Below, one piece after another: positions 1-64,000 of a stretch of DNA of 64,000 nucleotides. Below the pieces are notes generated by a model. The model worked only from the letters and a program-made list of their open reading frames with translations. It did no database searches and was not told the origin of the DNA. Source of the stretch: a bacterium (GTDB taxonomy: Bacteria; Zhuqueibacterota; Zhuqueibacteria; Residuimicrobiales; Krinioviventaceae); the NCBI GenBank assembly GCA_963693055.1, contig OY843751.1, forward strand, positions 4,864,001-4,928,000. Reading direction: 5' to 3'. Every line of letters begins with the position of its first letter. Positions within the stretch are counted from its first letter, which is position 1. The translations under genes were made by a program, and so were the position numbers.

Positions 1-235
1 CGGTCAATTCGCGTTCTTCTTCAAACACCTTGACAAACGGGTGACCCTGGCGCGCGGTCACATTCCAGTCAATAGTACGGATATCATCCCCGATCTGGTA
101 TTCACGTACTTCGGCAAACTCCATTCCGCGTCCTTTGAACACCGAATGATACTCGCCAGAAAACACGTCATTAACCATACCGCGTGTCTGGATCTCAATC
201 CGTTTTACTTTTTTTAATATTTCCTTAGGTATCAC
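1..235 (-). CDS. DUF58 family protein (MoxR-associated), N-terminal part; runs off window edge
   Basis: Manual translation from GTG at 235: MIPKEILKKVKRIEIQTRGMVNDVFSGEYHSVFKGRGMEFAEVREYQIGDDIRTIDWNVTAR, typical DUF58 motifs; directly downstream of moxR. Confidence 0.9.
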   Translation of the reverse strand, partial: MIPKEILKKVKRIEIQTRGMVNDVFSGEYHSVFKGRGMEFAEVREYQIGDDIRTIDWNVTARQGHPFVKVFEEERELT

Positions 236-254
236 GATATCATCTATAGTTTAA

Positions 255-1244
255 TTAAGGAACTTCAATTTTATTTAACACTTTACGAACTACATCTTCT
301 GCTGTGATTTCTTCGGCTTCTGCCTCATAGGTCACAATTACACGATGTCTGAGCACGTCTAAACCGATCGAACGCACATCTTCGGGTGTCACATAACCAC
401 GGCGGCGTAAAAACGCATGCGCGCGTGCTGCCATGCTCAGGTTAATAGACGCACGGGGAGACGCACCAAAAGAGATCAGTTCGTCCAGTTCGTCCAATCC
501 ATATTCTTTGGGTGTACGTGTTGCGAAAACAATATCAATAATATAATTTTCAATCTTGGGATCAATATAAACCTCATGTACAACCTCTTTAGCCCGAAGA
601 ATCTCTTCAGGAGTTACCACGGGCTTAACCGTAGGTATATCTTTGCGGGTCATACGTCTCATGATTTCCAACTCTTCATCACGATTGGGATACCCAACCG
701 AAAGTTTCAACATAAAACGGTCAACCTGCGCTTCAGGCAAGGGGTATGTTCCTTCCTGCTCAATGGGGTTTTGGGTTGCCAGTACCAGAAATGGAGAAGG
801 CAGTTTAAATGTCTCGTCACCTAAAGTTACCTGACGTTCCTGCATGGCTTCCAACAATGCGGATTGTACCTTTGCCGGTGAACGGTTTATTTCATCCGCA
901 AGTACAAGGTTTGAAAAAATAGGACCTTTTTTGGTTTTAAAATCACCGGATTTTTGATCGAGCAGCATGGTACCAACAATATCTGCCGGCAAAAGATCCG
1001 GAGTAAACTGGATGCGCTGGAACTGGGTTTCAATAACCGATGACAATGTTTTTACAGCCATGGTTTTTGCCAATCCCGGCACACCTTCCAAAAGAATGTG
1101 ACCGTCAGCCAATAATCCTACCAACAGTCTTTCAATCATGTACTTTTGCCCGACAATCACATTGCCGACCTCGTTCATGATCTTTTCTACAAATTCACTT
1201 TCTTTTTGGATCTTTTCATTAATTGCTTGAATATCGAATTCCAT
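255..1244 (-). CDS. moxR: MoxR family AAA+ ATPase
   Basis: Walker A GVPGLAKT, RIQFTPDLLPAD, LADEINR, ATQNPIEQEGTYPLPEAQVDRF. Confidence 0.95.
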   Translation of the reverse strand: MEFDIQAINEKIQKESEFVEKIMNEVGNVIVGQKYMIERLLVGLLADGHILLEGVPGLAKTMAVKTLSSVIETQFQRIQFTPDLLPADIVGTMLLDQKSGDFKTKKGPIFSNLVLADEINRSPAKVQSALLEAMQERQVTLGDETFKLPSPFLVLATQNPIEQEGTYPLPEAQVDRFMLKLSVGYPNRDEELEIMRRMTRKDIPTVKPVVTPEEILRAKEVVHEVYIDPKIENYIIDIVFATRTPKEYGLDELDELISFGASPRASINLSMAARAHAFLRRRGYVTPEDVRSIGLDVLRHRVIVTYEAEAEEITAEDVVRKVLNKIEVP

Positions 1245-1276
1245 TTATCCTCCCAAAATCATTAACTCTCAGGGAT

Positions 1277-2245
1277 TTATTCATTTTCATTATTTTCATC
1301 GTGGCTGGTTTCAATTTCACCACGTAAAGATTTATACAGATTTGTATCCAGTAAACCGTACAATCGTTCCAACTCTTGTTTTGACGCCTGGTTCCCGGAA
1401 AATTTCAATACATCCGCAGTTACCAGAATTTGTTCAATATCTTTGCAAAAATTCTGGTCAATATTAGAGGCTTTGAGCTCTTTGATGATATCTTCAGTGG
1501 GCTTGCTGCCTACCATAATCTCAAACTTTTCATTCAAAAAGCGTTTTAAAATTTTCACAGTTGAATTGATTCCACTCATCACATCCAATGCAGTATCGTT
1601 GAGATCAACTGTTTCTTTCAATTCTTCCAGCAGTTTTTCTTCAACAGGGCGGTTACGCTCTGCTTCTTCCGCTTCCTGTGCCTGTTTTTCTGCCTTTCTC
1701 TTGTTCAAATTTATAATCACATATACAGCCGCAATTACCAAAACAATGCCAAGCGCAAGCCAGATCAACCATGTTTTGTCACCCGGCTCTGCAACAGGAT
1801 CAGTCACCTTGATCTCTATACGGTTTGTGGTAAGCGTTAAATCCGTATCCAGCTTTAAATCCGTATAGCGAATAATTACACTTTCTATATATCCCATACC
1901 CAGAGATTGCGGTTGCAATGTAAAAGTGTATTCATGGGTGGCTAAACTTTTTCCCTGCCTGGTTGCTACCTTATTTGATGAAGAATTGGCAACAATTTCG
2001 AAATTGTTTAAAATAGGATTATCAAAAGGGAAAATCTCGTATCGGTCAAGATCGCCATACCATTCCAAAGTAAACACAACATCAACAGTTCTGTTCATGG
2101 GCACCACAGATTGCACAACACTTGCCGAAAGTTTAATACCCGTATCCCCGGCAGTATCTGTAGAATCTGTCTGCGCGCTAGCTAAAGAAAACGCAATAAT
2201 AATTGTCATGGCTGTTAAAACGAAAAACTGCCTCAACTTTGCCAT
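1277..2245 (-). CDS. BatD-like exported/membrane protein
   Basis: Signal peptide, Ig-like beta region (HEYTFTLQPQSLG), single TM helix, C-terminal ADVLKFS motif as in Bat-operon proteins; next to moxR/DUF58; ATG at 2245 chosen over TTG at 2257. Confidence 0.6.
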   Translation of the reverse strand: MAKLRQFFVLTAMTIIIAFSLASAQTDSTDTAGDTGIKLSASVVQSVVPMNRTVDVVFTLEWYGDLDRYEIFPFDNPILNNFEIVANSSSNKVATRQGKSLATHEYTFTLQPQSLGMGYIESVIIRYTDLKLDTDLTLTTNRIEIKVTDPVAEPGDKTWLIWLALGIVLVIAAVYVIINLNKRKAEKQAQEAEEAERNRPVEEKLLEELKETVDLNDTALDVMSGINSTVKILKRFLNEKFEIMVGSKPTEDIIKELKASNIDQNFCKDIEQILVTADVLKFSGNQASKQELERLYGLLDTNLYKSLRGEIETSHDENNENE

Positions 2246-2379
2246 TTTAAGCTCCAAGTTATCAATTGAAAATTGTCACAAAAAAGCCGATGATGGGCAA
2301 TTGAAAGCCCCAAAAATCGGCGGTTGATTTGAATTACAGAATATGCGTTAAACCCCCTTAACGCAAGAAACATATAAAT

Positions 2380-2874
2380 TTATTGGCCGCTGCTTCCCAA
2401 CTGAAGTTCAATATCACTGATATCTTCACCCAGATGGTTCAATTCCCATCTTACAGAAGAAGTCAATTCATGTTCAGGGAATTTATCCAAAAATGCCTGG
2501 TATGCTTCTTTGGCTTTATCCAGATCTTTAACGTCATTCGCATAACGGTAACCAATCATAAAATAAGCCTGAACCACCAAATTGCTTTCCGGATAGTTTT
2601 CGATTAATCTATAATAGGTATCAATGGACTTTTGAAAATCACCAAAACTGCTTGCATACAAACCTGCCAACTGATAAAGATTTTCATCTGCTTTTGCGGA
2701 TTCCGGAAAACGGTCAATCAATTGTTCATAAACTTTGACAACCTCTTCCCATTGCTCTTTATTTTCATAATCGAGGGCTTTGGCCCGTAATTGTTCTTCA
2801 GTCAATTTTTGACCACAACCGATTAAAAGACCAACCATCAGAAACGCAAAAAACAAACCGAACCAACGTTTCAT
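2380..2874 (-). CDS. TPR-repeat lipoprotein (BamD/YbgF-like)
   Basis: AGGAGG RBS before ATG at 2874; lipobox LIGC; repeated YxxLIxxFPES/YPES TPR motifs. Confidence 0.75.
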   Translation of the reverse strand: MKRWFGLFFAFLMVGLLIGCGQKLTEEQLRAKALDYENKEQWEEVVKVYEQLIDRFPESAKADENLYQLAGLYASSFGDFQKSIDTYYRLIENYPESNLVVQAYFMIGYRYANDVKDLDKAKEAYQAFLDKFPEHELTSSVRWELNHLGEDISDIELQLGSSGQ

Positions 2875-2955
2875 GAACAAACCTCCTGAATTTTTGATAT
2901 ATTCAACTAGATAATCCCTAAAGAGTTCCATAAGAAAAAAAATGTATCCTTTTTT

Positions 2956-5559
2956 TTATACAAAATCAAGGGAATTCTCCTTTAAAACAACTTGTATCGT
3001 ATCTCCAGCGTGGAACTTGCCCTCTATCAAGCGGGTTGCCAACGGATTTACGATCGCCTTTTGTACCAAACGTTTTAACGGACGCGCACCAAACGCAGGA
3101 TCATAGCCATGTTCTGCCAGAAAGGTTTCTGTCTCTTCGGTCAGACTCAAACTTAAATTCTGGGCTTTTAGCATTTTTTGCACCTGTTTGATTTGCATGC
3201 GAATAATCTGGCGGATATGATCACGACTCAGTGTATGAAAAACAATCACATCGTCAATGCGGTTCAAAAATTCAGGACGGAGTTGTTGTTTCAACAGCCC
3301 TTCAATTTTTTGCGAAATCTCTTCATGTATGCGGTCTTTATTCTCGTCGGAGATCTGAGATGACATTTCCATCAAATATTGCGCCCCAATATTTGATGTC
3401 ATAATGATTATCGCGTTCTTAAAGCTTACCGTACGGCCCTTGTTATCCGTCAACCTACCGTCATCAAGTACCTGTAATAACACATTAAACACTTCCGGGT
3501 GCGCTTTTTCAATTTCGTCAAGAAGCACAACAGAATAAGGCCGTCTTCTGATCGCCTCGGTCAACTGACCACCTTCATCAAAACCCACATATCCCGGTGG
3601 GGCACCAATCAATCTCGAAACCGCATGGCGCTCCATATATTCAGACATGTCGATCCGCACCATAGCTTGTTCATCATCAAACAGAAACTCTGCCAACGCT
3701 CGCGCCAATTCTGTCTTGCCCACACCTGTAGATCCCAAAAAGATAAAAGATCCAATGGGACGTGCCTGGTCTTGCAAGCCCGCACGAGACCTGCGGATGG
3801 CATCTGCAACAGCTTTGACCGCGTCTTCCTGATTTACCAAACGTTGATGAATACGGTCTTCCATCTTTAACAATTTTTCTTTTTCACTCTCCAGCATACG
3901 GCTTATAGGTATACCGGTCCATCTACCGACAATTTCGGCAACATCCTGCTCATCTACTTCTTCTTTCAGCATTTGCCGATTTTCCTGTAGACGAACCAGC
4001 TTGGAATTTGCCAGAGACAGCCGATCTTCCAACTCGCGGGTTTTGCCATATTTCAATTCCGCGGCCCGCGTAAGATTCCCTTCACGCTCTGCACGTACCG
4101 ATTCCGCACGGGTTTGTTCTATTTTTTCTTTAAGTGCACGAATATCCGAGATCACTGCCTTTTCCTGCATCCAGTGTGTTCGCAGGTCACCTCTTTCAAT
4201 ATCCAGTTTTTCTATTTCTTCGGAAACGCTGGCCAGTCGTTTTTTCGATGCATCGTCTTTTTCTTTCTTAAGCGCTTCCCGCTCTATTTCCAACTGCTTT
4301 AATTTGCGCTCAATTTTTTCCAGTTCTTCGGGCATACTGTCAATTTCAATACGCAACTTTGACGCGGCTTCATCAATCAGGTCAATGGCCTTGTCCGGCA
4401 AAAACCGATCTGCAATGTAGCGATCAGACATGGTTGCCGCCGCTATTAACGCACCATCCTGAATACGCACACCATGGTGTACTTCGTATTTTTCTTTCAA
4501 GCCACGCAAAATAGAGATGGTATCTTCTACAGAGGGTTGATCAACCAACACCTGTTGAAAACGACGTTCAAGCGCCGCATCTTTTTCAATATATTTTCGG
4601 TATTCATCCAGAGTTGTAGCACCAATACAGCGCAGCTCTCCACGTGCCAATGCGGGCTTTAACATGTTGGATGCATCCATAGCACCCTCAGCAGCTCCCG
4701 CGCCAACCAGTGTATGAAGCTCGTCAATAAAGAGGATGATCTCTCCATCTGCCTCACCGATCTCTTTTAATACGGCCTTGAGGCGTTCTTCAAATTCTCC
4801 ACGAAACTTGGCTCCGGCAATGAGCGATCCCAAATCAAGCGCTACAATACGCTTGGATTTCAGGTTTTCGGGAACATCACCGTCAATAATCCGCTTTGCT
4901 ATACCTTCCGCAATAGCAGTTTTACCAACACCTGGCTCACCAATCAATACCGGGTTGTTTTTGGTTCGGCGAGACAGCACCTGCAGAACCCGGCGCACTT
5001 CATCATCCCGGCCAATTACCGGGTCCAACTTGTCCCGGCGTGCAAGATCATTCAAATCTTTGGTATAACGCTTCAAAGCCTGATATTTTTCTTCAGGATT
5101 TTGATCGGTGACACGCTGTGATCCTCGCACCTCTTTTAAAACCTTGAGTACCACATCACGTGTAATACCAGACTGGCGCAATATATCTCCTGCTGTAGAT
5201 TTATCTTCAGCAAGGGCTAAAACAATATGTTCTATACTAACAAATTCATCACGCAAAGTATTGGCTTCTTTCAAAGCCTTATCAAACAGAACATTTGCAG
5301 CCGAAGACAGGTAAAGCTGCCCTATACCTCCACTCACTTTTGGAAGTCTGGAAATTTCCTGCTCAACACGTGACAAAACCACACCCGGTTCAATACCGGC
5401 TTTACTAAATATATTACGGGCAATACTTTCTTCCGGTTCTAAAATACCGGTCAAAATATGCAACGGCTCAATTTGTTGGTTCCCATTGTCCGAAGCTTTT
5501 TGCTGTGCCTTACCCAGCGCCTCTTGCGCTTTTATTGTCAATTTGTCAAACGATAACAT
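2956..5559 (-). CDS. clpB: ATP-dependent chaperone ClpB
   Basis: Two AAA modules ([16 protein letters not shown]), Clp N domain, coiled-coil middle domain, GAPPGYVG pore loop. Confidence 0.97.
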
Positions 5560-5576
5560 GTACAACACCCCTTTTC

Positions 5577-5610
5577 AAAAAAGGCGGGAAATTAAAAAAT
5601 TCCCCGCCCT
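5577..5610 (-). terminator. Hairpin with T-tract between dnaK and clpB (probable intrinsic terminator)
   Basis: GGCGGG...CCCGCC stem followed by T run on the minus strand. Confidence 0.6.
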
Positions 5611-5638
5611 GATATTTACTACAAATGGTTAACCAGCA

Positions 5639-7558
5639 TTACTTTTTATCATCATCAACCACTTCAAAATCTGCTTCTTCTGCATCATCTTCTTTGCCAC
5701 CTTGGGCGTCAGCCTGAGCATCTGCTCCCGGTTGCGGACCACCCTGTGCTTCCTGGCCGCCAGCAGCTTCATACATCTTGGACGCTGCATCGCTCCACAA
5801 TTTACTAAGGGCCTCAACAGAAGATTTTATCTCGTCAAGATTGTCTGTTTTGATCGCTTCTTTAACACGGCCAACTGCCGCTTCAAGACCACTGATCATG
5901 TCGCTTGCAATCTTTTCTTTATTTTCATTCATGTGCTTTTCAGTCTGGTAAACCAGTTGATCAGCCTGATTACGAGCATCAATCAATTCACGACGTTTTT
6001 TATCATCAGCCGCATGATCTTTGGCGTCATCAACCATCTTGTCGATTTCTTCTTTCGACAATCCGGTAGACGCTTCAATGCGAATCGATTGTTCTTTATT
6101 GGTAGCTTTATCTTTTGCAGATACATTCAGAATACCGTTTGCATCAATATCAAAAGTTACTTCAACCTGTGGGATACCACGTGGGGCTGGTGGAATTCCA
6201 TCGAGATGGAAACGACCCAAAGTTCGATTATCTACCGCCATTTCACGTTCACCCTGCAATACATGAATTTCTACAGATGTCTGACTGTCTGCCGCTGTTG
6301 AGAAGACTTCTGACTTGCGGGTAGGAATGGTTGTGTTTTTCTCAATCAACTTTGTCGCCACACCACCCAGGGTCTCTATACCCAAAGAAAGCGGGGTAAC
6401 ATCCAGCAACAACACATCAGAAACATCACCGGCTAAAACACCACCCTGAATTGCCGCGCCAATTGCAACAACTTCGTCAGGGTTAACACCACGATGAGGT
6501 TCTTTACCAAACAGCTCTTTAACCATTTCCTGTACCTTGGGCATACGGGTAGAACCACCCACAAGTACAACTTCGTCAATCTCACTCTTGCTCATTCCAG
6601 CATCTTTAACCGCCATTTCACAAGGATTTACCAAACGCTGAAACAGATCGTCACACAATTGTTCATACTTTGCGCGGGTCAGGTTCATATTCAAATGTTT
6701 TGGGCCTGTATCAGTTGCTGTAATAAAAGGCAAATTGATTTCTGTCTGTGCGGTAGAAGAAAGTTCACATTTTGCCTTTTCTGCCGCTTCTTTTAAACGC
6801 TGCAAAGCCATAGGATCTTTACTCAGATCCACACCTTCAACCTTTAAAAACTCATCAACCAGCCAGTCAATAACACGCTGATCAAAATCATCGCCACCCA
6901 GGTGTGTATCACCATTGGTGGATTTTACTTCAAATACACCGTCACCAATTTCTAAAATTGAAATATCAAAAGTACCGCCACCAAGGTCAAATACGGCAAT
7001 TTTCTCATTACTTTTTTTGTCTAAACCATAGGCCAGTGCTGCGGCAGTGGGTTCGTTGATAATACGTTTTACTTTTAAACCGGCAATCTCACCAGCTTCT
7101 TTGGTAGCCTGACGTTGACCGTCATTAAAATATGCAGGCACGGTAATAACCGCTTCTGAAATCTTCTCTCCCAGATAGTCTTCAGCAGTTTGTTTCATTT
7201 TCTGCAATACCATTGCTGAAATTTCCTGCGGAGAATATTCTTTATCGTCTATTTGTACTTTGGCAACATCGTTTTGGCCTTTAACAACTTTGTAAGGTAC
7301 TTCACCAATTTCAGTTTTCACCTCATTAAAACGACGTCCCATAAAACGTTTAATAGAATAAATAGTCTTGTCCGGATTGGTAATAGCCTGGCGCTTTGCT
7401 ACTTGGCCAACCAACCGCTCACCTGTCTTGCTAAACGCAACCACTGATGGAGTAGTACGAGCGCCTTCTGAATTTTGCACTACCGTCGGCTCGCCACCTT
7501 CCATTACCGCCACACAAGAGTTTGTGGTTCCAAGATCGATTCCAATAATTTTACCCAT
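5639..7558 (-). CDS. dnaK: Chaperone DnaK (Hsp70)
   Basis: [27 protein letters not shown] motifs. Confidence 0.98.
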
Positions 7559-7618
7559 CAAAAAACTCCTTTAAAATTTATATTTATTCATAAAATTCTT
7601 TTTCATTACCATGCTTTT

Positions 7619-7634
7619 TGCAACTTGCATGCCA
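7619..7634 (-). promoter_or_regulatory. sigma54 (-24/-12) promoter for dnaK
   Basis: Minus strand TGGCATGCAAGTTGCA matches TGGCAC-N5-TTGCW with exact GG-N10-GC spacing, about 60 bp before the dnaK start. Confidence 0.75.
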
Positions 7635-7665
7635 ATAAACCAAAGACCACATAAACCATACAAAA

Positions 7666-7700
7666 ACAGGCACTTGCAAAAATTACAAGTGCCTGTAAAA
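7666..7700 (-). terminator. Hairpin downstream of the FmdB-like gene (probable terminator)
   Basis: ACAGGCACTTG...CAAGTGCCTGT inverted repeat flanked by A/T runs. Confidence 0.6.
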
Positions 7701-7732
7701 ATTTCATCTTTTATTTTTTTGACATACAAAAT

Positions 7733-7750
7733 TATGTCAATTTGGCAGAT
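7733..7750. promoter_or_regulatory. Putative upstream activator site (copy 1)
   Basis: TATGTCAATTTGGCAGAT is the exact reverse complement of 11244-11261; about 100 bp upstream of the dnaK sigma54 promoter. Confidence 0.6.
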
Positions 7751-7778
7751 ATTGCGTCAACTCGTCAAATCCCAAATG

Positions 7779-8000
7779 TTACGCCGCTGCCTTGTCAGAT
7801 TTAGATTTCTTTGTTTTTTTATCTTTATAATCTGTAATATAAAATCCGGATCCCTTAAAAATCAATCCGGTACCACCACTGATCAACCGCTCTACCTTTC
7901 CGCCACAGTGGAGACATTCAGCCAGGGGCTTTTCAGAAATACTCTGAAAAGCCTCAAAAGCTTTACCGCATGATTTACATTTATAATCATAAGTTGGCAT
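7779..8000 (-). CDS. FmdB family zinc-ribbon protein
   Basis: MPTYDYKCKSCG...CLHCGG...FKGSGFYITDY. Confidence 0.92.
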   Translation of the reverse strand: MPTYDYKCKSCGKAFEAFQSISEKPLAECLHCGGKVERLISGGTGLIFKGSGFYITDYKDKKTKKSKSDKAAA

Positions 8001-8015
8001 ATAAATCGTGCTCCC

Positions 8016-9530
8016 TTATTCTTTATCTTTTTCAGGAACTCGTAGTGCTTCAAAAAAGCTGGTATCACCGCTCTTCATTCTAAACAACACAATATCTCCA
8101 GGTTCAAGCCCCTTGAGTTGTTTGTTAAAATCACCAACATCTTTAACCGTTACGCGGTTAACAGCCAGTATCAAAAATCCGGGACGAACACCTTTTTTAG
8201 AGGCTTCAGAACCAGATTCAACATCTACAACCAATACACCCTGATCATCATCTGTAAGGCGATATCTGTTACGTAATTCCGGGGTAAGGTTCTGAACTTC
8301 AATTCCCAAATGAGTTTCAATCTCTTCATTTGCTTTTTGGCTGCCGCTGCCGCCACTTGCAAGTTTGTCAAGATCGCGCTCACCCAATGTTACGGTGATA
8401 TCTTTCATTTTATTGTCACGCCACACTTTTAATTTCACTTTTTCATCCGGCATTTTCGAACCAATAATCATTGTCAAATGATCACTGCTGGTAATATCTT
8501 TATCGTCCACTTTGAGGATAATATCACCATCTTTAAGACCGGCTTTTTCAGCGGGACTGCCATCAACTACATCAGACACCAAAGCACCGTCAGTAGATTC
8601 AAGACCAAAGCCCATAGCAAGATCTTCATCAACATTTGCGATCAAAACACCCAGCCAACCGCGAACAACTTTGCCTTCGTTGATCAATTGTTCCATTACA
8701 TTTCTGGCCAGATTTATGGGGATAGCGAAACCAATACCAATATTAGCCTGACCTACAATAGCAGTATTGATACCCACCAGCTCACCACGCAGGTTCACCA
8801 AGGGACCTCCACTGTTACCAGGATTAATTGCGGCATCAGTTTGAATAAAATCTTCATATGTAATTCCTGATCCACGCATCAGGCTTTTACGACCTTTGGC
8901 GCTTACAATACCGGCGGTTACGGTTTTATTCAAATCAGATGAAAACGGGTTACCTATAGCCATTACCCATTCTCCAACTTCAAGACTTTCAGAGTCACCC
9001 AATTTGACAGGCACCAAACCTTCCTTGTCAATCTTGACAACTGCCAGATCGCTCTCAGGATCACGCCCAACAATCTCTGCGTCATATTCTTTACCGTCAA
9101 CAGTAACAGAAATCTCATCAGCATCTGCTACCACATGATTGTTGGTCAGAATGTAACCGTCAGCATTAACAACCACTCCGGAACCAAGACCACGTCTTAC
9201 CTGGTCCTGCTGTTCCGGCATCCGGAAAAAGTAACGGAAAAATTCGTCATCGCCAAACGGGTTTTGACGAGCTTTAACAACTACTTCGCTGTTGATTGTA
9301 ACAACAGAAGGGCTCACTTCTTTGGATACAGCAACAAAAGCCTTGCTGAGATTTTCAAGCCCGGCCAATTCTTGTGAAACCGGTTGGGTTGATCCCAACA
9401 CCACTGGCTCAGCAGTATAAGCTGCTATACTTTTATTTGAAATATCCAAGTTGGATGAAATAACCAAACCGGTCACAATACCCACAAACACAGCTAAAAT
9501 AACCAAAAGTGACACTTTACCAGATTTCAT
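8016..9530 (-). CDS. degP: DegP/DegQ (HtrA) serine protease with two PDZ domains
   Basis: LTNNHVV, SDLAV, QTDAAINPGNSGGPL catalytic triad motifs; two PDZ domains. Confidence 0.93.
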   Translation of the reverse strand: MKSGKVSLLVILAVFVGIVTGLVISSNLDISNKSIAAYTAEPVVLGSTQPVSQELAGLENLSKAFVAVSKEVSPSVVTINSEVVVKARQNPFGDDEFFRYFFRMPEQQDQVRRGLGSGVVVNADGYILTNNHVVADADEISVTVDGKEYDAEIVGRDPESDLAVVKIDKEGLVPVKLGDSESLEVGEWVMAIGNPFSSDLNKTVTAGIVSAKGRKSLMRGSGITYEDFIQTDAAINPGNSGGPLVNLRGELVGINTAIVGQANIGIGFAIPINLARNVMEQLINEGKVVRGWLGVLIANVDEDLAMGFGLESTDGALVSDVVDGSPAEKAGLKDGDIILKVDDKDITSSDHLTMIIGSKMPDEKVKLKVWRDNKMKDITVTLGERDLDKLASGGSGSQKANEEIETHLGIEVQNLTPELRNRYRLTDDDQGVLVVDVESGSEASKKGVRPGFLILAVNRVTVKDVGDFNKQLKGLEPGDIVLFRMKSGDTSFFEALRVPEKDKE

Positions 9531-9624
9531 AATAACTTCCTTTCATTTGTTCTCCAGTATCTTTTGTTATTTTTAAACATCACGTTTATTCACATGTTCC
9601 AAAATTAAATTACATTAACACATT

Positions 9625-10551
9625 TCAATAAGGCAAACCTTCTTCTTTGGCAAATTGTTCCAATAATTGTTTTCCCTTTTTACCCAAAGACCCAGGAGCC
9701 TCTATAACCAACTCTACAATATGGTCACCACTCTTGCCATTGGCTTTAACACCCATACCTGTTAGTTTCAATTTCTTTCCACTCTTTGATCCGGCTGGTA
9801 TCTTGAGTTCTACGGTGTTGCCTTCAAAAGTAGTAACCCGCACTTTGGAACCCAGCGCAGCCTGTACAATATTTATCACTGCGTTACTATACAAATCAAG
9901 CCCGGATCTTTTAAACACAGGATGCTCAGCAACATGCAGCGTTATAAAAAGATTACCAGCAGGGCCACCATTCGGAGACGACTCGCCCTGACCAGTAAGG
10001 CGCATGGTTTTTCCTTCATCCGTACCAGACGGAATATTTATAGACAATTTCTGACTCTTGCCACCACGGTTCAAAGATACGACATGTTTACCGCCACGGA
10101 CCGCAAGGTCAAACGGAATAGTAACTTCCGCTTTAATATCTTGTCCCGGTGTAGTATGTCTGCGCGAACTTCCACGCGAAGACGCACTGCCACCAAACAA
10201 ATCGCTAAACAAATCACCAAAATCAGAACCGGCACTCCGTCGACTACTTTTACCGCCACCAAATATGGAGCTCAAATCATCGAAATTCATCCCGGAGAAT
10301 CCGCCATAACCGCCTTGTCCGCCAAAGCCGCCAGCACCAAACTTTCGCATTTGATCGTATTTTTGGCGTTTTTCCTTATTTCCCAGAACAGTATAAGCCT
10401 CAGAGATCTCTTTAAACTTTTCCTCATTCCGCTTATCATTCGGATGTTTATCGGGATGGTGTTTTTTGGCAAGATCTCTGTACGCTTTTTTGATATCACT
10501 ATCAGAGGCGCTTTCAGACACACCCAGTATTTTATAAAAATCCTTATTCAT
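9625..10551 (-). CDS. DnaJ-class co-chaperone lacking the zinc finger (CbpA-like)
   Basis: J domain with HPD, G/F-rich linker, C-terminal domain, no CxxCxGxG repeats. Confidence 0.9.
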   Translation of the reverse strand: MNKDFYKILGVSESASDSDIKKAYRDLAKKHHPDKHPNDKRNEEKFKEISEAYTVLGNKEKRQKYDQMRKFGAGGFGGQGGYGGFSGMNFDDLSSIFGGGKSSRRSAGSDFGDLFSDLFGGSASSRGSSRRHTTPGQDIKAEVTIPFDLAVRGGKHVVSLNRGGKSQKLSINIPSGTDEGKTMRLTGQGESSPNGGPAGNLFITLHVAEHPVFKRSGLDLYSNAVINIVQAALGSKVRVTTFEGNTVELKIPAGSKSGKKLKLTGMGVKANGKSGDHIVELVIEAPGSLGKKGKQLLEQFAKEEGLPY

Positions 10552-11098
10552 TTACCTGTTCGCTCTCTTTACCTTCTGCAACCATTACACGGGCCGGTCT
10601 AATTAATCTGCCTTTTAACTGATAACCACGCTGCCACACCTGAAGAATTTCACCCGGCTTTGCTTCATCGGTTTTTTCCAGACGTACAGCCTCGTGCATC
10701 TCGGGATCAAAAAGTACATTTTCAGTCGCTACTGTCTCAAGACCCAATTTCTCAAGAATTGAAAACATTTTATCATATATCATTTTTACACCCTGTACCG
10801 GCAAATGCTCTTTATCATCCGTGTTGTGTAAAAACAGATAGTCAAAATCATCCATGACCGGTAATAACTCGCTTATAACATTACGCACAGAATTATCTGC
10901 CCAGTCACTCTGCATTTTTTCCATACGACGCTTGTAATTTATAAACTCTGCCTGCAATCTTTGCAACTGCTCGAGATAATTGGTGTTTTCATCACTCCCC
11001 GAGGGCGAGGGTTCCTGTTCTTTAACTTCTTCACTCATCGGGGCATCCATTTCATTTTCTTCATTAACCTTTTTTTCTTCAGTATTATTGCCGCTCAT
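10544..11098 (-). CDS. grpE: Nucleotide exchange factor GrpE
   Basis: RLQAEFINYKRR, FDPEMHEAV, GYQLKGRLIRPARVMV. Confidence 0.95.
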   Translation of the reverse strand: MSGNNTEEKKVNEENEMDAPMSEEVKEQEPSPSGSDENTNYLEQLQRLQAEFINYKRRMEKMQSDWADNSVRNVISELLPVMDDFDYLFLHNTDDKEHLPVQGVKMIYDKMFSILEKLGLETVATENVLFDPEMHEAVRLEKTDEAKPGEILQVWQRGYQLKGRLIRPARVMVAEGKESEQVNE

Positions 11099-11142
11099 TT
11101 TTCTCCCTTACAAATCGTTATATATTTCATTACAGAACTATA

Positions 11143-11158
11143 TGCAAGCCTTGTGCCA
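11143..11158 (-). promoter_or_regulatory. sigma54 (-24/-12) promoter for grpE-dnaJ
   Basis: Minus strand TGGCACAAGGCTTGCA, a perfect TGGCAC-N5-TTGCA match, 45 bp before the grpE start. Confidence 0.8.
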
Positions 11159-11243
11159 CTTTAAACAATAACTATAAAATATTGTTTTTAAATAAATTAC
11201 AGCTGTACGCACAAATGATTAAATCAAGAAATCGTGTCAGAAC

Positions 11244-11261
11244 ATCTGCCAAATTGACATA
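11244..11261. promoter_or_regulatory. Putative upstream activator site (copy 2)
   Basis: ATCTGCCAAATTGACATA, reverse complement of 7733-7750; about 86 bp upstream of the grpE sigma54 promoter. Confidence 0.6.
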
Positions 11262-11268
11262 TTCTCAT

Positions 11269-11298
11269 AAAAAAAGGAGAGACAAAATCTCTCCTTTT
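11269..11298 (-). terminator. Intrinsic terminator after the zinc metallopeptidase gene
   Basis: AAAAGGAGAGA-CAAAA-TCTCTCCTTTT hairpin with T-tract on the minus strand. Confidence 0.7.
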
Positions 11299-11324
11299 AA
11301 AAAACTGGATATTTTAAAACAAAC

Positions 11325-12002
11325 TCAATCATCGCCACGTAAAAGGATCAATCGCAAGAGCTGCAAGATAGCCATGGCAGCAGCGGCTACATATGTTAAA
11401 GCTGCAGCATCCAACACTTTTTTAGCTCCCTTTACTTCATCCTGGCGTAGATAACCACCATTACTCAACTGGGCCATTGCCCTGCTGCTGGCATTAAACT
11501 CTACCGGAAGCGTAACCAGATGGAAAAGAACCGCACCGGCAAATACAATAATTCCCAGGTCTATCAGGGGTTTCATACTGAACAGAAAACCAATAAAAAA
11601 CAAAGGAATACCCAAGGTTGATCCCAGATTTGCTACCGGGAATATCGTCTGCCGCCAGCTTAGAGGCGCATAAGACAAACTGTCTTGAATGGCATGACCG
11701 GTTTCATGCGCGGCTACACCTAACGCAGCAAGCGAAGATGAATGATATACATCACTTGACAGACGCAGTTTTTTACTACGAGAGTCATAATGGTCTGTTA
11801 AAGACCCTGGCGTTTCTTCTACTGTAACATCATAAATATTATTTCTCTGTAATAAACTTTGCGCAACTTGCGCACCCGTCATACCCGATGCCGCTTTACG
11901 CTTGCTCATCTCATTAAAAGCACTCTTGACTTTAAATTGTGCATAAATTGTCAACGCAAGCGCCGGCAATATCAATATCATTGTAGAATCAAATAAAAAC
12001 AT
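11325..12002 (-). CDS. Membrane zinc metallopeptidase (YugP/Zn_peptidase_2 family)
   Basis: LTDHYD, AAHETGHAIQ (HExxH), TLPVEFNASSRA, AAALTYVAA. Confidence 0.92.
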   Translation of the reverse strand: MFLFDSTMILILPALALTIYAQFKVKSAFNEMSKRKAASGMTGAQVAQSLLQRNNIYDVTVEETPGSLTDHYDSRSKKLRLSSDVYHSSSLAALGVAAHETGHAIQDSLSYAPLSWRQTIFPVANLGSTLGIPLFFIGFLFSMKPLIDLGIIVFAGAVLFHLVTLPVEFNASSRAMAQLSNGGYLRQDEVKGAKKVLDAAALTYVAAAAMAILQLLRLILLRGDD

Positions 12003-12052
12003 ATTTCCTCCATATCGTTTTCATATTTGATGCACATACTATACAACAAGTT

Positions 12053-12250
12053 TCATTTGACAGAAAAAATTTTACTTTTCCTGCCGGGAATCACTAACAT
12101 CAAACCATATACAATTAAAAGAATGCCGGGAATCACTGGCAATACCAGGCCCAGAATTCCTATCAACAACAGAGGAATTGCATACAAGGATTTAGATCTG
12201 CGAAAATCACGAATCTCTTCTTTCAACTTTTTCTTTGCTCTAATTTTCAA
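12053..12250 (-). CDS. Small membrane hypothetical protein
   Basis: Hydrophobic GILGLVLPVIPGILLIVYGL hairpin; overlaps upstream ORF stop by 4 bp. Confidence 0.65.
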   Translation of the reverse strand: MKIRAKKKLKEEIRDFRRSKSLYAIPLLLIGILGLVLPVIPGILLIVYGLMLVIPGRKSKIFSVK

Positions 12251-12894
12251 ATAAATTCCTTAATAACCTTATCCAATTCCTTTTCGTAACCTGACAACCG
12301 TTTTTGTCTGTATTCCATTTCCTCGTTTTTGGTTTTTAGCGATATTAAACGCTCCTGCTGCAAAATGGTTTCACTTATACCGGCACCGGGACTAAAATAT
12401 CTCTGATAAAGCAGCATACCTGACAGGACCACAATACCCAGAATTAATACTGAATAAAAGAAAACAGAACGGTCAAATTGCGCCCAGATAAACATGCCCG
12501 CTATATATAAAAGGGTACACAAAATCTGAAAAACCAACAAAGACCGTTTTCGGATTTTGTATACCCTCACATCCTTTTGAATCTGACGGATATGTTCTTT
12601 TAGATCTGAAATATTTTCAAGTTCATTTTTTATTCGATTTTCAAGCGACGTGAGCGATACATCTTTGCGCATATTGATAATATCGCGCATGATTTGCGCT
12701 TTTTCAGACTTGGGGTTTTTATCAATAGCGATTCGATTAAAATACAAAGCCTGTTCAAGATCACCATCTTTGAGCTTGTTTACGGAAAGATTGTGGTAGA
12801 CGTAATCTGGCAGCCACTTTTTGTTCTCTGCAAACTTATAACCCAATCTGAACAAACCAATGGTAACAAAGGATGGAATTACAGGAAAAGGCAT
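12247..12894 (-). CDS. Hypothetical membrane protein (TPR-like helix, coiled coils, 2 TM)
   Basis: 215-aa ORF in operon; GDLEQALYFNRIAIDKNP TPR-like segment; two hydrophobic helices. Confidence 0.6.
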   Translation of the reverse strand: MPFPVIPSFVTIGLFRLGYKFAENKKWLPDYVYHNLSVNKLKDGDLEQALYFNRIAIDKNPKSEKAQIMRDIINMRKDVSLTSLENRIKNELENISDLKEHIRQIQKDVRVYKIRKRSLLVFQILCTLLYIAGMFIWAQFDRSVFFYSVLILGIVVLSGMLLYQRYFSPGAGISETILQQERLISLKTKNEEMEYRQKRLSGYEKELDKVIKEFI

Positions 12895-12907
12895 CTTTTA
12901 CGCTCCC

Positions 12908-13216
12908 TTATTTCAGGGCCAACGCTCTTTCTAAATATTCAACAGCTTTAGGATATTTTTCACGTACCTGCTCCCACTCCTGCTCTGACAGGTCTTTGGG
13001 TTCTTTGCCGGTCACTGTTTTGGCGCCGTCATATGCCAATTGGATCAAATCTTTATTGGCATTCATAACACCCAGGGTTGCTCCGGCAGCTTCAAGTACG
13101 CCATCTATAAAATCAACACCCATCGCGGATTCTAAGCCGCGTTCTACGATAAAGCCTGCAATGCCACCAACAGCACCGTGCGTTACACTCTTTTTTATGC
13201 GTTCAATTTTACTCAT
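12908..13216 (-). CDS. Hypothetical protein with glycine-rich amphipathic segment
   Basis: 102-aa ORF overlapping its neighbour; GAVGGIAGF...GVLEAAGATLG. Confidence 0.6.
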   Translation of the reverse strand: MSKIERIKKSVTHGAVGGIAGFIVERGLESAMGVDFIDGVLEAAGATLGVMNANKDLIQLAYDGAKTVTGKEPKDLSEQEWEQVREKYPKAVEYLERALALK

Positions 13217-13427
13217 TGTTCTTTTTTTCCTCCGTTTCTATAGTTTTCAGGGATTTTTTAATCAAATCATCCTTTTTCTGGATGATACCCTGTAAACGCC
13301 GAACTTCCCTCTCCAGTTCCCTCAAACGTTTGTTGCCAAAAATCATTCCATAGATCTTTTCAACAATTATTAAAACTGCAATAGCGATTACAATTCCAAA
13401 TACAAAACTAAGAACATCCAGCTGCAT
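13209..13427 (-). CDS. Small membrane-anchored coiled-coil protein
   Basis: N-terminal TM helix plus coiled coil; abuts the upstream gene. Confidence 0.6.
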   Translation of the reverse strand: MQLDVLSFVFGIVIAIAVLIIVEKIYGMIFGNKRLRELEREVRRLQGIIQKKDDLIKKSLKTIETEEKKNNE

Positions 13428-14321
13428 TTAAACTCTCTCTATTGTTTGTTCAGGTTCCAACGCCAGCTTTTTAACCATGATCAGGCGATTTTCTCCTTCA
13501 GGCATGATTTTATAACTAACTTCATCCATAGAACGTTTAATAATGGGTAAACCCATTCCACCACGTTTACGATTATCGACAGCTTCTTCGGCATCAAATA
13601 TCACCAAATCATCTACATTAAAGCCGTCTCCCTTATCATACACCGTAATACGTAAAATATTCGGATAGGTTTCTACTCCTACCTTGACCGATTTAGTAGG
13701 ATCAGAATGATAGGCATGTTCTATCACATTAATACACGCCTCATAAACTGATATTTTAATCTTACTTACATCAGCATCACCAAAGCCCATATTTCTCGAT
13801 ATATTTACAACAAAATCACATGCTTTATATAATGAATCTACCTTGCTGGGAATCTCAATAAAAACCTGACTTACAGCCTGTCCCTGATGTATGGATTCCA
13901 TCATTCGGTTATCTATTTCTATCTCTTCATCAAAATCCACATTTTTAGCGGACAAGATTCGCTCTTCAAAGCGATTAAGTACCGTATTTTCAAACACTTC
14001 ATCAGAGAGATAACTGAATGGTTCAAATATTTCAAAATCCCGTCGAGCATTATCTGAAATATTTAACAAATTAACATCTCCGCCCATACGCCTGGCTTTG
14101 GCTGTTATTTCAAAAATAGCAACAATCAGACTGGGTGGCAATTCATCCAGATTGGCTAAATCAAACAAAAAGAATTTCTTGTTTTCACGCAGACAGCTGT
14201 CAAATGCTGTTAATATCTCCGGCACCAAAGAAATATCTTTGGCATTTACCAGAGGTTTTAACTTTATAATTTCTTCATAAGCACTGACTTTGCTAATTTC
14301 TACCAGTTCTTTTTCCATCAA
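13428..14321 (-). CDS. STAS (anti-anti-sigma-like) plus RsbW-type HATPase fusion
   Basis: N-terminal STAS-like (LFDLANLDEL...ARRMGGDVNLLNI); C-terminal EACINVIEHAY, DKGDGF, RGGMGLPIIKRSMDEV. Confidence 0.8.
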   Translation of the reverse strand: MMEKELVEISKVSAYEEIIKLKPLVNAKDISLVPEILTAFDSCLRENKKFFLFDLANLDELPPSLIVAIFEITAKARRMGGDVNLLNISDNARRDFEIFEPFSYLSDEVFENTVLNRFEERILSAKNVDFDEEIEIDNRMMESIHQGQAVSQVFIEIPSKVDSLYKACDFVVNISRNMGFGDADVSKIKISVYEACINVIEHAYHSDPTKSVKVGVETYPNILRITVYDKGDGFNVDDLVIFDAEEAVDNRKRGGMGLPIIKRSMDEVSYKIMPEGENRLIMVKKLALEPEQTIERV

Positions 14322-15973
14322 AAACTGTTTTCCTTTAATTGTCTTTTCATCACTTTACCCAGAAAATTACGTGGGAACCTTTCAACAAATTCAAACGATC
14401 GCGGTACTTTGGATTTTGCCAGTCGTTCTCTGCAGTATGTTTCCAGCTCCAGCTTGTCAGGCATTTCTGCGTCTTTTAAAATCAAAAACGCTTTTACTAC
14501 CTGACCATAATAATCGTCTTCAACACCCACAACAGCGGCTTCTTTAACCTGTGGATGGTCATTTAGAACCATCTCAATTTCTGCAGGATAAATACTTTCT
14601 CCACCATAAAATATAATATCTTTTTTGCGGTCTGCAATACAAAAAAATCCATCCGGATCAATACTTGCCAAATCTCCGGTTTTTAACCAACCCTCATCCA
14701 TCTTTACATGGCTTGTCTCCTCAGGACTTTGCCAATATTCCAACATAACCTGGGGACCTTTAACTTCAAGCTCTCCAATTTCACCAACAGGCAAAACTTT
14801 GCCACTTTCCACATCAACAATACGAGCATCTGTATTGGGCCAGGGTATACCAATACTTTTCTCTTTACGCTTCCCATATACAGGATTGCAGTGCGTAATA
14901 GGAGAAGCCTCGGTTAAACCATAACCTTCAATCAACTTGGCGCCGGTCAAATCTTCAAACTCTTGCTGAATCTTTAGTGGCAATGGTGCACCACCACTAA
15001 TACATACCCGCACAGGTAATGATTTTAGATCTCTTCGCTTCAATTCATCTATCATTGCTGAATACATTGTTGGCACTCCGGGAAAAATACCAACCTTGTA
15101 TTTAATTATATCATCCAGAATCCGTTTTACATTATAGCGCGGATATAACAATAAAACAGATTGTGTTTGTATTGCTAAATGATGACAAGCAGTCATACCG
15201 TAACTATGTATCAGGGGCAAAGCGCCTACTATTACTTCCTTACTCACTTGAAAATCAGTAATCCAATAACGCGCCTGCAAAGCGTTGGCCACCAGATTTT
15301 GGTGTGTTAATACAGCCGCCTTGGGTGTGCCGGTTACACCTCCGGTAAAGATCAAAACAGCAGGATCTTTGGGCGATATTGTTTCAAACTCTAGTTCTTT
15401 GTACTCATTCAACAATTCACGGAACAGTAAAACGGGTAGTTTCTTACAAGTCTCTTTTTGCTCGCTCACAAATTGTTTTTTGATTTGAAACGCTACATTC
15501 ATAAAAAACGGCATATAAGACTCTAAACCGGCTGCAATAATATGTTTTAACCGACTTTTACTAAATATTTCATCAACCTTGTTCAACTGCCTGTCTAGTA
15601 CTATAGCAATATCCGCACCACTTGTTTGCACCTGATGTAAAAGTTCACGTGGTGTCAATAACGGATTAACCAGGACACATATTGCACCCAATTTCAATAC
15701 AGCCCAATACGCTATTACAAATTGTGGAATATTGGGTAAAGCTAATACAATACGGTCACCTTTTTTGACTCCTACAGACAATAAACCCAATGCAAACCTA
15801 TCTACCAGATTTTGTAAATGCAAATAGCTGATATGCTTGCCAAAATATGCAAGCGCAGTTTGCTCAGGTGCCAGCCGTGCAGCATCATCCAGAAAACGAT
15901 TCAATGTAATATCCGGAATATCCAAGGTCTTGGGAACACCGGACTCGTAATTTTTAAACCAGCATTTATCCAT
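14318..15973 (-). CDS. fadD: Long-chain fatty acid-CoA ligase
   Basis: FTGGVTGTPKA, EGYGLTEASP, WLKTGDL, DRKKD AMP-binding motifs. Confidence 0.88.
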   Translation of the reverse strand: MDKCWFKNYESGVPKTLDIPDITLNRFLDDAARLAPEQTALAYFGKHISYLHLQNLVDRFALGLLSVGVKKGDRIVLALPNIPQFVIAYWAVLKLGAICVLVNPLLTPRELLHQVQTSGADIAIVLDRQLNKVDEIFSKSRLKHIIAAGLESYMPFFMNVAFQIKKQFVSEQKETCKKLPVLLFRELLNEYKELEFETISPKDPAVLIFTGGVTGTPKAAVLTHQNLVANALQARYWITDFQVSKEVIVGALPLIHSYGMTACHHLAIQTQSVLLLYPRYNVKRILDDIIKYKVGIFPGVPTMYSAMIDELKRRDLKSLPVRVCISGGAPLPLKIQQEFEDLTGAKLIEGYGLTEASPITHCNPVYGKRKEKSIGIPWPNTDARIVDVESGKVLPVGEIGELEVKGPQVMLEYWQSPEETSHVKMDEGWLKTGDLASIDPDGFFCIADRKKDIIFYGGESIYPAEIEMVLNDHPQVKEAAVVGVEDDYYGQVVKAFLILKDAEMPDKLELETYCRERLAKSKVPRSFEFVERFPRNFLGKVMKRQLKENSF

Positions 15974-16048
15974 GAAATTAGCAAATAATATGAAACAGAT
16001 TCATTTTACAATTTTTCAAATATAAAATATTTTTTTGATAAAAACAAA

Positions 16049-17569
16049 TCAGATAAAAGATTCGGGACCCTGTTGTAATACGGTAACATAGATACCTTTA
16101 ATACCAACTAACGGACATTTATACTCACAAATTCCACAACCCGTGCATAAATCTTGATTTACAAATGGAAATTTTACAGTTTCAAGACTGCCGTCTGGTT
16201 TTTGAACCTCTCTTACATCAAACTTTATCGCTTTTTCTGGCAAGGGACAATGTTCTTCGCATACCAGGCAATCTTGAAAATTGTTCCAGGGAATACATAC
16301 ATCCTTGTTAAAATATGCGGTTCCCATTTTTACTTTTTGTTTGTCTTGCAATGATAGGTTTTGTATTGCACCGGTGGGGCAAATCTGTCCGCAAAGATTA
16401 CAGCTATATTCACAATACCCGGATGCAAAATCCAAAACAGGAGACCAGAATCCTTCAATTCCTGCCTTAATAACTGCTGGCTGTAAACATCCGCCTGTTG
16501 AAGAACAAATTTTCACACACTCCTGACACCGAATGCAACGATCAAGAAAATCCAGCTCATCAAGCGATCCGGGAGGTCTCAAAGGGGTATTACCTGAAAC
16601 CGCCTGACGAGTTGAGCCTAGTACAACAGCGCCTACAACGCCGGCTGAACTGGATTTAATAAATTGGCGTTTACTGATATCAATTTTGTTGTTATCGTCT
16701 GGTTTTGAAAAGCGAAACGATATAGAACCGGGTTTACAGGCATCCACACAGTCGGCACATTCAATACACTCTACAACATGACTTGAATAATCATCTTCGA
16801 TTGCATTCATTTTGCAATGCGAAAAACATATTCCACATTGGGCACATGTTGAATCTACATAGCGATTTAATATCCGAAATTTAGAAAAAATACCCAGTAA
16901 CGCACCCAAGGGACAAATATTCCTGCACCAGAAACGTTTGCTGATCAAGGCAGCCAATAAAATCAGCAAGAAAATCAAAAGCACCAAAATACTCGAACTA
17001 AATGCTGGCTGCCGAACAGGCAAAACAGATTGCTGCAACAAATCAAATGTCCAATATACCGGTTCGTCTAAAAATTCAAATCTAAACAACACATTCAAGG
17101 TCCCATTCACAACCCAGACAAATGCAGGAAAAATCGTCAAAGTTAAAAATCGGGTAAGCAAAGCAATGGGATCAAAGAACCACACAAATTGCACCGAAAG
17201 CAGAGATGCAGAAATTAGAAAAAATAATATATAAAATTTAATATTATAAAGCTTTTTATCTCTCAAAAAATTTGAAATATTTTTCTTTTGAATAAAAATT
17301 TTATCATTTAAATCAATGCAAGTACCCAGGGGACAAATCCAGCCACAAAAGAATCTACCCAAAGGTATTGTCAATAAAAGGACAAAAAGCCCCGGCAATA
17401 TTAAACCCAGAGAACGCGCTGACAAGGCAGTTATTAATCCTATCAAAGGATCAATTCGTAAAAATAAATCAGCAGGGATAAATGACTCGTAAGGGAATCG
17501 AGCAAAGAAAAACAAGCTGATAAATAACAGCAAAAACAGGATTTGAGAGATTCTGCGATAGATTTTCAA
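16049..17569 (-). CDS. Membrane polyferredoxin (NapH/MauN-like membrane part fused to MauM/NapG-like 4Fe-4S part)
   Basis: GRFFCGWICPLG, RFWCRNICPLG, LRPPG, multiple CxxCxxCxxxCP motifs. Confidence 0.85.
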   Translation of the reverse strand: MKIYRRISQILFLLLFISLFFFARFPYESFIPADLFLRIDPLIGLITALSARSLGLILPGLFVLLLTIPLGRFFCGWICPLGTCIDLNDKIFIQKKNISNFLRDKKLYNIKFYILFFLISASLLSVQFVWFFDPIALLTRFLTLTIFPAFVWVVNGTLNVLFRFEFLDEPVYWTFDLLQQSVLPVRQPAFSSSILVLLIFLLILLAALISKRFWCRNICPLGALLGIFSKFRILNRYVDSTCAQCGICFSHCKMNAIEDDYSSHVVECIECADCVDACKPGSISFRFSKPDDNNKIDISKRQFIKSSSAGVVGAVVLGSTRQAVSGNTPLRPPGSLDELDFLDRCIRCQECVKICSSTGGCLQPAVIKAGIEGFWSPVLDFASGYCEYSCNLCGQICPTGAIQNLSLQDKQKVKMGTAYFNKDVCIPWNNFQDCLVCEEHCPLPEKAIKFDVREVQKPDGSLETVKFPFVNQDLCTGCGICEYKCPLVGIKGIYVTVLQQGPESFI

Positions 17570-17600
17570 AAGTAAATTTCCGTAATATTATTTTATTAAA

Positions 17601-18533
17601 TCATGCAGATAAATCGAGCGTATGAATTTTCAATTTTTCAAGATCAGCCACGCCTAATCCGCGTGCGGCAGCGTTTTGTAAATACTCTAGTTCCTGTGGG
17701 TGAATACCAAACAAATCAGTGGCACAAGCATCAGCAGCTACGCGGTCAGTGGATGCGATTACTGTTTTCTTTTCTTCAACATCATCAACATTGCCTCCCG
17801 AAGGACCGTTACGTAAAAGTACCCGATAAGCATCAATAATAGTAAGTGCAGTATGTATGCCTGTATTTACATCAACAATTGCTGTATGAAAGTTGCGGTG
17901 TAATTGTCCTCGGTCACCACCCAAAACACCCATAATATTTTTCATACCCAAAGTCAATCTTGAAACCGTGTGATCTTTGGCAATGGGTATATTGATCAAA
18001 ACATCAAAATCCAAAACATCTTTATAAACAGGCCATTTTTTTATTACTTCACCATTGGGGAAATCGACATCAACAAAGCGGCTGGCAACAATATGACGAA
18101 CCTGAGCTCCGGCATCTTGAGCTGCTTTTTTAATACCACTGTTACGATAACATCGTTTTGGCTCATTGCAGGTACGATCCAAAACCCTTATACGTTTTGC
18201 GCCTTGTTCTCTACACATTTTAATTACCTGAGCAACAATTTGAGGATTAGTATTGGCAGCCTGTTCCGGTACACGGTCCCAACCTATATTGGGCTTTATC
18301 AATACTGATTGTCCCTTTTTCACAAAACGCTGCATTCCCCCGAGATTATCAATAGCTTGTTTTACAAGAGTGGCTGGACTTTCATTTTGGGTTATCACAA
18401 CATCAGGTAATGATTGAATATCAGACTGAGCTAAAGCCAAGGCATAAACCCCTAAACCCGATATAGTGGCAGTTTTTATAAAATGTCTACGGTCTAATTC
18501 CTGCAAAACAGACCTCATTTCGGTTAAAAACAA
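17601..18533 (-). CDS. DUF362 domain protein with Tat-like leader
   Basis: DRRHFIK leader; VLIKPNIGWDR, TNP, INIPIAKDH, LTLGMKN, DRVAAD; exact start uncertain. Confidence 0.85.
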   Translation of the reverse strand: MFLTEMRSVLQELDRRHFIKTATISGLGVYALALAQSDIQSLPDVVITQNESPATLVKQAIDNLGGMQRFVKKGQSVLIKPNIGWDRVPEQAANTNPQIVAQVIKMCREQGAKRIRVLDRTCNEPKRCYRNSGIKKAAQDAGAQVRHIVASRFVDVDFPNGEVIKKWPVYKDVLDFDVLINIPIAKDHTVSRLTLGMKNIMGVLGGDRGQLHRNFHTAIVDVNTGIHTALTIIDAYRVLLRNGPSGGNVDDVEEKKTVIASTDRVAADACATDLFGIHPQELEYLQNAAARGLGVADLEKLKIHTLDLSA

Positions 18534-18558
18534 AAAAGGCCCGCAAGAGCGGGCCTTG
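18533..18558 (-). terminator. Intrinsic terminator after the TPR gene
   Basis: AAGGCCCGC-TCTT-GCGGGCCTTTTTT on the minus strand. Confidence 0.75.
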
Positions 18559-18563
18559 AAATT

Positions 18564-19586
18564 TTATAAACCTTTTTCAATCAACTCTAGCTCATATTGA
18601 GCGCTCTTGCGCCAACGGCTATCCCGTTCGGCGGCTTGAAAGAATTGCTTGGCTTGTGCAATATCACCAAGAGCTTTGCTTGCAACTCCTGCTTCGTAAT
18701 TTGCACCGCCTTTGTAATTTGCAGGCTTTACCAGGCAAGCTTTTGCAGCAGCAAGTGCTTCTGAATAATTGCCTTGCTTGTTATAAGCAGTAGCCAATTG
18801 AAAATTTGTACGAGCATCATCAGCTTTAACAGCAAGAGCATTTTGCAATGCCATAATAGCATCATCAAGTTTTCCCATTTCAATAAAAGTTTCACCCATT
18901 TGAGTAAAAGCTTTAATATAATTGGGTTTTACCTGAGTTGCCATTCTTAAATATTTAATAGCCTCTTCAAATGATTTGGTCTTGTTATAAACAAGAGCCA
19001 GATTGTACATTGAAGATTCACTTTGCGGATCAAGTTCGATTGCTTTTTTGTAAGCTTCAATCGATTTGTCATATTGACGCAAGCGATTATAAGCATTACC
19101 CATTGCAGAATAAGCCATATCATAACTGGGTTCAATATCTACAGCTTTTTGAAAGGTGGCAACAGAGTTTTCAAATTGCTTCAACTTGTTATAACTGAGA
19201 CCTTTTCCATAAAGCGCTTTACTGTAATTGGGATCAAGTTTCAACGCATCATCATACTTGGCAATAGCCGCATCATACTGACCTTTTTTGTATAATGTAT
19301 TTGCCTCGTTATACGCTTTTTTGGCATTATTAATTTTTTCCATTGCAGCAACATCTTGCTCAAGTTTTGATTTCAGTTCCTGCAACTCTTTTTGTGCCTG
19401 ATTATACTGCGGTAACAAAGCATCATATTCTTCTTTTTTAATGCCAGGTTTCGACATTTTTGCAGTAATTTCTTTTACTTCTCTAGCTTTGTCATTATAC
19501 TGTTGCTGCAGGTCTTGTGCTAAACCTGTTGATACTAAAACGAGAATTGCCATCAAAATAACAGCATAGATGTTTTTTCTCATCAT
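18564..19586 (-). CDS. Exported TPR-repeat protein
   Basis: Signal peptide plus about 6 canonical TPR repeats. Confidence 0.85.
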   Translation of the reverse strand: MMRKNIYAVILMAILVLVSTGLAQDLQQQYNDKAREVKEITAKMSKPGIKKEEYDALLPQYNQAQKELQELKSKLEQDVAAMEKINNAKKAYNEANTLYKKGQYDAAIAKYDDALKLDPNYSKALYGKGLSYNKLKQFENSVATFQKAVDIEPSYDMAYSAMGNAYNRLRQYDKSIEAYKKAIELDPQSESSMYNLALVYNKTKSFEEAIKYLRMATQVKPNYIKAFTQMGETFIEMGKLDDAIMALQNALAVKADDARTNFQLATAYNKQGNYSEALAAAKACLVKPANYKGGANYEAGVASKALGDIAQAKQFFQAAERDSRWRKSAQYELELIEKGL

Positions 19587-19629
19587 AATTCAATCCTTTA
19601 GTTTTGTTTCCCTGACCAATTTTACAATG

Positions 19630-19713
19630 TGCCGAAGGCGGGATTTGAACCCGCACGCCCGTAAAGGCACTACCCCCTCAAGATAGCGTGTCTACCAATT
19701 CCACCACTTCGGC
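19630..19713 (-). tRNA. tRNA-Leu(GAG)
   Basis: GCCGAAGTGGTGGAATTGGTAGACACGCTATCTTGAGGGGGTAG...GGTTCAAATCCCGCCTTCGGCA; long variable arm, anticodon GAG, CCA not encoded; usual position after secG. Confidence 0.95.
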
Positions 19714-19726
19714 AAAGAACATTTTT

Positions 19727-20104
19727 TTAATTTGCATCGGGCTGCGGTTGAGCTGCCGGAATTGTTTCTTGCGGCAATGGCTCTGCAACCTCGGGCAATG
19801 TACGTGCAGGTGATGACATTCTGCGTTGACGTTCCTGTTCAACCAGTCCCTGACCAACTTCACCGCCACGGGTTACCATACCCAATAACAGCGCTATGAC
19901 CATAAACATAGTGACCAAAATGGTTGTCATACGGGTCAGAAAAGGTGCTGAACCTTTACCACCAAAAACAGAACCCATAGAATCTACACCACCAAAAGCA
20001 CCTCCTGCCAGTCCGCCGCCTTTACCCGACTGGATCAAAACGACAAATACCAAAAGCAGGGCTGCAATTACAAAAACAACTGTTAAAATAGTCTGAATAA
20101 TCAT
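19727..20104 (-). CDS. secG: Preprotein translocase subunit SecG
   Basis: VLIQSGKGGGLAGGAFGG, two TM helices; tpiA-secG-tRNA-Leu synteny. Confidence 0.93.
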   Translation of the reverse strand: MIIQTILTVVFVIAALLLVFVVLIQSGKGGGLAGGAFGGVDSMGSVFGGKGSAPFLTRMTTILVTMFMVIALLLGMVTRGGEVGQGLVEQERQRRMSSPARTLPEVAEPLPQETIPAAQPQPDAN

Positions 20105-20128
20105 TATTACCTCAGTAAATTAAAGCAT

Positions 20129-20875
20129 TTAGGCATTGATAATACCCAAAAATGAGTCAGCTTTGAGTGCCGCGCCACCGATTAAACCACCGTCTATATC
20201 AGGTTGTCCTAATAATTCTTTAGCGTTATCAGGCTTCATGCTGCCACCATACTGGATACGAGTTGCGTCTGCAAGCGCTTGATCATACAACTCGGCCATC
20301 AAATCACGAATCATTTTGTGTACTTGCTGAGCCTGTTCGGGAGTAGCTACTTTACCGGTACCAATAGCCCATACAGGTTCATAAGCAATAACAATTTTAC
20401 CTGCGTCTTCTTTGGAAAGATCTTGAAATGCTCCACGTACCTGCTTTGTTACAACCTTATCGGTATCACCAGATTCACGTTCTTCAAGTAGTTCGCCTAC
20501 ACAAACAATAGGAATCAAACCGGATTCCAAAGCCTTTTTTACTTTTTTATTTACAGTTTCATCTGTTTCATTAAAATATTGCCGACGTTCAGAGTGTCCA
20601 ATAATGACATATTGACAACCGACGGATTGCAACATTCCTGCACAAACCTGTCCGGTAAAAGCTCCATAATTTTCCCAGTACATATCCTGTGCACCAAGAC
20701 CAATAGGTGTACCATTTATTACATTATGTACTGCATATAAACTTGTAAATGGTGGACACAAAACAACATCCACATCATGGTTATCATATGTATCTTTGAT
20801 CGCTTGTGCCAACTCTACCGCTTCTTCTACGGTAGTATTCATTTTCCAGTTACCGGCAATTATTCTCTTTCTCAT
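20129..20875 (-). CDS. tpiA: Triosephosphate isomerase
   Basis: IAGNWKMN, IIGHSERR, AYEPVWAIGTG, YGGS. Confidence 0.98.
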   Translation of the reverse strand: MRKRIIAGNWKMNTTVEEAVELAQAIKDTYDNHDVDVVLCPPFTSLYAVHNVINGTPIGLGAQDMYWENYGAFTGQVCAGMLQSVGCQYVIIGHSERRQYFNETDETVNKKVKKALESGLIPIVCVGELLEERESGDTDKVVTKQVRGAFQDLSKEDAGKIVIAYEPVWAIGTGKVATPEQAQQVHKMIRDLMAELYDQALADATRIQYGGSMKPDNAKELLGQPDIDGGLIGGAALKADSFLGIINA

Positions 20876-20892
20876 AGTCCTCTTCTCATTTC

Positions 20893-20918
20893 ACAGGACC
20901 GCATCACTGCGGCCCTGT
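20893..20918. terminator. Hairpin between gap and tpiA (possible terminator or processing site)
   Basis: ACAGGACCGCA-TCAC-TGCGGCCCTGT imperfect inverted repeat; no strong T-tract on the minus strand. Confidence 0.4.
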
Positions 20919-20970
20919 TTATATTTCAACAATTAAAATTTCTTCAAGTTCCTGTAATATTGAAAAAATA

Positions 20971-22934
<1,964 letters not shown>

Positions 22935-23037
22935 TTATGGTCCCTTCGTAAACTATTGTTTTTTATAAAACGACATTTATTAAAGCTATTAAATGTAAAC
23001 CTGTAAAATTAAGAATAAAATAGGAAAATGTCAAGAA

Positions 23038-23787
23038 TTATCTGGCACTATTCAACTTCTCTACACGGGCAATTGATACTATATCCACTCTTTTAGCGCC
23101 ATTTTGACGAAGGGTAAACGCACATTCATTAACGGTACTGCCAGTTGTTACAACATCATCTACTAATAAAATTGACTTGTCCGAAATTTCCAGATGATTC
23201 GATACAGAAAAAGCGCCAGTTAATCCATTCATTCGCTCTTGACGGTCTTTTCTTGCCTGTGCTGATGTATGCAGAGAACGTTTCAATGCTTTTTTCAATA
23301 ATGGTATTCCACTCGTTTCGCTCAGGCTTTTTGCGATCAACTCTGACTGGTTATATCCACGCATTTTCTGACGACGAGGATGAAGCGGCACAGGTATCAT
23401 AAAATCCCAATCCTGATTATTGGATTCAATGATTGGCAATAGCTGTTTGCCCCAATAATCAGACAGACCGGTCTCACCCCAATATTTGAACAGATGAACA
23501 AGGTGCCTTAGATCGTTCTCATAATAAAAAGCAGATAAAACAAGTTCAAAATGGATTTCCTGATCTTTGGGGATGTCAAGATTATCATGGTCCGCGCAGG
23601 GCTGCTCTAGTCTTACCAATTGCTTGTCACACGCGCTACAAACAAGAATTTTTCTTTCTTTTAAACGGACTCCACACAACAGGCAATGTGGAGGGAAACA
23701 AAAATCCAACAACGGATCAAAAAAAGAACTGGCCGCACCTTTAAACTTATTAAAAACACGGCCATATTTATAATTTTTACTCGTCAT
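23038..23787 (-). CDS. comF: ComF family phosphoribosyltransferase-like protein
   Basis: CLLC...CSAC zinc finger, PVPLH, RGYNQS, LLVDDVVTTGST. Confidence 0.9.
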   Translation of the reverse strand: MTSKNYKYGRVFNKFKGAASSFFDPLLDFCFPPHCLLCGVRLKERKILVCSACDKQLVRLEQPCADHDNLDIPKDQEIHFELVLSAFYYENDLRHLVHLFKYWGETGLSDYWGKQLLPIIESNNQDWDFMIPVPLHPRRQKMRGYNQSELIAKSLSETSGIPLLKKALKRSLHTSAQARKDRQERMNGLTGAFSVSNHLEISDKSILLVDDVVTTGSTVNECAFTLRQNGAKRVDIVSIARVEKLNSAR

Positions 23788-25130
23788 TAAAATTGATACG
23801 TAAATACCAGCTTGGGTTCAATTCTTTCCTGAGGCATATAGACTCGTGAACCAGGATCCTTTTCCACAAAGGTCCAAATATAATCCATATAAAGAATTAA
23901 ATACGGCTTTATTTTATAACCTAATCCCACTCTGGCCACACTTTGATTATCAAGCGTAAACACATCTCTGATCATCTCTATGCCAATCTTATCATAGGTT
24001 GCATGCGCGGCAATACCGGGAATTGCATCAGGCGCGTCTGCGGAAAGGTGCATTATACCGCTTTCGTCAATTTCATCCAAACGGCTAAACATACCCAAGA
24101 GCCTTACCTTGTCTCCTAATAGTCCACCATACAGCTCGCCAAATACACCTTTGGTTTCCTCGGTAATCCCAATCAATTCGTCAACCTTATATACGCCAGA
24201 AGCCGAACCTTCAGCCACCTGGTAACGCTGAATTTCATAAAAAGCGTCAAAGAATGAAGGAACAAACTCTTTGCCCAGCCAACGTCGTTCCAATTTTGCA
24301 GAAATATCAATCAAGCCTAACAAATTTCCAAAAGAAGCCATTACGCCTACTGCCTGTCCATGACCAAATGTTCGGGACTCTTGTTCAAATGCACTGAATC
24401 CTGCAATTTGCGCCCAGTCATAATACAAAGTAGAATTAAAAATAGGAGTACGAATAATTGGCAATTCCGCGTCAAAACCGTAAACTGTGGTTGCATCATC
24501 AGAATCATCCTCAGTATCCGGATCAATATCGCGTGCATAAGACGCACCTAATGCAAAATTTTTGATAATGGGGATATCTACTACACCACGCAATGGACGA
24601 AAATAACCACGTCCCGCTAACAATTCTGCACGTCCTACATTACTGGTAATGGTTTCGAATCCAAATTTTCCAAAATCGAGATCAAAGGCCAGACCAATTT
24701 TACGATTATCATAAGAGGCTTCATTGGTATAATAGTTTACAATGAAACCATGGCCCAACCGAGCGGCATCCAAAGTTCCTACTCGCGCATAAACAGGATC
24801 AAATTTGTGTCCCCAGCGCAAATACCGGATCAAACGCAGGTAATCATAGCCTTCATCCCAGTCTTCCTTACGAAGCTCTCCGTTAGATGTATTATATAGC
24901 AGGTTAATATTCAAACCGATACCAATTTTGCCAAAAGCAAGCTCAGGCCTGAAATTAATTGAAAAGTAAGTTTCAGAGGTCTCACCATCAATGGTTGTAA
25001 TACCAACACCACCCATCAAAAGTCCACCATCCTGGCCCATATAGCCCAGTCCGCCATCCGCATACTGCGCAAATCCGGTCCCGGCAAATAGAAACAGAAC
25101 CAATATTAAAACAGCAACCATCTTCTTCAT
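23787..25130 (-). CDS. Hypothetical outer-membrane beta-barrel protein
   Basis: Signal peptide, alternating amphipathic strands, C-terminal aromatic YQF. Confidence 0.65.
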   Translation of the reverse strand: MKKMVAVLILVLFLFAGTGFAQYADGGLGYMGQDGGLLMGGVGITTIDGETSETYFSINFRPELAFGKIGIGLNINLLYNTSNGELRKEDWDEGYDYLRLIRYLRWGHKFDPVYARVGTLDAARLGHGFIVNYYTNEASYDNRKIGLAFDLDFGKFGFETITSNVGRAELLAGRGYFRPLRGVVDIPIIKNFALGASYARDIDPDTEDDSDDATTVYGFDAELPIIRTPIFNSTLYYDWAQIAGFSAFEQESRTFGHGQAVGVMASFGNLLGLIDISAKLERRWLGKEFVPSFFDAFYEIQRYQVAEGSASGVYKVDELIGITEETKGVFGELYGGLLGDKVRLLGMFSRLDEIDESGIMHLSADAPDAIPGIAAHATYDKIGIEMIRDVFTLDNQSVARVGLGYKIKPYLILYMDYIWTFVEKDPGSRVYMPQERIEPKLVFTYQF

Positions 25131-25239
25131 GATTATCTCCTTGCAATAGTCAATACAATAATACCCCGTATCTCTATTTACGGTTTTTGTCTCTGTTTAT
25201 ATGTGTTCAATGTCACAATTTATTGCAGATATTTCAACA

Positions 25240-26271
25240 TTACCACAAATCATCCATACCCGGGGGGATATCAAAATGGGTTGCCCACTGAAAATGACCA
25301 TGTCCTCCCGAAGAAACTGCTTTATCTAATAATAACAAGCGTTTATGCTCCAATTCTTCTGTGGCTAAAAATTCAAACATTTCTTTAACTTTGGAATTTT
25401 TTGACTTTAACGCGGCGTTACGATAAAAATCATACGCTTTTTGCTCCGCATTTATTGCAAGTGCAATTGCATCATCCGCAGAAATTCCCGCATCCACTTT
25501 GTGCTTGCCAATTTCAGTATTGTTTATATTTATTACAGGTTCTTTGCCCCCAGACAACTGCTTGAATAACTCTGACAACTGTTCAAAGTGTTCTACTTCA
25601 ACTGTAGCCAAGTAGCTGAATTTATTCTTTAATTTATCACTGCCCATCTGGCTGCTTACACCCAGATAAAACTCTTGTGCGCCCTTTTCTCTGCTTATAG
25701 CCAGCTCGAGCGCTTTTAAAACATCCAGCTCAGCCTCTTCTTTTTCAAGAAATCCCGTATGCAGGGCCTTAAAAATAGCCTCATTAAATGCACTCAGATC
25801 ATCAGGAGTACGGGATGTTATGAGCTGCCCATCAACACAAACAGGCTGATCAACATATTTGGCACCCACATTAAGTACATCGTCACGAATGCCAACATAA
25901 CAGGTCAACGTCACACCTTTTAAAACACCAGCAGATATAAGCACTTGAGGACCGTGACAAATCGCCGCAACAGGTCTTCCACTCTGCCAAAATGTTTTCA
26001 CAAATTCAAGAGCAGTTTCGTTTACTCTGATACGCTCGGGCGCGCCTCCTCCCGGAATGATCAAACCATCATAATCTTCAGGTTTCACCTCTGATATCAC
26101 CTTGTCTGGCTTTAATGAAAACTCGCCATATTTGCCAGTCACTTCCGATGAATCTAAACCAACCAAATCAACAGTTGCATTTTTTTCTCGTAGACAGTCC
26201 CGGGGAGACGTTGTTTCTTCTTCATGGAACTTTTGAGCGATTAGAATAGCAATCTTTTTATTTGTTAACAT
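25240..26271 (-). CDS. PfpI/DJ-1 family protein fused to a rubrerythrin/ferritin-like domain
   Basis: N-terminal IPGG, AICHGPQVL, SRTPDDL; C-terminal duplicated AIxxE...FY...LAxxExxH diiron motifs. Confidence 0.85.
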   Translation of the reverse strand: MLTNKKIAILIAQKFHEEETTSPRDCLREKNATVDLVGLDSSEVTGKYGEFSLKPDKVISEVKPEDYDGLIIPGGGAPERIRVNETALEFVKTFWQSGRPVAAICHGPQVLISAGVLKGVTLTCYVGIRDDVLNVGAKYVDQPVCVDGQLITSRTPDDLSAFNEAIFKALHTGFLEKEEAELDVLKALELAISREKGAQEFYLGVSSQMGSDKLKNKFSYLATVEVEHFEQLSELFKQLSGGKEPVININNTEIGKHKVDAGISADDAIALAINAEQKAYDFYRNAALKSKNSKVKEMFEFLATEELEHKRLLLLDKAVSSGGHGHFQWATHFDIPPGMDDLW

Positions 26272-26292
26272 AGGCCCCTCTTGCCAAAGAGT

Positions 26293-27033
26293 TTATAGTT
26301 TACCGTTCAATAACAAGTTCAATTCATCGCGCAAAATTGCAGCGTGTTCATAATCTTCACGCTCTATTGCTTTTTCAAGTTCTTTGTTCAATTTTTCAAC
26401 CGGAGACAAGGGCTTCATTTCCTGAATTTCTTCGGCCCATTGTTTCAAATAATCAAGTTCAAACTTTTCAGGTGTAGCGTGATCGGGATAGTTTTTGTAA
26501 AATTTTTCAATATCAACAATTCCTTCATCAATCTGAACAAGCGCTTGTTCGAATTCAGAATTATTGATTTGCATTGAAGCTACTGCACGTGTATACATCA
26601 TGATCACATAAGGGCGATATTGCTGAAATGTCCAAACAATCTCTACACTGTCTGAATATTTTTCCACAAAGTCAAACACCCGCAAATTCCGTCTGGTATC
26701 ACGCGCTACTCTTTCAAAATCTTCCAATTTCATTAACGCCAGGTATCGATGATAATATTGTATAGATTCCTGTTGTAGTTTCAGGCACTCGGTTGGCGTT
26801 AAAATAAACGACTCGTCCGGACTCTTTTCGCTTTTAGCAATATAGTAATCAAGATACGATTCCTGCCGCGCCGGACGCTTTCCATCCGGCCTTCCATCGA
26901 GTTCCATTTGCAAAATACCCAAATCCAGACGCATCTGCAATTTGGATCCACCATCCTCACCCTCGATAATACGGACATTTAAATCGTCTGTTGTGTATTT
27001 CCAACGTTTTAAAATGGGTCCAATATCATCCAT
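26293..27033 (-). CDS. UVR (UvrB/UvrC) motif-containing hypothetical protein
   Basis: QMRLDLGILQME...GRPDG; C-terminal LEKAIEREDYEHAAILRDE. Confidence 0.8.
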   Translation of the reverse strand: MDDIGPILKRWKYTTDDLNVRIIEGEDGGSKLQMRLDLGILQMELDGRPDGKRPARQESYLDYYIAKSEKSPDESFILTPTECLKLQQESIQYYHRYLALMKLEDFERVARDTRRNLRVFDFVEKYSDSVEIVWTFQQYRPYVIMMYTRAVASMQINNSEFEQALVQIDEGIVDIEKFYKNYPDHATPEKFELDYLKQWAEEIQEMKPLSPVEKLNKELEKAIEREDYEHAAILRDELNLLLNGKL

Positions 27034-27087
27034 AACACTACTCCAATAAATATACGCTTAACAAAGCTTTATACTATACAACATATT

Positions 27088-27861
27088 TCATTTAAAATAA
27101 TTCACCGCATTTTCAAACAAAACCAAGCCATCGCCCTGCTCTGCCATACCCAACCGGGTCCATTGAGGATGCTGACTCGGTTCAATATGCCGTTCCGGGT
27201 GAGGCATTAAACCCAAAACACGGCCAGCGGGGTCACATATTCCAGCAATATTCGCAACAGAACCATTGGGGTTCATAGGATACTTGACTTCACCACCATT
27301 GAGGGCAGCATACTGAAAGACAATTTGCTTGTTCCTGACGAGCTCGTTCAGGGTATCATCGCTATCCGGAACAAATTTCCCTTCAGCATGCGCTACCGGG
27401 AAGTATACTTTGTTTGGCATATTTTGTGTAAACACACAAGGTCCGTCATTTACATCCAGATGGACCCACCGATCTTCAAATTTTCCGGAATCATTGTCTG
27501 TCAGGGTTACTTTTTGTTGAGCTGTTAGCTCAACTACCGGCAACAGTCCTGCTTTTACAAGAACCTGAAAGCCATTACAAATACCAATGATCAATTTATC
27601 ATCATTATAAAATTCCTGCAATACTTGCTGCAGTTTATATTTCAATTGATTAGCTAACACCTTTCCCGCCGAAATGTCATCACCATAAGTAAATCCACCG
27701 GGAATAGCCAGGATCTGATAATCTTCCAATTTCACAGAGCCTTCAAGCAATCGGTTAACATGTACCAGATCTGCTTTAGCACCTGCTGTTTCAAATGCGA
27801 ACTGGGTTTCCTGATCACAATTAGAGCCAGCCGCACGTAATACAATCACACGAGGATTCAT
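27088..27861 (-). CDS. purQ: Phosphoribosylformylglycinamidine synthase glutaminase subunit
   Basis: GSNCDQE, PGGFTYGDD, GICNGFQ, AHAEG, NPNGS, MPHPER. Confidence 0.96.
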   Translation of the reverse strand: MNPRVIVLRAAGSNCDQETQFAFETAGAKADLVHVNRLLEGSVKLEDYQILAIPGGFTYGDDISAGKVLANQLKYKLQQVLQEFYNDDKLIIGICNGFQVLVKAGLLPVVELTAQQKVTLTDNDSGKFEDRWVHLDVNDGPCVFTQNMPNKVYFPVAHAEGKFVPDSDDTLNELVRNKQIVFQYAALNGGEVKYPMNPNGSVANIAGICDPAGRVLGLMPHPERHIEPSQHPQWTRLGMAEQGDGLVLFENAVNYFK

Positions 27862-27862
27862 T

Positions 27863-30724
27863 TTACCACCTAAGTGTTTGTTGCCACGATTCTTTTAAAT
27901 CTGCTATATTTTTATGGACCATTTCCTGGCCATTACTATTTTTAATTAAAAGCACATTACCATCAGTTACTTTGCCAATAACTGCGAATGCATTGTCAGA
28001 CATCATTTTTTCAAAAGCCTGCTGATTTTCGGGTTTGACTTCAACAATAAACCGACTGTTTGATTCAGAGAATAGAACCACATCGTCTCTCAGAGTTTCT
28101 GCCACAGGAACATCCGCAAGAGATATTTCTGCACCCAGTCCACCGGCAAAGGCCATTTCAGCAAGTGCAACGGCAATTCCACCTTCTGAACAGTCATGAC
28201 ACGCTCTTACCAGCCCCGCGTCAGTAGCGGAGGCCATTGCATTGAAAATTTCTTTTGCTTTGACAGCATCTACCTGAGGTACATTGGGGCTGGCTTTACC
28301 AATCACTTGCAGATAATGCGAGCCACCCAATTCGTTATATGTGGTGCCAACAGCGTACAACAGGTTGCCGCTTTCTTTTAAATCCATACTAACAGCTTTG
28401 GCTGCGTCCGGCATTACCGCTATTGCAGAAATCAGCAAGGTTGGTGGTATTGCAATACTCTCACCGGTCTCGGTCTGAAATTCGTTATTCAAGCTGTCTT
28501 TACCCGAGATAAAGGGAGTTTCAAAGACTTTGGCCATATCGTAACAGGCTTGTGCGGCTCTTATCAATCCACCTAAACGGTCCGGCTTGTCAGTGTTGCC
28601 CCAGCAAAAGTTATCCAGAATGGCTGCCTGCTCAATACTACCGCCAACAGCTACAATATTTCGCAAAGCTTCATCAATTGAAGATGCCGCCATCCAATAG
28701 GGATCAATCAAGCCATAATTGGGATTCAATCCGTTAGACAAGATAACAGCCTTGTTTGAATCCAAACGCGGACGGGTAATACTTGCGTCTCCCGGGCCGT
28801 CATTTTCAACACCAACCAGCGGCTTAATTACGCTGCCGCCCTGTACTTCATGATCGTATTGACGAATAACCCACTCTTTACTGCACACATTGGGTGCAGC
28901 AAGGATTTTTTGCAAAATATCACCGGTATTTTGAGGTGCATCAAATTGTGATTCCTCTATTTTCAGCGGTTTCCATTCTGCTTTACGGACGGTTTTGGGC
29001 AATCCTTTATGCAAAAAGTGCATATCCAGTTCGCCTACTACTGTGCCATCGTATTTTAATCTGATTTTTTTATCATTTGTGGTGCGGCCAATAACCGTGG
29101 CTTCCACGTCTTCGCTTTCAAAAACATCCAACGCTTCCTGTAATTTTTCAGGGGGACAGAAAATAACCATTCTTTCCTGCGCTTCAGAAATCCAGATTTC
29201 CATATAAGTGAGACCATGGTATTTCAAAGGCACTTTTTCCAAATCAATTTCCGCGCCTGTGGTCTCTGCCAACTCTCCAATAGCTGAAGACAAACCACCG
29301 GCACCACAGTCGGTGATTGCACGATACAATCCCTTATCTCTGGCATCCATCAATGTATCCACCAATTTCTTTTCGATAATAGGATTACCAATCTGTACCG
29401 CTCCGCTCCAGGTTCCTTCGCTTTCGGTATGTAATTCCCCTGAAGAAGCGGTTGCACCGTGAATACCATCACGACCGGTGCGGCCTCCAACAACCACTAC
29501 ATAGTCTCCCGGCACAATGGTTTTTACGCACTTGTCAACCGGCATAATCCCCACATTTCCGCAATATACCAGCGGATTTCCGAGATAACGCTCGTCAAAA
29601 AAGATTGAACCATTGGTAGTGGGTATACCCATTCGGTTACCATAGTCACGCACACCGGATACAACGCCCTGCATAACCCGCTTGGGATGCAAAACGCCTT
29701 TGGGTAAATCACTGTGTTTCATGTCAACAGGACCAAAGCAGAAAATATCCGTATTGATCACCGGTTTTGCGCCCAATCCGGTTCCCATAGGATCACGGAT
29801 CACCCCACCAATACCGGTATTTGCACCGCCATAAGGCTCCATTGCAGAGGGATGGTTATGGGTTTCTACTTTGAAACAGATATTATATTCATCATCAAAT
29901 TTAATTACACCGGCATTATCTTCAAATACGGAAACACACCAGTCTTTATTCAATTCGCTGGTTGCTTTAAATATGGTGCTTTTCAGTACATTATCAATCA
30001 CCTCACCATTAAACTCTACAAAACCGGTCAATGTTTTGTGACTACAATGCTCAGACCAGGTTTGGGCCAGCATTTCAAGTTCAATATCGCTAGGTTCACG
30101 ATCCAATCCCTCATAATGATCACGAATCGTCTGCATTTCTTCAAGATTCAAAAACAAATCACGATCTTTGCTGATCTTTTGCAATTCCGCATCACTTGCA
30201 TTCAAAAGAGGTACGGTAATTTGCTCAAAATGATCATGCATAATGGGGAAAAATATTGTCTCGTTGGGTTCCAAAACATGCTCAATCACTTTATTCATGA
30301 GCAATTTTTCTACAATAATCTGTTTCTCGGCATCACTGAGATGCCCAACAATATCATATCGCCTTGAGGTCTTTGCTTCGGTAACCGAGTCAATACCCAG
30401 ATCATGAATGCCTTTTAACGCGGTAGCTGCTACCATATCAGTAACACCGCGGTTAAATGTGACTTCAACAGACCAGTGATCTTTGCCGCCTACCCGGTCA
30501 ATAGATTTGTCTATGCTATAATCCTGAGTGACCTTGTCTGCAAGTAAATGTTCTGCAATATGTTTTTTCTCATCATCGGTTATATCACCAAGCAGATAGG
30601 TAATATTGAACGCATAAACCTTTTCGATGGAATGGATGTCCAAATCTTTGGCCCCGCTCAGCACATGTTGTGCCGCCATATCGTTAAACTCGGGTTTTAT
30701 TGCCAATTCAATTCGAGTAATCAA
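27863..30724 (-). CDS. purL: Phosphoribosylformylglycinamidine synthase subunit PurL with N-terminal PurS-like domains
   Basis: QTWSEHCSHK, KVETHNHPS, GRDGIHGA, QYDHEV, ISGKDSL; TTG start. Confidence 0.95.
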   Translation of the reverse strand: MITRIELAIKPEFNDMAAQHVLSGAKDLDIHSIEKVYAFNITYLLGDITDDEKKHIAEHLLADKVTQDYSIDKSIDRVGGKDHWSVEVTFNRGVTDMVAATALKGIHDLGIDSVTEAKTSRRYDIVGHLSDAEKQIIVEKLLMNKVIEHVLEPNETIFFPIMHDHFEQITVPLLNASDAELQKISKDRDLFLNLEEMQTIRDHYEGLDREPSDIELEMLAQTWSEHCSHKTLTGFVEFNGEVIDNVLKSTIFKATSELNKDWCVSVFEDNAGVIKFDDEYNICFKVETHNHPSAMEPYGGANTGIGGVIRDPMGTGLGAKPVINTDIFCFGPVDMKHSDLPKGVLHPKRVMQGVVSGVRDYGNRMGIPTTNGSIFFDERYLGNPLVYCGNVGIMPVDKCVKTIVPGDYVVVVGGRTGRDGIHGATASSGELHTESEGTWSGAVQIGNPIIEKKLVDTLMDARDKGLYRAITDCGAGGLSSAIGELAETTGAEIDLEKVPLKYHGLTYMEIWISEAQERMVIFCPPEKLQEALDVFESEDVEATVIGRTTNDKKIRLKYDGTVVGELDMHFLHKGLPKTVRKAEWKPLKIEESQFDAPQNTGDILQKILAAPNVCSKEWVIRQYDHEVQGGSVIKPLVGVENDGPGDASITRPRLDSNKAVILSNGLNPNYGLIDPYWMAASSIDEALRNIVAVGGSIEQAAILDNFCWGNTDKPDRLGGLIRAAQACYDMAKVFETPFISGKDSLNNEFQTETGESIAIPPTLLISAIAVMPDAAKAVSMDLKESGNLLYAVGTTYNELGGSHYLQVIGKASPNVPQVDAVKAKEIFNAMASATDAGLVRACHDCSEGGIAVALAEMAFAGGLGAEISLADVPVAETLRDDVVLFSESNSRFIVEVKPENQQAFEKMMSDNAFAVIGKVTDGNVLLIKNSNGQEMVHKNIADLKESWQQTLRW

Positions 30725-30842
30725 AACCTTTATCCTTCTTTTCAGTTAACAGTTTACACATGTTAATTATATTTAAAAGTAAAATCAAGTAAAGTATATA
30801 TTATTTTTTACAAATCTATATTCGCTGCCACTATTACCCACA

Positions 30843-32825
30843 TCAATCGAAAAACATCCAATTGAATCCCCATCTGAATTCAGATTGAGGCATGGGGTAC
30901 GAAAAAACCCGTTGATAGTCTGCGTCGAGGGGATTATGGTATGAGAAAAAGAACGTCATGGTTCTAATCTTCATAATAACATGAACATAAGGCACGATTA
31001 ACGGATCGGTTATCCAGGTTGACAGAGGATATTGAGCATAATAATACACAGGAGTATACATTTCACCCATCAACGTTCCTCCCAGCCGCAGAGTCAGATC
31101 CATATCTTTTTGAAAAAATATATTGTGATATTGCACATACCCCTTACCATAACCGGCAGGATAATTGGTAATATCAAAATACGGGTCATCAGCGCTAGCC
31201 CACAGATACTTGCCTTTAGCATGCGCAGATAGGCCATACTTCCAGTCCAGACTGAGGGCCGCATCTATAGAATATCGATTATGATTGATCTGATTCATGG
31301 CAAAAGCCGTGTCTTCATTGGCATACACGGCACACTGGTTCTGTATATCCATAGTCGACGCAGAAAGATATGCAGAGATTCCCCGCCAGGCATATTCAAC
31401 ACCGGCAGCGGTTTGCTGTAACTCTGTGGGATTCAATCCCGAATTTTTGACATAAAAAGGATTGGTAGAAAATAAATATGCCAAAGACGGTGATCTAACC
31501 ATCTTGTTTGACCAGGCAAATCCGGTTAAATTGACCACAGGCCGCCATGTTACAGAAATCTCTGGCAATACAAAATCTTTGCCGATTACATCCAGATAAC
31601 TGCTACGCAACCCTGCGGAAGCCGTTATCGATTCACGATTCAACGCCACCTGCACCCAACTGTCTGTTCGCGCACGTTTATGGTATCCCCAGTTCTGAAT
31701 ATGCAATTCTTTAAGAGAGTGCAAGAAACCCGTTTGCAGCTCAACACCCATCAACTTTTTACGCAACTGGCCCGAAAAACGATAATTCTCAACCTCCCGG
31801 CTTGAATAATAGGTATATTTACCATAGTCCTTTTCATAATAATCATTACGATATTGGGTGTATTGAAACGTAGACGTAAAAAGCCTTCCATATCGTAAAG
31901 CAAGGCCATGATCACTGCGATTAATTGTTTCGTGAGGACTACTCAACTCTGAATCCTCAATATACTGGGTTACCGGCACATCCAGTTCAGATTTGTTTTG
32001 TAGAAATACATAATCCATTTCAAGTTTTTGAAAGAGCTTGCGATGGATCTCCAGATTGATCTTTTGTCCATCATACCGGTTATAATTCAACAGGCCTACG
32101 TATTGCTTTAAAATACCGCCCATATTGATTGTCATTTTAGGATTCGCCCAAATTCCCAGACGTACATCCACATCAGAATAACTGGAATTACCTGTACGAT
32201 AGGTAACCGTAGAACGCGGCGGTAATGCGGCAATATCCAGAGGAGACACCTGTAATGTTTGTCCCAGATCCGTATAGCCCTGGTCCCGCTGCGCGTGACT
32301 CGTAACATGTTCGACTGATCCTACACCTTCCACAGGTACCCAGTTCATATCAGCAAGGCCTGTGTACGGATCGTTCAAATTCAGAAACCCATACATGAGA
32401 TCAAACTCGCCCGGTATTCCGGCAAACATGGCCCCTCTTGAGTGATTTCCAACATTTCCCAGATCGGCATTATAGGTTCCGGGCATCCAGTCGAACACAT
32501 CCCCAAAAGAGCCATAATCCAGCCCACGGTACAACAGGGTATCAGCAACATGTGCCCGCACAACCGGAATATCTACCGGCAATTGACTGCTGTCAATTTC
32601 AACGGGTTTGTGCACGGCCATTGTATCCTGGCGGCTGCTATCCGGAATTACACCATCTCCAAGCAATGTATCGGCTGCTACAGAATCAGGAAGCACATCG
32701 ATAGACGCTCCTGCCTCTAATAAAGTATCCGGCATAACACTAACCGTTGAATCCTGTTCTACGGCAAACAACTGACAGGCATAGGCCAGTGATATTAAAA
32801 AATATATGTATGTAATTTTCTTCAT
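30843..32825 (-). CDS. Putative TonB-dependent receptor-like / porin outer-membrane protein
   Basis: Signal peptide, degenerate plug-like region (LNDPYTGLADMNWVPVEGVGSVE), beta-strand pattern, C-terminal FRWGFNWMFFD. Confidence 0.6.
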   Translation of the reverse strand: MKKITYIYFLISLAYACQLFAVEQDSTVSVMPDTLLEAGASIDVLPDSVAADTLLGDGVIPDSSRQDTMAVHKPVEIDSSQLPVDIPVVRAHVADTLLYRGLDYGSFGDVFDWMPGTYNADLGNVGNHSRGAMFAGIPGEFDLMYGFLNLNDPYTGLADMNWVPVEGVGSVEHVTSHAQRDQGYTDLGQTLQVSPLDIAALPPRSTVTYRTGNSSYSDVDVRLGIWANPKMTINMGGILKQYVGLLNYNRYDGQKINLEIHRKLFQKLEMDYVFLQNKSELDVPVTQYIEDSELSSPHETINRSDHGLALRYGRLFTSTFQYTQYRNDYYEKDYGKYTYYSSREVENYRFSGQLRKKLMGVELQTGFLHSLKELHIQNWGYHKRARTDSWVQVALNRESITASAGLRSSYLDVIGKDFVLPEISVTWRPVVNLTGFAWSNKMVRSPSLAYLFSTNPFYVKNSGLNPTELQQTAAGVEYAWRGISAYLSASTMDIQNQCAVYANEDTAFAMNQINHNRYSIDAALSLDWKYGLSAHAKGKYLWASADDPYFDITNYPAGYGKGYVQYHNIFFQKDMDLTLRLGGTLMGEMYTPVYYYAQYPLSTWITDPLIVPYVHVIMKIRTMTFFFSYHNPLDADYQRVFSYPMPQSEFRWGFNWMFFD

Positions 32826-33433
32826 TTTTTATCAACTATTTGTAAATAATCCGGTAAATGCGGAACCAGCCGCGAAATGATTACCGGAACAACAATTATA
32901 AACAAAAGGGTATTCACTCCAATATGAGTCAGGTAAAACAGCATACCGGTTGAAAACACAGCAATGATTTTATCCAAAGACAATTCAAACGTAACAATAA
33001 TAAAACTCATGGTCGTCAAAACATCGTAAAACAAAGTCAGTACAAATCCCGCTGCACCGGAAAAGAGAACACATTTCCAATCACAGGAAATAATTTTTCT
33101 TCGCAGTACACCACCACTCCAACCGATCAATCCAAAACAAAAGACCTGCGCCAGCAATAGCGGCAATATTGGCATTCCATAAGGATTAAATACCGAATAC
33201 AGGGTTTCTGCTGTCAAGCCTATACATAATCCCAGCAATGGACCGGTCAACACTCCGGAAATAAATACCGTAGCGGTGATCATTTCCACATTCGGGATGT
33301 ACAAAAACAAATATCCGATTGCTACCGACAGTGCAGCCAGAATAGAAGCTAGTATTATTTTTTTTGAAGAAGGGGCCATTTCGTTACCAGATATGTGAAA
33401 CTGGAATTTAGGAAAAGTTGAGGGGATTTCCAA
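32822..33433 (-). CDS. ECF transporter S component (CbrT-like)
   Basis: About 6 TM helices, IPNVE motif, TLFYDVLT; true start may be ATG at 33379. Confidence 0.75.
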   Translation of the reverse strand: MEIPSTFPKFQFHISGNEMAPSSKKIILASILAALSVAIGYLFLYIPNVEMITATVFISGVLTGPLLGLCIGLTAETLYSVFNPYGMPILPLLLAQVFCFGLIGWSGGVLRRKIISCDWKCVLFSGAAGFVLTLFYDVLTTMSFIIVTFELSLDKIIAVFSTGMLFYLTHIGVNTLLFIIVVPVIISRLVPHLPDYLQIVDKK

Positions 33434-33458
33434 GGTCTTTCACAGGCTATATACCTGT

Positions 33459-34481
33459 TTATAAACCAATTCCATCAATTTCCGTACTACATTTGGGACA
33501 TTTTCCGGCATTTAGCCGGTTCTCAATAATTGTAAAACCCCAACGCTCAATCAAAAGTTCCCCGCAATGACAACAGTAGGTATTTTCCCCAACATCTCCG
33601 GCTACATTACCGCTATAGACATATCTCAAACCTTCACTCAAGCCAATTTCCCGTGCCCGCCTCATAATGGACAATGGTGTTATGGGCAGATCCCTGAGCA
33701 AATACTGAGGATGAAATCGGCTAATGTGCCAGGGCGTTTCCGGTCCCAGCTCGTCTCTGATAAATCGTGCTATCTCTATTATAGATTCTTCGTTATCTAC
33801 GAATGTAGGCACAATCAGGGTGGTCACTTCAACCCATACACCCAGTTTTTTTAAAAGCTTGAGTGTGTTCAATACATGTTTCAACTCGCCACCAACAACA
33901 CTTTTGTAAAAATCAGGGTCCCATCCCTTGAGATCAATATTGGCGGCAGTCAAAAAAGGCGCAATCTTTTCAAGAGGTGCTTTATTTATATAACCATTCG
34001 ATATCCAGACAGTGCCCATTCCCTTTTCAACAGCTAGGCTGGCAATTTCAAAAGCATATTCATAATAAATTGTTGGCTCGGTATAGGTAAAAGCGATGGT
34101 TTTACACAAATGCCGTTTTGCTGTATCCACTACCTCTTTTGCAGAATAATCCTGTCCCACAATCAATTCATCCCGCTGACTGGGCATCTGTGAGATATCA
34201 CAATTCTGGCAAAATTTGCATTTAAAATTACACCCCACAGTTGCAACAGAAAATGAGGATGAACCCGGCTTTACATGAAACAGGGGTTTTTTCTCAATGG
34301 GATCTATATGTGTTGCTACGGCTTTTTCATAAACAAGAGAGTATAATACCCCTCGCTTGTTCATGCGAACACCGCATATACCAATTTCCCCATCACTCAG
34401 TTTGCAATGATGGGGACATAGCATACATTGTAACTGTCCCTCTGTTTCCCAAAAAAAATCAGCTTTTTTCAATGGATTCAC
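33459..34481 (-). CDS. amrS: AmmeMemoRadiSam system radical SAM enzyme
   Basis: CMLCPHHC, DPIEKKPLFH, GCNFKCKFCQN, TYTEP, WHISRFHP, YVYSGN. Confidence 0.92.
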   Translation of the reverse strand: MNPLKKADFFWETEGQLQCMLCPHHCKLSDGEIGICGVRMNKRGVLYSLVYEKAVATHIDPIEKKPLFHVKPGSSSFSVATVGCNFKCKFCQNCDISQMPSQRDELIVGQDYSAKEVVDTAKRHLCKTIAFTYTEPTIYYEYAFEIASLAVEKGMGTVWISNGYINKAPLEKIAPFLTAANIDLKGWDPDFYKSVVGGELKHVLNTLKLLKKLGVWVEVTTLIVPTFVDNEESIIEIARFIRDELGPETPWHISRFHPQYLLRDLPITPLSIMRRAREIGLSEGLRYVYSGNVAGDVGENTYCCHCGELLIERWGFTIIENRLNAGKCPKCSTEIDGIGL

Positions 34482-34483
34482 CT

Positions 34484-35425
34484 CTAGTCGATTGGAAACA
34501 GGGCTTCCATTTCAGCAATATCCTCGGCATCCAGTTCAACAGCTGCAGCGGCAATATTGGCTTCAACCTGATCTACTCTTCTGGCACCCACAATGGCAGA
34601 TGTAACAGCAGGATGCTTTAATACCCAGGCTACTGCCAGCTGTCCTATATTCACACCATGTTTCTCTGCAATGGGACGTAATTTTTCAACTCTCTCCAGG
34701 TTTTCTGAAAGCTTGGGCTCATTGTATTCAGGATTCCGCAACCGCCAGTCATCGTGCGCAAGCCTTGTTATATCAAACTTGCCGGTGAGCAATCCGGAAA
34801 ACATGGGACTGTAAGCAACAACACCAATACCATTTTCCTGGCAATAAGGTAATATCTCATTTTCGATACGCCTGCGGAACAGACTGTATGGCGGCTGTAA
34901 CGAATCCACATGCCCTATATCCATACAGCTCTGCATCAGTTCTACTTTAAAATTAGACACACCCACCCAGCGAATTTTGCCCTCTTTTTTGAGGTTAAGC
35001 ACTTCCTGCCAGGATTCTTCAACAGGTGTGTGATTGTCCGGCCAGTGAAATTGCATTAAATCAATCACATCGATATCCAGACGGGTCAGACTGTCTTCAA
35101 CCTCTTTACGGATGCTCTCTGGTTTTAAATTGTTACGAACCTTGTTGTTTTCATCCCAAACCAGACCACACTTGGTAGCAATGATTAAATCATCACGTTT
35201 TCCCTGGATCGCTTGCCCTACAAGCTCTTCCGCGACACCCAACCCATAAGCCGGCGCGGTATCGATCCAATTGATGCCCAAATCAATTGCGCGTTCAATT
35301 GTACGGATCGATTCTTTTTCATCAGACGGGCCCCAACCAAAGGTCCAGGATCCGCCAATAGCCCAGGTACCCAGCCCAACAAGTGAGAGTTCCGGTCCGT
35401 TTTTACCCAGTTTACGTGTTTTCAT
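34484..35425 (-). CDS. Aldo/keto reductase
   Basis: GLGTWAIGG, DTAPAYG, ATKCG, GVSNF, AYSP, IVGAR. Confidence 0.95.
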   Translation of the reverse strand: MKTRKLGKNGPELSLVGLGTWAIGGSWTFGWGPSDEKESIRTIERAIDLGINWIDTAPAYGLGVAEELVGQAIQGKRDDLIIATKCGLVWDENNKVRNNLKPESIRKEVEDSLTRLDIDVIDLMQFHWPDNHTPVEESWQEVLNLKKEGKIRWVGVSNFKVELMQSCMDIGHVDSLQPPYSLFRRRIENEILPYCQENGIGVVAYSPMFSGLLTGKFDITRLAHDDWRLRNPEYNEPKLSENLERVEKLRPIAEKHGVNIGQLAVAWVLKHPAVTSAIVGARRVDQVEANIAAAAVELDAEDIAEMEALFPID

Positions 35426-35437
35426 AATACCTCTTTA

Positions 35438-36064
35438 TTATATAGTTAACCCGGCTGACATCATCAATGAAAAAAGTAAAAGCAATGGGATGGACAGAAT
35501 TACCTGTAAAATCAAAAAAGCCCCAACACTTTTCAAAAAAGTAAATTTATTGATTTGAGCCAAACCGGAAAACAAAATATACAAATGAAATACAATAACA
35601 ATTACATCCACAAGCTGAATGATCCCCCACAAACCCTGCAACAAAGTACTGGATTGAATAATGGGTTGTTCAACCTGAAACAACTCGTCCCGGAACAAGA
35701 TATATTTAATGCCCCATAAAGGCATTGTATATACCAGGGGGGCCCAGGCCCAGGCCATAACCGTTCTTACGTGACCGAGTGGTGCAGGGCCACCCATCCT
35801 TGTGGTTATTTTTTGCAGCACCCAGCCGCCAACATATACTGTAAAAAGACCTCCCAAAGGGCCCATTAGAATACTTGAAACAATCAAATTACTTGTTTTC
35901 ATTGAGGGCAGCATTACAGTCACACCGTTTGCATTATCAAGGGCTTGAGCAATACCACCCAGAACAATCAACATTAACATTTGATAGCGGGGATTTTCAT
36001 CAACAATTCGTTGTATGGTTTCGCGTGGATTTCTCCAGATTGTAGACCAGGGGCTCGGTTCCAT
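35438..36064 (-). CDS. Yip1 family membrane protein
   Basis: IWRNPRETI motif followed by about 5 TM helices. Confidence 0.8.
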   Translation of the reverse strand: MEPSPWSTIWRNPRETIQRIVDENPRYQMLMLIVLGGIAQALDNANGVTVMLPSMKTSNLIVSSILMGPLGGLFTVYVGGWVLQKITTRMGGPAPLGHVRTVMAWAWAPLVYTMPLWGIKYILFRDELFQVEQPIIQSSTLLQGLWGIIQLVDVIVIVFHLYILFSGLAQINKFTFLKSVGAFLILQVILSIPLLLLFSLMMSAGLTI

Positions 36065-36067
36065 GTC

Positions 36068-36646
36068 TTACTGTTCCGTTCTATTAGTTGTATTTCCAAA
36101 CATTTCTATTACCTTCTTTTCAAATCGATAAAATATTGAATCGTCTTCTAAAAGACGTTTATCTATTCCATTCCAAACACCCTGAACCATGGACTGATAA
36201 TACCATTTTTGTTTATCATATCCTTCATGAAAGCGGTCCCATAATTTGTCTCCGATATGCTTATAATCATTCAGCATGGATGAAATATTATGTAATTTGT
36301 CCGCACAGGTCACATATTTCACCGGCATGGGAGCATGATAGATCGCATCAATTGTATGCTGCTTCCTGGCCTGCCACGATGCTTTACGGTCAGGCTCTGA
36401 ACATGCCTGAACTATATCGGCAATCTCTTGCCCAAACTCTTTTACCAGGGTATCAAAAGTCACATGCGTATCTTCAAGCGTGTCATGCAGCAGACCCGCA
36501 ATGACAATCTTGTCGCTACATCCTTCTTTTAACAGTAGCATACTGACCGCAAACGGATGCACAATATAAGGCACATCGCTCTTTTTTCTATACTGTCCGT
36601 CATGTGCAGTAGTAGCAAATATAATGGCGTTTTCCAGACTTTTCAT
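36068..36646 (-). CDS. HD-domain protein, small (p)ppGpp hydrolase (Mesh1/SpoT-HD-like)
   Basis: HDGQYRK, PYIVHP, GLLHDTLEDT, ADKLHN motifs; no synthetase domain. Confidence 0.8.
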   Translation of the reverse strand: MKSLENAIIFATTAHDGQYRKKSDVPYIVHPFAVSMLLLKEGCSDKIVIAGLLHDTLEDTHVTFDTLVKEFGQEIADIVQACSEPDRKASWQARKQHTIDAIYHAPMPVKYVTCADKLHNISSMLNDYKHIGDKLWDRFHEGYDKQKWYYQSMVQGVWNGIDKRLLEDDSIFYRFEKKVIEMFGNTTNRTEQ

Positions 36647-36657
36647 ATATGAATCGC

Positions 36658-38418
36658 TTATTCGTTTGATTTTGTACTACGAAACGCAGCCAGTACATCG
36701 TTTTGACTGATTATCCCCAACAGCATGGATGAATTTTCATCATCAATGATGGGTAAATATGTAACATCGCTGTTTTGCTTGAAAATTTCCAAAACTTCGC
36801 CTAATGTCTGGTCCGGGTAAAGCGCCAAAGGTTCGGGCTTTACAAGGTCACGCGCCACAATAAACTTTGCAATGCTTTCATCAAACAAGATATCGCGAAT
36901 ATCCTGATAATCTACAACACCAATAAATTTCTCATTACGATTAATAATAGGAAACCGGTCATATTTACTGTGAGAGATCTGACGCAATATTTCATTAAAA
37001 GGTGTATCTTCGTACAAGGTTTCAACATTTTTGCGCATTACATGTTTTACATATATATCGGCAGCACTTTTGAGATTATGTCCTTTGGGTACACCAATAG
37101 AGGTTCTGAACTGGTCAATAACATGATGCAGGCCTTCATAGGTACCTTCTTTGGCTTTTTTTGAAAGCAGGGTCAACAAGGGCACCTCTCCTGCATGTAC
37201 AAGGGCCTGACGAACTGTAATGGGTCCGGCAAGTTCAAAAAACACCACGGAACCCAGAATAACGGTCTGAATGATCTCTCCGCCTTCTGGCCACTGACGG
37301 GCAAGAGATTGCGACAATCCAATAGCAACACCCGCCTGGGCAATCATTGCATATCCCAGCCAGCGCCGCTCAATGTATCCAAAATCTCCCCATTTGGCGC
37401 CCATCCAGTTTCCCAACACTTTACCGGCGGTGCGCATAATGATATATGCAATACCCAGCAAACCAATGTCTTTCATCACTTCTATATGCAGACTTGCACC
37501 TGCAATTACAAAGAAAAAGACATACAGGGGATAATCGACACTTTTTAACGCTTCAAATAAATTCCGTTCTTTGGGAGAGGCATTTACTATGGTTAATCCC
37601 GTAACAAAACAAGACAAAAAGATATCCAGTCCCCACATCCATGACAATCCAATATTCGCAACAATACCGCCAATAAGCAGCATCAGGTATTCTGTACGAC
37701 TCTCAACATTCTGCGCCCATACACTAATGAGCACACCGGTAAGGAAGCCCAAAACGATGGGGCCAAACATGGCAAGCAAAAACAATGTTACAGAGCCACT
37801 GCTGTTGAGAAGTAAGAATGTAATGATGTTAAAGATCAAAATTGAAAACAGATTATTTAATCCGATCAGTGAAAGCGCAAGGTCCGTTACCGGGCCTTCG
37901 GAATCATATTCACGGATCACCATTAATGACGCTGCGGGTGCGGTTGCAATTGCTATAATACCGGTAAATATGGCCAAATAAATTGAAGATCCCAATAAAC
38001 CTAATGACGCGCCCAAAACAGTCTTGTTGAGCAGCATATTAAACACAAATATGGTGATGGAAACCAGGATAAAAGTAGCTGCCATTTCTGATAAAGATAG
38101 CCGGGCCATACGTTTGCCCCAGCGTCTGAGGGATTGGAACTTGAACTGACTTCCAATGGTCAGCATAATAAAAGCCAGCGCAACATCAGAGATTATTTTT
38201 ACAAATTCCAACACTTCATGGCTGATCAGCTCGGGGTAACCCAGCATATGCGCCATCGACGGGCCTGCTGCCAGGCCTACCAGTAAATAACCGGTAACCC
38301 GGGGAACACGTAAACGTGCGGCAACACGACCAAAAATCAACGCTGCCAGAAAGCAAATACCGGTAGAAAACAAAGTATGGTTAATGTGCAGGTCCAATTC
38401 AAATTCCGAAATAGTCAA
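36658..38418 (-). CDS. Cation:proton antiporter with C-terminal CBS pair
   Basis: About 12 TM helices, IATAPAA, QAGVAIGL; two CBS domains (FPIIN...GVV; LPIID...GII). Confidence 0.88.
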   Translation of the reverse strand: MTISEFELDLHINHTLFSTGICFLAALIFGRVAARLRVPRVTGYLLVGLAAGPSMAHMLGYPELISHEVLEFVKIISDVALAFIMLTIGSQFKFQSLRRWGKRMARLSLSEMAATFILVSITIFVFNMLLNKTVLGASLGLLGSSIYLAIFTGIIAIATAPAASLMVIREYDSEGPVTDLALSLIGLNNLFSILIFNIITFLLLNSSGSVTLFLLAMFGPIVLGFLTGVLISVWAQNVESRTEYLMLLIGGIVANIGLSWMWGLDIFLSCFVTGLTIVNASPKERNLFEALKSVDYPLYVFFFVIAGASLHIEVMKDIGLLGIAYIIMRTAGKVLGNWMGAKWGDFGYIERRWLGYAMIAQAGVAIGLSQSLARQWPEGGEIIQTVILGSVVFFELAGPITVRQALVHAGEVPLLTLLSKKAKEGTYEGLHHVIDQFRTSIGVPKGHNLKSAADIYVKHVMRKNVETLYEDTPFNEILRQISHSKYDRFPIINRNEKFIGVVDYQDIRDILFDESIAKFIVARDLVKPEPLALYPDQTLGEVLEIFKQNSDVTYLPIIDDENSSMLLGIISQNDVLAAFRSTKSNE

Positions 38419-38532
38419 TGATCTGTTTGTTAAACATAGACATTCCCGACTAAATAATCAAGATTTATTAAACCGGAACAGGAAATGCGTGGGAAAAGAT
38501 GATGGATGGCAATTGTATATCAAAGCCCTAAA

Positions 38533-38550
38533 ACAAAACGCAAAGAACGC
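38533..38550 (+). repeat. Direct repeat, left copy (ACAAAACGCAAAGAACGC)
   Basis: 17/18 identical to 43041-43058; the two copies bracket the TIR/SLOG-patatin/Ivy region. Confidence 0.45.
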
Positions 38551-38639
38551 AATATCAGATCGTAATTTTGTAGTAAGGTAAGGGTGAAGTTGAGTTTGAC
38601 AGTGGATTTGGATTTTCACTTAAAAGATTAAATGGATTA

Positions 38640-39533
38640 TTAAAAATTACTATTATTTTTATCAACACATTTTAAAAGCTTCTTACGCCTCATCTCCATC
38701 TTCTTCTTCAATTGCTTAGTCAAAATACTACCGATTAAAGGAATTTTCGATAATCTTTTCCATACAATTGAAGCTGGTAAATCGGTAATAATTGTTGGAT
38801 GACCAGGTGAAATCTTATCAGCTTCTTTAAAATAAAAAATTGATTTTTCAAAATTCATAATTCTAAAATAGTAAATACCTAAATGGAAATTAGTTAAAAA
38901 GTCATCACTTCTTTTTGTTTTGATCTGTAATAAACATTTTATTGCATTTTCATAATCGCCGAGCGAACCCCATATATCCGACTTAATTTGTAACACACGA
39001 ATGTCATCACACAGTTCGTCATAATTCAACAAATTTAATGCATCGCTAAAATTGCCATTATCATAAAAACGTCTAGCTTTTGTTACTATATGGTTCAAAT
39101 TAACTACTTTTGAAACTTTATTGAATATTACAGACGCAACATTTTCAATATTTTCTGTAGAAACTTTCAAATAACTAACGGTTGGCAAAAGTCCAGGTAA
39201 ATCTGATTCATCAATACGCAATGGGATAATGTAATCCGAATCAGGTTCTTCTAATGCTCTTGCTTGTGCTGCTCGCCATTCATGAAGTGTCCATCTCTTT
39301 TCCTTATATGATTGAGAAATCAATATTATACAATAACTAGCCTTATTCATATATATATCGATTAAATATTCAGTTAAATTCTTCCCGAGAAGCTTTGCCT
39401 GCTCATAATCATCATAGAAAACACTTAAACCATGATTGATATAAAGTTTTTTAGCTAATAAGTGTGCTATTTCCCTATCTTCACCTGCAAATGAAATTGC
39501 GATATCATACTCGATCAATATTATTTCCTTCAT
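38640..39533 (-). CDS. TIR domain protein with C-terminal TPR repeats
   Basis: YDIAISFAGEDR, VFYDD, IILISQSY, WTLHEW (catalytic Glu position), IIPLRID; TPR-like GDYENAIKCL, FHLGIYYF...FEKSIFYFKEADKISP. Confidence 0.88.
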   Translation of the reverse strand: MKEIILIEYDIAISFAGEDREIAHLLAKKLYINHGLSVFYDDYEQAKLLGKNLTEYLIDIYMNKASYCIILISQSYKEKRWTLHEWRAAQARALEEPDSDYIIPLRIDESDLPGLLPTVSYLKVSTENIENVASVIFNKVSKVVNLNHIVTKARRFYDNGNFSDALNLLNYDELCDDIRVLQIKSDIWGSLGDYENAIKCLLQIKTKRSDDFLTNFHLGIYYFRIMNFEKSIFYFKEADKISPGHPTIITDLPASIVWKRLSKIPLIGSILTKQLKKKMEMRRKKLLKCVDKNNSNF

Positions 39534-39586
39534 TGAATTTCACAGCGCTTATCTCAACCAACAAAACCAAAATTTTTAAAAAAAAA

Positions 39587-41281
39587 TTATTTATATCTAT
39601 CCCATGGAATTGCTGTCACTCCATTAAGGAATCTAGATTTGATTTGCCCAAGAATATTAACATCAGACGCAACATGCTGACCAAGATCCGCAAGCTCATG
39701 AATTTCAGCAGGTGAATCGAGACGATAAGTATTAGGCATTGTTATTGTATTAACTCTTAGAAAACGAGGCTCTCCCAACAACAGCTTGGTTTGTTTCAGC
39801 GATGATTCTTGTTGAACATTCATCAACAAGTTGAGTATCTTTTTTTCTCGTAACCAACCAGTTATTCCAGAATCAATTTGGTTTCTAACAGTAAAAGGTT
39901 CGTCAGTTGTTCCAACACTCAAAACATCAATCCTTTCAAGTGGGATTCGAAGAAAACAAACTGATTCAATCACAGCAGCTAAAGCTGGAGAATTCGCCCA
40001 AACTCCTCCATCGAAAAACCTGCTTTCCGTGAGCATATTTGAAATTTTAGCAGCTGTAAAATATGTCGGTGCAGCTGCTGTAGCAAGAGCAATATGGGCA
40101 ACTTCAGTATTTGCATCTAAAGTTAATTCAGGATGATGTGGAGTACGAAAAAGGTGTGAAGCTCCAGCAATGGCATGGTAAGTTGGTATTACCAATCGAC
40201 AACATGAATCTTTCATCCTTTTTTTTACACCACTAAAATAATATGCAGATTCTAATTCTTTCAATAATACTGATTGAGCAAATTTGGGTCTATATAAATG
40301 TTTGGTCTTATGCCTTAGTCTACCCAATAATCGAGTCAAAGGGAAAATAATAGGACCTTTATTTATATAAAAATCAAGAATTTGCTTGGCAGACAATCCA
40401 ATTCCTAAACCAATTGCGAGAATCCCTCCTGTTGAAGTACCAGCGATTAGATCAAAATGATCTGTAATACGTAATCCAGTTTGATTTTCCCAAGTTGCAA
40501 GAGCAGCAGCACTAAATGCCCCCTTTAAACCACCACCATCAAGAGCCAATATTCTAAATGAAACACCTTCTGAGCCACTTCCTCGAACCAAGGGCAATCT
40601 CTCGAGTTGTGAGCAAACCTTTTTAGTTATACTCTCGACATCTGTAAGTATAGAGATTTGACGATTTGTATCAATATCAAAACCATTTTTGAGATAGTTA
40701 AATATATTAGGATTATTTTGAATTAAATCATGTGCAGCTCCACCAAGTCCACCCAGCAAGAAACATGGCAATCCTTTTTCAATCGCATAATTGAGTTCTT
40801 TCGGGATTCCTGCTTTCTCTGCTAATGAAAACCACCATTTACCACCTACAACAACAATAACATCACATCTAGCCACCATCCATTCTCTAAGTAATTCTAA
40901 ACTAACTTCTCGAGCGTTTTCTCCTTTTGCTTCAGGTGTTTCATATACTACAGCATACTTTCTCCATTCAGCAATAGGAACAACTCCTGTATCCTTCGAC
41001 CATAAACGTGAAACTGCAAGAACTAAAGCATCTTTACGTCCACCTTTCTTCTGGTAAGATCTTGACTCTTCTAAAAGAATTGGTGTAAAACTTGGATGAC
41101 TTCCATGAATGATGTGCCCTCCATGCTCAAATACATATCGAGATATAAAACGAACAAAATCCACAATTGTTTTTCTCTCTAAATCAGTAGAGTTCTGCTC
41201 CTCAGGAATAGAACCTGACAACCAGATGCGTGCACCTGATAGAGATTTATAATGATGAACGCCATCTTTTTCATCAGGCAT
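39587..41281 (-). CDS. SLOG domain-patatin-like phospholipase fusion (putative defence effector)
   Basis: N-terminal about 230 aa SLOG-like (IWLSGSIP, IIHGSHP, SLELLREWMVARCDVIVVVGG, GIPKELNYA, LLGGLGGAA); C-terminal patatin with DGGGLKG, GTSTG and DGG motifs. Confidence 0.88.
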   Translation of the reverse strand: MPDEKDGVHHYKSLSGARIWLSGSIPEEQNSTDLERKTIVDFVRFISRYVFEHGGHIIHGSHPSFTPILLEESRSYQKKGGRKDALVLAVSRLWSKDTGVVPIAEWRKYAVVYETPEAKGENAREVSLELLREWMVARCDVIVVVGGKWWFSLAEKAGIPKELNYAIEKGLPCFLLGGLGGAAHDLIQNNPNIFNYLKNGFDIDTNRQISILTDVESITKKVCSQLERLPLVRGSGSEGVSFRILALDGGGLKGAFSAAALATWENQTGLRITDHFDLIAGTSTGGILAIGLGIGLSAKQILDFYINKGPIIFPLTRLLGRLRHKTKHLYRPKFAQSVLLKELESAYYFSGVKKRMKDSCCRLVIPTYHAIAGASHLFRTPHHPELTLDANTEVAHIALATAAAPTYFTAAKISNMLTESRFFDGGVWANSPALAAVIESVCFLRIPLERIDVLSVGTTDEPFTVRNQIDSGITGWLREKKILNLLMNVQQESSLKQTKLLLGEPRFLRVNTITMPNTYRLDSPAEIHELADLGQHVASDVNILGQIKSRFLNGVTAIPWDRYK

Positions 41282-41768
41282 ATTTACCCCTTATCTCAAT
41301 TGCCTTCTCAACCCAATCTTCAAGATTCTTTTTTATATAATCATAAACATAGGTACTTGTTGAATAGGGAGGATTATATGATTTCACAATATTTGCCATA
41401 TTTTCACCATCAACTGTGTATGCAGAAAAGGGATTGCTTCCCATTGATGATTGATTTTCATCCCTATCTTTCAAATTGTGGATGTAAATCCCAAGTAATC
41501 CTTTTCCCTCTTCCCATGCTCTCTTAATTTCATATTTAATCCATTTTCTTCCCGCAGTTTTTGAACCGATTAAGACAATAACAACAGATTTACCTTTAAG
41601 CTGTTCATTTATCCATTTCTCTATGTCACCATCTCCCCCCTTCTTAATTGTCTCCCAATCATTATCCGAAACAGGTTTGTTACCTTCTATAACGCCCATA
41701 TTTCTAACTTGAGATGCCCGCCAATTATCGGGGATATAATGAAAACTATAAAACGCTTTTCGTGCCAT
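41274..41768 (-). CDS. thsB: ThsB-like TIR protein (DUF1863/MTH538 type)
   Basis: GGAG RBS then MARKAFYSFHY, WRASQVRN, VVIVLIGSKTAGRKWIKYEI (catalytic Glu), GLLGIYIH, WVEKA; stop overlaps next start by 8 bp. Confidence 0.88.
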   Translation of the reverse strand: MARKAFYSFHYIPDNWRASQVRNMGVIEGNKPVSDNDWETIKKGGDGDIEKWINEQLKGKSVVIVLIGSKTAGRKWIKYEIKRAWEEGKGLLGIYIHNLKDRDENQSSMGSNPFSAYTVDGENMANIVKSYNPPYSTSTYVYDYIKKNLEDWVEKAIEIRGKYA

Positions 41769-42057
41769 TATTTTCTCCAAATAATAATTTAATTTATTAA
41801 TTTTAAAAGCAGAAACCCTCAAAGCTTGTAAACTATATATTTAGAAAGCTAAAAGTTTTATATTAGTTATAGCATAAAGCACTTAATATAAGATTTAAAA
41901 TCTTAATAATAATATTAGTCCACCCAAGAATCCCCAAATCATTTTCTATTTACAACTATAATAAACTAATCATTAACAAACAAATCAAGAGAATTTTAAA
42001 TCTTATACAAATTTAATCCTATATTCCTTTAAATCCCATAAATCTTAATTCAGACAA

Positions 42058-42939
42058 TTACTCCGCATGCTCTGCGCGGGTTTGATTGATCAATCCAAAT
42101 ACATCCTGATTAACATCCACATCTTTTTTATAATACAACTCGTTAACAATATCCGGTCCCTCTCTGGTGAAAACCGCAGCATATACATCAAGACTGTTCA
42201 GATCAATATAAACATCTGCAAAGTGGTCACCACAATTGTGGGACTCGCATCCTTTCAGCACCAGAAAACCATCCTGTATCGCTACAGGCATCTGTACACC
42301 AAATGCGGTTTTGAACGCGTCACATTGATCACCCAGGATCTCTTTTAAAGTATCTTCCACCCCTTCTACCTGCGCCAGCACTTGGTTAGGATATTGGGAT
42401 ACATACCCCGCAAGCGTTTCCGCGGTCAAAGCCTCGGATTGGAGTTGAAAAGGATCATCATCGGTTTCCGTCAAAAAACCCTGTACATATTTCCAGCGGG
42501 ACAACACCTGTCCCAGTTCATCACATTCCGCGATTTCAATCACATCACCAGAGCCTTCTACATAACCCTTTGTGATTCGGTAAAACCAGAATTCCAGCTC
42601 TCCCAGCATTTGATATGATGAATCATCGTAAATGCCTATCACCCGTAAAATCGGGGGAAAACAATTGCCGCCCTGGTGTTCTGACATAATGATCACATCT
42701 TCATCGCCATTCACCCCAGGGAAAAAAGCCTCAACCATGCCCATTCCATATTCACCGTCATTGATCTTGTAAACCTCTTGCGAATTGAGTTTAACTAAAA
42801 GATTCATCCCATTGATTTCCGCAATCTCGAATTCCCCACCAATGGTATTGATTTTTACAGAATCCTCAGCATACACAGTGCTTGTATGAGGTATTATCCA
42901 AATCAAAAGAAATATAAAACCCAATCTCCATGCTCTCAT
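42058..42939 (-). CDS. Exported protein with C-terminal Ivy-like (lysozyme inhibitor) domain
   Basis: Signal peptide; acidic protein; GCESHNCGD resembles the Ivy CKPHDCG loop. Confidence 0.55.
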   Translation of the reverse strand: MRAWRLGFIFLLIWIIPHTSTVYAEDSVKINTIGGEFEIAEINGMNLLVKLNSQEVYKINDGEYGMGMVEAFFPGVNGDEDVIIMSEHQGGNCFPPILRVIGIYDDSSYQMLGELEFWFYRITKGYVEGSGDVIEIAECDELGQVLSRWKYVQGFLTETDDDPFQLQSEALTAETLAGYVSQYPNQVLAQVEGVEDTLKEILGDQCDAFKTAFGVQMPVAIQDGFLVLKGCESHNCGDHFADVYIDLNSLDVYAAVFTREGPDIVNELYYKKDVDVNQDVFGLINQTRAEHAE

Positions 42940-43040
42940 GCAAAACTCCGGAAACAGTTGATCATTTTTATAAAGTTACAAAATTAATGGATCAAAAAAC
43001 ATGCCTGTTTTATTAACTTGACGCGAATTGTGATTAAAAG

Positions 43041-43058
43041 ACAAAACGCAAAGTACGC
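43041..43058 (+). repeat. Direct repeat, right copy (ACAAAACGCAAAGTACGC)
   Basis: 17/18 identical to 38533-38550. Confidence 0.45.
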
Positions 43059-43155
43059 CAAGAGGTCGCCAGGGACGCTGAGGGAAAGCTCATTCTCTGC
43101 GCTCATTTCTAAATTGCTTCCGATGAAAACAACACGACCAATACCATGATAACGA

Positions 43156-43450
43156 AATCCTGGGCATCATTGAATCCTTTAATCATGGTTCAGATCGTGA
43201 CGGAGTTAAGCGTCAGCGGTCTCCGTCACGGGAAACCTTTTTTCTTGAGTGATCCATACTTGCAAAATAATAAACATCTTGCACAACGGAGATCACTACG
43301 TTTATCTCCGTTGCGATCATTTCTTTTTGATAGTGGTAAAGTTAATCTCCAGCGGTCTCCGTCACGGGAATCATGTAATCTTGTTCATCCTTCAATCTTG
43401 GTTATAATCCTCTACTCTAATCCTTTCAATCATGGTTTTAATCAAGGTTT
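43156..43450. repeat. REP-like hairpin cluster
   Basis: GATC-CGTGACGGAG...CTCCGTCACG hairpin (43193-43230), inverted related copy (43284-43318), 21-bp repeat CAGCGGTCTCCGTCACGGGAA (43214, 43350), several AATCC/AATCATGGTT units. Confidence 0.7.
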
Positions 43451-43548
43451 TCATCACGGTCAAAAATAATATCAGGGTCTCTAACTTTTTCCTTGTACTC
43501 TAGTCTGTTTTTTCGTTTCTTTATGAAAAACAATGGAGAGATAAAAAC

Positions 43549-44799
43549 ATGTATTCCTCAGAAATAGCAAGCAAACCCAAACCCTCAAAAGCTTACAGAT
43601 GGACCGTGCTGATTTTTATCAGCATGGCCATGTTTGGCAACTACTATATCTATGACAGCATCAGTCCCCTGGCGGACGTACTCAAAGCGCAGCTCGGTTT
43701 CACAGATAGCAACATCGGGCTTTTAAACGCAATTTACAGTCTGCCAAATATCCTCATGGTACTTATCGGGGGTATTATTATTGATTTGATTGGTACAAAA
43801 AAAGCATCATTTCTGTTTGCTGCCCTCTGTCTCACAGGCGCTATTGTAACAGTGTCTCACGGGTCACTTGCTGTAATGGCCACAGGCAGATTAATTTTCG
43901 GGCTGGGCGCGGAATCGCTCATCGTTGCCGTCACTACAGTTATTGCAAAATGGTTCAAAGGCAAAGAACTGGGATTCGCAATGGGTATAAACCTAACCAT
44001 ATCACGCCTGGCTACCTTTGCAGCGCTCAACTCTCCCACAATTGCCAAACCGCTGTATGTCAATTGGCAGTATCCTCTTTTAATTGCTGTGGGAGCGGGC
44101 GTAATCTCTGTTTTATCCGTCATCATTTATTTCTCTCTTGAATCCAAAGCCACAAAGCTCTATGATCTGGGTGAAGCCGAAGAAGTGGACAAGATCAATC
44201 TCAAGACCGTATTTAAAATGAATCCCTCTTTTTGGTTCATTACTTTATTGTGCGTTACATTCTATTCAGCAATTTTCCCATTCCAGACCTTTGCTGTCAA
44301 GCTGTTCATGGAACAGCATGGTCTCACCCGAGAGTTGGCAGGTTTCACATCCAGCATCATCACATTTGCGTCTATGGTTATGACCCCCTTGTTTGGACTG
44401 CTCATCGACAAAGTCGGCAAACGCGCAAGTTTAATGATGTTTGGCTCAATACTGCTGGTTCCGGTTTATCTGCTGCTGGTCTACACTTCCCTCCCGCCCA
44501 TGGTTCCCATGGCTTTAATGGGCATTGCATTCTCACTCGTACCCGCTGCCATGTGGCCCGCGGTTGCGCTGATTGTAGAATCCAATCGTCTGGGTACGGC
44601 ATATGGACTCATGACCATGATTCAGAATATCGGCTTGTTCGGCTTTAATATGGTTATTGGCTATGCGAATGATCTTTCCAGCGGCTATACTGCGGGAATG
44701 TGGATTTTCTCCATTCTCGGTTTTGCGGGTATGCTGTTCGCGTGGCTGCTGAAACGCGCGGATGAACGACACAATAATGGCGCACTTGAAAATGCCTGA
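43549..44799 (+). CDS. MFS transporter (MFSD1-like)
   Basis: 12 TM helices, FGNYYIYDSI, GRLIFGLGAESL, IDKVGKR, RLGTAYG. Confidence 0.9.
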   Translation: MYSSEIASKPKPSKAYRWTVLIFISMAMFGNYYIYDSISPLADVLKAQLGFTDSNIGLLNAIYSLPNILMVLIGGIIIDLIGTKKASFLFAALCLTGAIVTVSHGSLAVMATGRLIFGLGAESLIVAVTTVIAKWFKGKELGFAMGINLTISRLATFAALNSPTIAKPLYVNWQYPLLIAVGAGVISVLSVIIYFSLESKATKLYDLGEAEEVDKINLKTVFKMNPSFWFITLLCVTFYSAIFPFQTFAVKLFMEQHGLTRELAGFTSSIITFASMVMTPLFGLLIDKVGKRASLMMFGSILLVPVYLLLVYTSLPPMVPMALMGIAFSLVPAAMWPAVALIVESNRLGTAYGLMTMIQNIGLFGFNMVIGYANDLSSGYTAGMWIFSILGFAGMLFAWLLKRADERHNNGALENA

Positions 44800-44867
44800 T
44801 TTTTCAGGATTATTTAACGGTTAAATTTGTTGTAAATATGATAATATAAAAACAAACGGGAATACAA

Positions 44868-45281
44868 TTGCCTCTGGTATATGTAACACGAAAAGTGCAT
44901 TTTAATGCAGCCCATCGCCTGCATACAGACAATCTGAGCGAGCAGGATAACGAAAACCTGTACGGGCTGTGCAATAATCTTTATGGCCATGGCCACAATT
45001 ACGAGTTGGAAGTCACCGTTCGCGGTGAACCGGACCCTGTAACCGGCATGGTGATTGATCTCAAAGAGCTCAAAGATATTCTTCAAGAACATGTTGTCAA
45101 GGTCATGGACCATAAACACCTCAATCACGATGTGGAAATCATGCGGGGAATTGTTCCCACTGCTGAGAACATTGCAATTGTGATCTGGCAACAGTTAGCA
45201 GACCATATACCCCGCGGTACATTGTACGAAGTAAAGCTGTATGAAACGCCAAGAAATATGGTAATATACAGAGGAGAATAA
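44868..45281 (+). CDS. 6-pyruvoyl-tetrahydropterin synthase family protein (CX5HGH, PTPS-II type)
   Basis: [39 protein letters not shown]; TTG start. Confidence 0.88.
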
Positions 45282-45285
45282 ACAT

Positions 45286-45849
45286 ATGGCAAAAACAATC
45301 AAAGATTCCGTTCTTGATATTTTGGAAATCATTGGTGAAGATCCTCAGCGGGAAGGGCTGCTCAAAACCCCCAAACGGGTTGAGAAATCTTATGAATACC
45401 TTACTCGCGGTTACAACATGGATATTGACAAAGTCGTTAATGAAGCTATCTTTGAAGAAGATTGTGAAGAAATGGTTGTTGTGCGAAACATTGAATTTTA
45501 CAGCCTTTGCGAACACCACATGCTGCCCTTTTATGGCAAATGCCACGTAGCCTACTTGCCAAAGGGAAAAATCATTGGTTTGAGCAAGATACCAAGAATA
45601 GTTGACATGTATGCACGTCGTTTGCAGGTACAGGAGCGCATGACCCGCCAGATTGCCGAAACCATTCAAAGCATACTAAAGCCGTATGGTGTGGCTGTTA
45701 TCGCTGAAGGCAAGCATCTTTGCATGATGATGCGCGGGGTAGAGAAACAAAACAGTTTTGTTACATCCAGCACCATGCTGGGCGGATTTAAAAATGACCG
45801 GGTAACCCGTATGGAACTGTTGAACCTGCTACAAACAAGGATAGATTGA
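45286..45849 (+). CDS. folE: GTP cyclohydrolase I
   Basis: [41 protein letters not shown]. Confidence 0.97.
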
Positions 45850-45850
45850 T

Positions 45851-46570
45851 ATGATCTCTAGCACGCTCAAAAAACAAATCGCCTGGATCACCGGCAGCGG
45901 ACGTGGTATTGGTAAAAGTATAGCACAGGAACTGGCGGCAAACGGTGTCAAGGTGGTAGTATCGTCCCGCACCAAAGCAGAAATCGAATCTGTAGCACAA
46001 CAAATTAACGAAAATGGCGGCAGTGCCCTTGCCATCCAATGCGACGTAACACAAAAACAGCAGGTAAAAGAACTCGTAGATCAGGTAAAACAGCAATGGG
46101 GTGATATAGATATTCTCGTCAACAATGCGGGCATTGTCTATTTTGCCAAAATTGTTGATTATGATGAGCAAAAATGGGACGAGTTGATGAATACCAACCT
46201 GAAATCCGCTTTTCTCTGCAGCCAGGCAGTATTGCCAGGTATGATAGCAAAGCAATCGGGGCATATCATCAACGTTGTATCTGTTGCGGGTAAACAGGCG
46301 TTTCCCAACAATGCAGGATATTGCGCGTCAAAGTACGGTATGCTGGGATTCACAGACGTGCTCCGCATGGAAGCCCGCAAGCACAATATCAAAGTTACCG
46401 CATTTCTACCCGGTGCAACGGATACCGAAATCTGGGGAAATGCCAATGTTGACCGATCTAAAATGCTTACTCCCAAACAGACGGCAGAATGTGTACTGGC
46501 TATCTGCGGAAGCCATCCTGATGCACTGCCGGAAGAAGTGGTATTACGGCCCATTGGTGGAGATTTGTAA
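45851..46570 (+). CDS. SDR oxidoreductase, probable sepiapterin reductase
   Basis: TGSGRGIG, NNAG, YCASK; C-terminal EEVVLRPIGGDL; coupled to PTPS-folE. Confidence 0.75.
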   Translation: MISSTLKKQIAWITGSGRGIGKSIAQELAANGVKVVVSSRTKAEIESVAQQINENGGSALAIQCDVTQKQQVKELVDQVKQQWGDIDILVNNAGIVYFAKIVDYDEQKWDELMNTNLKSAFLCSQAVLPGMIAKQSGHIINVVSVAGKQAFPNNAGYCASKYGMLGFTDVLRMEARKHNIKVTAFLPGATDTEIWGNANVDRSKMLTPKQTAECVLAICGSHPDALPEEVVLRPIGGDL

Positions 46571-46585
46571 TATCGGGAGGTTTTT

Positions 46586-47278
46586 ATGCTAAAACTCACA
46601 TTTTTAGGTCATTCCGCGTTTTTGATTGAATCAGACAAGGGCAATCTGATCATTGATCCGTTTCTCAGCAATAATCCTGTTGCTGCAGCCCAGGCGGATG
46701 CAATCAAAGTGGATTATGTACTGCTTACACATGGTCATGGTGACCATTTGGGAGACGGACTAAAAATCGCCAAGGCCAATAATGCAACCATTATCGCACC
46801 CAATGAACTGGCGGTCTATTGTCAAAAAAAAGGATACAATGCTCACCCCATGCATATTGGTGGAGCATTTAATTTTCCATTCGGCCGGGTTAAACTCACC
46901 ATTGCCCACCACGGTTCAGGAACCGATCTGGGTGGTGACGCGTTAACCTATATGGGCAATCCCTGCGGATTTGTTATCACCATCAATGGCAAAACCATTT
47001 ATCATGCAGGTGACACGGGACTTTTTATGGATATGCAGCTCATCGGCAAACTCAACAAGCTGGATATAGCCCTGCTGCCCATTGGTGATAATTTCACCAT
47101 GGGTATTGATGATGCCGTAATAGCAGCAGAATTTTTGAATCCCGGTCTGGTTGTGCCTATGCACTATAATACTTTTGATGTCATCAAGGTAAATCCGAAA
47201 GAATTCAAGCGTAAAATGGAAGCAAAAAACATAAACGTATTAATCATGAATCCCGGAGACGCAACAAGTTTAACTTGA
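46586..47278 (+). CDS. Metal-dependent hydrolase, metallo-beta-lactamase fold (UPF0173)
   Basis: GHSAF, IDPF, THGHGDH, YHAGDT, PIGDNFTM, PMHYNTF. Confidence 0.92.
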   Translation: MLKLTFLGHSAFLIESDKGNLIIDPFLSNNPVAAAQADAIKVDYVLLTHGHGDHLGDGLKIAKANNATIIAPNELAVYCQKKGYNAHPMHIGGAFNFPFGRVKLTIAHHGSGTDLGGDALTYMGNPCGFVITINGKTIYHAGDTGLFMDMQLIGKLNKLDIALLPIGDNFTMGIDDAVIAAEFLNPGLVVPMHYNTFDVIKVNPKEFKRKMEAKNINVLIMNPGDATSLT

Positions 47279-47328
47279 TAGATTTTCAAGAGTTTAGTAT
47301 ATTTCTTGTTCGCAACATGTGCCATTTT

Positions 47329-47344
47329 TGGTACAAGTATTGCT
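47329..47344 (+). promoter_or_regulatory. Candidate sigma54 (-24/-12) promoter
   Basis: TGGTACAAGTATTGCT, GG-N10-GC spacing, one mismatch to TGGCAC. Confidence 0.55.
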
Positions 47345-47349
47345 ATAGC

Positions 47350-47403
47350 AAGGGTAGCTCGAAAGTGAGATGTCCGCATATTGCTTTCATGCTGCCCTTT
47401 TTT
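47350..47403 (+). terminator. Long hairpin with T-tract (terminator or structured leader/sRNA)
   Basis: AAGGGTAGC-TC-GAAAGT...GCTTTC-AT-GCTGCCCTT followed by TTTT. Confidence 0.5.
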
Positions 47404-47434
47404 AACACATGAATTCCCAATACAGGAAAATAAT

Positions 47435-49342
47435 TTGAAAAGGATCCGATTTGTAATACTGTTCACGTTTTTCATTATAACCGGACTGTTTGCAGAAACT
47501 GTCAAATGGGGTGTTCCCATTATGCCGGTCAGCGAGATCAAGCCGGGCATGACAGGCACAGGATACACTGTTTTTTATGGTAACGAGATTGAAGAGTTTG
47601 GATTCAAAGTTATTGAAATTGTAGAAAACTTTTATCCCAAACGTGATCTTGTTCTGGTCGAATTGACCGGAGAAAAAGCCAGAAAAAACGGTGTGGTCAG
47701 TGGTATGAGCGGCAGCCCAACCTACATTGACGGCAAGCTGGTGGGTGCGCTGGCGTTACGCTTTGGCATGTTTATGAAAGATCCCATTGGCGGCATTATG
47801 CCCATAGAACAAATGACTGAAATTGATCAACACGAGTCTGCAAGAGCCCAGGAAACCACAGCATCGGCAGCGCTTTTGCCGGATTACATAGCAACCGCAC
47901 TTTGTGGTGCAGATGATTCATTCTGGCAGCACGTTACCAGCGGTTTTGAACAGACTTTGCCCCAAATGGGTGGTAATTCGCTAACCCAGATAAAGTCACC
48001 ACTGGTCTTTTCGGGGTTCGATTCAAGACTGGTTTCGCAGTTTAGCCCCCAGTTTGAATCTCTTGGCTTTAATGTTGCATCCGGTGGTACAGCCGGCAGC
48101 ACCAAAACCGATGATACCCCCCTGGCTCCCGGCTCTGCGGTGGCGCAAATTTTCATCAATGGAGATATGGGAATAGAATCCACAGGTACTGTAACAACGG
48201 TTCAAGACAATAAAGTTTTAGCATTCGGGCACTATGTTTTCAATCTCGGACCGGTTAACCTGCCAATGGCAAAAGCAAAAATTCTGGCAACCCTGCCCAG
48301 TGAAATGGGTTCAACCAAAATGGCTGCGTCAACAGAAATTGTAGGCGCCTTTCGCCAGGACCGCTTAACCGGTGTTTATGGAGACATGAATATAACCCCG
48401 CGTACCATCCCCATCGATCTGAATTTTGAACAGCTATCCGGAACCAAAACAGACTATCATTTCAATATGGCAGATGATCCGGCGATGAACAATATCATGC
48501 CGCTTTTCCTGCGTATTGCACTGATCCAGTCTCTTACAGCAGGACGTTTATCCGGCAGCCTGAATTCCATGTATATGAACAGTACCATAGAATTTACAGA
48601 TGGGACCCATCTAAAATTAAACGACTTTTTCTCTACCCGCCAGCGCTTTGGTTTTATGGCATCAGGCACAGACGCAAACAGTGCAAGTGACCTCATTGCC
48701 TCAGCATTAGGTGCCTTAATGGTCAATGATTTTGAATCACCCAATATCAAATCCATCAACATCAATACTCGTGAAGTAGCGGGTGAGCGCATTGCCAGAA
48801 TCAAAAACATCTGGCAGAACAAGAATATAGTATCTCCCGGTGATACGCTTACATTTTCAATTGAACTGGAAACAACCAAAAATAAAGATCTCAAAATCCA
48901 GCGTTCATTCCCCATCCCCAAAAATCTGGATGCCCGCAGCTTGACCATTTTAATATCAAGCGGGCCTACATTAAGCAATTATGAGATCCAAACCAATCGC
49001 AATAAATTCATTCCTGTAGACTTTGCGCACATGGTATCGATCATTGAAAACAGAAGAATGAATGATCATCTGTATCTGCAAATACAAATGCAAGACAAGG
49101 GATTAATGCTGGAAGGTGAAGAACTGACAGCATTGCCGCCATCGGTAATGGATATAATGAGCACAATTAAAACAAACGGTTCAAGCCAAAACACCGGCAA
49201 CCGGATTTTGCATGAAGAATCTATACAAACAGATTATGTTATTGCCGGAGCTAAACGGCTGGTTGTTACAATCAAACAACCGCCAAAAGCAACATATCCG
49301 GACCCCGATGAAGAGCAGCCAGCACAACCGACTTACTGGTAA
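47435..49342 (+). CDS. SpoIVB peptidase S55 domain exported protein
   Basis: IKPGMTGTGYTVF, GVVSGMSGSPTYIDGKLVGAL, GTVT, LAFGH, QDRLTG; TTG start at 47435 after AGGA. Confidence 0.85.
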   Translation: MKRIRFVILFTFFIITGLFAETVKWGVPIMPVSEIKPGMTGTGYTVFYGNEIEEFGFKVIEIVENFYPKRDLVLVELTGEKARKNGVVSGMSGSPTYIDGKLVGALALRFGMFMKDPIGGIMPIEQMTEIDQHESARAQETTASAALLPDYIATALCGADDSFWQHVTSGFEQTLPQMGGNSLTQIKSPLVFSGFDSRLVSQFSPQFESLGFNVASGGTAGSTKTDDTPLAPGSAVAQIFINGDMGIESTGTVTTVQDNKVLAFGHYVFNLGPVNLPMAKAKILATLPSEMGSTKMAASTEIVGAFRQDRLTGVYGDMNITPRTIPIDLNFEQLSGTKTDYHFNMADDPAMNNIMPLFLRIALIQSLTAGRLSGSLNSMYMNSTIEFTDGTHLKLNDFFSTRQRFGFMASGTDANSASDLIASALGALMVNDFESPNIKSININTREVAGERIARIKNIWQNKNIVSPGDTLTFSIELETTKNKDLKIQRSFPIPKNLDARSLTILISSGPTLSNYEIQTNRNKFIPVDFAHMVSIIENRRMNDHLYLQIQMQDKGLMLEGEELTALPPSVMDIMSTIKTNGSSQNTGNRILHEESIQTDYVIAGAKRLVVTIKQPPKATYPDPDEEQPAQPTYW

Positions 49343-49360
49343 ACAAAAAAGGAATACTGA

Positions 49361-51481
49361 ATGTTGAAAAATAAATCCATATTATTTTTAATCGCTGCAC
49401 TATTCATACTTTCCAGTGCGGCATTGGCTGTAAAACCGCGTTACAGTACCTACCAGTCTAAAGGTAAATTTGAACGGGGTACCAGCAAGAAAATGTCCAT
49501 CCTGCATAAAGGGATTTTAACTCCGGCGCCCAAAGTAGAAAAAATCATGAGCACTGGTGATCCGTTTATCTGGTCCGCTATTAGTGACAGTAAAGGCAAT
49601 ACTTATCTTGGCTCTGGTAACGATGGTATTGTTTACAAAATATCAGCCAAAGGCGATACTGCCATATGGCTCGACACAGACGAGCTTGAAGTTTATGCAT
49701 TGACAGTAGACAAACAAGACAACATCTATGTGGGCACATCGCCACGTGGCAAAGTATACAAAGTAACGCCTGCTGGCACAAAAACAGAATTTTACAGCCC
49801 CAAATCCGATTATATTTGGGACATGGATATGGACGCAAAAGGCAATTTATATGTAGCTACCGGTTCTATTGCATCAATTATAAAAATTACTCCAGACGGC
49901 ACCCCTTCAGTTGTAATGAAAAGCGAACAAACCCATATCCGCAGTATATTTGTCCACAATAATACAATTTACGCAGGCAGCAGTGGCAACGGTTATGTTT
50001 ATAAAATTGAACCGGGCGGATCTCCCTTTGTTATACTTGACACCCAAATGCAAGAAGTGCACGATATTCTGGTAACACCAGATGGTTCGGTTTACGCGGC
50101 AGCATTTGGCGAAACTACAGCCATGTTTCCGGGACAAACCAAGGAAAGAGCAGACCAGAGTAAATCAAACGGTGATAGTGAAGAAGAAGAGGGCGAAAAC
50201 GAAGCCTCTATTGCACAATCATTCCTTTTAGAAAACATGGCACAAACCGCACAAACGCCCACAGCTTTATATCGAATCGAAACCAATGGCTATTCCAAAG
50301 ATCTGTGGCTGGGTGCTGAAGAACATATCCAATCCCTGTTGCTGGCAAAAGATGGGACCATCCTTGCCGGTACCGGCGATAATGGGAAATTATACGCAAT
50401 TGATAAAGAGGGTAATTCCTCGTTACTGTTTAATGTAGAAGAATCACAAATCACTGCTATGACATACAGCATTGATCATAAACTGGTTATTGGCACTTCG
50501 AATCTGGGCATTGTATATGGCGTTATGCCTGAAAAATCCAAAACCGCCGAGTACGAATCCGAAACCATTGATACAGGCCTTCAGTCCATTTGGGGCACCC
50601 TTGCCTGGAAAGGTTCAGAGAATGACGGCAAGATAGAGTTCTACACCCGCTCAGGAAACACAGAACTACCGGAACAAACCTGGAGCGAATGGCAGAAAAC
50701 CGTAAAAGAAAACGGCGCGTTAAAAATTAAAAGTCCTGCGGCCCGTTATGTCCAATGGAAATGTGAAATGCAACCCGGTAAAAATCCGCCGCAGATCAAA
50801 GAAGTAAATATTGCATACATGCAAAAAAATCTGCCGCCTTTTATCAGTGATGTTGTTATCCATCCCCCCGGCAATTATTATGAAATAGATGACAATAGCG
50901 AAATCCGTGAAAAAGGTATTCCTTATCCGCAAACACCAACACAGGAAGGCAAAAAGACAGGATTTCAAAGTGTAGACTGGTTGTTCGAAGATCCCAATTT
51001 TGACGGTATCCTGTTTAGTGTACAATATTGCAAAACAGGTTCAAACAACTGGAAAACATTGGTCACCGATTATCCCGGAAGCTATTTCTCCTGGGACAGC
51101 CGTCAAATGGCTGATGGAGAATATCTGGTAAAAGTCATTGCTGCAGATGCACCGTCGAATCCCAAATCAATGGCCCTGACTGGTGAAAAGAACAGTGAAC
51201 CCTTTATTATTGACAATTCGGGCCCCCAGATTAACATTCAATCATTAAAAGATAAAGTCCTGACCGTTTCAGTAGAAGACGCCTGGAACAATTTGGAAAA
51301 AGTTTATTACAGCGTCAACGCTTCATCGTGGGAAACCATCTATCCCACGGATCAGATAACAGACGCCAAAAAAGAAAAATATCAAATAACAATAGACACA
51401 GCATTACCAGCAGATATCGCGATCAAAGCCCATGATAATGTTGGTAATATAACTGTTGTACACAAAGAACTAGAAAAATAG
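49361..51481 (+). CDS. Exported beta-propeller protein with C-terminal beta-sandwich domains
   Basis: Signal peptide; repeats of DxxGNxYxGT...GxVYK; TRSGNT...WSEW; DGEYLVKVIAAD...IDNSGP. Confidence 0.75.
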   Translation: MLKNKSILFLIAALFILSSAALAVKPRYSTYQSKGKFERGTSKKMSILHKGILTPAPKVEKIMSTGDPFIWSAISDSKGNTYLGSGNDGIVYKISAKGDTAIWLDTDELEVYALTVDKQDNIYVGTSPRGKVYKVTPAGTKTEFYSPKSDYIWDMDMDAKGNLYVATGSIASIIKITPDGTPSVVMKSEQTHIRSIFVHNNTIYAGSSGNGYVYKIEPGGSPFVILDTQMQEVHDILVTPDGSVYAAAFGETTAMFPGQTKERADQSKSNGDSEEEEGENEASIAQSFLLENMAQTAQTPTALYRIETNGYSKDLWLGAEEHIQSLLLAKDGTILAGTGDNGKLYAIDKEGNSSLLFNVEESQITAMTYSIDHKLVIGTSNLGIVYGVMPEKSKTAEYESETIDTGLQSIWGTLAWKGSENDGKIEFYTRSGNTELPEQTWSEWQKTVKENGALKIKSPAARYVQWKCEMQPGKNPPQIKEVNIAYMQKNLPPFISDVVIHPPGNYYEIDDNSEIREKGIPYPQTPTQEGKKTGFQSVDWLFEDPNFDGILFSVQYCKTGSNNWKTLVTDYPGSYFSWDSRQMADGEYLVKVIAADAPSNPKSMALTGEKNSEPFIIDNSGPQINIQSLKDKVLTVSVEDAWNNLEKVYYSVNASSWETIYPTDQITDAKKEKYQITIDTALPADIAIKAHDNVGNITVVHKELEK

Positions 51482-51484
51482 GTT

Positions 51485-52468
51485 ATGGTATCAAAAACAC
51501 ACTGGAAAAACCTGACCCGCTTTATCTCCAACGGTGAACATTTCCTGCTCACCACGCATATTAATCCGGATGGAGACGGGTTGGGCAGCCAAATTGCAAT
51601 GGCTGAATATTTGAAACAATGTGGTAAAAACGTAACACTGATCAACAACAATCAGACTCCGGTTTATTTCAGCTTTCTGGATCCTGAAAACCAGATCCAA
51701 ATCTACAATCAGGAGTTGGATGAGATAATCAAATCTGTTGATGGTGTCATTATTGTAGATATCAGCGACTGGGAACGATTGGGCAAATTGGGCCAGGTTA
51801 TCAAAACCAACAACATACCTGTTGCCTGCATTGACCATCATATACCCACAGATACAATGGGTGAAACACAGATCCTGGATCAGACGGTCTCTTCAACCGG
51901 AGAACTGGTGTATCAATATCTTGCAGATCAGAATGCGGATTTTGGTGACAGAATCCTGTCTGCATTGTACACAACGATTTTGACAGATACGGGATCGTTT
52001 CGGTTTTCCAATACAACCCCACAAACGCATCGCATAGCCGCTGACTTGATAGAGCGTGGGGCAGATTTTAAAATGATCTTTAAAAACATTTACGAAAGCC
52101 ACTCAAAAAACCGCGTGCGGCTGACCGGAGAATTATTGAGTAACCTGCAATTTGCATGTGATGACAGATTGGCCTGGTTTGTGCTGTCTAAAGAACTGAT
52201 TGAAAGATGTGGTGTAGAAAACTGGGAGCTTGAAGGGTTGTCAGAACTTCCCCGGCACCTGAAAAATCTGGAAATCAGCATCATGTTCACAGAGATTGAT
52301 AAAGGCACAAAGGTAAGCTTGCGTTCAAGCGGCAACATTCCTATTAATGGCCTGGCGAACCTGTTCGGTGGTGGCGGACACCAGTTTGCATCTGGTGCTT
52401 TGCTGAAAATGGATAAAGATAAAGCCATTAAAACCATCATAGAAGAAGCTAAAAAACTATTCAATTAA
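51485..52468 (+). CDS. nrnA: Bifunctional oligoribonuclease/PAP phosphatase (DHH family)
   Basis: THINPDGDGLGS, IDHH, TDTGSFRF, SLRS, GGGGH. Confidence 0.92.
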   Translation: MVSKTHWKNLTRFISNGEHFLLTTHINPDGDGLGSQIAMAEYLKQCGKNVTLINNNQTPVYFSFLDPENQIQIYNQELDEIIKSVDGVIIVDISDWERLGKLGQVIKTNNIPVACIDHHIPTDTMGETQILDQTVSSTGELVYQYLADQNADFGDRILSALYTTILTDTGSFRFSNTTPQTHRIAADLIERGADFKMIFKNIYESHSKNRVRLTGELLSNLQFACDDRLAWFVLSKELIERCGVENWELEGLSELPRHLKNLEISIMFTEIDKGTKVSLRSSGNIPINGLANLFGGGGHQFASGALLKMDKDKAIKTIIEEAKKLFN

Positions 52469-52481
52469 ACCAGTTTAGTCT

Positions 52482-55400
52482 ATGACCCAAAATGATGAAA
52501 AAATTGAATTATTGCACCACCTGTCAGAATTATCACATTCCGGCTATGATCCCGCAAATGTATTCAAACAGATGCGCAACACAACCGAACAACTCTTGAA
52601 TTGTGATTCTGTTCTGGTGATGATCAATGATCATGACAATAACAATTTGACTGCGGCCAATCATTTTAACAACTTTTCATCGTCATTTAACAATCTGACA
52701 ATTCCCTATTCTGATCCGCTGGTCATTGATATTCTTGTAAATAAAAAATACAAGAGCAGACTGGTCCCTGAAAATCCCCTGCTGCCGTCATCAAAATCAG
52801 AAGTATTTGTACCCATCCAGTCTCCACAAAAGATAATAGGCTGTCTCTATCTTGGCAGAATCAAAGAAACCGCATTTTCTCCCAATGAAATCAAGTGGGC
52901 TGAAATGGCAATCGGTTATTTTACATCCGTTATGGAACGTACCGAATGGGAAAAGGAAAAATATCAATATCAGGGCAGCCAGCAAAAATCCAAGTCGCTT
53001 ACCATATCATTTATAGAGTCTTTGCAACAACCAGCTGTTATTATTGACATCCACAAAGATAAATTTTATCAGATTAATGCTGCGTTTACAGATCTGTTTG
53101 AAATCAGTCAAAATGATCTTTCAAATCTTGCTTTTTCAGCAATGTGTCGTGATCATTTAAAAATCAAAGATCTGGATCCTGAGGCAAAACAAAACTTAAT
53201 CACCAACTGGATCTACAAAGATAACCAGCTAAAGAGCCTGAAAACCATATTTACATTTTTAGATAATGTAGAAACAGGCATGCTGTTATTGATCTTTCAG
53301 GAAGAAAAACAAAACACTCAGGAGCTAGACAATTTCTGGCTGCATGAACTGTTTGCTTCTTTGAGCGCATTTTCCTTTCAGGATCTTCAAAATGATTATA
53401 GAAATACAGCAAGTATTATCTTTAATCAGTTCAATACTGATTGTCTCACCATTCACCGTACTCTGAACAAAAATGTTCAAACGCTTGCATGTTATGAAAA
53501 CAAAGACGGAGCAGCCATAGACGCGGCTGACTCGATTTCAAAATTGGTAAATCCCAATTATTTACTATCCATTGCAGAAAAAAACAAGCCCCTCTATCTT
53601 GCAGATATTTCTAAAACCAAAGAGCTCGAAAAACTTGCCAATTCCGGCATCCAGTCTGTCACATGTATTCCTTTATCCATAAACAACCAAAGTATGGGAA
53701 TGCTAACGCTCTGCTGTAAAGAATCCGGCACATGGAACTCGAAAGATAAAATAAAATTGGCAAGCATTTCTCAAATCTCTACCTATTTTATCTTTTCTCC
53801 TCAACTATTGACCGAGTTGAATACCACCAGAGAATACCAGAATTTGATGGAAAAGGCTATAAAACAGACGTTTTCCGATCAACCTCTAGAAACCAAAGTT
53901 GTGAATATTGCCCAAAACCTGATAGAGCAGATACCCTTTGATTACTTTTCTCTCACGTTGTTTGATGATACCGGTAATATTGAAAAAGCGATTGATCTGG
54001 CCCTGCCCGAGTCAATAGATGCATTTGAAACACCACTCCAACAGGAAAAAATCAAAGACAGTCAGCTTGCTAGAGTGCATCAGGAATTGAAAAATTCCTC
54101 CACTAAAGCAAACATAATGCAGCCCTTTAGACTTCCCTTTTCTTTACCGGCACATACAAGTGTAGTAATGGTTAGCGGAGAACGGTATTTAGGAAATTTT
54201 GCATTAGGACGGTCGCAAAAGACACCTTTTACACGCAAAGAAACTGATCTTTTAAAAATGCTGGGCACTTTTTTCTCCAGCGCGGTTTCATTGCAAAACA
54301 ACAATAAAAATGATCTTTGGATTAAAGCCAAAGCCATTCAGGAGCATCTCCAGCCGGACCTGCAAAAGGAGATCAGCAAACAGGATTTGTTAAAATCGAT
54401 TTGTGACACCGTTTCAACCGTTTTCGAAGGTACGCAATGTAAAGGCGCGTTTGTTCATGAAAATATGCGTATTCTGGAATTGTTTGATTGGATTTCGCGG
54501 CAATCGCTGAAACATTTATCCGTAGCTAAAATCAAAAAATTGTTACTTGAATTATCAAAATCTCGCAAACCGGTTTTAATTTCAAATCTTAACCAGTTCA
54601 AACAGGTGATATGCGTTCAAGAAGCAACTGACAAAGATTTAACTTTATTCAAACCCTTTGTCATCTCGCCCATATTTAAAAACGAAAAAATCCACGTGCT
54701 GATGCTGACCAGTTGGAATAAACCCCATGTTCCCGACAATAATTCAATGCTGGCACTGGAAATGTACACCAATCAGGCTAAAACCATCCTCCAGAACTTT
54801 GAGCAGCTTCAGGCTTTACAGCAAAAAGCAAATGCCCTTGAAGATTATGCGCACATGGCAGCACACGAGCTAAAGTCACCGCTGCAAACCATAAAAAACT
54901 ATGCATCAATTCTCAAAGAAGACCTGAGCGAAAAGGTTGATCCCGATGCCGAACAATATTTAAACAGATTACTGATCAACCTGGACAATATGGAAAATAT
55001 GATCTCGGAATTACTAAACATGTCCAGTCAGCAGCACACAGAATCAGAAATGATTGAATTTGTTCCCCAACCGGTTATTCAAAAATCTCTGGCGGCACTT
55101 GAAAAAATGATCCAGGAAAGTAAAGCCGAGATAAAAATTGACAAGTCCTTGCCCAAAATATATGCAAACAAACACGGATTTGAGCATATTATAACAAACC
55201 TGGTTTCTAATGCAATTAAATACACAAAATCTACAGATACCCCGCAAATAACTATCTATGGACGCAAAAACGGCAGCAAAACAGAAATCACCGTTGCCGA
55301 TTTGGGTATGGGGATTGCAGAAAAAGACCTGGATAAAGTGTTTGAACCGTTTTTCAAACAAAATGACACGCCGGGTCAAAAAAGCACGGGCTTGGGATTA

Positions 55401-55505
55401 CCCCTGGTTAAAAGAATTGTAGAACAGCACGAGGGCACACTCAAAATAGAATCCCAACTCAATAAAGGGACACGTTTTATTATTACATTCCCAAATAAAA
55501 AATAA
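52482..55505 (+). CDS. Multi-GAF/PAS sensor histidine kinase
   Basis: GAF-like segments (VFVPI...IGCLYL; CIPL...MGML), HisKA AAHELKSPL, NLVSNAIKY, DLGMGI, STGLGL; no TM evident. Confidence 0.85.
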   Translation: MTQNDEKIELLHHLSELSHSGYDPANVFKQMRNTTEQLLNCDSVLVMINDHDNNNLTAANHFNNFSSSFNNLTIPYSDPLVIDILVNKKYKSRLVPENPLLPSSKSEVFVPIQSPQKIIGCLYLGRIKETAFSPNEIKWAEMAIGYFTSVMERTEWEKEKYQYQGSQQKSKSLTISFIESLQQPAVIIDIHKDKFYQINAAFTDLFEISQNDLSNLAFSAMCRDHLKIKDLDPEAKQNLITNWIYKDNQLKSLKTIFTFLDNVETGMLLLIFQEEKQNTQELDNFWLHELFASLSAFSFQDLQNDYRNTASIIFNQFNTDCLTIHRTLNKNVQTLACYENKDGAAIDAADSISKLVNPNYLLSIAEKNKPLYLADISKTKELEKLANSGIQSVTCIPLSINNQSMGMLTLCCKESGTWNSKDKIKLASISQISTYFIFSPQLLTELNTTREYQNLMEKAIKQTFSDQPLETKVVNIAQNLIEQIPFDYFSLTLFDDTGNIEKAIDLALPESIDAFETPLQQEKIKDSQLARVHQELKNSSTKANIMQPFRLPFSLPAHTSVVMVSGERYLGNFALGRSQKTPFTRKETDLLKMLGTFFSSAVSLQNNNKNDLWIKAKAIQEHLQPDLQKEISKQDLLKSICDTVSTVFEGTQCKGAFVHENMRILELFDWISRQSLKHLSVAKIKKLLLELSKSRKPVLISNLNQFKQVICVQEATDKDLTLFKPFVISPIFKNEKIHVLMLTSWNKPHVPDNNSMLALEMYTNQAKTILQNFEQLQALQQKANALEDYAHMAAHELKSPLQTIKNYASILKEDLSEKVDPDAEQYLNRLLINLDNMENMISELLNMSSQQHTESEMIEFVPQPVIQKSLAALEKMIQESKAEIKIDKSLPKIYANKHGFEHIITNLVSNAIKYTKSTDTPQITIYGRKNGSKTEITVADLGMGIAEKDLDKVFEPFFKQNDTPGQKSTGLGLPLVKRIVEQHEGTLKIESQLNKGTRFIITFPNKK

Positions 55506-55619
55506 TATTTTTTTAGGAGTATTTTTTTATATTTTAATGTTAAATTAGCATTGATTTGTAATAACTTTTAATTAGTAAATTATTGACAAAATTAGTATTT
55601 ATCACTACATTCTGTTTGA

Positions 55620-56627
55620 ATGATTGCAGAAACTTTCCATAAAGGAACTTTTGTGAACGCAACCGAAATATTCTCAACTGTACAACACCATTTAGACAAT
55701 TTTGAAATAGCCCTTAACAAGAAATTACATTCTAATATACCGCTTGCCGAGACTGTTGTCAGGTACGTAGCTGATAAACGCGGAAAACGTCTTCGGCCGC
55801 TTTTGGTTTTCCTTACCGCTGAAATGCATGGAACCCCAAACGATGTTACCATGGCTTCGAGCCTGGTTATAGAATTATTGCACACTGCAACACTGGTGCA
55901 TGATGATGTTGTTGATGATTCAGAGTTGAGAAGAGGCCACCCAACTGTTAACAGCCTTTGGAATAGCAAAATCTCCATATTGGTGGGTGACTTTTTATTC
56001 TCCAAAACCTTGTCAACCATGGTTGATTTGAAGAGCATTCAAGCGCTCGCAATACTATCAGATTCTGCAAATCAAATCACCGAAGGTGAATTGCTTCAAA
56101 TGGACCAGGAATATCTTAACGGTCTAAATGAGTCTATCTATTACGAACTAATAACGAAAAAAACCGCATCTCTTTTCAGTGCTTCATGCCAGTTGGGTGC
56201 CTTGTCCGTCTCTGCCGATGAACTTGCCATCAAACGTATGGGATTGTTGGGCGAAAATTTAGGGATAGCGTTCCAGATTACAGATGATCTGTTGGATTAT
56301 ATTGGGGATGAAAAAATTCTCGGTAAACCGGTGGGAAACGACATTCGGGAACATAAAATCACATTACCACTGATCTTTGCGTTAAACAAAGCCGAAACGC
56401 CTGTGAAGGAAAAAATTCTTGCTCATTTTGACAATGGCACCTTTTCAGACAAGGAAATTAAACATATTATCGACTTTGCTCACGACTATGGCGGCATAGA
56501 ATACACCAAACAGACTGCTAATACATTTGCAAACAAGGCGTCATCCGTGCTTTCCGCGTATCCCGATTCCGAATACAACCAAACCCTAAAGCAGCTGGTT
56601 GCATTTTCAATCAACCGCGATGTCTGA
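55620..56627 (+). CDS. Polyprenyl diphosphate synthase (IspB-like)
   Basis: GKRLRP, LHTATLVHDDVVDDSELRRG, KTASLF, FQITDDLLD; start may be GTG at 55653. Confidence 0.92.
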   Translation: MIAETFHKGTFVNATEIFSTVQHHLDNFEIALNKKLHSNIPLAETVVRYVADKRGKRLRPLLVFLTAEMHGTPNDVTMASSLVIELLHTATLVHDDVVDDSELRRGHPTVNSLWNSKISILVGDFLFSKTLSTMVDLKSIQALAILSDSANQITEGELLQMDQEYLNGLNESIYYELITKKTASLFSASCQLGALSVSADELAIKRMGLLGENLGIAFQITDDLLDYIGDEKILGKPVGNDIREHKITLPLIFALNKAETPVKEKILAHFDNGTFSDKEIKHIIDFAHDYGGIEYTKQTANTFANKASSVLSAYPDSEYNQTLKQLVAFSINRDV

Positions 56628-56729
56628 TACTGCACAGCAAACATATTCCACGGTTAAAATTCTGTTTTTGAATTTCACAAATTTTATTAAATTTAATAAA
56701 ATCCGGTATATAAATAGGGTAATTGATCT

Positions 56730-57764
56730 TTGAAAATGGCAGCCCCGGAAAAAATACTGCTTATTCGACTCAGTTCTATGGGAGATATTATCCTTACTAC
56801 TCCCCTGGTTCGGATATTGAAAAACAAATATCCAAATGCAGAAATTGATTTTGTGGTGAAATCACAATTTCAGGATGTTCTTGCCGCAAATCCGCATATC
56901 CATACATTATGGACACTGGATACAAGAGCAGGCAAATCCGCAATGCGGGATTTAAAGCAGAAATTTCTTTCCTGTAATTATGACTGGGTGGTTGATATAC
57001 ACAAAAACTTTCGCAGCAGCTATTTAAAACGCGGCTTGAAAGCAGTTTTTTTCTCGTATAAAAAATATAGACTGATACGATTTTTACTGGTTAAATTCAA
57101 TATCAACCTGTATTCTGAAATTATCCCCGTCAGTCAACGTTATATTTACAGCGTGCAATCTGTGGGAATAGAGAACGATCACAAGGGTGTTGAATTTTTT
57201 CTAAATTCAGATACGCGTAACATAATTCATAACAAACTCGTTGAATTAGGAGCCTTAAATCAACCCATTGTATGCATTGCACCCGGAGCGGGTTTTTGGA
57301 ACAAGCGCTGGCCCCTTGAATACTTTAGCCAGGTTGCTCACGAATTGAATGAAAACCACAATATGAATGTATTTGTTATGGGTGATTCACGGGACAAACC
57401 CCTGGCTGCTGAAATACTAAAAAATTGCAGTAAAAACATTTTTGATTTTACCGGTCAGTTCAGCATAATGGAATCAGCTTGCGCTATGGACCATGCAAAT
57501 CTGGTTCTCACCAATGACAGTGGATTAATGCATATGGCTGCCGCGCTGAACAAAAAAACGCTGTCAATTTTTGGTCCCACATCGCGGGAACTGGGGTTTT
57601 TCCCACAGCACCCGCAGGCAGTAGTACTTGAAAATGCGGATCTGAACTGCAGACCCTGCACACATATGGGATCTAACAAATGCCCAAAGAAGCATTTTAA
57701 ATGCATGAAAGATATAAAACCAAAACAGGTAATACAAGAACTTTTACAATTGTTTTATTCATAA
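56730..57764 (+). CDS. waaF: LPS heptosyltransferase (GT9, WaaF-like)
   Basis: IRLSSMGDIIL, APGA...KRWP, NDSGLMHMAAA, FGPT, CRPC. Confidence 0.82.
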   Translation: MKMAAPEKILLIRLSSMGDIILTTPLVRILKNKYPNAEIDFVVKSQFQDVLAANPHIHTLWTLDTRAGKSAMRDLKQKFLSCNYDWVVDIHKNFRSSYLKRGLKAVFFSYKKYRLIRFLLVKFNINLYSEIIPVSQRYIYSVQSVGIENDHKGVEFFLNSDTRNIIHNKLVELGALNQPIVCIAPGAGFWNKRWPLEYFSQVAHELNENHNMNVFVMGDSRDKPLAAEILKNCSKNIFDFTGQFSIMESACAMDHANLVLTNDSGLMHMAAALNKKTLSIFGPTSRELGFFPQHPQAVVLENADLNCRPCTHMGSNKCPKKHFKCMKDIKPKQVIQELLQLFYS

Positions 57765-57779
57765 ACAAAGGAAAAGCCT

Positions 57780-58154
57780 TTGCAAGGAAAAGCATTAGCC
57801 GAACAGATATCTCAACTTGTTCTTGATATCAAAGGACAGGATATTGTAATTATGGACCTTCAGGGTCTTACATCTATTGCGGATTATTTTGTAATCTGTA
57901 CTGTAGACAGTGACGTGCAGGCCAAAGCCATTAAAAACCACATTGCCGATGAACTGCTCTACCAATCCGTTCGTCCCTGGCATGTTGAAGGTACTAACAA
58001 CCTCAACTGGGTACTGATGGATTTTGTGGATGTGGTAGTCCATATCTTTTTAAAGGAATCTCGTGATTTCTATTCTCTTGAAAGATTGTGGGGAGATGCA
58101 AAAATTACACAAATAAAGGACGATGATGAAACCTCTGGAACACATACGCAATAG
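57780..58154 (+). CDS. rsfS: Ribosome silencing factor
   Basis: KGQDI, DYFVICT, WVLMDFVDVVVHIF, RDFYSLERLWGDA. Confidence 0.95.
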   Translation: MQGKALAEQISQLVLDIKGQDIVIMDLQGLTSIADYFVICTVDSDVQAKAIKNHIADELLYQSVRPWHVEGTNNLNWVLMDFVDVVVHIFLKESRDFYSLERLWGDAKITQIKDDDETSGTHTQ

Positions 58155-59784
58155 TATAAAAAAAGCACTTGAAGAAAACGGATTCGACGCATCCGATAAA
58201 ACCCTGCTAAGCCTCGAAAAACCGAAACAGGCTGAACATGGTGACATCTCTTCTACAGTTGCCATGAACCTGGCCAAAATCGCTAAAAAAGCGCCCCGTC
58301 AGATCGCGCAGGATCTGGTTAACAGCCTGAATAAGAAACTGGATCCGGACTATATCACCAAAATCGACATTGCGGGACCCGGTTTTATTAATTTTTATCT
58401 TGCTGAAAAATGTCTGCAGCAATCCGTTCTTACCATACTGAATGAAGCCAGAGATTTTGGTAAAAGCAATTGGGGTGACGGCTACAAAATCAATTTTGAA
58501 TTTGTAAGTGCCAACCCTACGGGTCCTTTGAATATTGTAAGCGCGCGCGCTGCTGCTGTTGGTGATGTATTAACCACCCTGTTCAACATGGTGGGATACG
58601 AAGCAAAGCGGGAATACTATATTAATGATGCCGGCAGACAAGTCCGGTTGTTGGGTGCTTCGGTCAGTGCCCGTTACATGACCGAGCTGGGCAACGAACA
58701 ACCCGTTCCCGAAGATGGCTATCATGGTGAGTATTTGATAGACCTGGCTAAAGAAATTTTTGCTAAAGATGGCGATAAATATGCCTCACTAGCCGATGAT
58801 GAAAGAGCCGCCACTTTGGGACGCATGGCACTGGAATATATGATTGGTCGTCACAAAGCCAGCATGAAAAACTATCGTCTGGAATATGATGAATGGTTTA
58901 ACGAAACCCGCATCCGCGAAGCAAACGCGCACCAAAAAGTGCTTGATCATTTTGCAAAAACAGACATGAGCTATGAAAAAGAAGATGCGCTCTGGTTCAG
59001 ATCATCTCAATTTGGTGATGAAAAAGATCGCGTACTCATTACCAGCCAGGGTGAACCGACATATTTCCTCATCGACATTGCATATCATCAAAATAAATAT
59101 GATCGTGGATTCGAAACACTGATCGATTTCTGGGGTCCCGACCATCACGGTTACATCCCCCGTATGAGTGCCGCATTACAGGCATTGGGTCATCCCAAAG
59201 AGAAATTTGATGTCAGCATCATCCAGCAAGTCAATCTGCTGCGCAGCGGCAAAGCCATAAAAATGTCGAAACGCGCCGGTGAGATTGTAGAAATGGACGA
59301 GCTCATTAACGAAGTAGGTGTGGATGCCGCACGATACTTTTTTGTAGATCGTCGTATCTCGCAGCCATTGGATTTTGACATTGATCTGGCAAAGAAACAA
59401 AGCGATGAAAATCCGGTTTTTTACGTTCAATACGCGCACGCACGCATCTGTAACATTATGCGTCATGCGCAGGAAAATGGAGTAGAAATTCCGGAAACTG
59501 CGGACATGTCTCCCATGACCAACACTTTCGAGTTGGCGCTTGTTATTAAACTGCTCGACTTTCCTGAAATGGTCACCAAAGCAGTTGAGAATATGGAACC
59601 GCACCGTATCACCAATTATTTGCACGAAACCGCAACGGTATTTCATAAATTTTATCACGAGAACCGGGTAGTAACCGAAGACAAAGCAATGACAGCGGCC
59701 AGATTAATGCTCTGCAAGGCAGCTAAACAGGTTATTGCCAACGGATTGGATGTTTTAGGTATTTCTGCACCCGAAAACATGTAA
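58123..59784 (+). CDS. argS: Arginine-tRNA ligase
   Basis: GPGFINF, EFVSANPTGPL, EYYINDAG, MSKRAG, NPVFYVQYAHARI. Confidence 0.97.
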   Translation: MMKPLEHIRNSIKKALEENGFDASDKTLLSLEKPKQAEHGDISSTVAMNLAKIAKKAPRQIAQDLVNSLNKKLDPDYITKIDIAGPGFINFYLAEKCLQQSVLTILNEARDFGKSNWGDGYKINFEFVSANPTGPLNIVSARAAAVGDVLTTLFNMVGYEAKREYYINDAGRQVRLLGASVSARYMTELGNEQPVPEDGYHGEYLIDLAKEIFAKDGDKYASLADDERAATLGRMALEYMIGRHKASMKNYRLEYDEWFNETRIREANAHQKVLDHFAKTDMSYEKEDALWFRSSQFGDEKDRVLITSQGEPTYFLIDIAYHQNKYDRGFETLIDFWGPDHHGYIPRMSAALQALGHPKEKFDVSIIQQVNLLRSGKAIKMSKRAGEIVEMDELINEVGVDAARYFFVDRRISQPLDFDIDLAKKQSDENPVFYVQYAHARICNIMRHAQENGVEIPETADMSPMTNTFELALVIKLLDFPEMVTKAVENMEPHRITNYLHETATVFHKFYHENRVVTEDKAMTAARLMLCKAAKQVIANGLDVLGISAPENM

Positions 59785-59800
59785 GAACAAGGAGTTATTT

Positions 59801-60730
59801 ATGAGTAATGTATTGGTAGTTGGATCAATGGCTTACGATTCTGTAGAAACCCCGCAGGCCAAAGTAGATCGTGCCCTGGGTGGTTCAGCCACATTTTTCT
59901 CTGCTGCAGCCGGTAATTTTGCACCGGTTAACCTGGTTGCCGTTGTGGGAGAAGACTTTGATCATAACGACATTGCCTTTTTAAAAGATAAACAGGTCAA
60001 CCTGGACGGCCTCACAACCGAACCGGGAAAAACCTTTTTCTGGGCCGGAAGATACCTGGAAAACATGAACGACCGCGAAACACTAGACACCCAGTTGAAC
60101 GTTTTTGAAAAATTTGATCCGATATTGCCGGAATCCTATCGCAACAGCGAATATGTATTTCTCGCCAACATCATGCCCGAACTGCAGACCAAAGTCGTAG
60201 AGCAGATCAAAAATCCCAAATTTGTTGCAATGGATACCATGAATTTCTGGATCACCGGAGCACTCGATCCATTAAAAACTATTTTATCCAAAGTGGATGC
60301 GCTTGTGATCAATGACTCGGAAGTACAGTTATTATCCGGCAAGAACAATATCTTTACCGGTGCACGTATCATCCAGGAAATGGGTCCCAAAACCCTGATC
60401 ATTAAAAAGGGTGAACATGGCGCAATTCTGGTCCATAATGACAACTATTTCACATGTCCGGCAATACCGGTAGAAAACCTGTTCGATCCCACAGGTGCCG
60501 GTGATACATTTGCGGGTGGACTTATGGGTTATCTGGCAATGACCGATAATGTGAATCAAGAAAACCTGCGTCGCGCCATGATTATGGCAACCACAATGGC
60601 CTCTTTTTGTGTGGAAGCGTTCAGCGTAGATCGTCTCAAAGGCCTTGAAAAAGCAGAGATTCAGGAACGTGTTCACAAGCTGCTCAATCTTATTCATGTG
60701 GAATATGATAACGACTGGGTTAAACTATGA
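59801..60730 (+). CDS. PfkB family carbohydrate/nucleoside kinase
   Basis: LGGSATF, DTMNFWI, KKGEHGA, DPTGAGDTFAGG. Confidence 0.92.
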   Translation: MSNVLVVGSMAYDSVETPQAKVDRALGGSATFFSAAAGNFAPVNLVAVVGEDFDHNDIAFLKDKQVNLDGLTTEPGKTFFWAGRYLENMNDRETLDTQLNVFEKFDPILPESYRNSEYVFLANIMPELQTKVVEQIKNPKFVAMDTMNFWITGALDPLKTILSKVDALVINDSEVQLLSGKNNIFTGARIIQEMGPKTLIIKKGEHGAILVHNDNYFTCPAIPVENLFDPTGAGDTFAGGLMGYLAMTDNVNQENLRRAMIMATTMASFCVEAFSVDRLKGLEKAEIQERVHKLLNLIHVEYDNDWVKL

Positions 60731-61146
60731 GCATAGTTACGGAAACCATTACCGTTTCCACTCGCGGCAATACAGACATTCACGACATTACCCGTCAGGC
60801 CGCAGATAAATTAAAATCCTGTGGATTGACAGCAGGAACCGTTACATTTTTTGTATCCGGTTCTACCGCAGGTTTAACAACGGTTGAATTTGAACCGGGT
60901 TTAATGCAAGACCTGCCCGAGATGTTTGACAAAATTGCCCCCAAAGGTATACCCTATCATCACGATGCCACCTGGGGCGATGGTAACGGCCACTCGCATG
61001 TACGGGCATCATTACTGGGTCCGTCATTAACCGTTCCCTTTGTAAACGGCAGCATGATGCTGGGTACCTGGCAGCAGATCATTTTGATCGATTTTGATAA
61101 CCGGTCGCGTAGCCGCGATATTGTAATGCAAATCATGGGCGAATAA
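60727..61146 (+). CDS. yjbQ: YjbQ/UPF0047 family protein
   Basis: GSTAGLTTVE, YHHD, NGHSHVRASLLG, LGTWQQI. Confidence 0.92.
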   Translation: MSIVTETITVSTRGNTDIHDITRQAADKLKSCGLTAGTVTFFVSGSTAGLTTVEFEPGLMQDLPEMFDKIAPKGIPYHHDATWGDGNGHSHVRASLLGPSLTVPFVNGSMMLGTWQQIILIDFDNRSRSRDIVMQIMGE

Positions 61147-61169
61147 ACACCTTAAATAGATTAGGATAC

Positions 61170-61195
61170 AGCCCTGCTTCGGCAGGGCTTTTTTT
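61170..61195 (+). terminator. Intrinsic terminator after yjbQ
   Basis: AGCCCTGC-TTCG-GCAGGGCT followed by a T run. Confidence 0.85.
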
Positions 61196-61198
61196 ACG

Positions 61199-61963
61199 AT
61201 GATAAAGATCAGAAACCTCACATTCTCATTCAACAGCCATGAGGAAAAGCGCACCATCCTAAATAACATTAACCTGGATTTCCATCCGGGTGAATCTGTG
61301 GTTATTATGGGGCCCAATGGCTCTGGAAAATCCACACTGGCGCGCTGTTTGAACGGATTACATATGCCGGATTCCGGTACTGTCTCGGTGGACGGAATGC
61401 TCACTACAGATGAAAAGCAATTGCTCGATATCCGCAGACAGGTGGGCATGGTGTTCCAGAATCCCGACAACCAGATCGTTTCCGCAACCGTCGAACGCGA
61501 GATTGCATTCGGATTAGAAAACCTGGGCATCCCATACGAAGAGATGCGCGAGATCGTGGTCGCTAAACTACACGAATTCGATTTGTATCCCTACCGTACC
61601 CAATCACCGCACTATTTATCCGGTGGAGAGAAACAGCGTTTGGCCCTGGCCGCGGTACTGGCTATGGAACCGGAATACCTGGTACTGGACGAGCCCACAT
61701 CTTTGCTCGATCCCTATAACCGCAAAAGCATTCTGGATATTATTCAGTACCTCAACAAACGTGAGGACAATCCCCTTGCAACCATCCTCATCACCCAATT
61801 CCCGGACGAAGCCCTCACCGCAGATCGATTGGTAATCGTCCACAAGGGAGAAATTTTCATGGACGACAAACCAGACACCATTTTTAAACAGGTAGACACC
61901 CTGCTCGAGATCGGCCTCGAACCCCCGGTGCAGTATGTACTGGAGAGATTGAACAGCTATTAG
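61199..61963 (+). CDS. ecfA: Energy-coupling factor transporter ATPase
   Basis: GPNGSGKST, VFQNPDNQIV, AFGLEN, LSGGEKQR, LDEPTSLLDP. Confidence 0.9.
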   Translation: MIKIRNLTFSFNSHEEKRTILNNINLDFHPGESVVIMGPNGSGKSTLARCLNGLHMPDSGTVSVDGMLTTDEKQLLDIRRQVGMVFQNPDNQIVSATVEREIAFGLENLGIPYEEMREIVVAKLHEFDLYPYRTQSPHYLSGGEKQRLALAAVLAMEPEYLVLDEPTSLLDPYNRKSILDIIQYLNKREDNPLATILITQFPDEALTADRLVIVHKGEIFMDDKPDTIFKQVDTLLEIGLEPPVQYVLERLNSY

Positions 61964-62613
61964 CTGACAGCTATCAGTATCTAATTTTCAGTAGTCAGTC
62001 TTCAGTGATCAGAAAAAATCAATGCCTGCACCCTGATCACAACACAGATGTCTGTATCGCGGAATATTATACTGAGACATCCGCCCCTAAAGATTCTCCC
62101 CCTATTCCTGAAACAATCAACAAACCCCATCTGTGTTTCATCCGTGTCGATCCGTGGCTAAATCTTATACCCATGACGGAGAACACTATCGTTTATCTCC
62201 GTCACGATCTAATTTATTCAGTGATCAGAAAAAATCGACGCCTGCACCCTGATCGTGACACAGATGTCAGTATCACGGAACATTATACAGAGACAGTTAT
62301 CCTGTCCATCTGTCGTCGGACAATCCTCAAGTGTGATCTACAAGTTTATTCATTTTTTGTAGAACGAAATTTATTTCGTTTGTACGCCCAAAGTATACTT
62401 GAATTCTATCAAATCCTGATCGCGACACAGATGTCTGTATCGCGGAATATTATCCAGTAACATTTATCCCGAAAAATTATCTCCCCAATTCTTAAAACAA
62501 TCAACAAATCCGATCCGTAGCAAAATCTCAACACACATGACGGGAAACACTATCGTTTATCTCCGTCACGATCTAAATCTTTACTGATCACTGACAACTG
62601 ATAGCTGATAACT
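61962..62613. repeat. Composite REP/MITE-like repeat element
   Basis: Three GATC-hairpin copies (62032-62070, 62248-62286, 62415-62453), two inverted copies of the 43.2-kb hairpin family (62174-62209, 62538-62573), one GTAG-AACGAAAT-TT-ATTTCGTT palindrome (62359-62380), imperfect terminal inverted repeats. Confidence 0.75.
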
Positions 62614-62689
62614 GCTTCCCCATCACTACCTTTGCCATATCCAACAGCCAGTTGTCATCAAAGATCCGGAGCAGAACGCTCAAACTATC

Positions 62690-63508
62690 CTACGGCAAAT
62701 CCCCAAATCCGTAAAACTCCAATCCTATCTTTACAGCATGTTTCAAAATCGCTTCCAAAGCATCGGGTGTGATATAATTTTTCGGCCCCTCGGTATCATT
62801 TTCACGTATATCATGCGCGTACAAAACCAGAATCTCGCTGTTCTGTTTCGCACGGTCCATAGCAGCAAAAGCCTGCTTTAATATCTCATCCTCCAGCGAA
62901 TGCGGATGACAACTCGCGCCCGGCAAGGTCATTTTAGCATGCACACTGTCAATGGGAGTGTATAAAAGCGCATTGTCTTTCATCTCTACACCGGACCGTG
63001 AACCGCCCCCGCGCATATAATCAAAATACGCAAACAACGCTGTGTCCGTCACAGTATTCCGATTGGAATTGGGATATGCAAAACACATGGGCTCAAAACC
63101 TTGCTGTTTCATGGCATCCAAAGCAGGCTCTATCTCTTGCGCCAGATATTTCTCCGCCGAATGTTCTTTGATAAACTCGGCGGCTTTTCGGTGCCGCAGA
63201 CCATGACAGCCAATGGTATGACCCTTTCCACGTAAATGCTTTAACGACGCAACCTGTTCAGGCGTCAACTGGTCAAACCGGTCCACAAAAAATGTGCATC
63301 TGGCCCCATATTTTTCAAACAAGGGGATGTGCTTTTCCCAATTGATCATATTCCGGTCATCAAATGTCATCAACACACCGGGAGCATCCAGAGCTATATC
63401 TGCCGAATATAAAGGTAAACAGCTTTTCAAAACCATAACAAACACAACACATGCAGTAAAACAAAGTGTCTTTGCGCCAAACAAATTATAATCACGCATT
63501 CTCATCAC
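62690..63508 (-). CDS. Polysaccharide deacetylase family protein
   Basis: LMTFDD, TFFV, IGCHGLRH, FAYPN, VLYAH. Confidence 0.85.
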   Translation of the reverse strand: MMRMRDYNLFGAKTLCFTACVVFVMVLKSCLPLYSADIALDAPGVLMTFDDRNMINWEKHIPLFEKYGARCTFFVDRFDQLTPEQVASLKHLRGKGHTIGCHGLRHRKAAEFIKEHSAEKYLAQEIEPALDAMKQQGFEPMCFAYPNSNRNTVTDTALFAYFDYMRGGGSRSGVEMKDNALLYTPIDSVHAKMTLPGASCHPHSLEDEILKQAFAAMDRAKQNSEILVLYAHDIRENDTEGPKNYITPDALEAILKHAVKIGLEFYGFGDLP

Positions 63509-64000
63509 TCAATTCTTCCCGGATAAACTTGATTACCTGGGGGTCCGTCCATTGATATCCCATGCGTGCCCAATAATTATAGCCCTCTTCTTTACTACCT
63601 GCAACTATAAGAGCCATATCATAAAAATATCTTTTTGAATGATTTTTCTTGACCAGTTCCTTGGCAGTAAAAGGAGAGTATTGCCTGGCTGTCTTTAATG
63701 CAGTCCGTGCGTTATCTAATTGTTGTAAACGGAAATATGCTAAAACTTTACCATATATAATATCAACCAGTGTATCATCTGGATAATTTTTGCACAATTG
63801 AACAATCTTCTTATAATTCCCCAAGGCAAGATAACATTCTATTAACGCAGACCTTACGCCTTGATTATCATTTGGATTATATTCAATAATTTTTTCAAAT
63901 ACCTCAATTGCATCTCTCCAATTTTGGCAATATAATAAAGTTAATCCTAATCCAAAATACGCCCGTAAAAAGGGCCTGTTATCGGGATACAACCAATCAA
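63492..64000 (-). CDS. TPR-containing hypothetical protein, C-terminal part; begins beyond window edge
   Basis: Frame open to the edge (DWLYPDNRPFLRA...NPNDNQGVR), TPR-like helices. Confidence 0.7.
   Translation of the reverse strand, partial: DWLYPDNRPFLRAYFGLGLTLLYCQNWRDAIEVFEKIIEYNPNDNQGVRSALIECYLALGNYKKIVQLCKNYPDDTLVDIIYGKVLAYFRLQQLDNARTALKTARQYSPFTAKELVKKNHSKRYFYDMALIVAGSKEEGYNYWARMGYQWTDPQVIKFIREELSDENA

Follow-up and report, generated by a model that had tools for sequence, protein, structure and literature searches.

Three co-oriented open reading frames lie on the minus strand at positions 38640–41768 of the window, the 64,000-nt stretch of contig OY843751.1 analyzed here (table 1). 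Rereading of these frames bore out the initial annotation, which had described three AT-rich genes (GC of 0.356, 0.376, and 0.300 for genes 1, 2, and 3 versus 0.394 for the genome), an 8-bp overlap between the stop of the TIR gene and the start of the fusion gene (41274–41281), and a 53-bp gap to gene 3. The gap is 68 bp if gene 3 starts at an alternative TTG codon, which has a better ribosome site and yields the length of the database protein. A promoter scan of the region was at chance level (19 vs. 17.4) and no terminator was found at the cassette. Positions 37500–43500 show zero differences between two contig sets of one sample, which is possibly the window's own source, so the agreement is not independent.

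Table 1. Coordinates in the window of the cassette genes, the domains of the fusion, and the variable slot.
Feature	Coordinates	Strand	Basis
ThsB-like TIR, 164 aa from ATG, WxxxE W76/E80	41274..41768	-	PF08937, PADLOC ThsB, and BcThsB structure matches
SLOG-patatin fusion, 564 aa, predicted effector	39587..41281	-	Pfam, profile, and structure matches
SLOG domain, ~residues 15-233	40583..41239	-	Structure match 7UXS, HH to ThcA, conservation
CapV-like patatin domain, ~residues 240-551	39629..40564	-	NF041079, 9KH6, 8ZR9, conserved dyad
TIR-TPR protein, 297 aa (292 aa from TTG 39518), WxxxE W81/E85	38640..39533	-	PF13676 and TPR
Variable slot	38508..42013	.	Cassette between cation/proton antiporter gene and 293-aa gene; G001 alignment breaks

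The cassette occupies a slot whose GC content is in the lowest 4% of the genome's 3.5-kb windows. A genome of the same genus (G001; DNA 86–92% identical) is alignable up to 38507 and again from 42014, lacks the cassette, and has palindromic repeat arrays and a Y1_Tnp transposase in its place. A CRISPR array was considered for the G001 slot and ruled out, as the units are palindromic repeats beside the Y1 transposase and the spacers are themselves repeated. A genome-wide count of a fixed 38-base REP pattern matched the query copy alone, and no flanking repeats suggesting an IS or att site were found around the cassette. The slot has only three genes. Their proteins match no SIR2, Macro, caspase, or CD-NTase family, as had been claimed, and a check of the TIR context found no match to CBASS, Pycsar, pAgo, or Avs families.

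TIR proteins and the SLOG-patatin fusion

The product of gene 1, first read as a ThsB-like TIR from its SFHY and WIKYEI motifs, matches ThsB_TIR PF08937 (7.7e-27) and PADLOC ThsB (1.1e-74), as well as the structures 6LHY of BcThsB (1.9e-19) and 8WCF (4.9e-44). Its E80 is invariant in 39 of 39 aligned neighbor TIRs, and it is predicted to be the signal-making enzyme. Both cassette TIRs have the WxxxE motif, which is tied to ADPR cyclization. Gene 3 likewise encodes the second TIR with TPRs that its SFAGED and WTLHEW motifs had suggested (TIR_2 PF13676, 1.9e-17; TPR_8, 1e-5). Of the 93 other matches to this protein, 54 cover at least 78% of it at 39–59% identity, and the W and E of its WxxxE motif are invariant in 29 of 29 aligned sequences. 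The three-gene cassette is present in the window but is not a conserved unit; the TIR-TPR query had no match in 85 related fusion loci, which rules the protein out as a conserved third component. Judged from sequence, the conserved unit is the fusion with one or more ThsB-like TIRs, and the TIR-TPR protein is a variable extra, probably belonging to a set of exchangeable sensors that broaden phage range.

Gene 2 encodes the proposed fusion of SLOG and patatin domains (Pfam Patatin, 9.6e-23; SLOG cluster2, 6.9e-13; STALD, 4.7e-7). Its best 120 matches listed, self excluded, are 62–72% identical over 94–100% of length. In the AlphaFold2 model (pLDDT 80.8, pTM 0.86), the SLOG domain is structurally most similar to the SLOG of BcThsA with 3'cADPR (7UXS; Z 15.2, rmsd 3.1, 181 aligned residues), and LOG enzymes come next in the ranking (5AJT, Z 13.3). 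At the sequence level, 7UXS is matched only weakly (E 0.18). The predicted pocket comprises G23, S24, H59, P63, R132, G146-G147-K148, G158, and E162. Equivalents of G289, R371, G399, and E403 of the ThsA 3'cADPR pocket were matched, with R132, G158, and E162 aligning to R371, G399, and E403, respectively. Q359 has no mapped position, L326 aligns to Pro, and K388 is one residue off. At the S290 position, 35 of 57 diverse fusions (<70% identity) have Ser and 20 have Ala. By HH comparison the SLOG matches type III ThcA (95.9%) and is 28% identical to it, versus 19% identical to the type I SLOG.

The patatin domain has an oxyanion loop (G249–G251), a catalytic S283 in GTSTG, and D424 in DGG. It scores 243 bits with NF041079 (cut-off of 200) and matches the structures 9KH6 (Z 38.1) and AbCapV 8ZR9 (Z 36.3); with the DS2 anti-phage phospholipase profile NF053870, the fusion scores 82.4 bits, below the cut-off of 400. 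Both halves are intact and conserved. Across the 57 diverse fusions, S283, D424, and E162 are kept in all 57, and R132 and G158 in 56. Of the AbCapV ligand pocket (F147, K149, D159, E207, and R279), K149, D159, and E207 align to R379, D389, and E439 of the fusion and F147 to L377, and the R279 equivalent has no mapped position.

Gene neighborhoods and distribution of the fusion family

The initial annotation had offered TIR co-occurrence around SLOG-patatin homologs as a check, and it holds. With TIR labels that came partly from the same fusion loci, a TIR was found within 1.5 kb of the fusion in 57 of 72 loci and in 45 of 59 after 90% dereplication; among 31 nonredundant loci flanked by at least 1 kb on each side, 27 have a TIR within this distance and 16 have at least two. 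TIRs are common in defense islands generally. The 6.5-Mb genome has only three TIR matches (two PF13676, one PF08937), of which two flank the fusion and one lies elsewhere, so the adjacency exceeds that expected by chance. Four hundred randomly drawn genomes yielded one new fusion carrier, with five TIR genes around the fusion. In a distant clade (SLOG identity <46%), only 2 of 11 loci, of which most are truncated, have a TIR in the vicinity. Two of its loci with full flanks, L091 and L096, have no TIR nearby; L096 has a weak ThsB-profile match.

Placement of the TIR relative to the fusion varies (upstream, downstream, on the opposite strand, or with an E2 gene between), and this variability in order and spacing fits a diffusible signal. 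The TIR partners of the fusion belong to many unrelated families. We also observed forms that are new here: one branch of fusion loci adds a CBASS-type E2, and among four records of standalone lipase relatives that were checked, three adjoin a (DncV-like) nucleotidyltransferase and the fourth is a split form with a TIR-SLOG gene directly upstream of the lipase. The relatives are surrounded by defense and mobile genes, among them restriction, AbiEi, and Tn7-like genes. The distribution of the fusion is patchy and its pairing with TIRs is found in many unrelated bacteria. None of 166 other genomes in the phylum was found to carry the fusion, and the SLOG had no match in 50,697 phage records.

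Relation to Thoeris and CBASS

In broad terms, the cassette falls within Thoeris, with a ThsB-type TIR carrying a catalytic Glu beside a candidate effector and no CBASS, Pycsar, pAgo, or Avs context. As in type I Thoeris, in which a ThsB TIR is paired with a SIR2-SLOG ThsA and signals through 3'cADPR, there is a ThsB-family TIR, a SLOG fold with equivalents of R371, G399, and E403, and more than one TIR per effector. Unlike ThsA, the fusion has a patatin domain in place of SIR2, with no SIR2 match, and its SLOG is N-terminal, of the cluster2 type, and differs or varies at the L326, S290, and K388 positions. Type III Thoeris combines several TIRs with a SLOG-only ThcA and resembles the cassette in having ThcA motifs in its SLOG and more than one TIR. 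But the cassette lacks ThcA (35.2 bits; NF058525 cut-off of 110) and its SLOG carries a catalytic-type lipase. No ThcA was found in the host genome by tblastn, and ThcB4 (NF058526) had no match in the cassette or the host genome. In five relatives (L103, L104, L116, L054, and L106), the fusion lies within or next to operons whose ThcB4 and ThcA matches exceed or approach the cut-off, and L103, L104, and L116 have a ThcB4 identified by NF058526; 17 of 29 ThcB4 plasmids are without a full-length fusion. Both the resemblance of the SLOG to ThcA and the presence of the fusion inside type III operons of several relatives are new here.

With CapV and CapE of CBASS (8ZR9, 9KH6, and 9IOM; PMC12480259), the lipase shares its fold, Ser-Asp dyad, NF041079 match, and part of the ligand pocket. 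CapV, however, is single-domain and paired with a CD-NTase, whereas the fusion has an added SLOG and has TIRs in the place of the CD-NTase. Databases label the fused proteins "CBASS cGAMP-activated phospholipase." Three CD-NTase queries, which may miss divergent clades, found none in 89 fusion loci (578 kb) and none in the complete genome, although in control loci these queries did detect one another. SMODS searches likewise gave no match in the host genome and no CD-NTase in five other carrier genomes. The CBASS label is probably wrong for the fused family. In a quick tree, fused lipases group with CBASS lipases, apart from housekeeping patatins, though the tree has long branches and only three CBASS rows, leaves out three fusion and two standalone rows, and does not fix the origin.

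The initial annotation knew of no experimentally characterized Thoeris type with this effector. We found no published description of a SLOG-patatin fusion with TIRs, though the surveys of Burroughs 2015/2020 and van den Berg 2024 may list it. Its novelty is nonetheless below what had been estimated because operons of TIR and phospholipase genes are already a predicted class: the main text of Yirmiya et al. 2025 (10.64898/2025.12.03.692087) names "phospholipases" among the predicted effectors of 29 putative Thoeris types. These types are similar in placing a TIR gene beside a phospholipase gene. The main text, on which our comparison is based, mentions neither "patatin" nor a SLOG-lipase fusion, and the two may be identical. 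None of the verified types is described there as a phospholipase; the type XI effector ThsL is an unspecified "hydrolase."

Predicted mechanism and alternatives

We suggest that the cassette is probably a Thoeris-type anti-phage system. The TIR proteins, with the ThsB-like TIR as the core partner of the fusion, would detect infection and convert NAD+ to a signal derived from ADP-ribose. This signal is predicted to be bound by the SLOG of the fusion, which would activate the lipase by oligomerization, by analogy with ThsA and CapV filaments. The activated CapV-like phospholipase would then degrade the inner membrane, causing abortive infection. That gcADPR is the signal is not established because the SLOG shares more identity with ThcA of type III than with its type I counterpart. 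Leading candidates are a type III-like or a 3'cADPR-like molecule. According to the main text of Yirmiya et al. (10.64898/2025.12.03.692087), the type III signal is uncharacterized and types I, IV, and V draw on a single TIR cluster; we therefore rejected prediction of the signal from TIR sequence.

The proposed path from TIR signal through SLOG to lipase is consistent with the TIR association, the conserved halves and their folds, and the lack of CD-NTase matches, but a partly retained CapV pocket for cyclic dinucleotides in the lipase leaves a rival activation route. In this route, the TIR signal, or a product made by the SLOG acting as a LOG-like glycosidase, would occupy the CapV-type pocket for adenine in the lipase, or activation would require occupancy of both pockets. 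R379, D389, and E439 are invariant in 98 close homologs, and E439 and R/K379 are kept in 53 and 43 of the 57 diverse fusions; adenine, a moiety of ADPR derivatives, is contacted by K149 and E207 in AbCapV, and the rank of LOG enzymes among SLOG fold matches also fits. However, only 2 of 57 have Phe at the stacking F147 position and 28 of 57 keep the D159 equivalent, versus 56–57 for SLOG pocket residues, R279 lacks a mapped equivalent, and the top fold match of the SLOG is the sensor ThsA. We regard this route as unlikely, and it would still be a TIR-triggered lipase defense. It is quite improbable that there is no diffusible signal and that the TIR binds the fusion directly, or that TIRs deplete NAD while the SLOG-lipase senses the change in NAD or ADPR or acts in parallel. 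An 8-bp overlap is also seen in six further loci, suggesting coupled translation, and the main text of Yirmiya et al. (10.64898/2025.12.03.692087) cautions that in unverified types the TIR itself may be the NAD-depleting effector. But a single binding surface could hardly accommodate so many unrelated TIR families, whose position relative to the fusion also varies, and the TIRs match ThsB profiles.

The NF041079 score, the partial ligand pocket, and the grouping of fused with CBASS lipases are what would be expected of a CBASS effector activated in trans by a CD-NTase from another locus, with the TIR genes as mere island neighbors, but the CD-NTase searches of the complete genome, five other carrier genomes, and 89 loci make this scarcely credible. 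The absence of the fusion from host relatives could instead reflect a target other than phage (plasmid, competitor, or stress response) or an inactive copy in this host. Open frames, intact motifs, and ribosome sites, together with the defense and mobile genes around relatives, render this very improbable.

Beyond the TIR-triggered lipase defense that we favor, we tentatively consider a further possibility, that the SLOG-patatin is the killer enzyme of the type III lineage and shares the signal of ThcA. It would then be a Thoeris-CBASS hybrid with an effector derived from CapV, a possible second nucleotide input, and a branch in which a CBASS-type E2 regulates the TIR. If so, the lipase would offer a direct read-out for purifying ThcA's signal molecule via a homologous pocket. 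More generally, the predicted mechanism would add a lipase output to bacterial TIR signaling and represent a CBASS effector that came to respond to an NAD-derived signal through gain of a SLOG domain. Because it shares ThcA pocket motifs and its predicted lipase activity is easily assayed, the fusion might be used as a reporter in the search for the type III Thoeris signal. A test is straightforward since E. coli, with a locus at 204904–211578 of NZ_CP034659.1, carries a natural version of the fusion, found in 4 of 5426 genomes.

The cassette and its genomic slot

The cassette is real, intact, and coherent. The three ORFs, motifs, 8-bp overlap, and 53-bp gap described in the initial annotation are all present in the sequence, and Pfam, PADLOC, and NCBIfam agree with its domain assignments (ThsB-type TIR, SLOG plus patatin fusion, and TIR-TPR). 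GC content is 0.338 in the cassette region and 0.394 in the genome. A same-genus genome, G001, is collinear with the window up to 38507 and again from 42014, with palindromic repeat arrays and a Y1 transposase in place of the cassette. Antiporter-gene matches in G004, a genome of the same family, are closely followed by matches to the MFS gene, and nothing between them resembles the cassette. Searched with a SLOG profile, 166 further genomes from the phylum gave no match, nor did 300 sampled around genome G171; one of 400 sampled around genome G167 did. Because of these slot comparisons and sparse matches, the cassette is probably a rare, horizontally acquired insert. The slot seems to be a hot spot for insertion, since in G001 long repeat arrays around a Y1_Tnp transposase of the REP-associated type fill exactly this position. 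REP-like palindromic repeats also occur elsewhere in the window and at a comparison locus. The 293-aa gene next to the slot lies outside the cassette because G001 has this gene without the cassette; it is unmatched in the G004 region compared. Farther along the window, GC skew shifts from steadily negative to near zero with a switch in gene strand.

Features of the cassette and of related loci (L-numbers, homologue or comparison loci)
Feature	Location	Remarks
Gene 1, ThsB-like TIR	window 41274-41768 (-)	
Gene 2, SLOG-patatin fusion	window 39587-41281 (-)	564 aa
Gene 3, TIR-TPR	window 38640-39533 (-)	
293-aa gene	window 42058-42939	hydrophobic N-terminus; no Pfam, PADLOC, or NCBIfam match
REP-like palindromic repeats	window 43189-43375, 62170-62210; L021:9365-12150	
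GC-skew shift	window about 43000-46000	
Fusion within type III Thoeris operons	L103:5427-12101; L116:5751-11947; L104; L106; L054	ThcB4, ThcA, several TIRs
Split form, Gloeothece	L113:280-2349 with L107:114-1103	NC_011732.1
E2-branch loci	L003; L004 (4612-5913); L005; L067; L071; L073; L075; L079; L080; L081; L028; L029	
Reverse transcriptase and Avd-like genes	L091:6583-8360	diversity-generating retroelement type
Other candidate Thoeris effectors beside fusion	L062:4049-4498; L028:1211-4486	PDC-M50A; DUF2270 on TIR-STAND ORF

The fusion and its predicted activation

The best 120 database matches to gene 2 (self excluded) are full-length fusions with 62-72% identity. A SLOG profile built from 60 sequences matched 422 clusters (50% identity level; E up to 1e-10). 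Domain scans of 61 of 150 listed clusters, picked for a length of about 300 aa or more, found a patatin domain in 29 and a TIR-SLOG fusion in three (P0244, P0254, and P0269, about 625 aa). Other architectures include a double SLOG plus patatin protein of 795 aa (P0122) and a fusion with an extra response-regulator domain (P0103).

The AlphaFold2 model of gene 2 (pLDDT 80.8) has two domains. Residues 15-233 best match the SLOG domain of BcThsA with 3'cADPR (7UXS; Z 15.2, rmsd 3.1, 181 aligned, 19% identity). Across 57 fusions of <70% identity, drawn from 92, R132 (56/57), G158 (56/57), and E162 (57/57) are kept; they align with ThsA R371, G399, and E403, which bind 3'cADPR (10.1101/2022.05.07.491051). 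The predicted match to the ThsA pocket is partial: the S290 position is Ser or Ala among fusions, L326 aligns with the invariant Pro of an H-G-S-H-P motif, and K388 is shifted one residue in the alignment. ThcA of type III Thoeris has the same SLOG motifs (HH probability 95.9%, 28% identity, 182 columns, four ThcA sequences). The second domain, residues 238-564, has its structural matches among CBASS lipases (9KH6, Z 38.1; AbCapV 8ZR9, Z 36.3), and all 57 fusions retain the catalytic residues S283 and D424.

From these findings and by analogy with type I Thoeris and CapV, we suggest that infection would activate a TIR, which would make an ADPR derivative from NAD+. Once the SLOG domain had bound this derivative, the fusion would oligomerize and open its lipase pocket, and hydrolysis of membrane lipids would abort infection. 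We consider this chain likely as a whole; the TIR sequence does not reveal which signal is made. Alternatively, a TIR signal may be read by a CapV-type pocket of the lipase itself. CapV contacts its ligand with F147, K149, D159, and E207 (PMC12480259), and the alignment suggests that part of this site is retained: E207 corresponds to E439 (kept in 53/57), K149 to R379 (R/K in 43/57), D159 to D389 (28/57), and F147 to L377 (Phe in 2/57). We regard this variant as unlikely, and a mechanism without a diffusible signal as more improbable again. A role other than against phage, or an inactive cassette, has a slimmer chance still.

Least probable of all is a CBASS effector activated in trans. Three CD-NTase queries detected one another in controls but matched neither the window genome nor any of 89 fusion loci (578 kb), upholding the initial claim that the cassette lacks a CD-NTase, and no nucleotidyltransferase family occurs among 128 neighbor and comparison proteins. 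In contrast, three of four standalone lipase relatives adjoin a (DncV-like) nucleotidyltransferase.

TIR neighbors of the fusion

The association of SLOG-patatin homologs with TIR genes, proposed as a check, holds at most loci. The set of 85 comprised six genome loci, less one lipase-only remnant, and the top-ranking 80 of 94 metagenome loci; 72 have the fusion, a contig end truncates nine, and four are SLOG-only or broken. A TIR gene lies ≤1.5 kb from the fusion in 57 of 72 loci, or 45 of 59 once these are dereplicated at 90%. Where each flank extends at least 1 kb, the count is 27 of 31, and 16 of these loci have at least two TIRs. TIRs accompany 43 of 48 close-clade loci, and PADLOC adds one more. 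Only 2 of 11 distant-clade loci, mostly on short contigs, have one; two well-flanked loci there lack a clear TIR, which argues against the link being universal. Reverse transcriptase and Avd-like genes adjoin one TIR-less distant-clade fusion.

Neighboring TIRs belong to many families, most commonly that of gene 1, in which E80 is invariant (39/39). The window genome has one other TIR match besides those of the cassette. The TIR-TPR, presented initially as a cassette component, did not recur: the gene 3 query matched none of the 85 loci. It is a genuine family with WxxxE intact, and a TIR domain related to it (33%) lies upstream of a fusion in Pantoea; the best interpretation is that it serves as a variable additional sensor. 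PDC-M50A and DUF2270 neighbors of fusions would fit an arrangement in which one TIR array serves several effectors.

Relation to known systems and alternative arrangements

By analogy, the cassette would work like Thoeris, but it lacks the SIR2 that defines type I, the ThcA and ThcB4 that define type III, and the CD-NTase that defines CBASS. Yirmiya et al. (10.64898/2025.12.03.692087) list 29 putative types with predicted effectors that include "phospholipases"; in the accessible text, none of the verified types V-XI is described as a phospholipase, and type XI is a "hydrolase". Compared by text description, the SLOG-patatin fusion may be among those predictions, and such a Thoeris variant has probably been predicted in outline. 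No description of the fusion was found in a literature search that stopped short of Burroughs 2015/2020 and van den Berg 2024. Consistent with the initial statement that no experimentally characterized Thoeris type is known to have this effector, the accessible text of the literature searched holds no experimental demonstration.

Three further arrangements occur in relatives and are absent from the window: a type III link, a split form, and an E2 branch. The full fusion is on 13 plasmids, 12 of which have ThcB4 within a few kb; these represent few independent events because all but one of the 12 are near-identical enterobacterial versions (92-100%). The fusion is missing from another 17 plasmids with ThcB4. 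Within a Tn7-like element, E. coli ATCC 98082 carries, in order, TIR, TIR, fusion, TIR, ThcB4 (452 bits), ThcA (252 bits), and TIR. The same design is found at a metagenome locus (L054) and in a carrier from a random draw (G542), whose operon is probably of the same lineage as that of E. coli.

On the Gloeothece plasmid, a TIR-SLOG(cluster2) gene immediately precedes the gene for a standalone lipase, and genes for a 5-hmdU kinase-like protein, a MazG-like protein, and a ThsB-type TIR come after it. In the lipase tree, this standalone lipase clusters with a fused one (support 98).

Among 65 ThsB-type ORFs, 12 carry a tail at the C-terminus that finishes with a PW motif (mostly NPPKPW). An E2-like gene is directly downstream of 12 of 12 PW-tailed TIRs versus none of 53 others (kin included, not dereplicated), and neither E1 nor JAB was found with these pairs. 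The E2-like protein has a PADLOC CBASS E2 match (1e-34), its model weakly matches UFC1 and a Serratia E2 (E 0.002-0.02), and the gene has a SEC-C-like Cys motif and 198 database matches. The pair may form an E2-only Thoeris that would parallel E2-CBASS.

Follow-up and report, generated by a model that had tools for sequence, protein, structure and literature searches.

The window (the whole stretch of 64,000 nucleotides that was analysed) carries a cassette of three genes, all on the minus strand, in which a gene encoding a SLOG-patatin fusion protein lies in the middle, with a thsB-like TIR gene upstream and a TIR-TPR gene downstream. The features, in window coordinates, are as follows.

38508..42013, no strand: variable chromosomal site holding the three-gene cassette (from comparison with the congeners G001 and G004)
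41274..41768, minus strand: thsB-like stand-alone TIR gene, 164 aa from the ATG at 41768, with Glu80 in WIKYE; predicted signal synthase
39587..41281, minus strand: SLOG-patatin fusion gene, 564 aa (from the ORF, Pfam/NCBIfam and an AlphaFold2 model)
40592..41242, minus strand: SLOG domain of LD_cluster2 type, residues ~14-230, with putative pocket residues G23, P63, R132, K148, G158 and E162
40562..40606, minus strand: junction residues 226-240, putative sensor-lipase coupling element (from column identity)
39590..40561, minus strand: CapV-like patatin, residues 241-564, with oxyanion DGGG, nucleophile Ser283 and catalytic Asp424
38640..39533, minus strand: TIR-TPR gene, 297 aa, with Glu85 in WTLHE; accessory TIR (from Pfam)

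The GC content of the cassette is 34.9%, compared with 39.4% for the genome. Its flanks aligned with those of congener G001 at 86-92% identity up to 38507 and from 42014; at the site itself G001 carries unrelated cargo composed of repeats and a Y1 transposase, and in congener G004 the site is empty. The location of the cassette is accessory and defence-like. A REP-like repeat near 43189 (window 43189-43375) had 7 matches in the source genome and is amplified around the Y1 transposase at the corresponding site of G001 (L119:6365-9151). A promoter scan stayed at chance level (19 found, 18.1 expected) and showed no terminator.

The stop of the thsB-like gene overlaps the start of the SLOG-patatin gene by 8 bp, an arrangement also seen in close homologues (e.g., L007-L010 and L016), and a GGAG lies upstream of the TIR ATG. 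The thsB-like product was matched by Pfam ThsB_TIR (E 1e-26) and PADLOC ThsB (E 1.6e-74). Its best solved relative was PDB 8wcf (E 4.9e-44), which we take to be the E. coli partner of EcThsA, followed by BcThsB (6lhy, E 1.9e-19). The TIR-TPR product was matched by Pfam TIR_2 (E 1.9e-17), with weak TPR matches and a weak match to BtTir/AbTir chains. It was considered as a core component and rejected, as 0 of 86 loci were matched using BLASTP (E<=1e-4).

All 12 motifs named in a preliminary description of the locus were located in the 564-aa ORF. Those of the SLOG half are LSGS (residues 21-24), HGSHP (59-63), SLxxLRxxM (127-135), VVVGG (143-147), GIxxE (158-162), and LGGLGGAA (176-183); after RGSGSEG (233-239) come those of the patatin half, namely RILALDGGGLKG (243-254), FDLIAGTSTGG (276-286), ATAAAPTYF (400-408), DGGVWANSP (424-432), and VLSVGT (453-458). 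Three Pfam models exceeded their cut-offs: Patatin (E 9.6e-23, residues 245-436) and, in the SLOG half, LD_cluster2 (PF18163; E 6.9e-13, 49.2 bits against a gathering cut-off of 25.3) and STALD (E 4.7e-07). The NCBIfam model CBASS_lipase (NF041079) scored 243 bits against a cut-off of 200, the NCBIfam model for ThcA of type III Thoeris matched residues 19-193 below its cut-off (E 9e-9, 35.2 bits, cut-off 110), and PADLOC returned a phospholipase model only. The full-length fusion was present in 13 of 243 matching plasmid records, and 11 of these 13 are named ‘CBASS cGAMP-activated phospholipase’; the expectation that automated annotation would call the protein a CBASS lipase was thus correct, but the SLOG domain is not missed, being detected by Pfam. 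A chance or read-through fusion was ruled out, since both Pfam domains are present in 119 of the 120 best homologues listed. A SLOG domain and an intact CapV-like patatin are contained in one 564-aa protein.

The AlphaFold2 model, built from 44 homologues, had a pLDDT of 75.3 and a pTM of 0.79. Comparison of both halves with ThsA and CapV, as had been proposed in the preliminary description, bore out its assignment of an N-terminal SLOG fold and an intact patatin. Residues 17-230 matched the EcThsA SLOG with Z 16.6 (rmsd 2.7, 183 aligned), residues 13-231 matched the SLOG of the BcThsA-3'cADPR complex with Z 16.0, and residues 239-564 matched CapV-type lipases with Z 29-30. Overall, the SLOG half gave Z 15-17 against ThsA sensors and Z 12-13 against LOG enzymes. 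The oxyanion GGG, Ser283 of the GxSxG motif, and Asp424 of the DGG motif do not vary in any of the 63 fused sequences. When the SLOG was modelled by itself from a single sequence, the result was poor (pLDDT 60), and the alignment-based model was therefore relied on for the SLOG fold; in a wide fold search with the poor model, flavoprotein decarboxylases (Z 11.2) tied with ThsA (Z 10.5-10.6). The most hydrophobic segment of the protein overlaps the nucleophile region, so no transmembrane helix needs to be invoked. RGSGSEG had been regarded as a linker; the motif is present, but it does not belong to a loose segment, since residues 226-240 are more conserved than both domains (mean column identity 0.89 versus 0.75 and 0.83 in 44 homologues).

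A search with a SLOG profile yielded 398 long proteins among 7996 candidates, and a patatin was present in all 120 listed. Among the 61 genomes searched, the full-length match was restricted to the source genome, with patatin-only partial matches in four others. Fusion homologues occurred in 4 of 5426 E. coli genomes (an E. coli homologue, WP_001395489.1, has TIR genes next to it), and phage-borne copies were absent from 50,697 phage records. A STALD search of 167 genomes of the phylum gave 0 matches and also missed the SLOG-patatin gene itself. A branch with 99/99 support separates the fused patatins from 8 stand-alone relatives, all sequences having been chosen by similarity to the query.

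A ThsB-type TIR gene lies within 2 kb of the fusion gene in 72 of 86 loci, or 52 of 64 after removal of near-duplicates. Among the non-redundant loci that are flanked by 1 kb or more on each side, the count was 33 of 37, and in 31 of these 37 the TIR gene is adjacent and on the same strand. The four remaining loci comprise a patatin-only copy (L001), a truncated copy (L006), L044, and L085, the last of which has ThcB4-like and ThcA-like genes in place of the ThsB-type TIR. Short ThsB-like TIRs of 124-127 aa occur beside the main ThsB at L007:2680-3054 and in nine similar loci, and a stand-alone LD_cluster2 SLOG (~270 aa) adjoins a distant ThcB4-like TIR in the fusion loci L005:90-1978 and L042:4005-6037. 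Two rare architectures, each known from a single sequence that could be an assembly or gene-calling artefact, are a ThsB TIR fused to a SLOG without a patatin (P0133, 382 aa) and a response-regulator receiver joined to the full SLOG-patatin (P0103, 696 aa).

Seven CD-NTase queries, taken from the stand-alone relatives, gave no match in 90 fusion loci or in the source genome; the same queries matched each other's loci at ~22% identity. SMODS was unmatched in the 100%-complete source genome (the control matched in 3 of 14), and a PF21654 search of that genome was uninformative, its control being unmatched. When 133 of the 188 neighbours selected and 4 extra proteins were scanned with Pfam, many TIRs and no cyclase family were found. 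The cyclase negative covers seven queries and one informative Pfam model within a diverse group, the CD-NTases, that includes further clades. A nucleotidyltransferase gene adjoins 7 of the 8 stand-alone relatives inspected; the eighth, which has a TIR gene downstream, starts at the end of its record. On Gloeothece plasmid NC_011732.1 (L106:114-4024), the stand-alone patatin closest to the query (44% identity) precedes 5-hmdU kinase-like, MazG-like, and TIR genes, and the stretch shown contains no cyclase. The proposal of a Thoeris-type rather than a CBASS context agrees with these results, the fusion being TIR-linked and a CD-NTase not being detected by these searches. The family is systematically mis-annotated, its members being named cGAMP-activated lipases with no cyclase detected nearby.

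A CBASS-type E2 gene, identified by PADLOC E2 (E 1e-33) and tblastn, is located just upstream of the SLOG-patatin gene in nine loci (L003:5615-6931, L004, L005, L068, and L074-L078), and in L012 and L051 an E2 gene is on the opposite strand. In the E2 loci inspected, the E2 gene comes after a ThsB whose extended tail terminates in NPPKPW, and several E2 loci have an HTH and IrrE-type peptidase pair upstream. The arrangement resembles an E2-only CBASS chassis in which a TIR takes the place of the cyclase. Extended ThsB tails of the NPPKPW type are presumably linked to E2-only CBASS cyclases. The C-terminal KPW tail of some TIRs is not mentioned in PMC11153139.

According to PMC12480259, AbCapV binds cGAMP through F147, K149, D159, E207, and R279; an adenine is recognised by K149 and E207, and the formation of filaments activates the lipase. 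K149, D159, and E207 correspond to R379, D389, and E439 of the SLOG-patatin; of 63 fused sequences, 57, 58, and 63, respectively, have kept these residues. The F147 position is aliphatic in fused and stand-alone patatins alike, and the R279 position falls outside the alignments. Given this retention, the ancestral CapV pocket is not clearly dead and may still work in the fused proteins, and the earlier suggestion that cyclic dinucleotides no longer control activation is not supported for most members; the three residues may also be structural. The K149 and/or D159 equivalents are lost in 7 of 62 fused homologues (both in 3), and SLOG motifs are intact in the three checked. At the K149 and D159 positions, Val and Phe/Tyr are found in the members from E. 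coli, Pantoea, and Cupriavidus, which nevertheless retain the SLOG motifs. Since two cGAMP-pocket residues are lost and the SLOG motifs kept, the comparison favours control through the SLOG, at least in the enterobacterial/Cupriavidus branch.

The SLOG domain is 18-19% identical to that of ThsA, and when profiles were compared it did not match three ThsA SLOGs significantly (probability 0.6%, E 0.098). The match with the ThcA profile was far stronger (probability 95%, E 2.4e-8), and a G-x-H-P motif is common to SLOG-patatin and type III ThcA. The SLOG had been described as divergent from ThsA, which is accurate with the qualification that it is closer to ThcA. According to bioRxiv 10.1101/2022.05.07.491051, the contacts of BcThsA with 3'cADPR are G289, S290, R371, K388, G399, and E403; L326 and Q359 stack on the adenine, and the backbone amide of L326 reads the adenosine 2'-OH, which accounts for the preference for 3'cADPR over 2'cADPR. 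These positions were transferred using one ThsA sequence and an HMM alignment to SeThsA, and the correspondences are valid at the level of motifs only. On this motif-level mapping, G289, R371, G399, and E403 correspond to G23, R132, G158, and E162 (kept in 61, 62, 62, and 62 of 62), S290 to S24 (Ser in 25 of 62, Ala in the other 37), K388 to K148 (kept in only 36 of 62), and L326 to P63, which is Pro in all 62 fused homologues; Q359 had no counterpart mapped with confidence.

Judged from these alignments, the SLOG probably keeps the phosphate and ribose contacts of ThsA, and the adenosine-side Leu appears to be replaced by an invariant Pro, as in ThcA. The 3'-selective contact would be lost, because the proline at P63 has no backbone amide hydrogen. 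The Leu-to-Pro change makes it plausible that the ligand differs from that of ThsA, as had been suggested. The TIR side marks no separate signal, since in a quick tree five ThsBs from type I loci are dispersed among those of the patatin loci. This interleaving is not decisive on the ligand either way, because TIR clusters mix effector types (main text of bioRxiv 10.64898/2025.12.03.692087). Among the candidate ligands, 3'cADPR and an undescribed product are credited equally, each with odds well below even, and another known isomer, 2'cADPR or cADPR, ranks just behind them.

The SLOG-patatin shares with type I Thoeris a ThsB-type TIR partner (48-54% identical to three ThsA-adjacent ThsBs), a SLOG fold for which ThsA is the best structural match among SLOG proteins, and, on the motif-level mapping, the equivalents of ThsA G289, R371, G399, and E403. 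It differs in that ThsA is a SIR2 NADase effector with a C-terminal SLOG, whereas the SLOG-patatin is a lipase without SIR2 and its SLOG, of LD_cluster2 type, is N-terminal; PADLOC ThsA models did not match it at E<=0.1. With type III Thoeris it has in common the G-x-H-P and SLxxL/MRxxM motifs of ThcA and a SLOG nearer to ThcA than to type I ThsA, but ThcA is a stand-alone SLOG of ~190 aa without a lipase. ThcB4 was not matched by any of the three cassette genes using NCBIfam, and the window has no ThcB4. Its gene co-occurs with that of ThcA in 7 of 90 fusion loci. On E. coli plasmid NZ_CP034659.1 (L094:5427-12101), the fusion gene is Tn7-like cargo among five TIR genes and a thcA gene; there, as in L095, L096, and L031, it is embedded with type III thcB4 and thcA. 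In such loci the fusion protein may serve as an optional effector of the lipase type, responding to the same signal as type III Thoeris. Signalling in type III Thoeris is called uncharacterised in the main text of bioRxiv 10.64898/2025.12.03.692087. CapV/CapE lipases (8zr9, 9kh6, and 9iom) share with the SLOG-patatin the fold (Z 24-30), the Ser-Asp dyad, the FxTPH motif, and most cGAMP-pocket residues; CapV consists of one domain and has no sensor domain (PMC12480259), and it is CD-NTase-adjacent, whereas the SLOG-patatin has a fused SLOG and is TIR-adjacent.

The SLOG-patatin is outside type I Thoeris (no SIR2), type III Thoeris (below cut-off), and CBASS (no CD-NTase detected in 90 loci or the source genome). 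Features of Thoeris in the broad sense are present, namely a ThsB-type TIR with a Glu at the catalytic position in the operon and an effector with predicted sensor and toxic modules. Full-text literature searches combining SLOG and patatin or phospholipase with Thoeris or TIR did not find the fusion described or tested. The Pfam description of PF18163, as we understand it, links LD_cluster2 SLOGs to patatin lipases, and SLOG cluster 2 was reportedly linked to patatin lipases by Burroughs et al. in 2015. The pairing has probably been predicted bioinformatically before. In the main text of Yirmiya et al. (bioRxiv 10.64898/2025.12.03.692087), phospholipases are among 29 putative Thoeris effector types; these are predictions. 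None of the verified types named in the same main text is a SLOG-patatin, the type IX effector being unnamed there and that of type XI termed only a hydrolase, and the word ‘patatin’ is absent from it.

The reading we favour, with a probability of roughly 0.7, is that the SLOG-patatin is a Thoeris-type suicide effector in which a TIR-made signal of the ADPR type would bind the SLOG and switch on membrane lysis. This reading is based on the two folds, on catalytic residues that are intact and a pocket that is conserved, on the ThsB linkage, on the failure of the searches to detect a CD-NTase, and on the accessory location. By analogy with type I Thoeris, phage infection would be sensed by ThsB, which would convert NAD into a cyclic-ADPR-type signal. 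Binding of this signal in the SLOG pocket would cause a change, probably in oligomer or filament as in ThsA and CapV, that would be relayed via the conserved junction residues 226-240 and open the lipid pocket of the lipase. Membrane lipids would then be hydrolysed and the infected cell would die (abortive infection).

A rival explanation, which we consider unlikely, places nucleotide binding in the retained CapV-type pocket of the patatin and leaves the SLOG as a second input or as a LOG-like enzyme by which the TIR product is processed or broken down. The conservation of R379, D389, and E439 fits this explanation, as does the adenine read by AbCapV K149 and E207 (PMC12480259), a base also carried by TIR products; some SLOG domains are enzymes and others sensors, and catalytic SLOG clades exist, according to PMC9503650. 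Against it stand the homologues that have lost the K149/D159 equivalents and, in the three checked, kept the SLOG motifs, and the modelled fold is nearer to ThsA sensors than to LOG enzymes. An alternative to which we give a little less credence still is activation by direct TIR contact or by bulk products of NAD breakdown, e.g., ADPR, with the SLOG serving as an adaptor. The closeness of the SLOG to ThcA, given the status of type III signalling noted above, and the one ThsB-SLOG fusion (P0133) would be compatible with this alternative; the partner TIRs, however, are diverse and exchangeable, which is more in keeping with a small-molecule link than with a fixed interface, and the diphosphate and ribose contacts are invariant in the SLOG.

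That the protein is a true CBASS lipase activated by cGAMP, with the CD-NTase acting in trans and the SLOG and TIR present as bystanders of a defence island, is highly improbable. The NF041079 score above cut-off, the mostly kept cGAMP-pocket residues, and the CBASS-type E2 genes of some loci speak for this explanation, but it is opposed by the failure to detect a CD-NTase in 90 loci and the source genome, and by the 8-bp overlap of thsB with the SLOG-patatin start, which recurs in close homologues. A broader proposal, possible but doubtful, is that the G-x-H-P SLOGs of SLOG-patatin and ThcA read an undescribed TIR messenger. The family would then be a reporter for the missing type III Thoeris signal and would exemplify a CBASS lipase chassis, in some cases accompanied by E2 and regulator genes, in which TIR signalling has replaced control by cyclic dinucleotides.

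On the sequence and model comparisons made here, the SLOG-patatin is a real, widespread, and mis-annotated fusion and probably a Thoeris-type effector, apparently new to experiment. If the Thoeris-type reading is true, a membrane-lysing lipase would be added to the verified Thoeris effectors, and it would follow that the killing module of CBASS can come under a TIR-signal sensor by fusion. ThcA has no assayable enzyme domain; in the SLOG-patatin a ThcA-like SLOG is fused to an easily assayed esterase, which would make the question of type III signalling testable, and the E. coli homologues make such testing straightforward.
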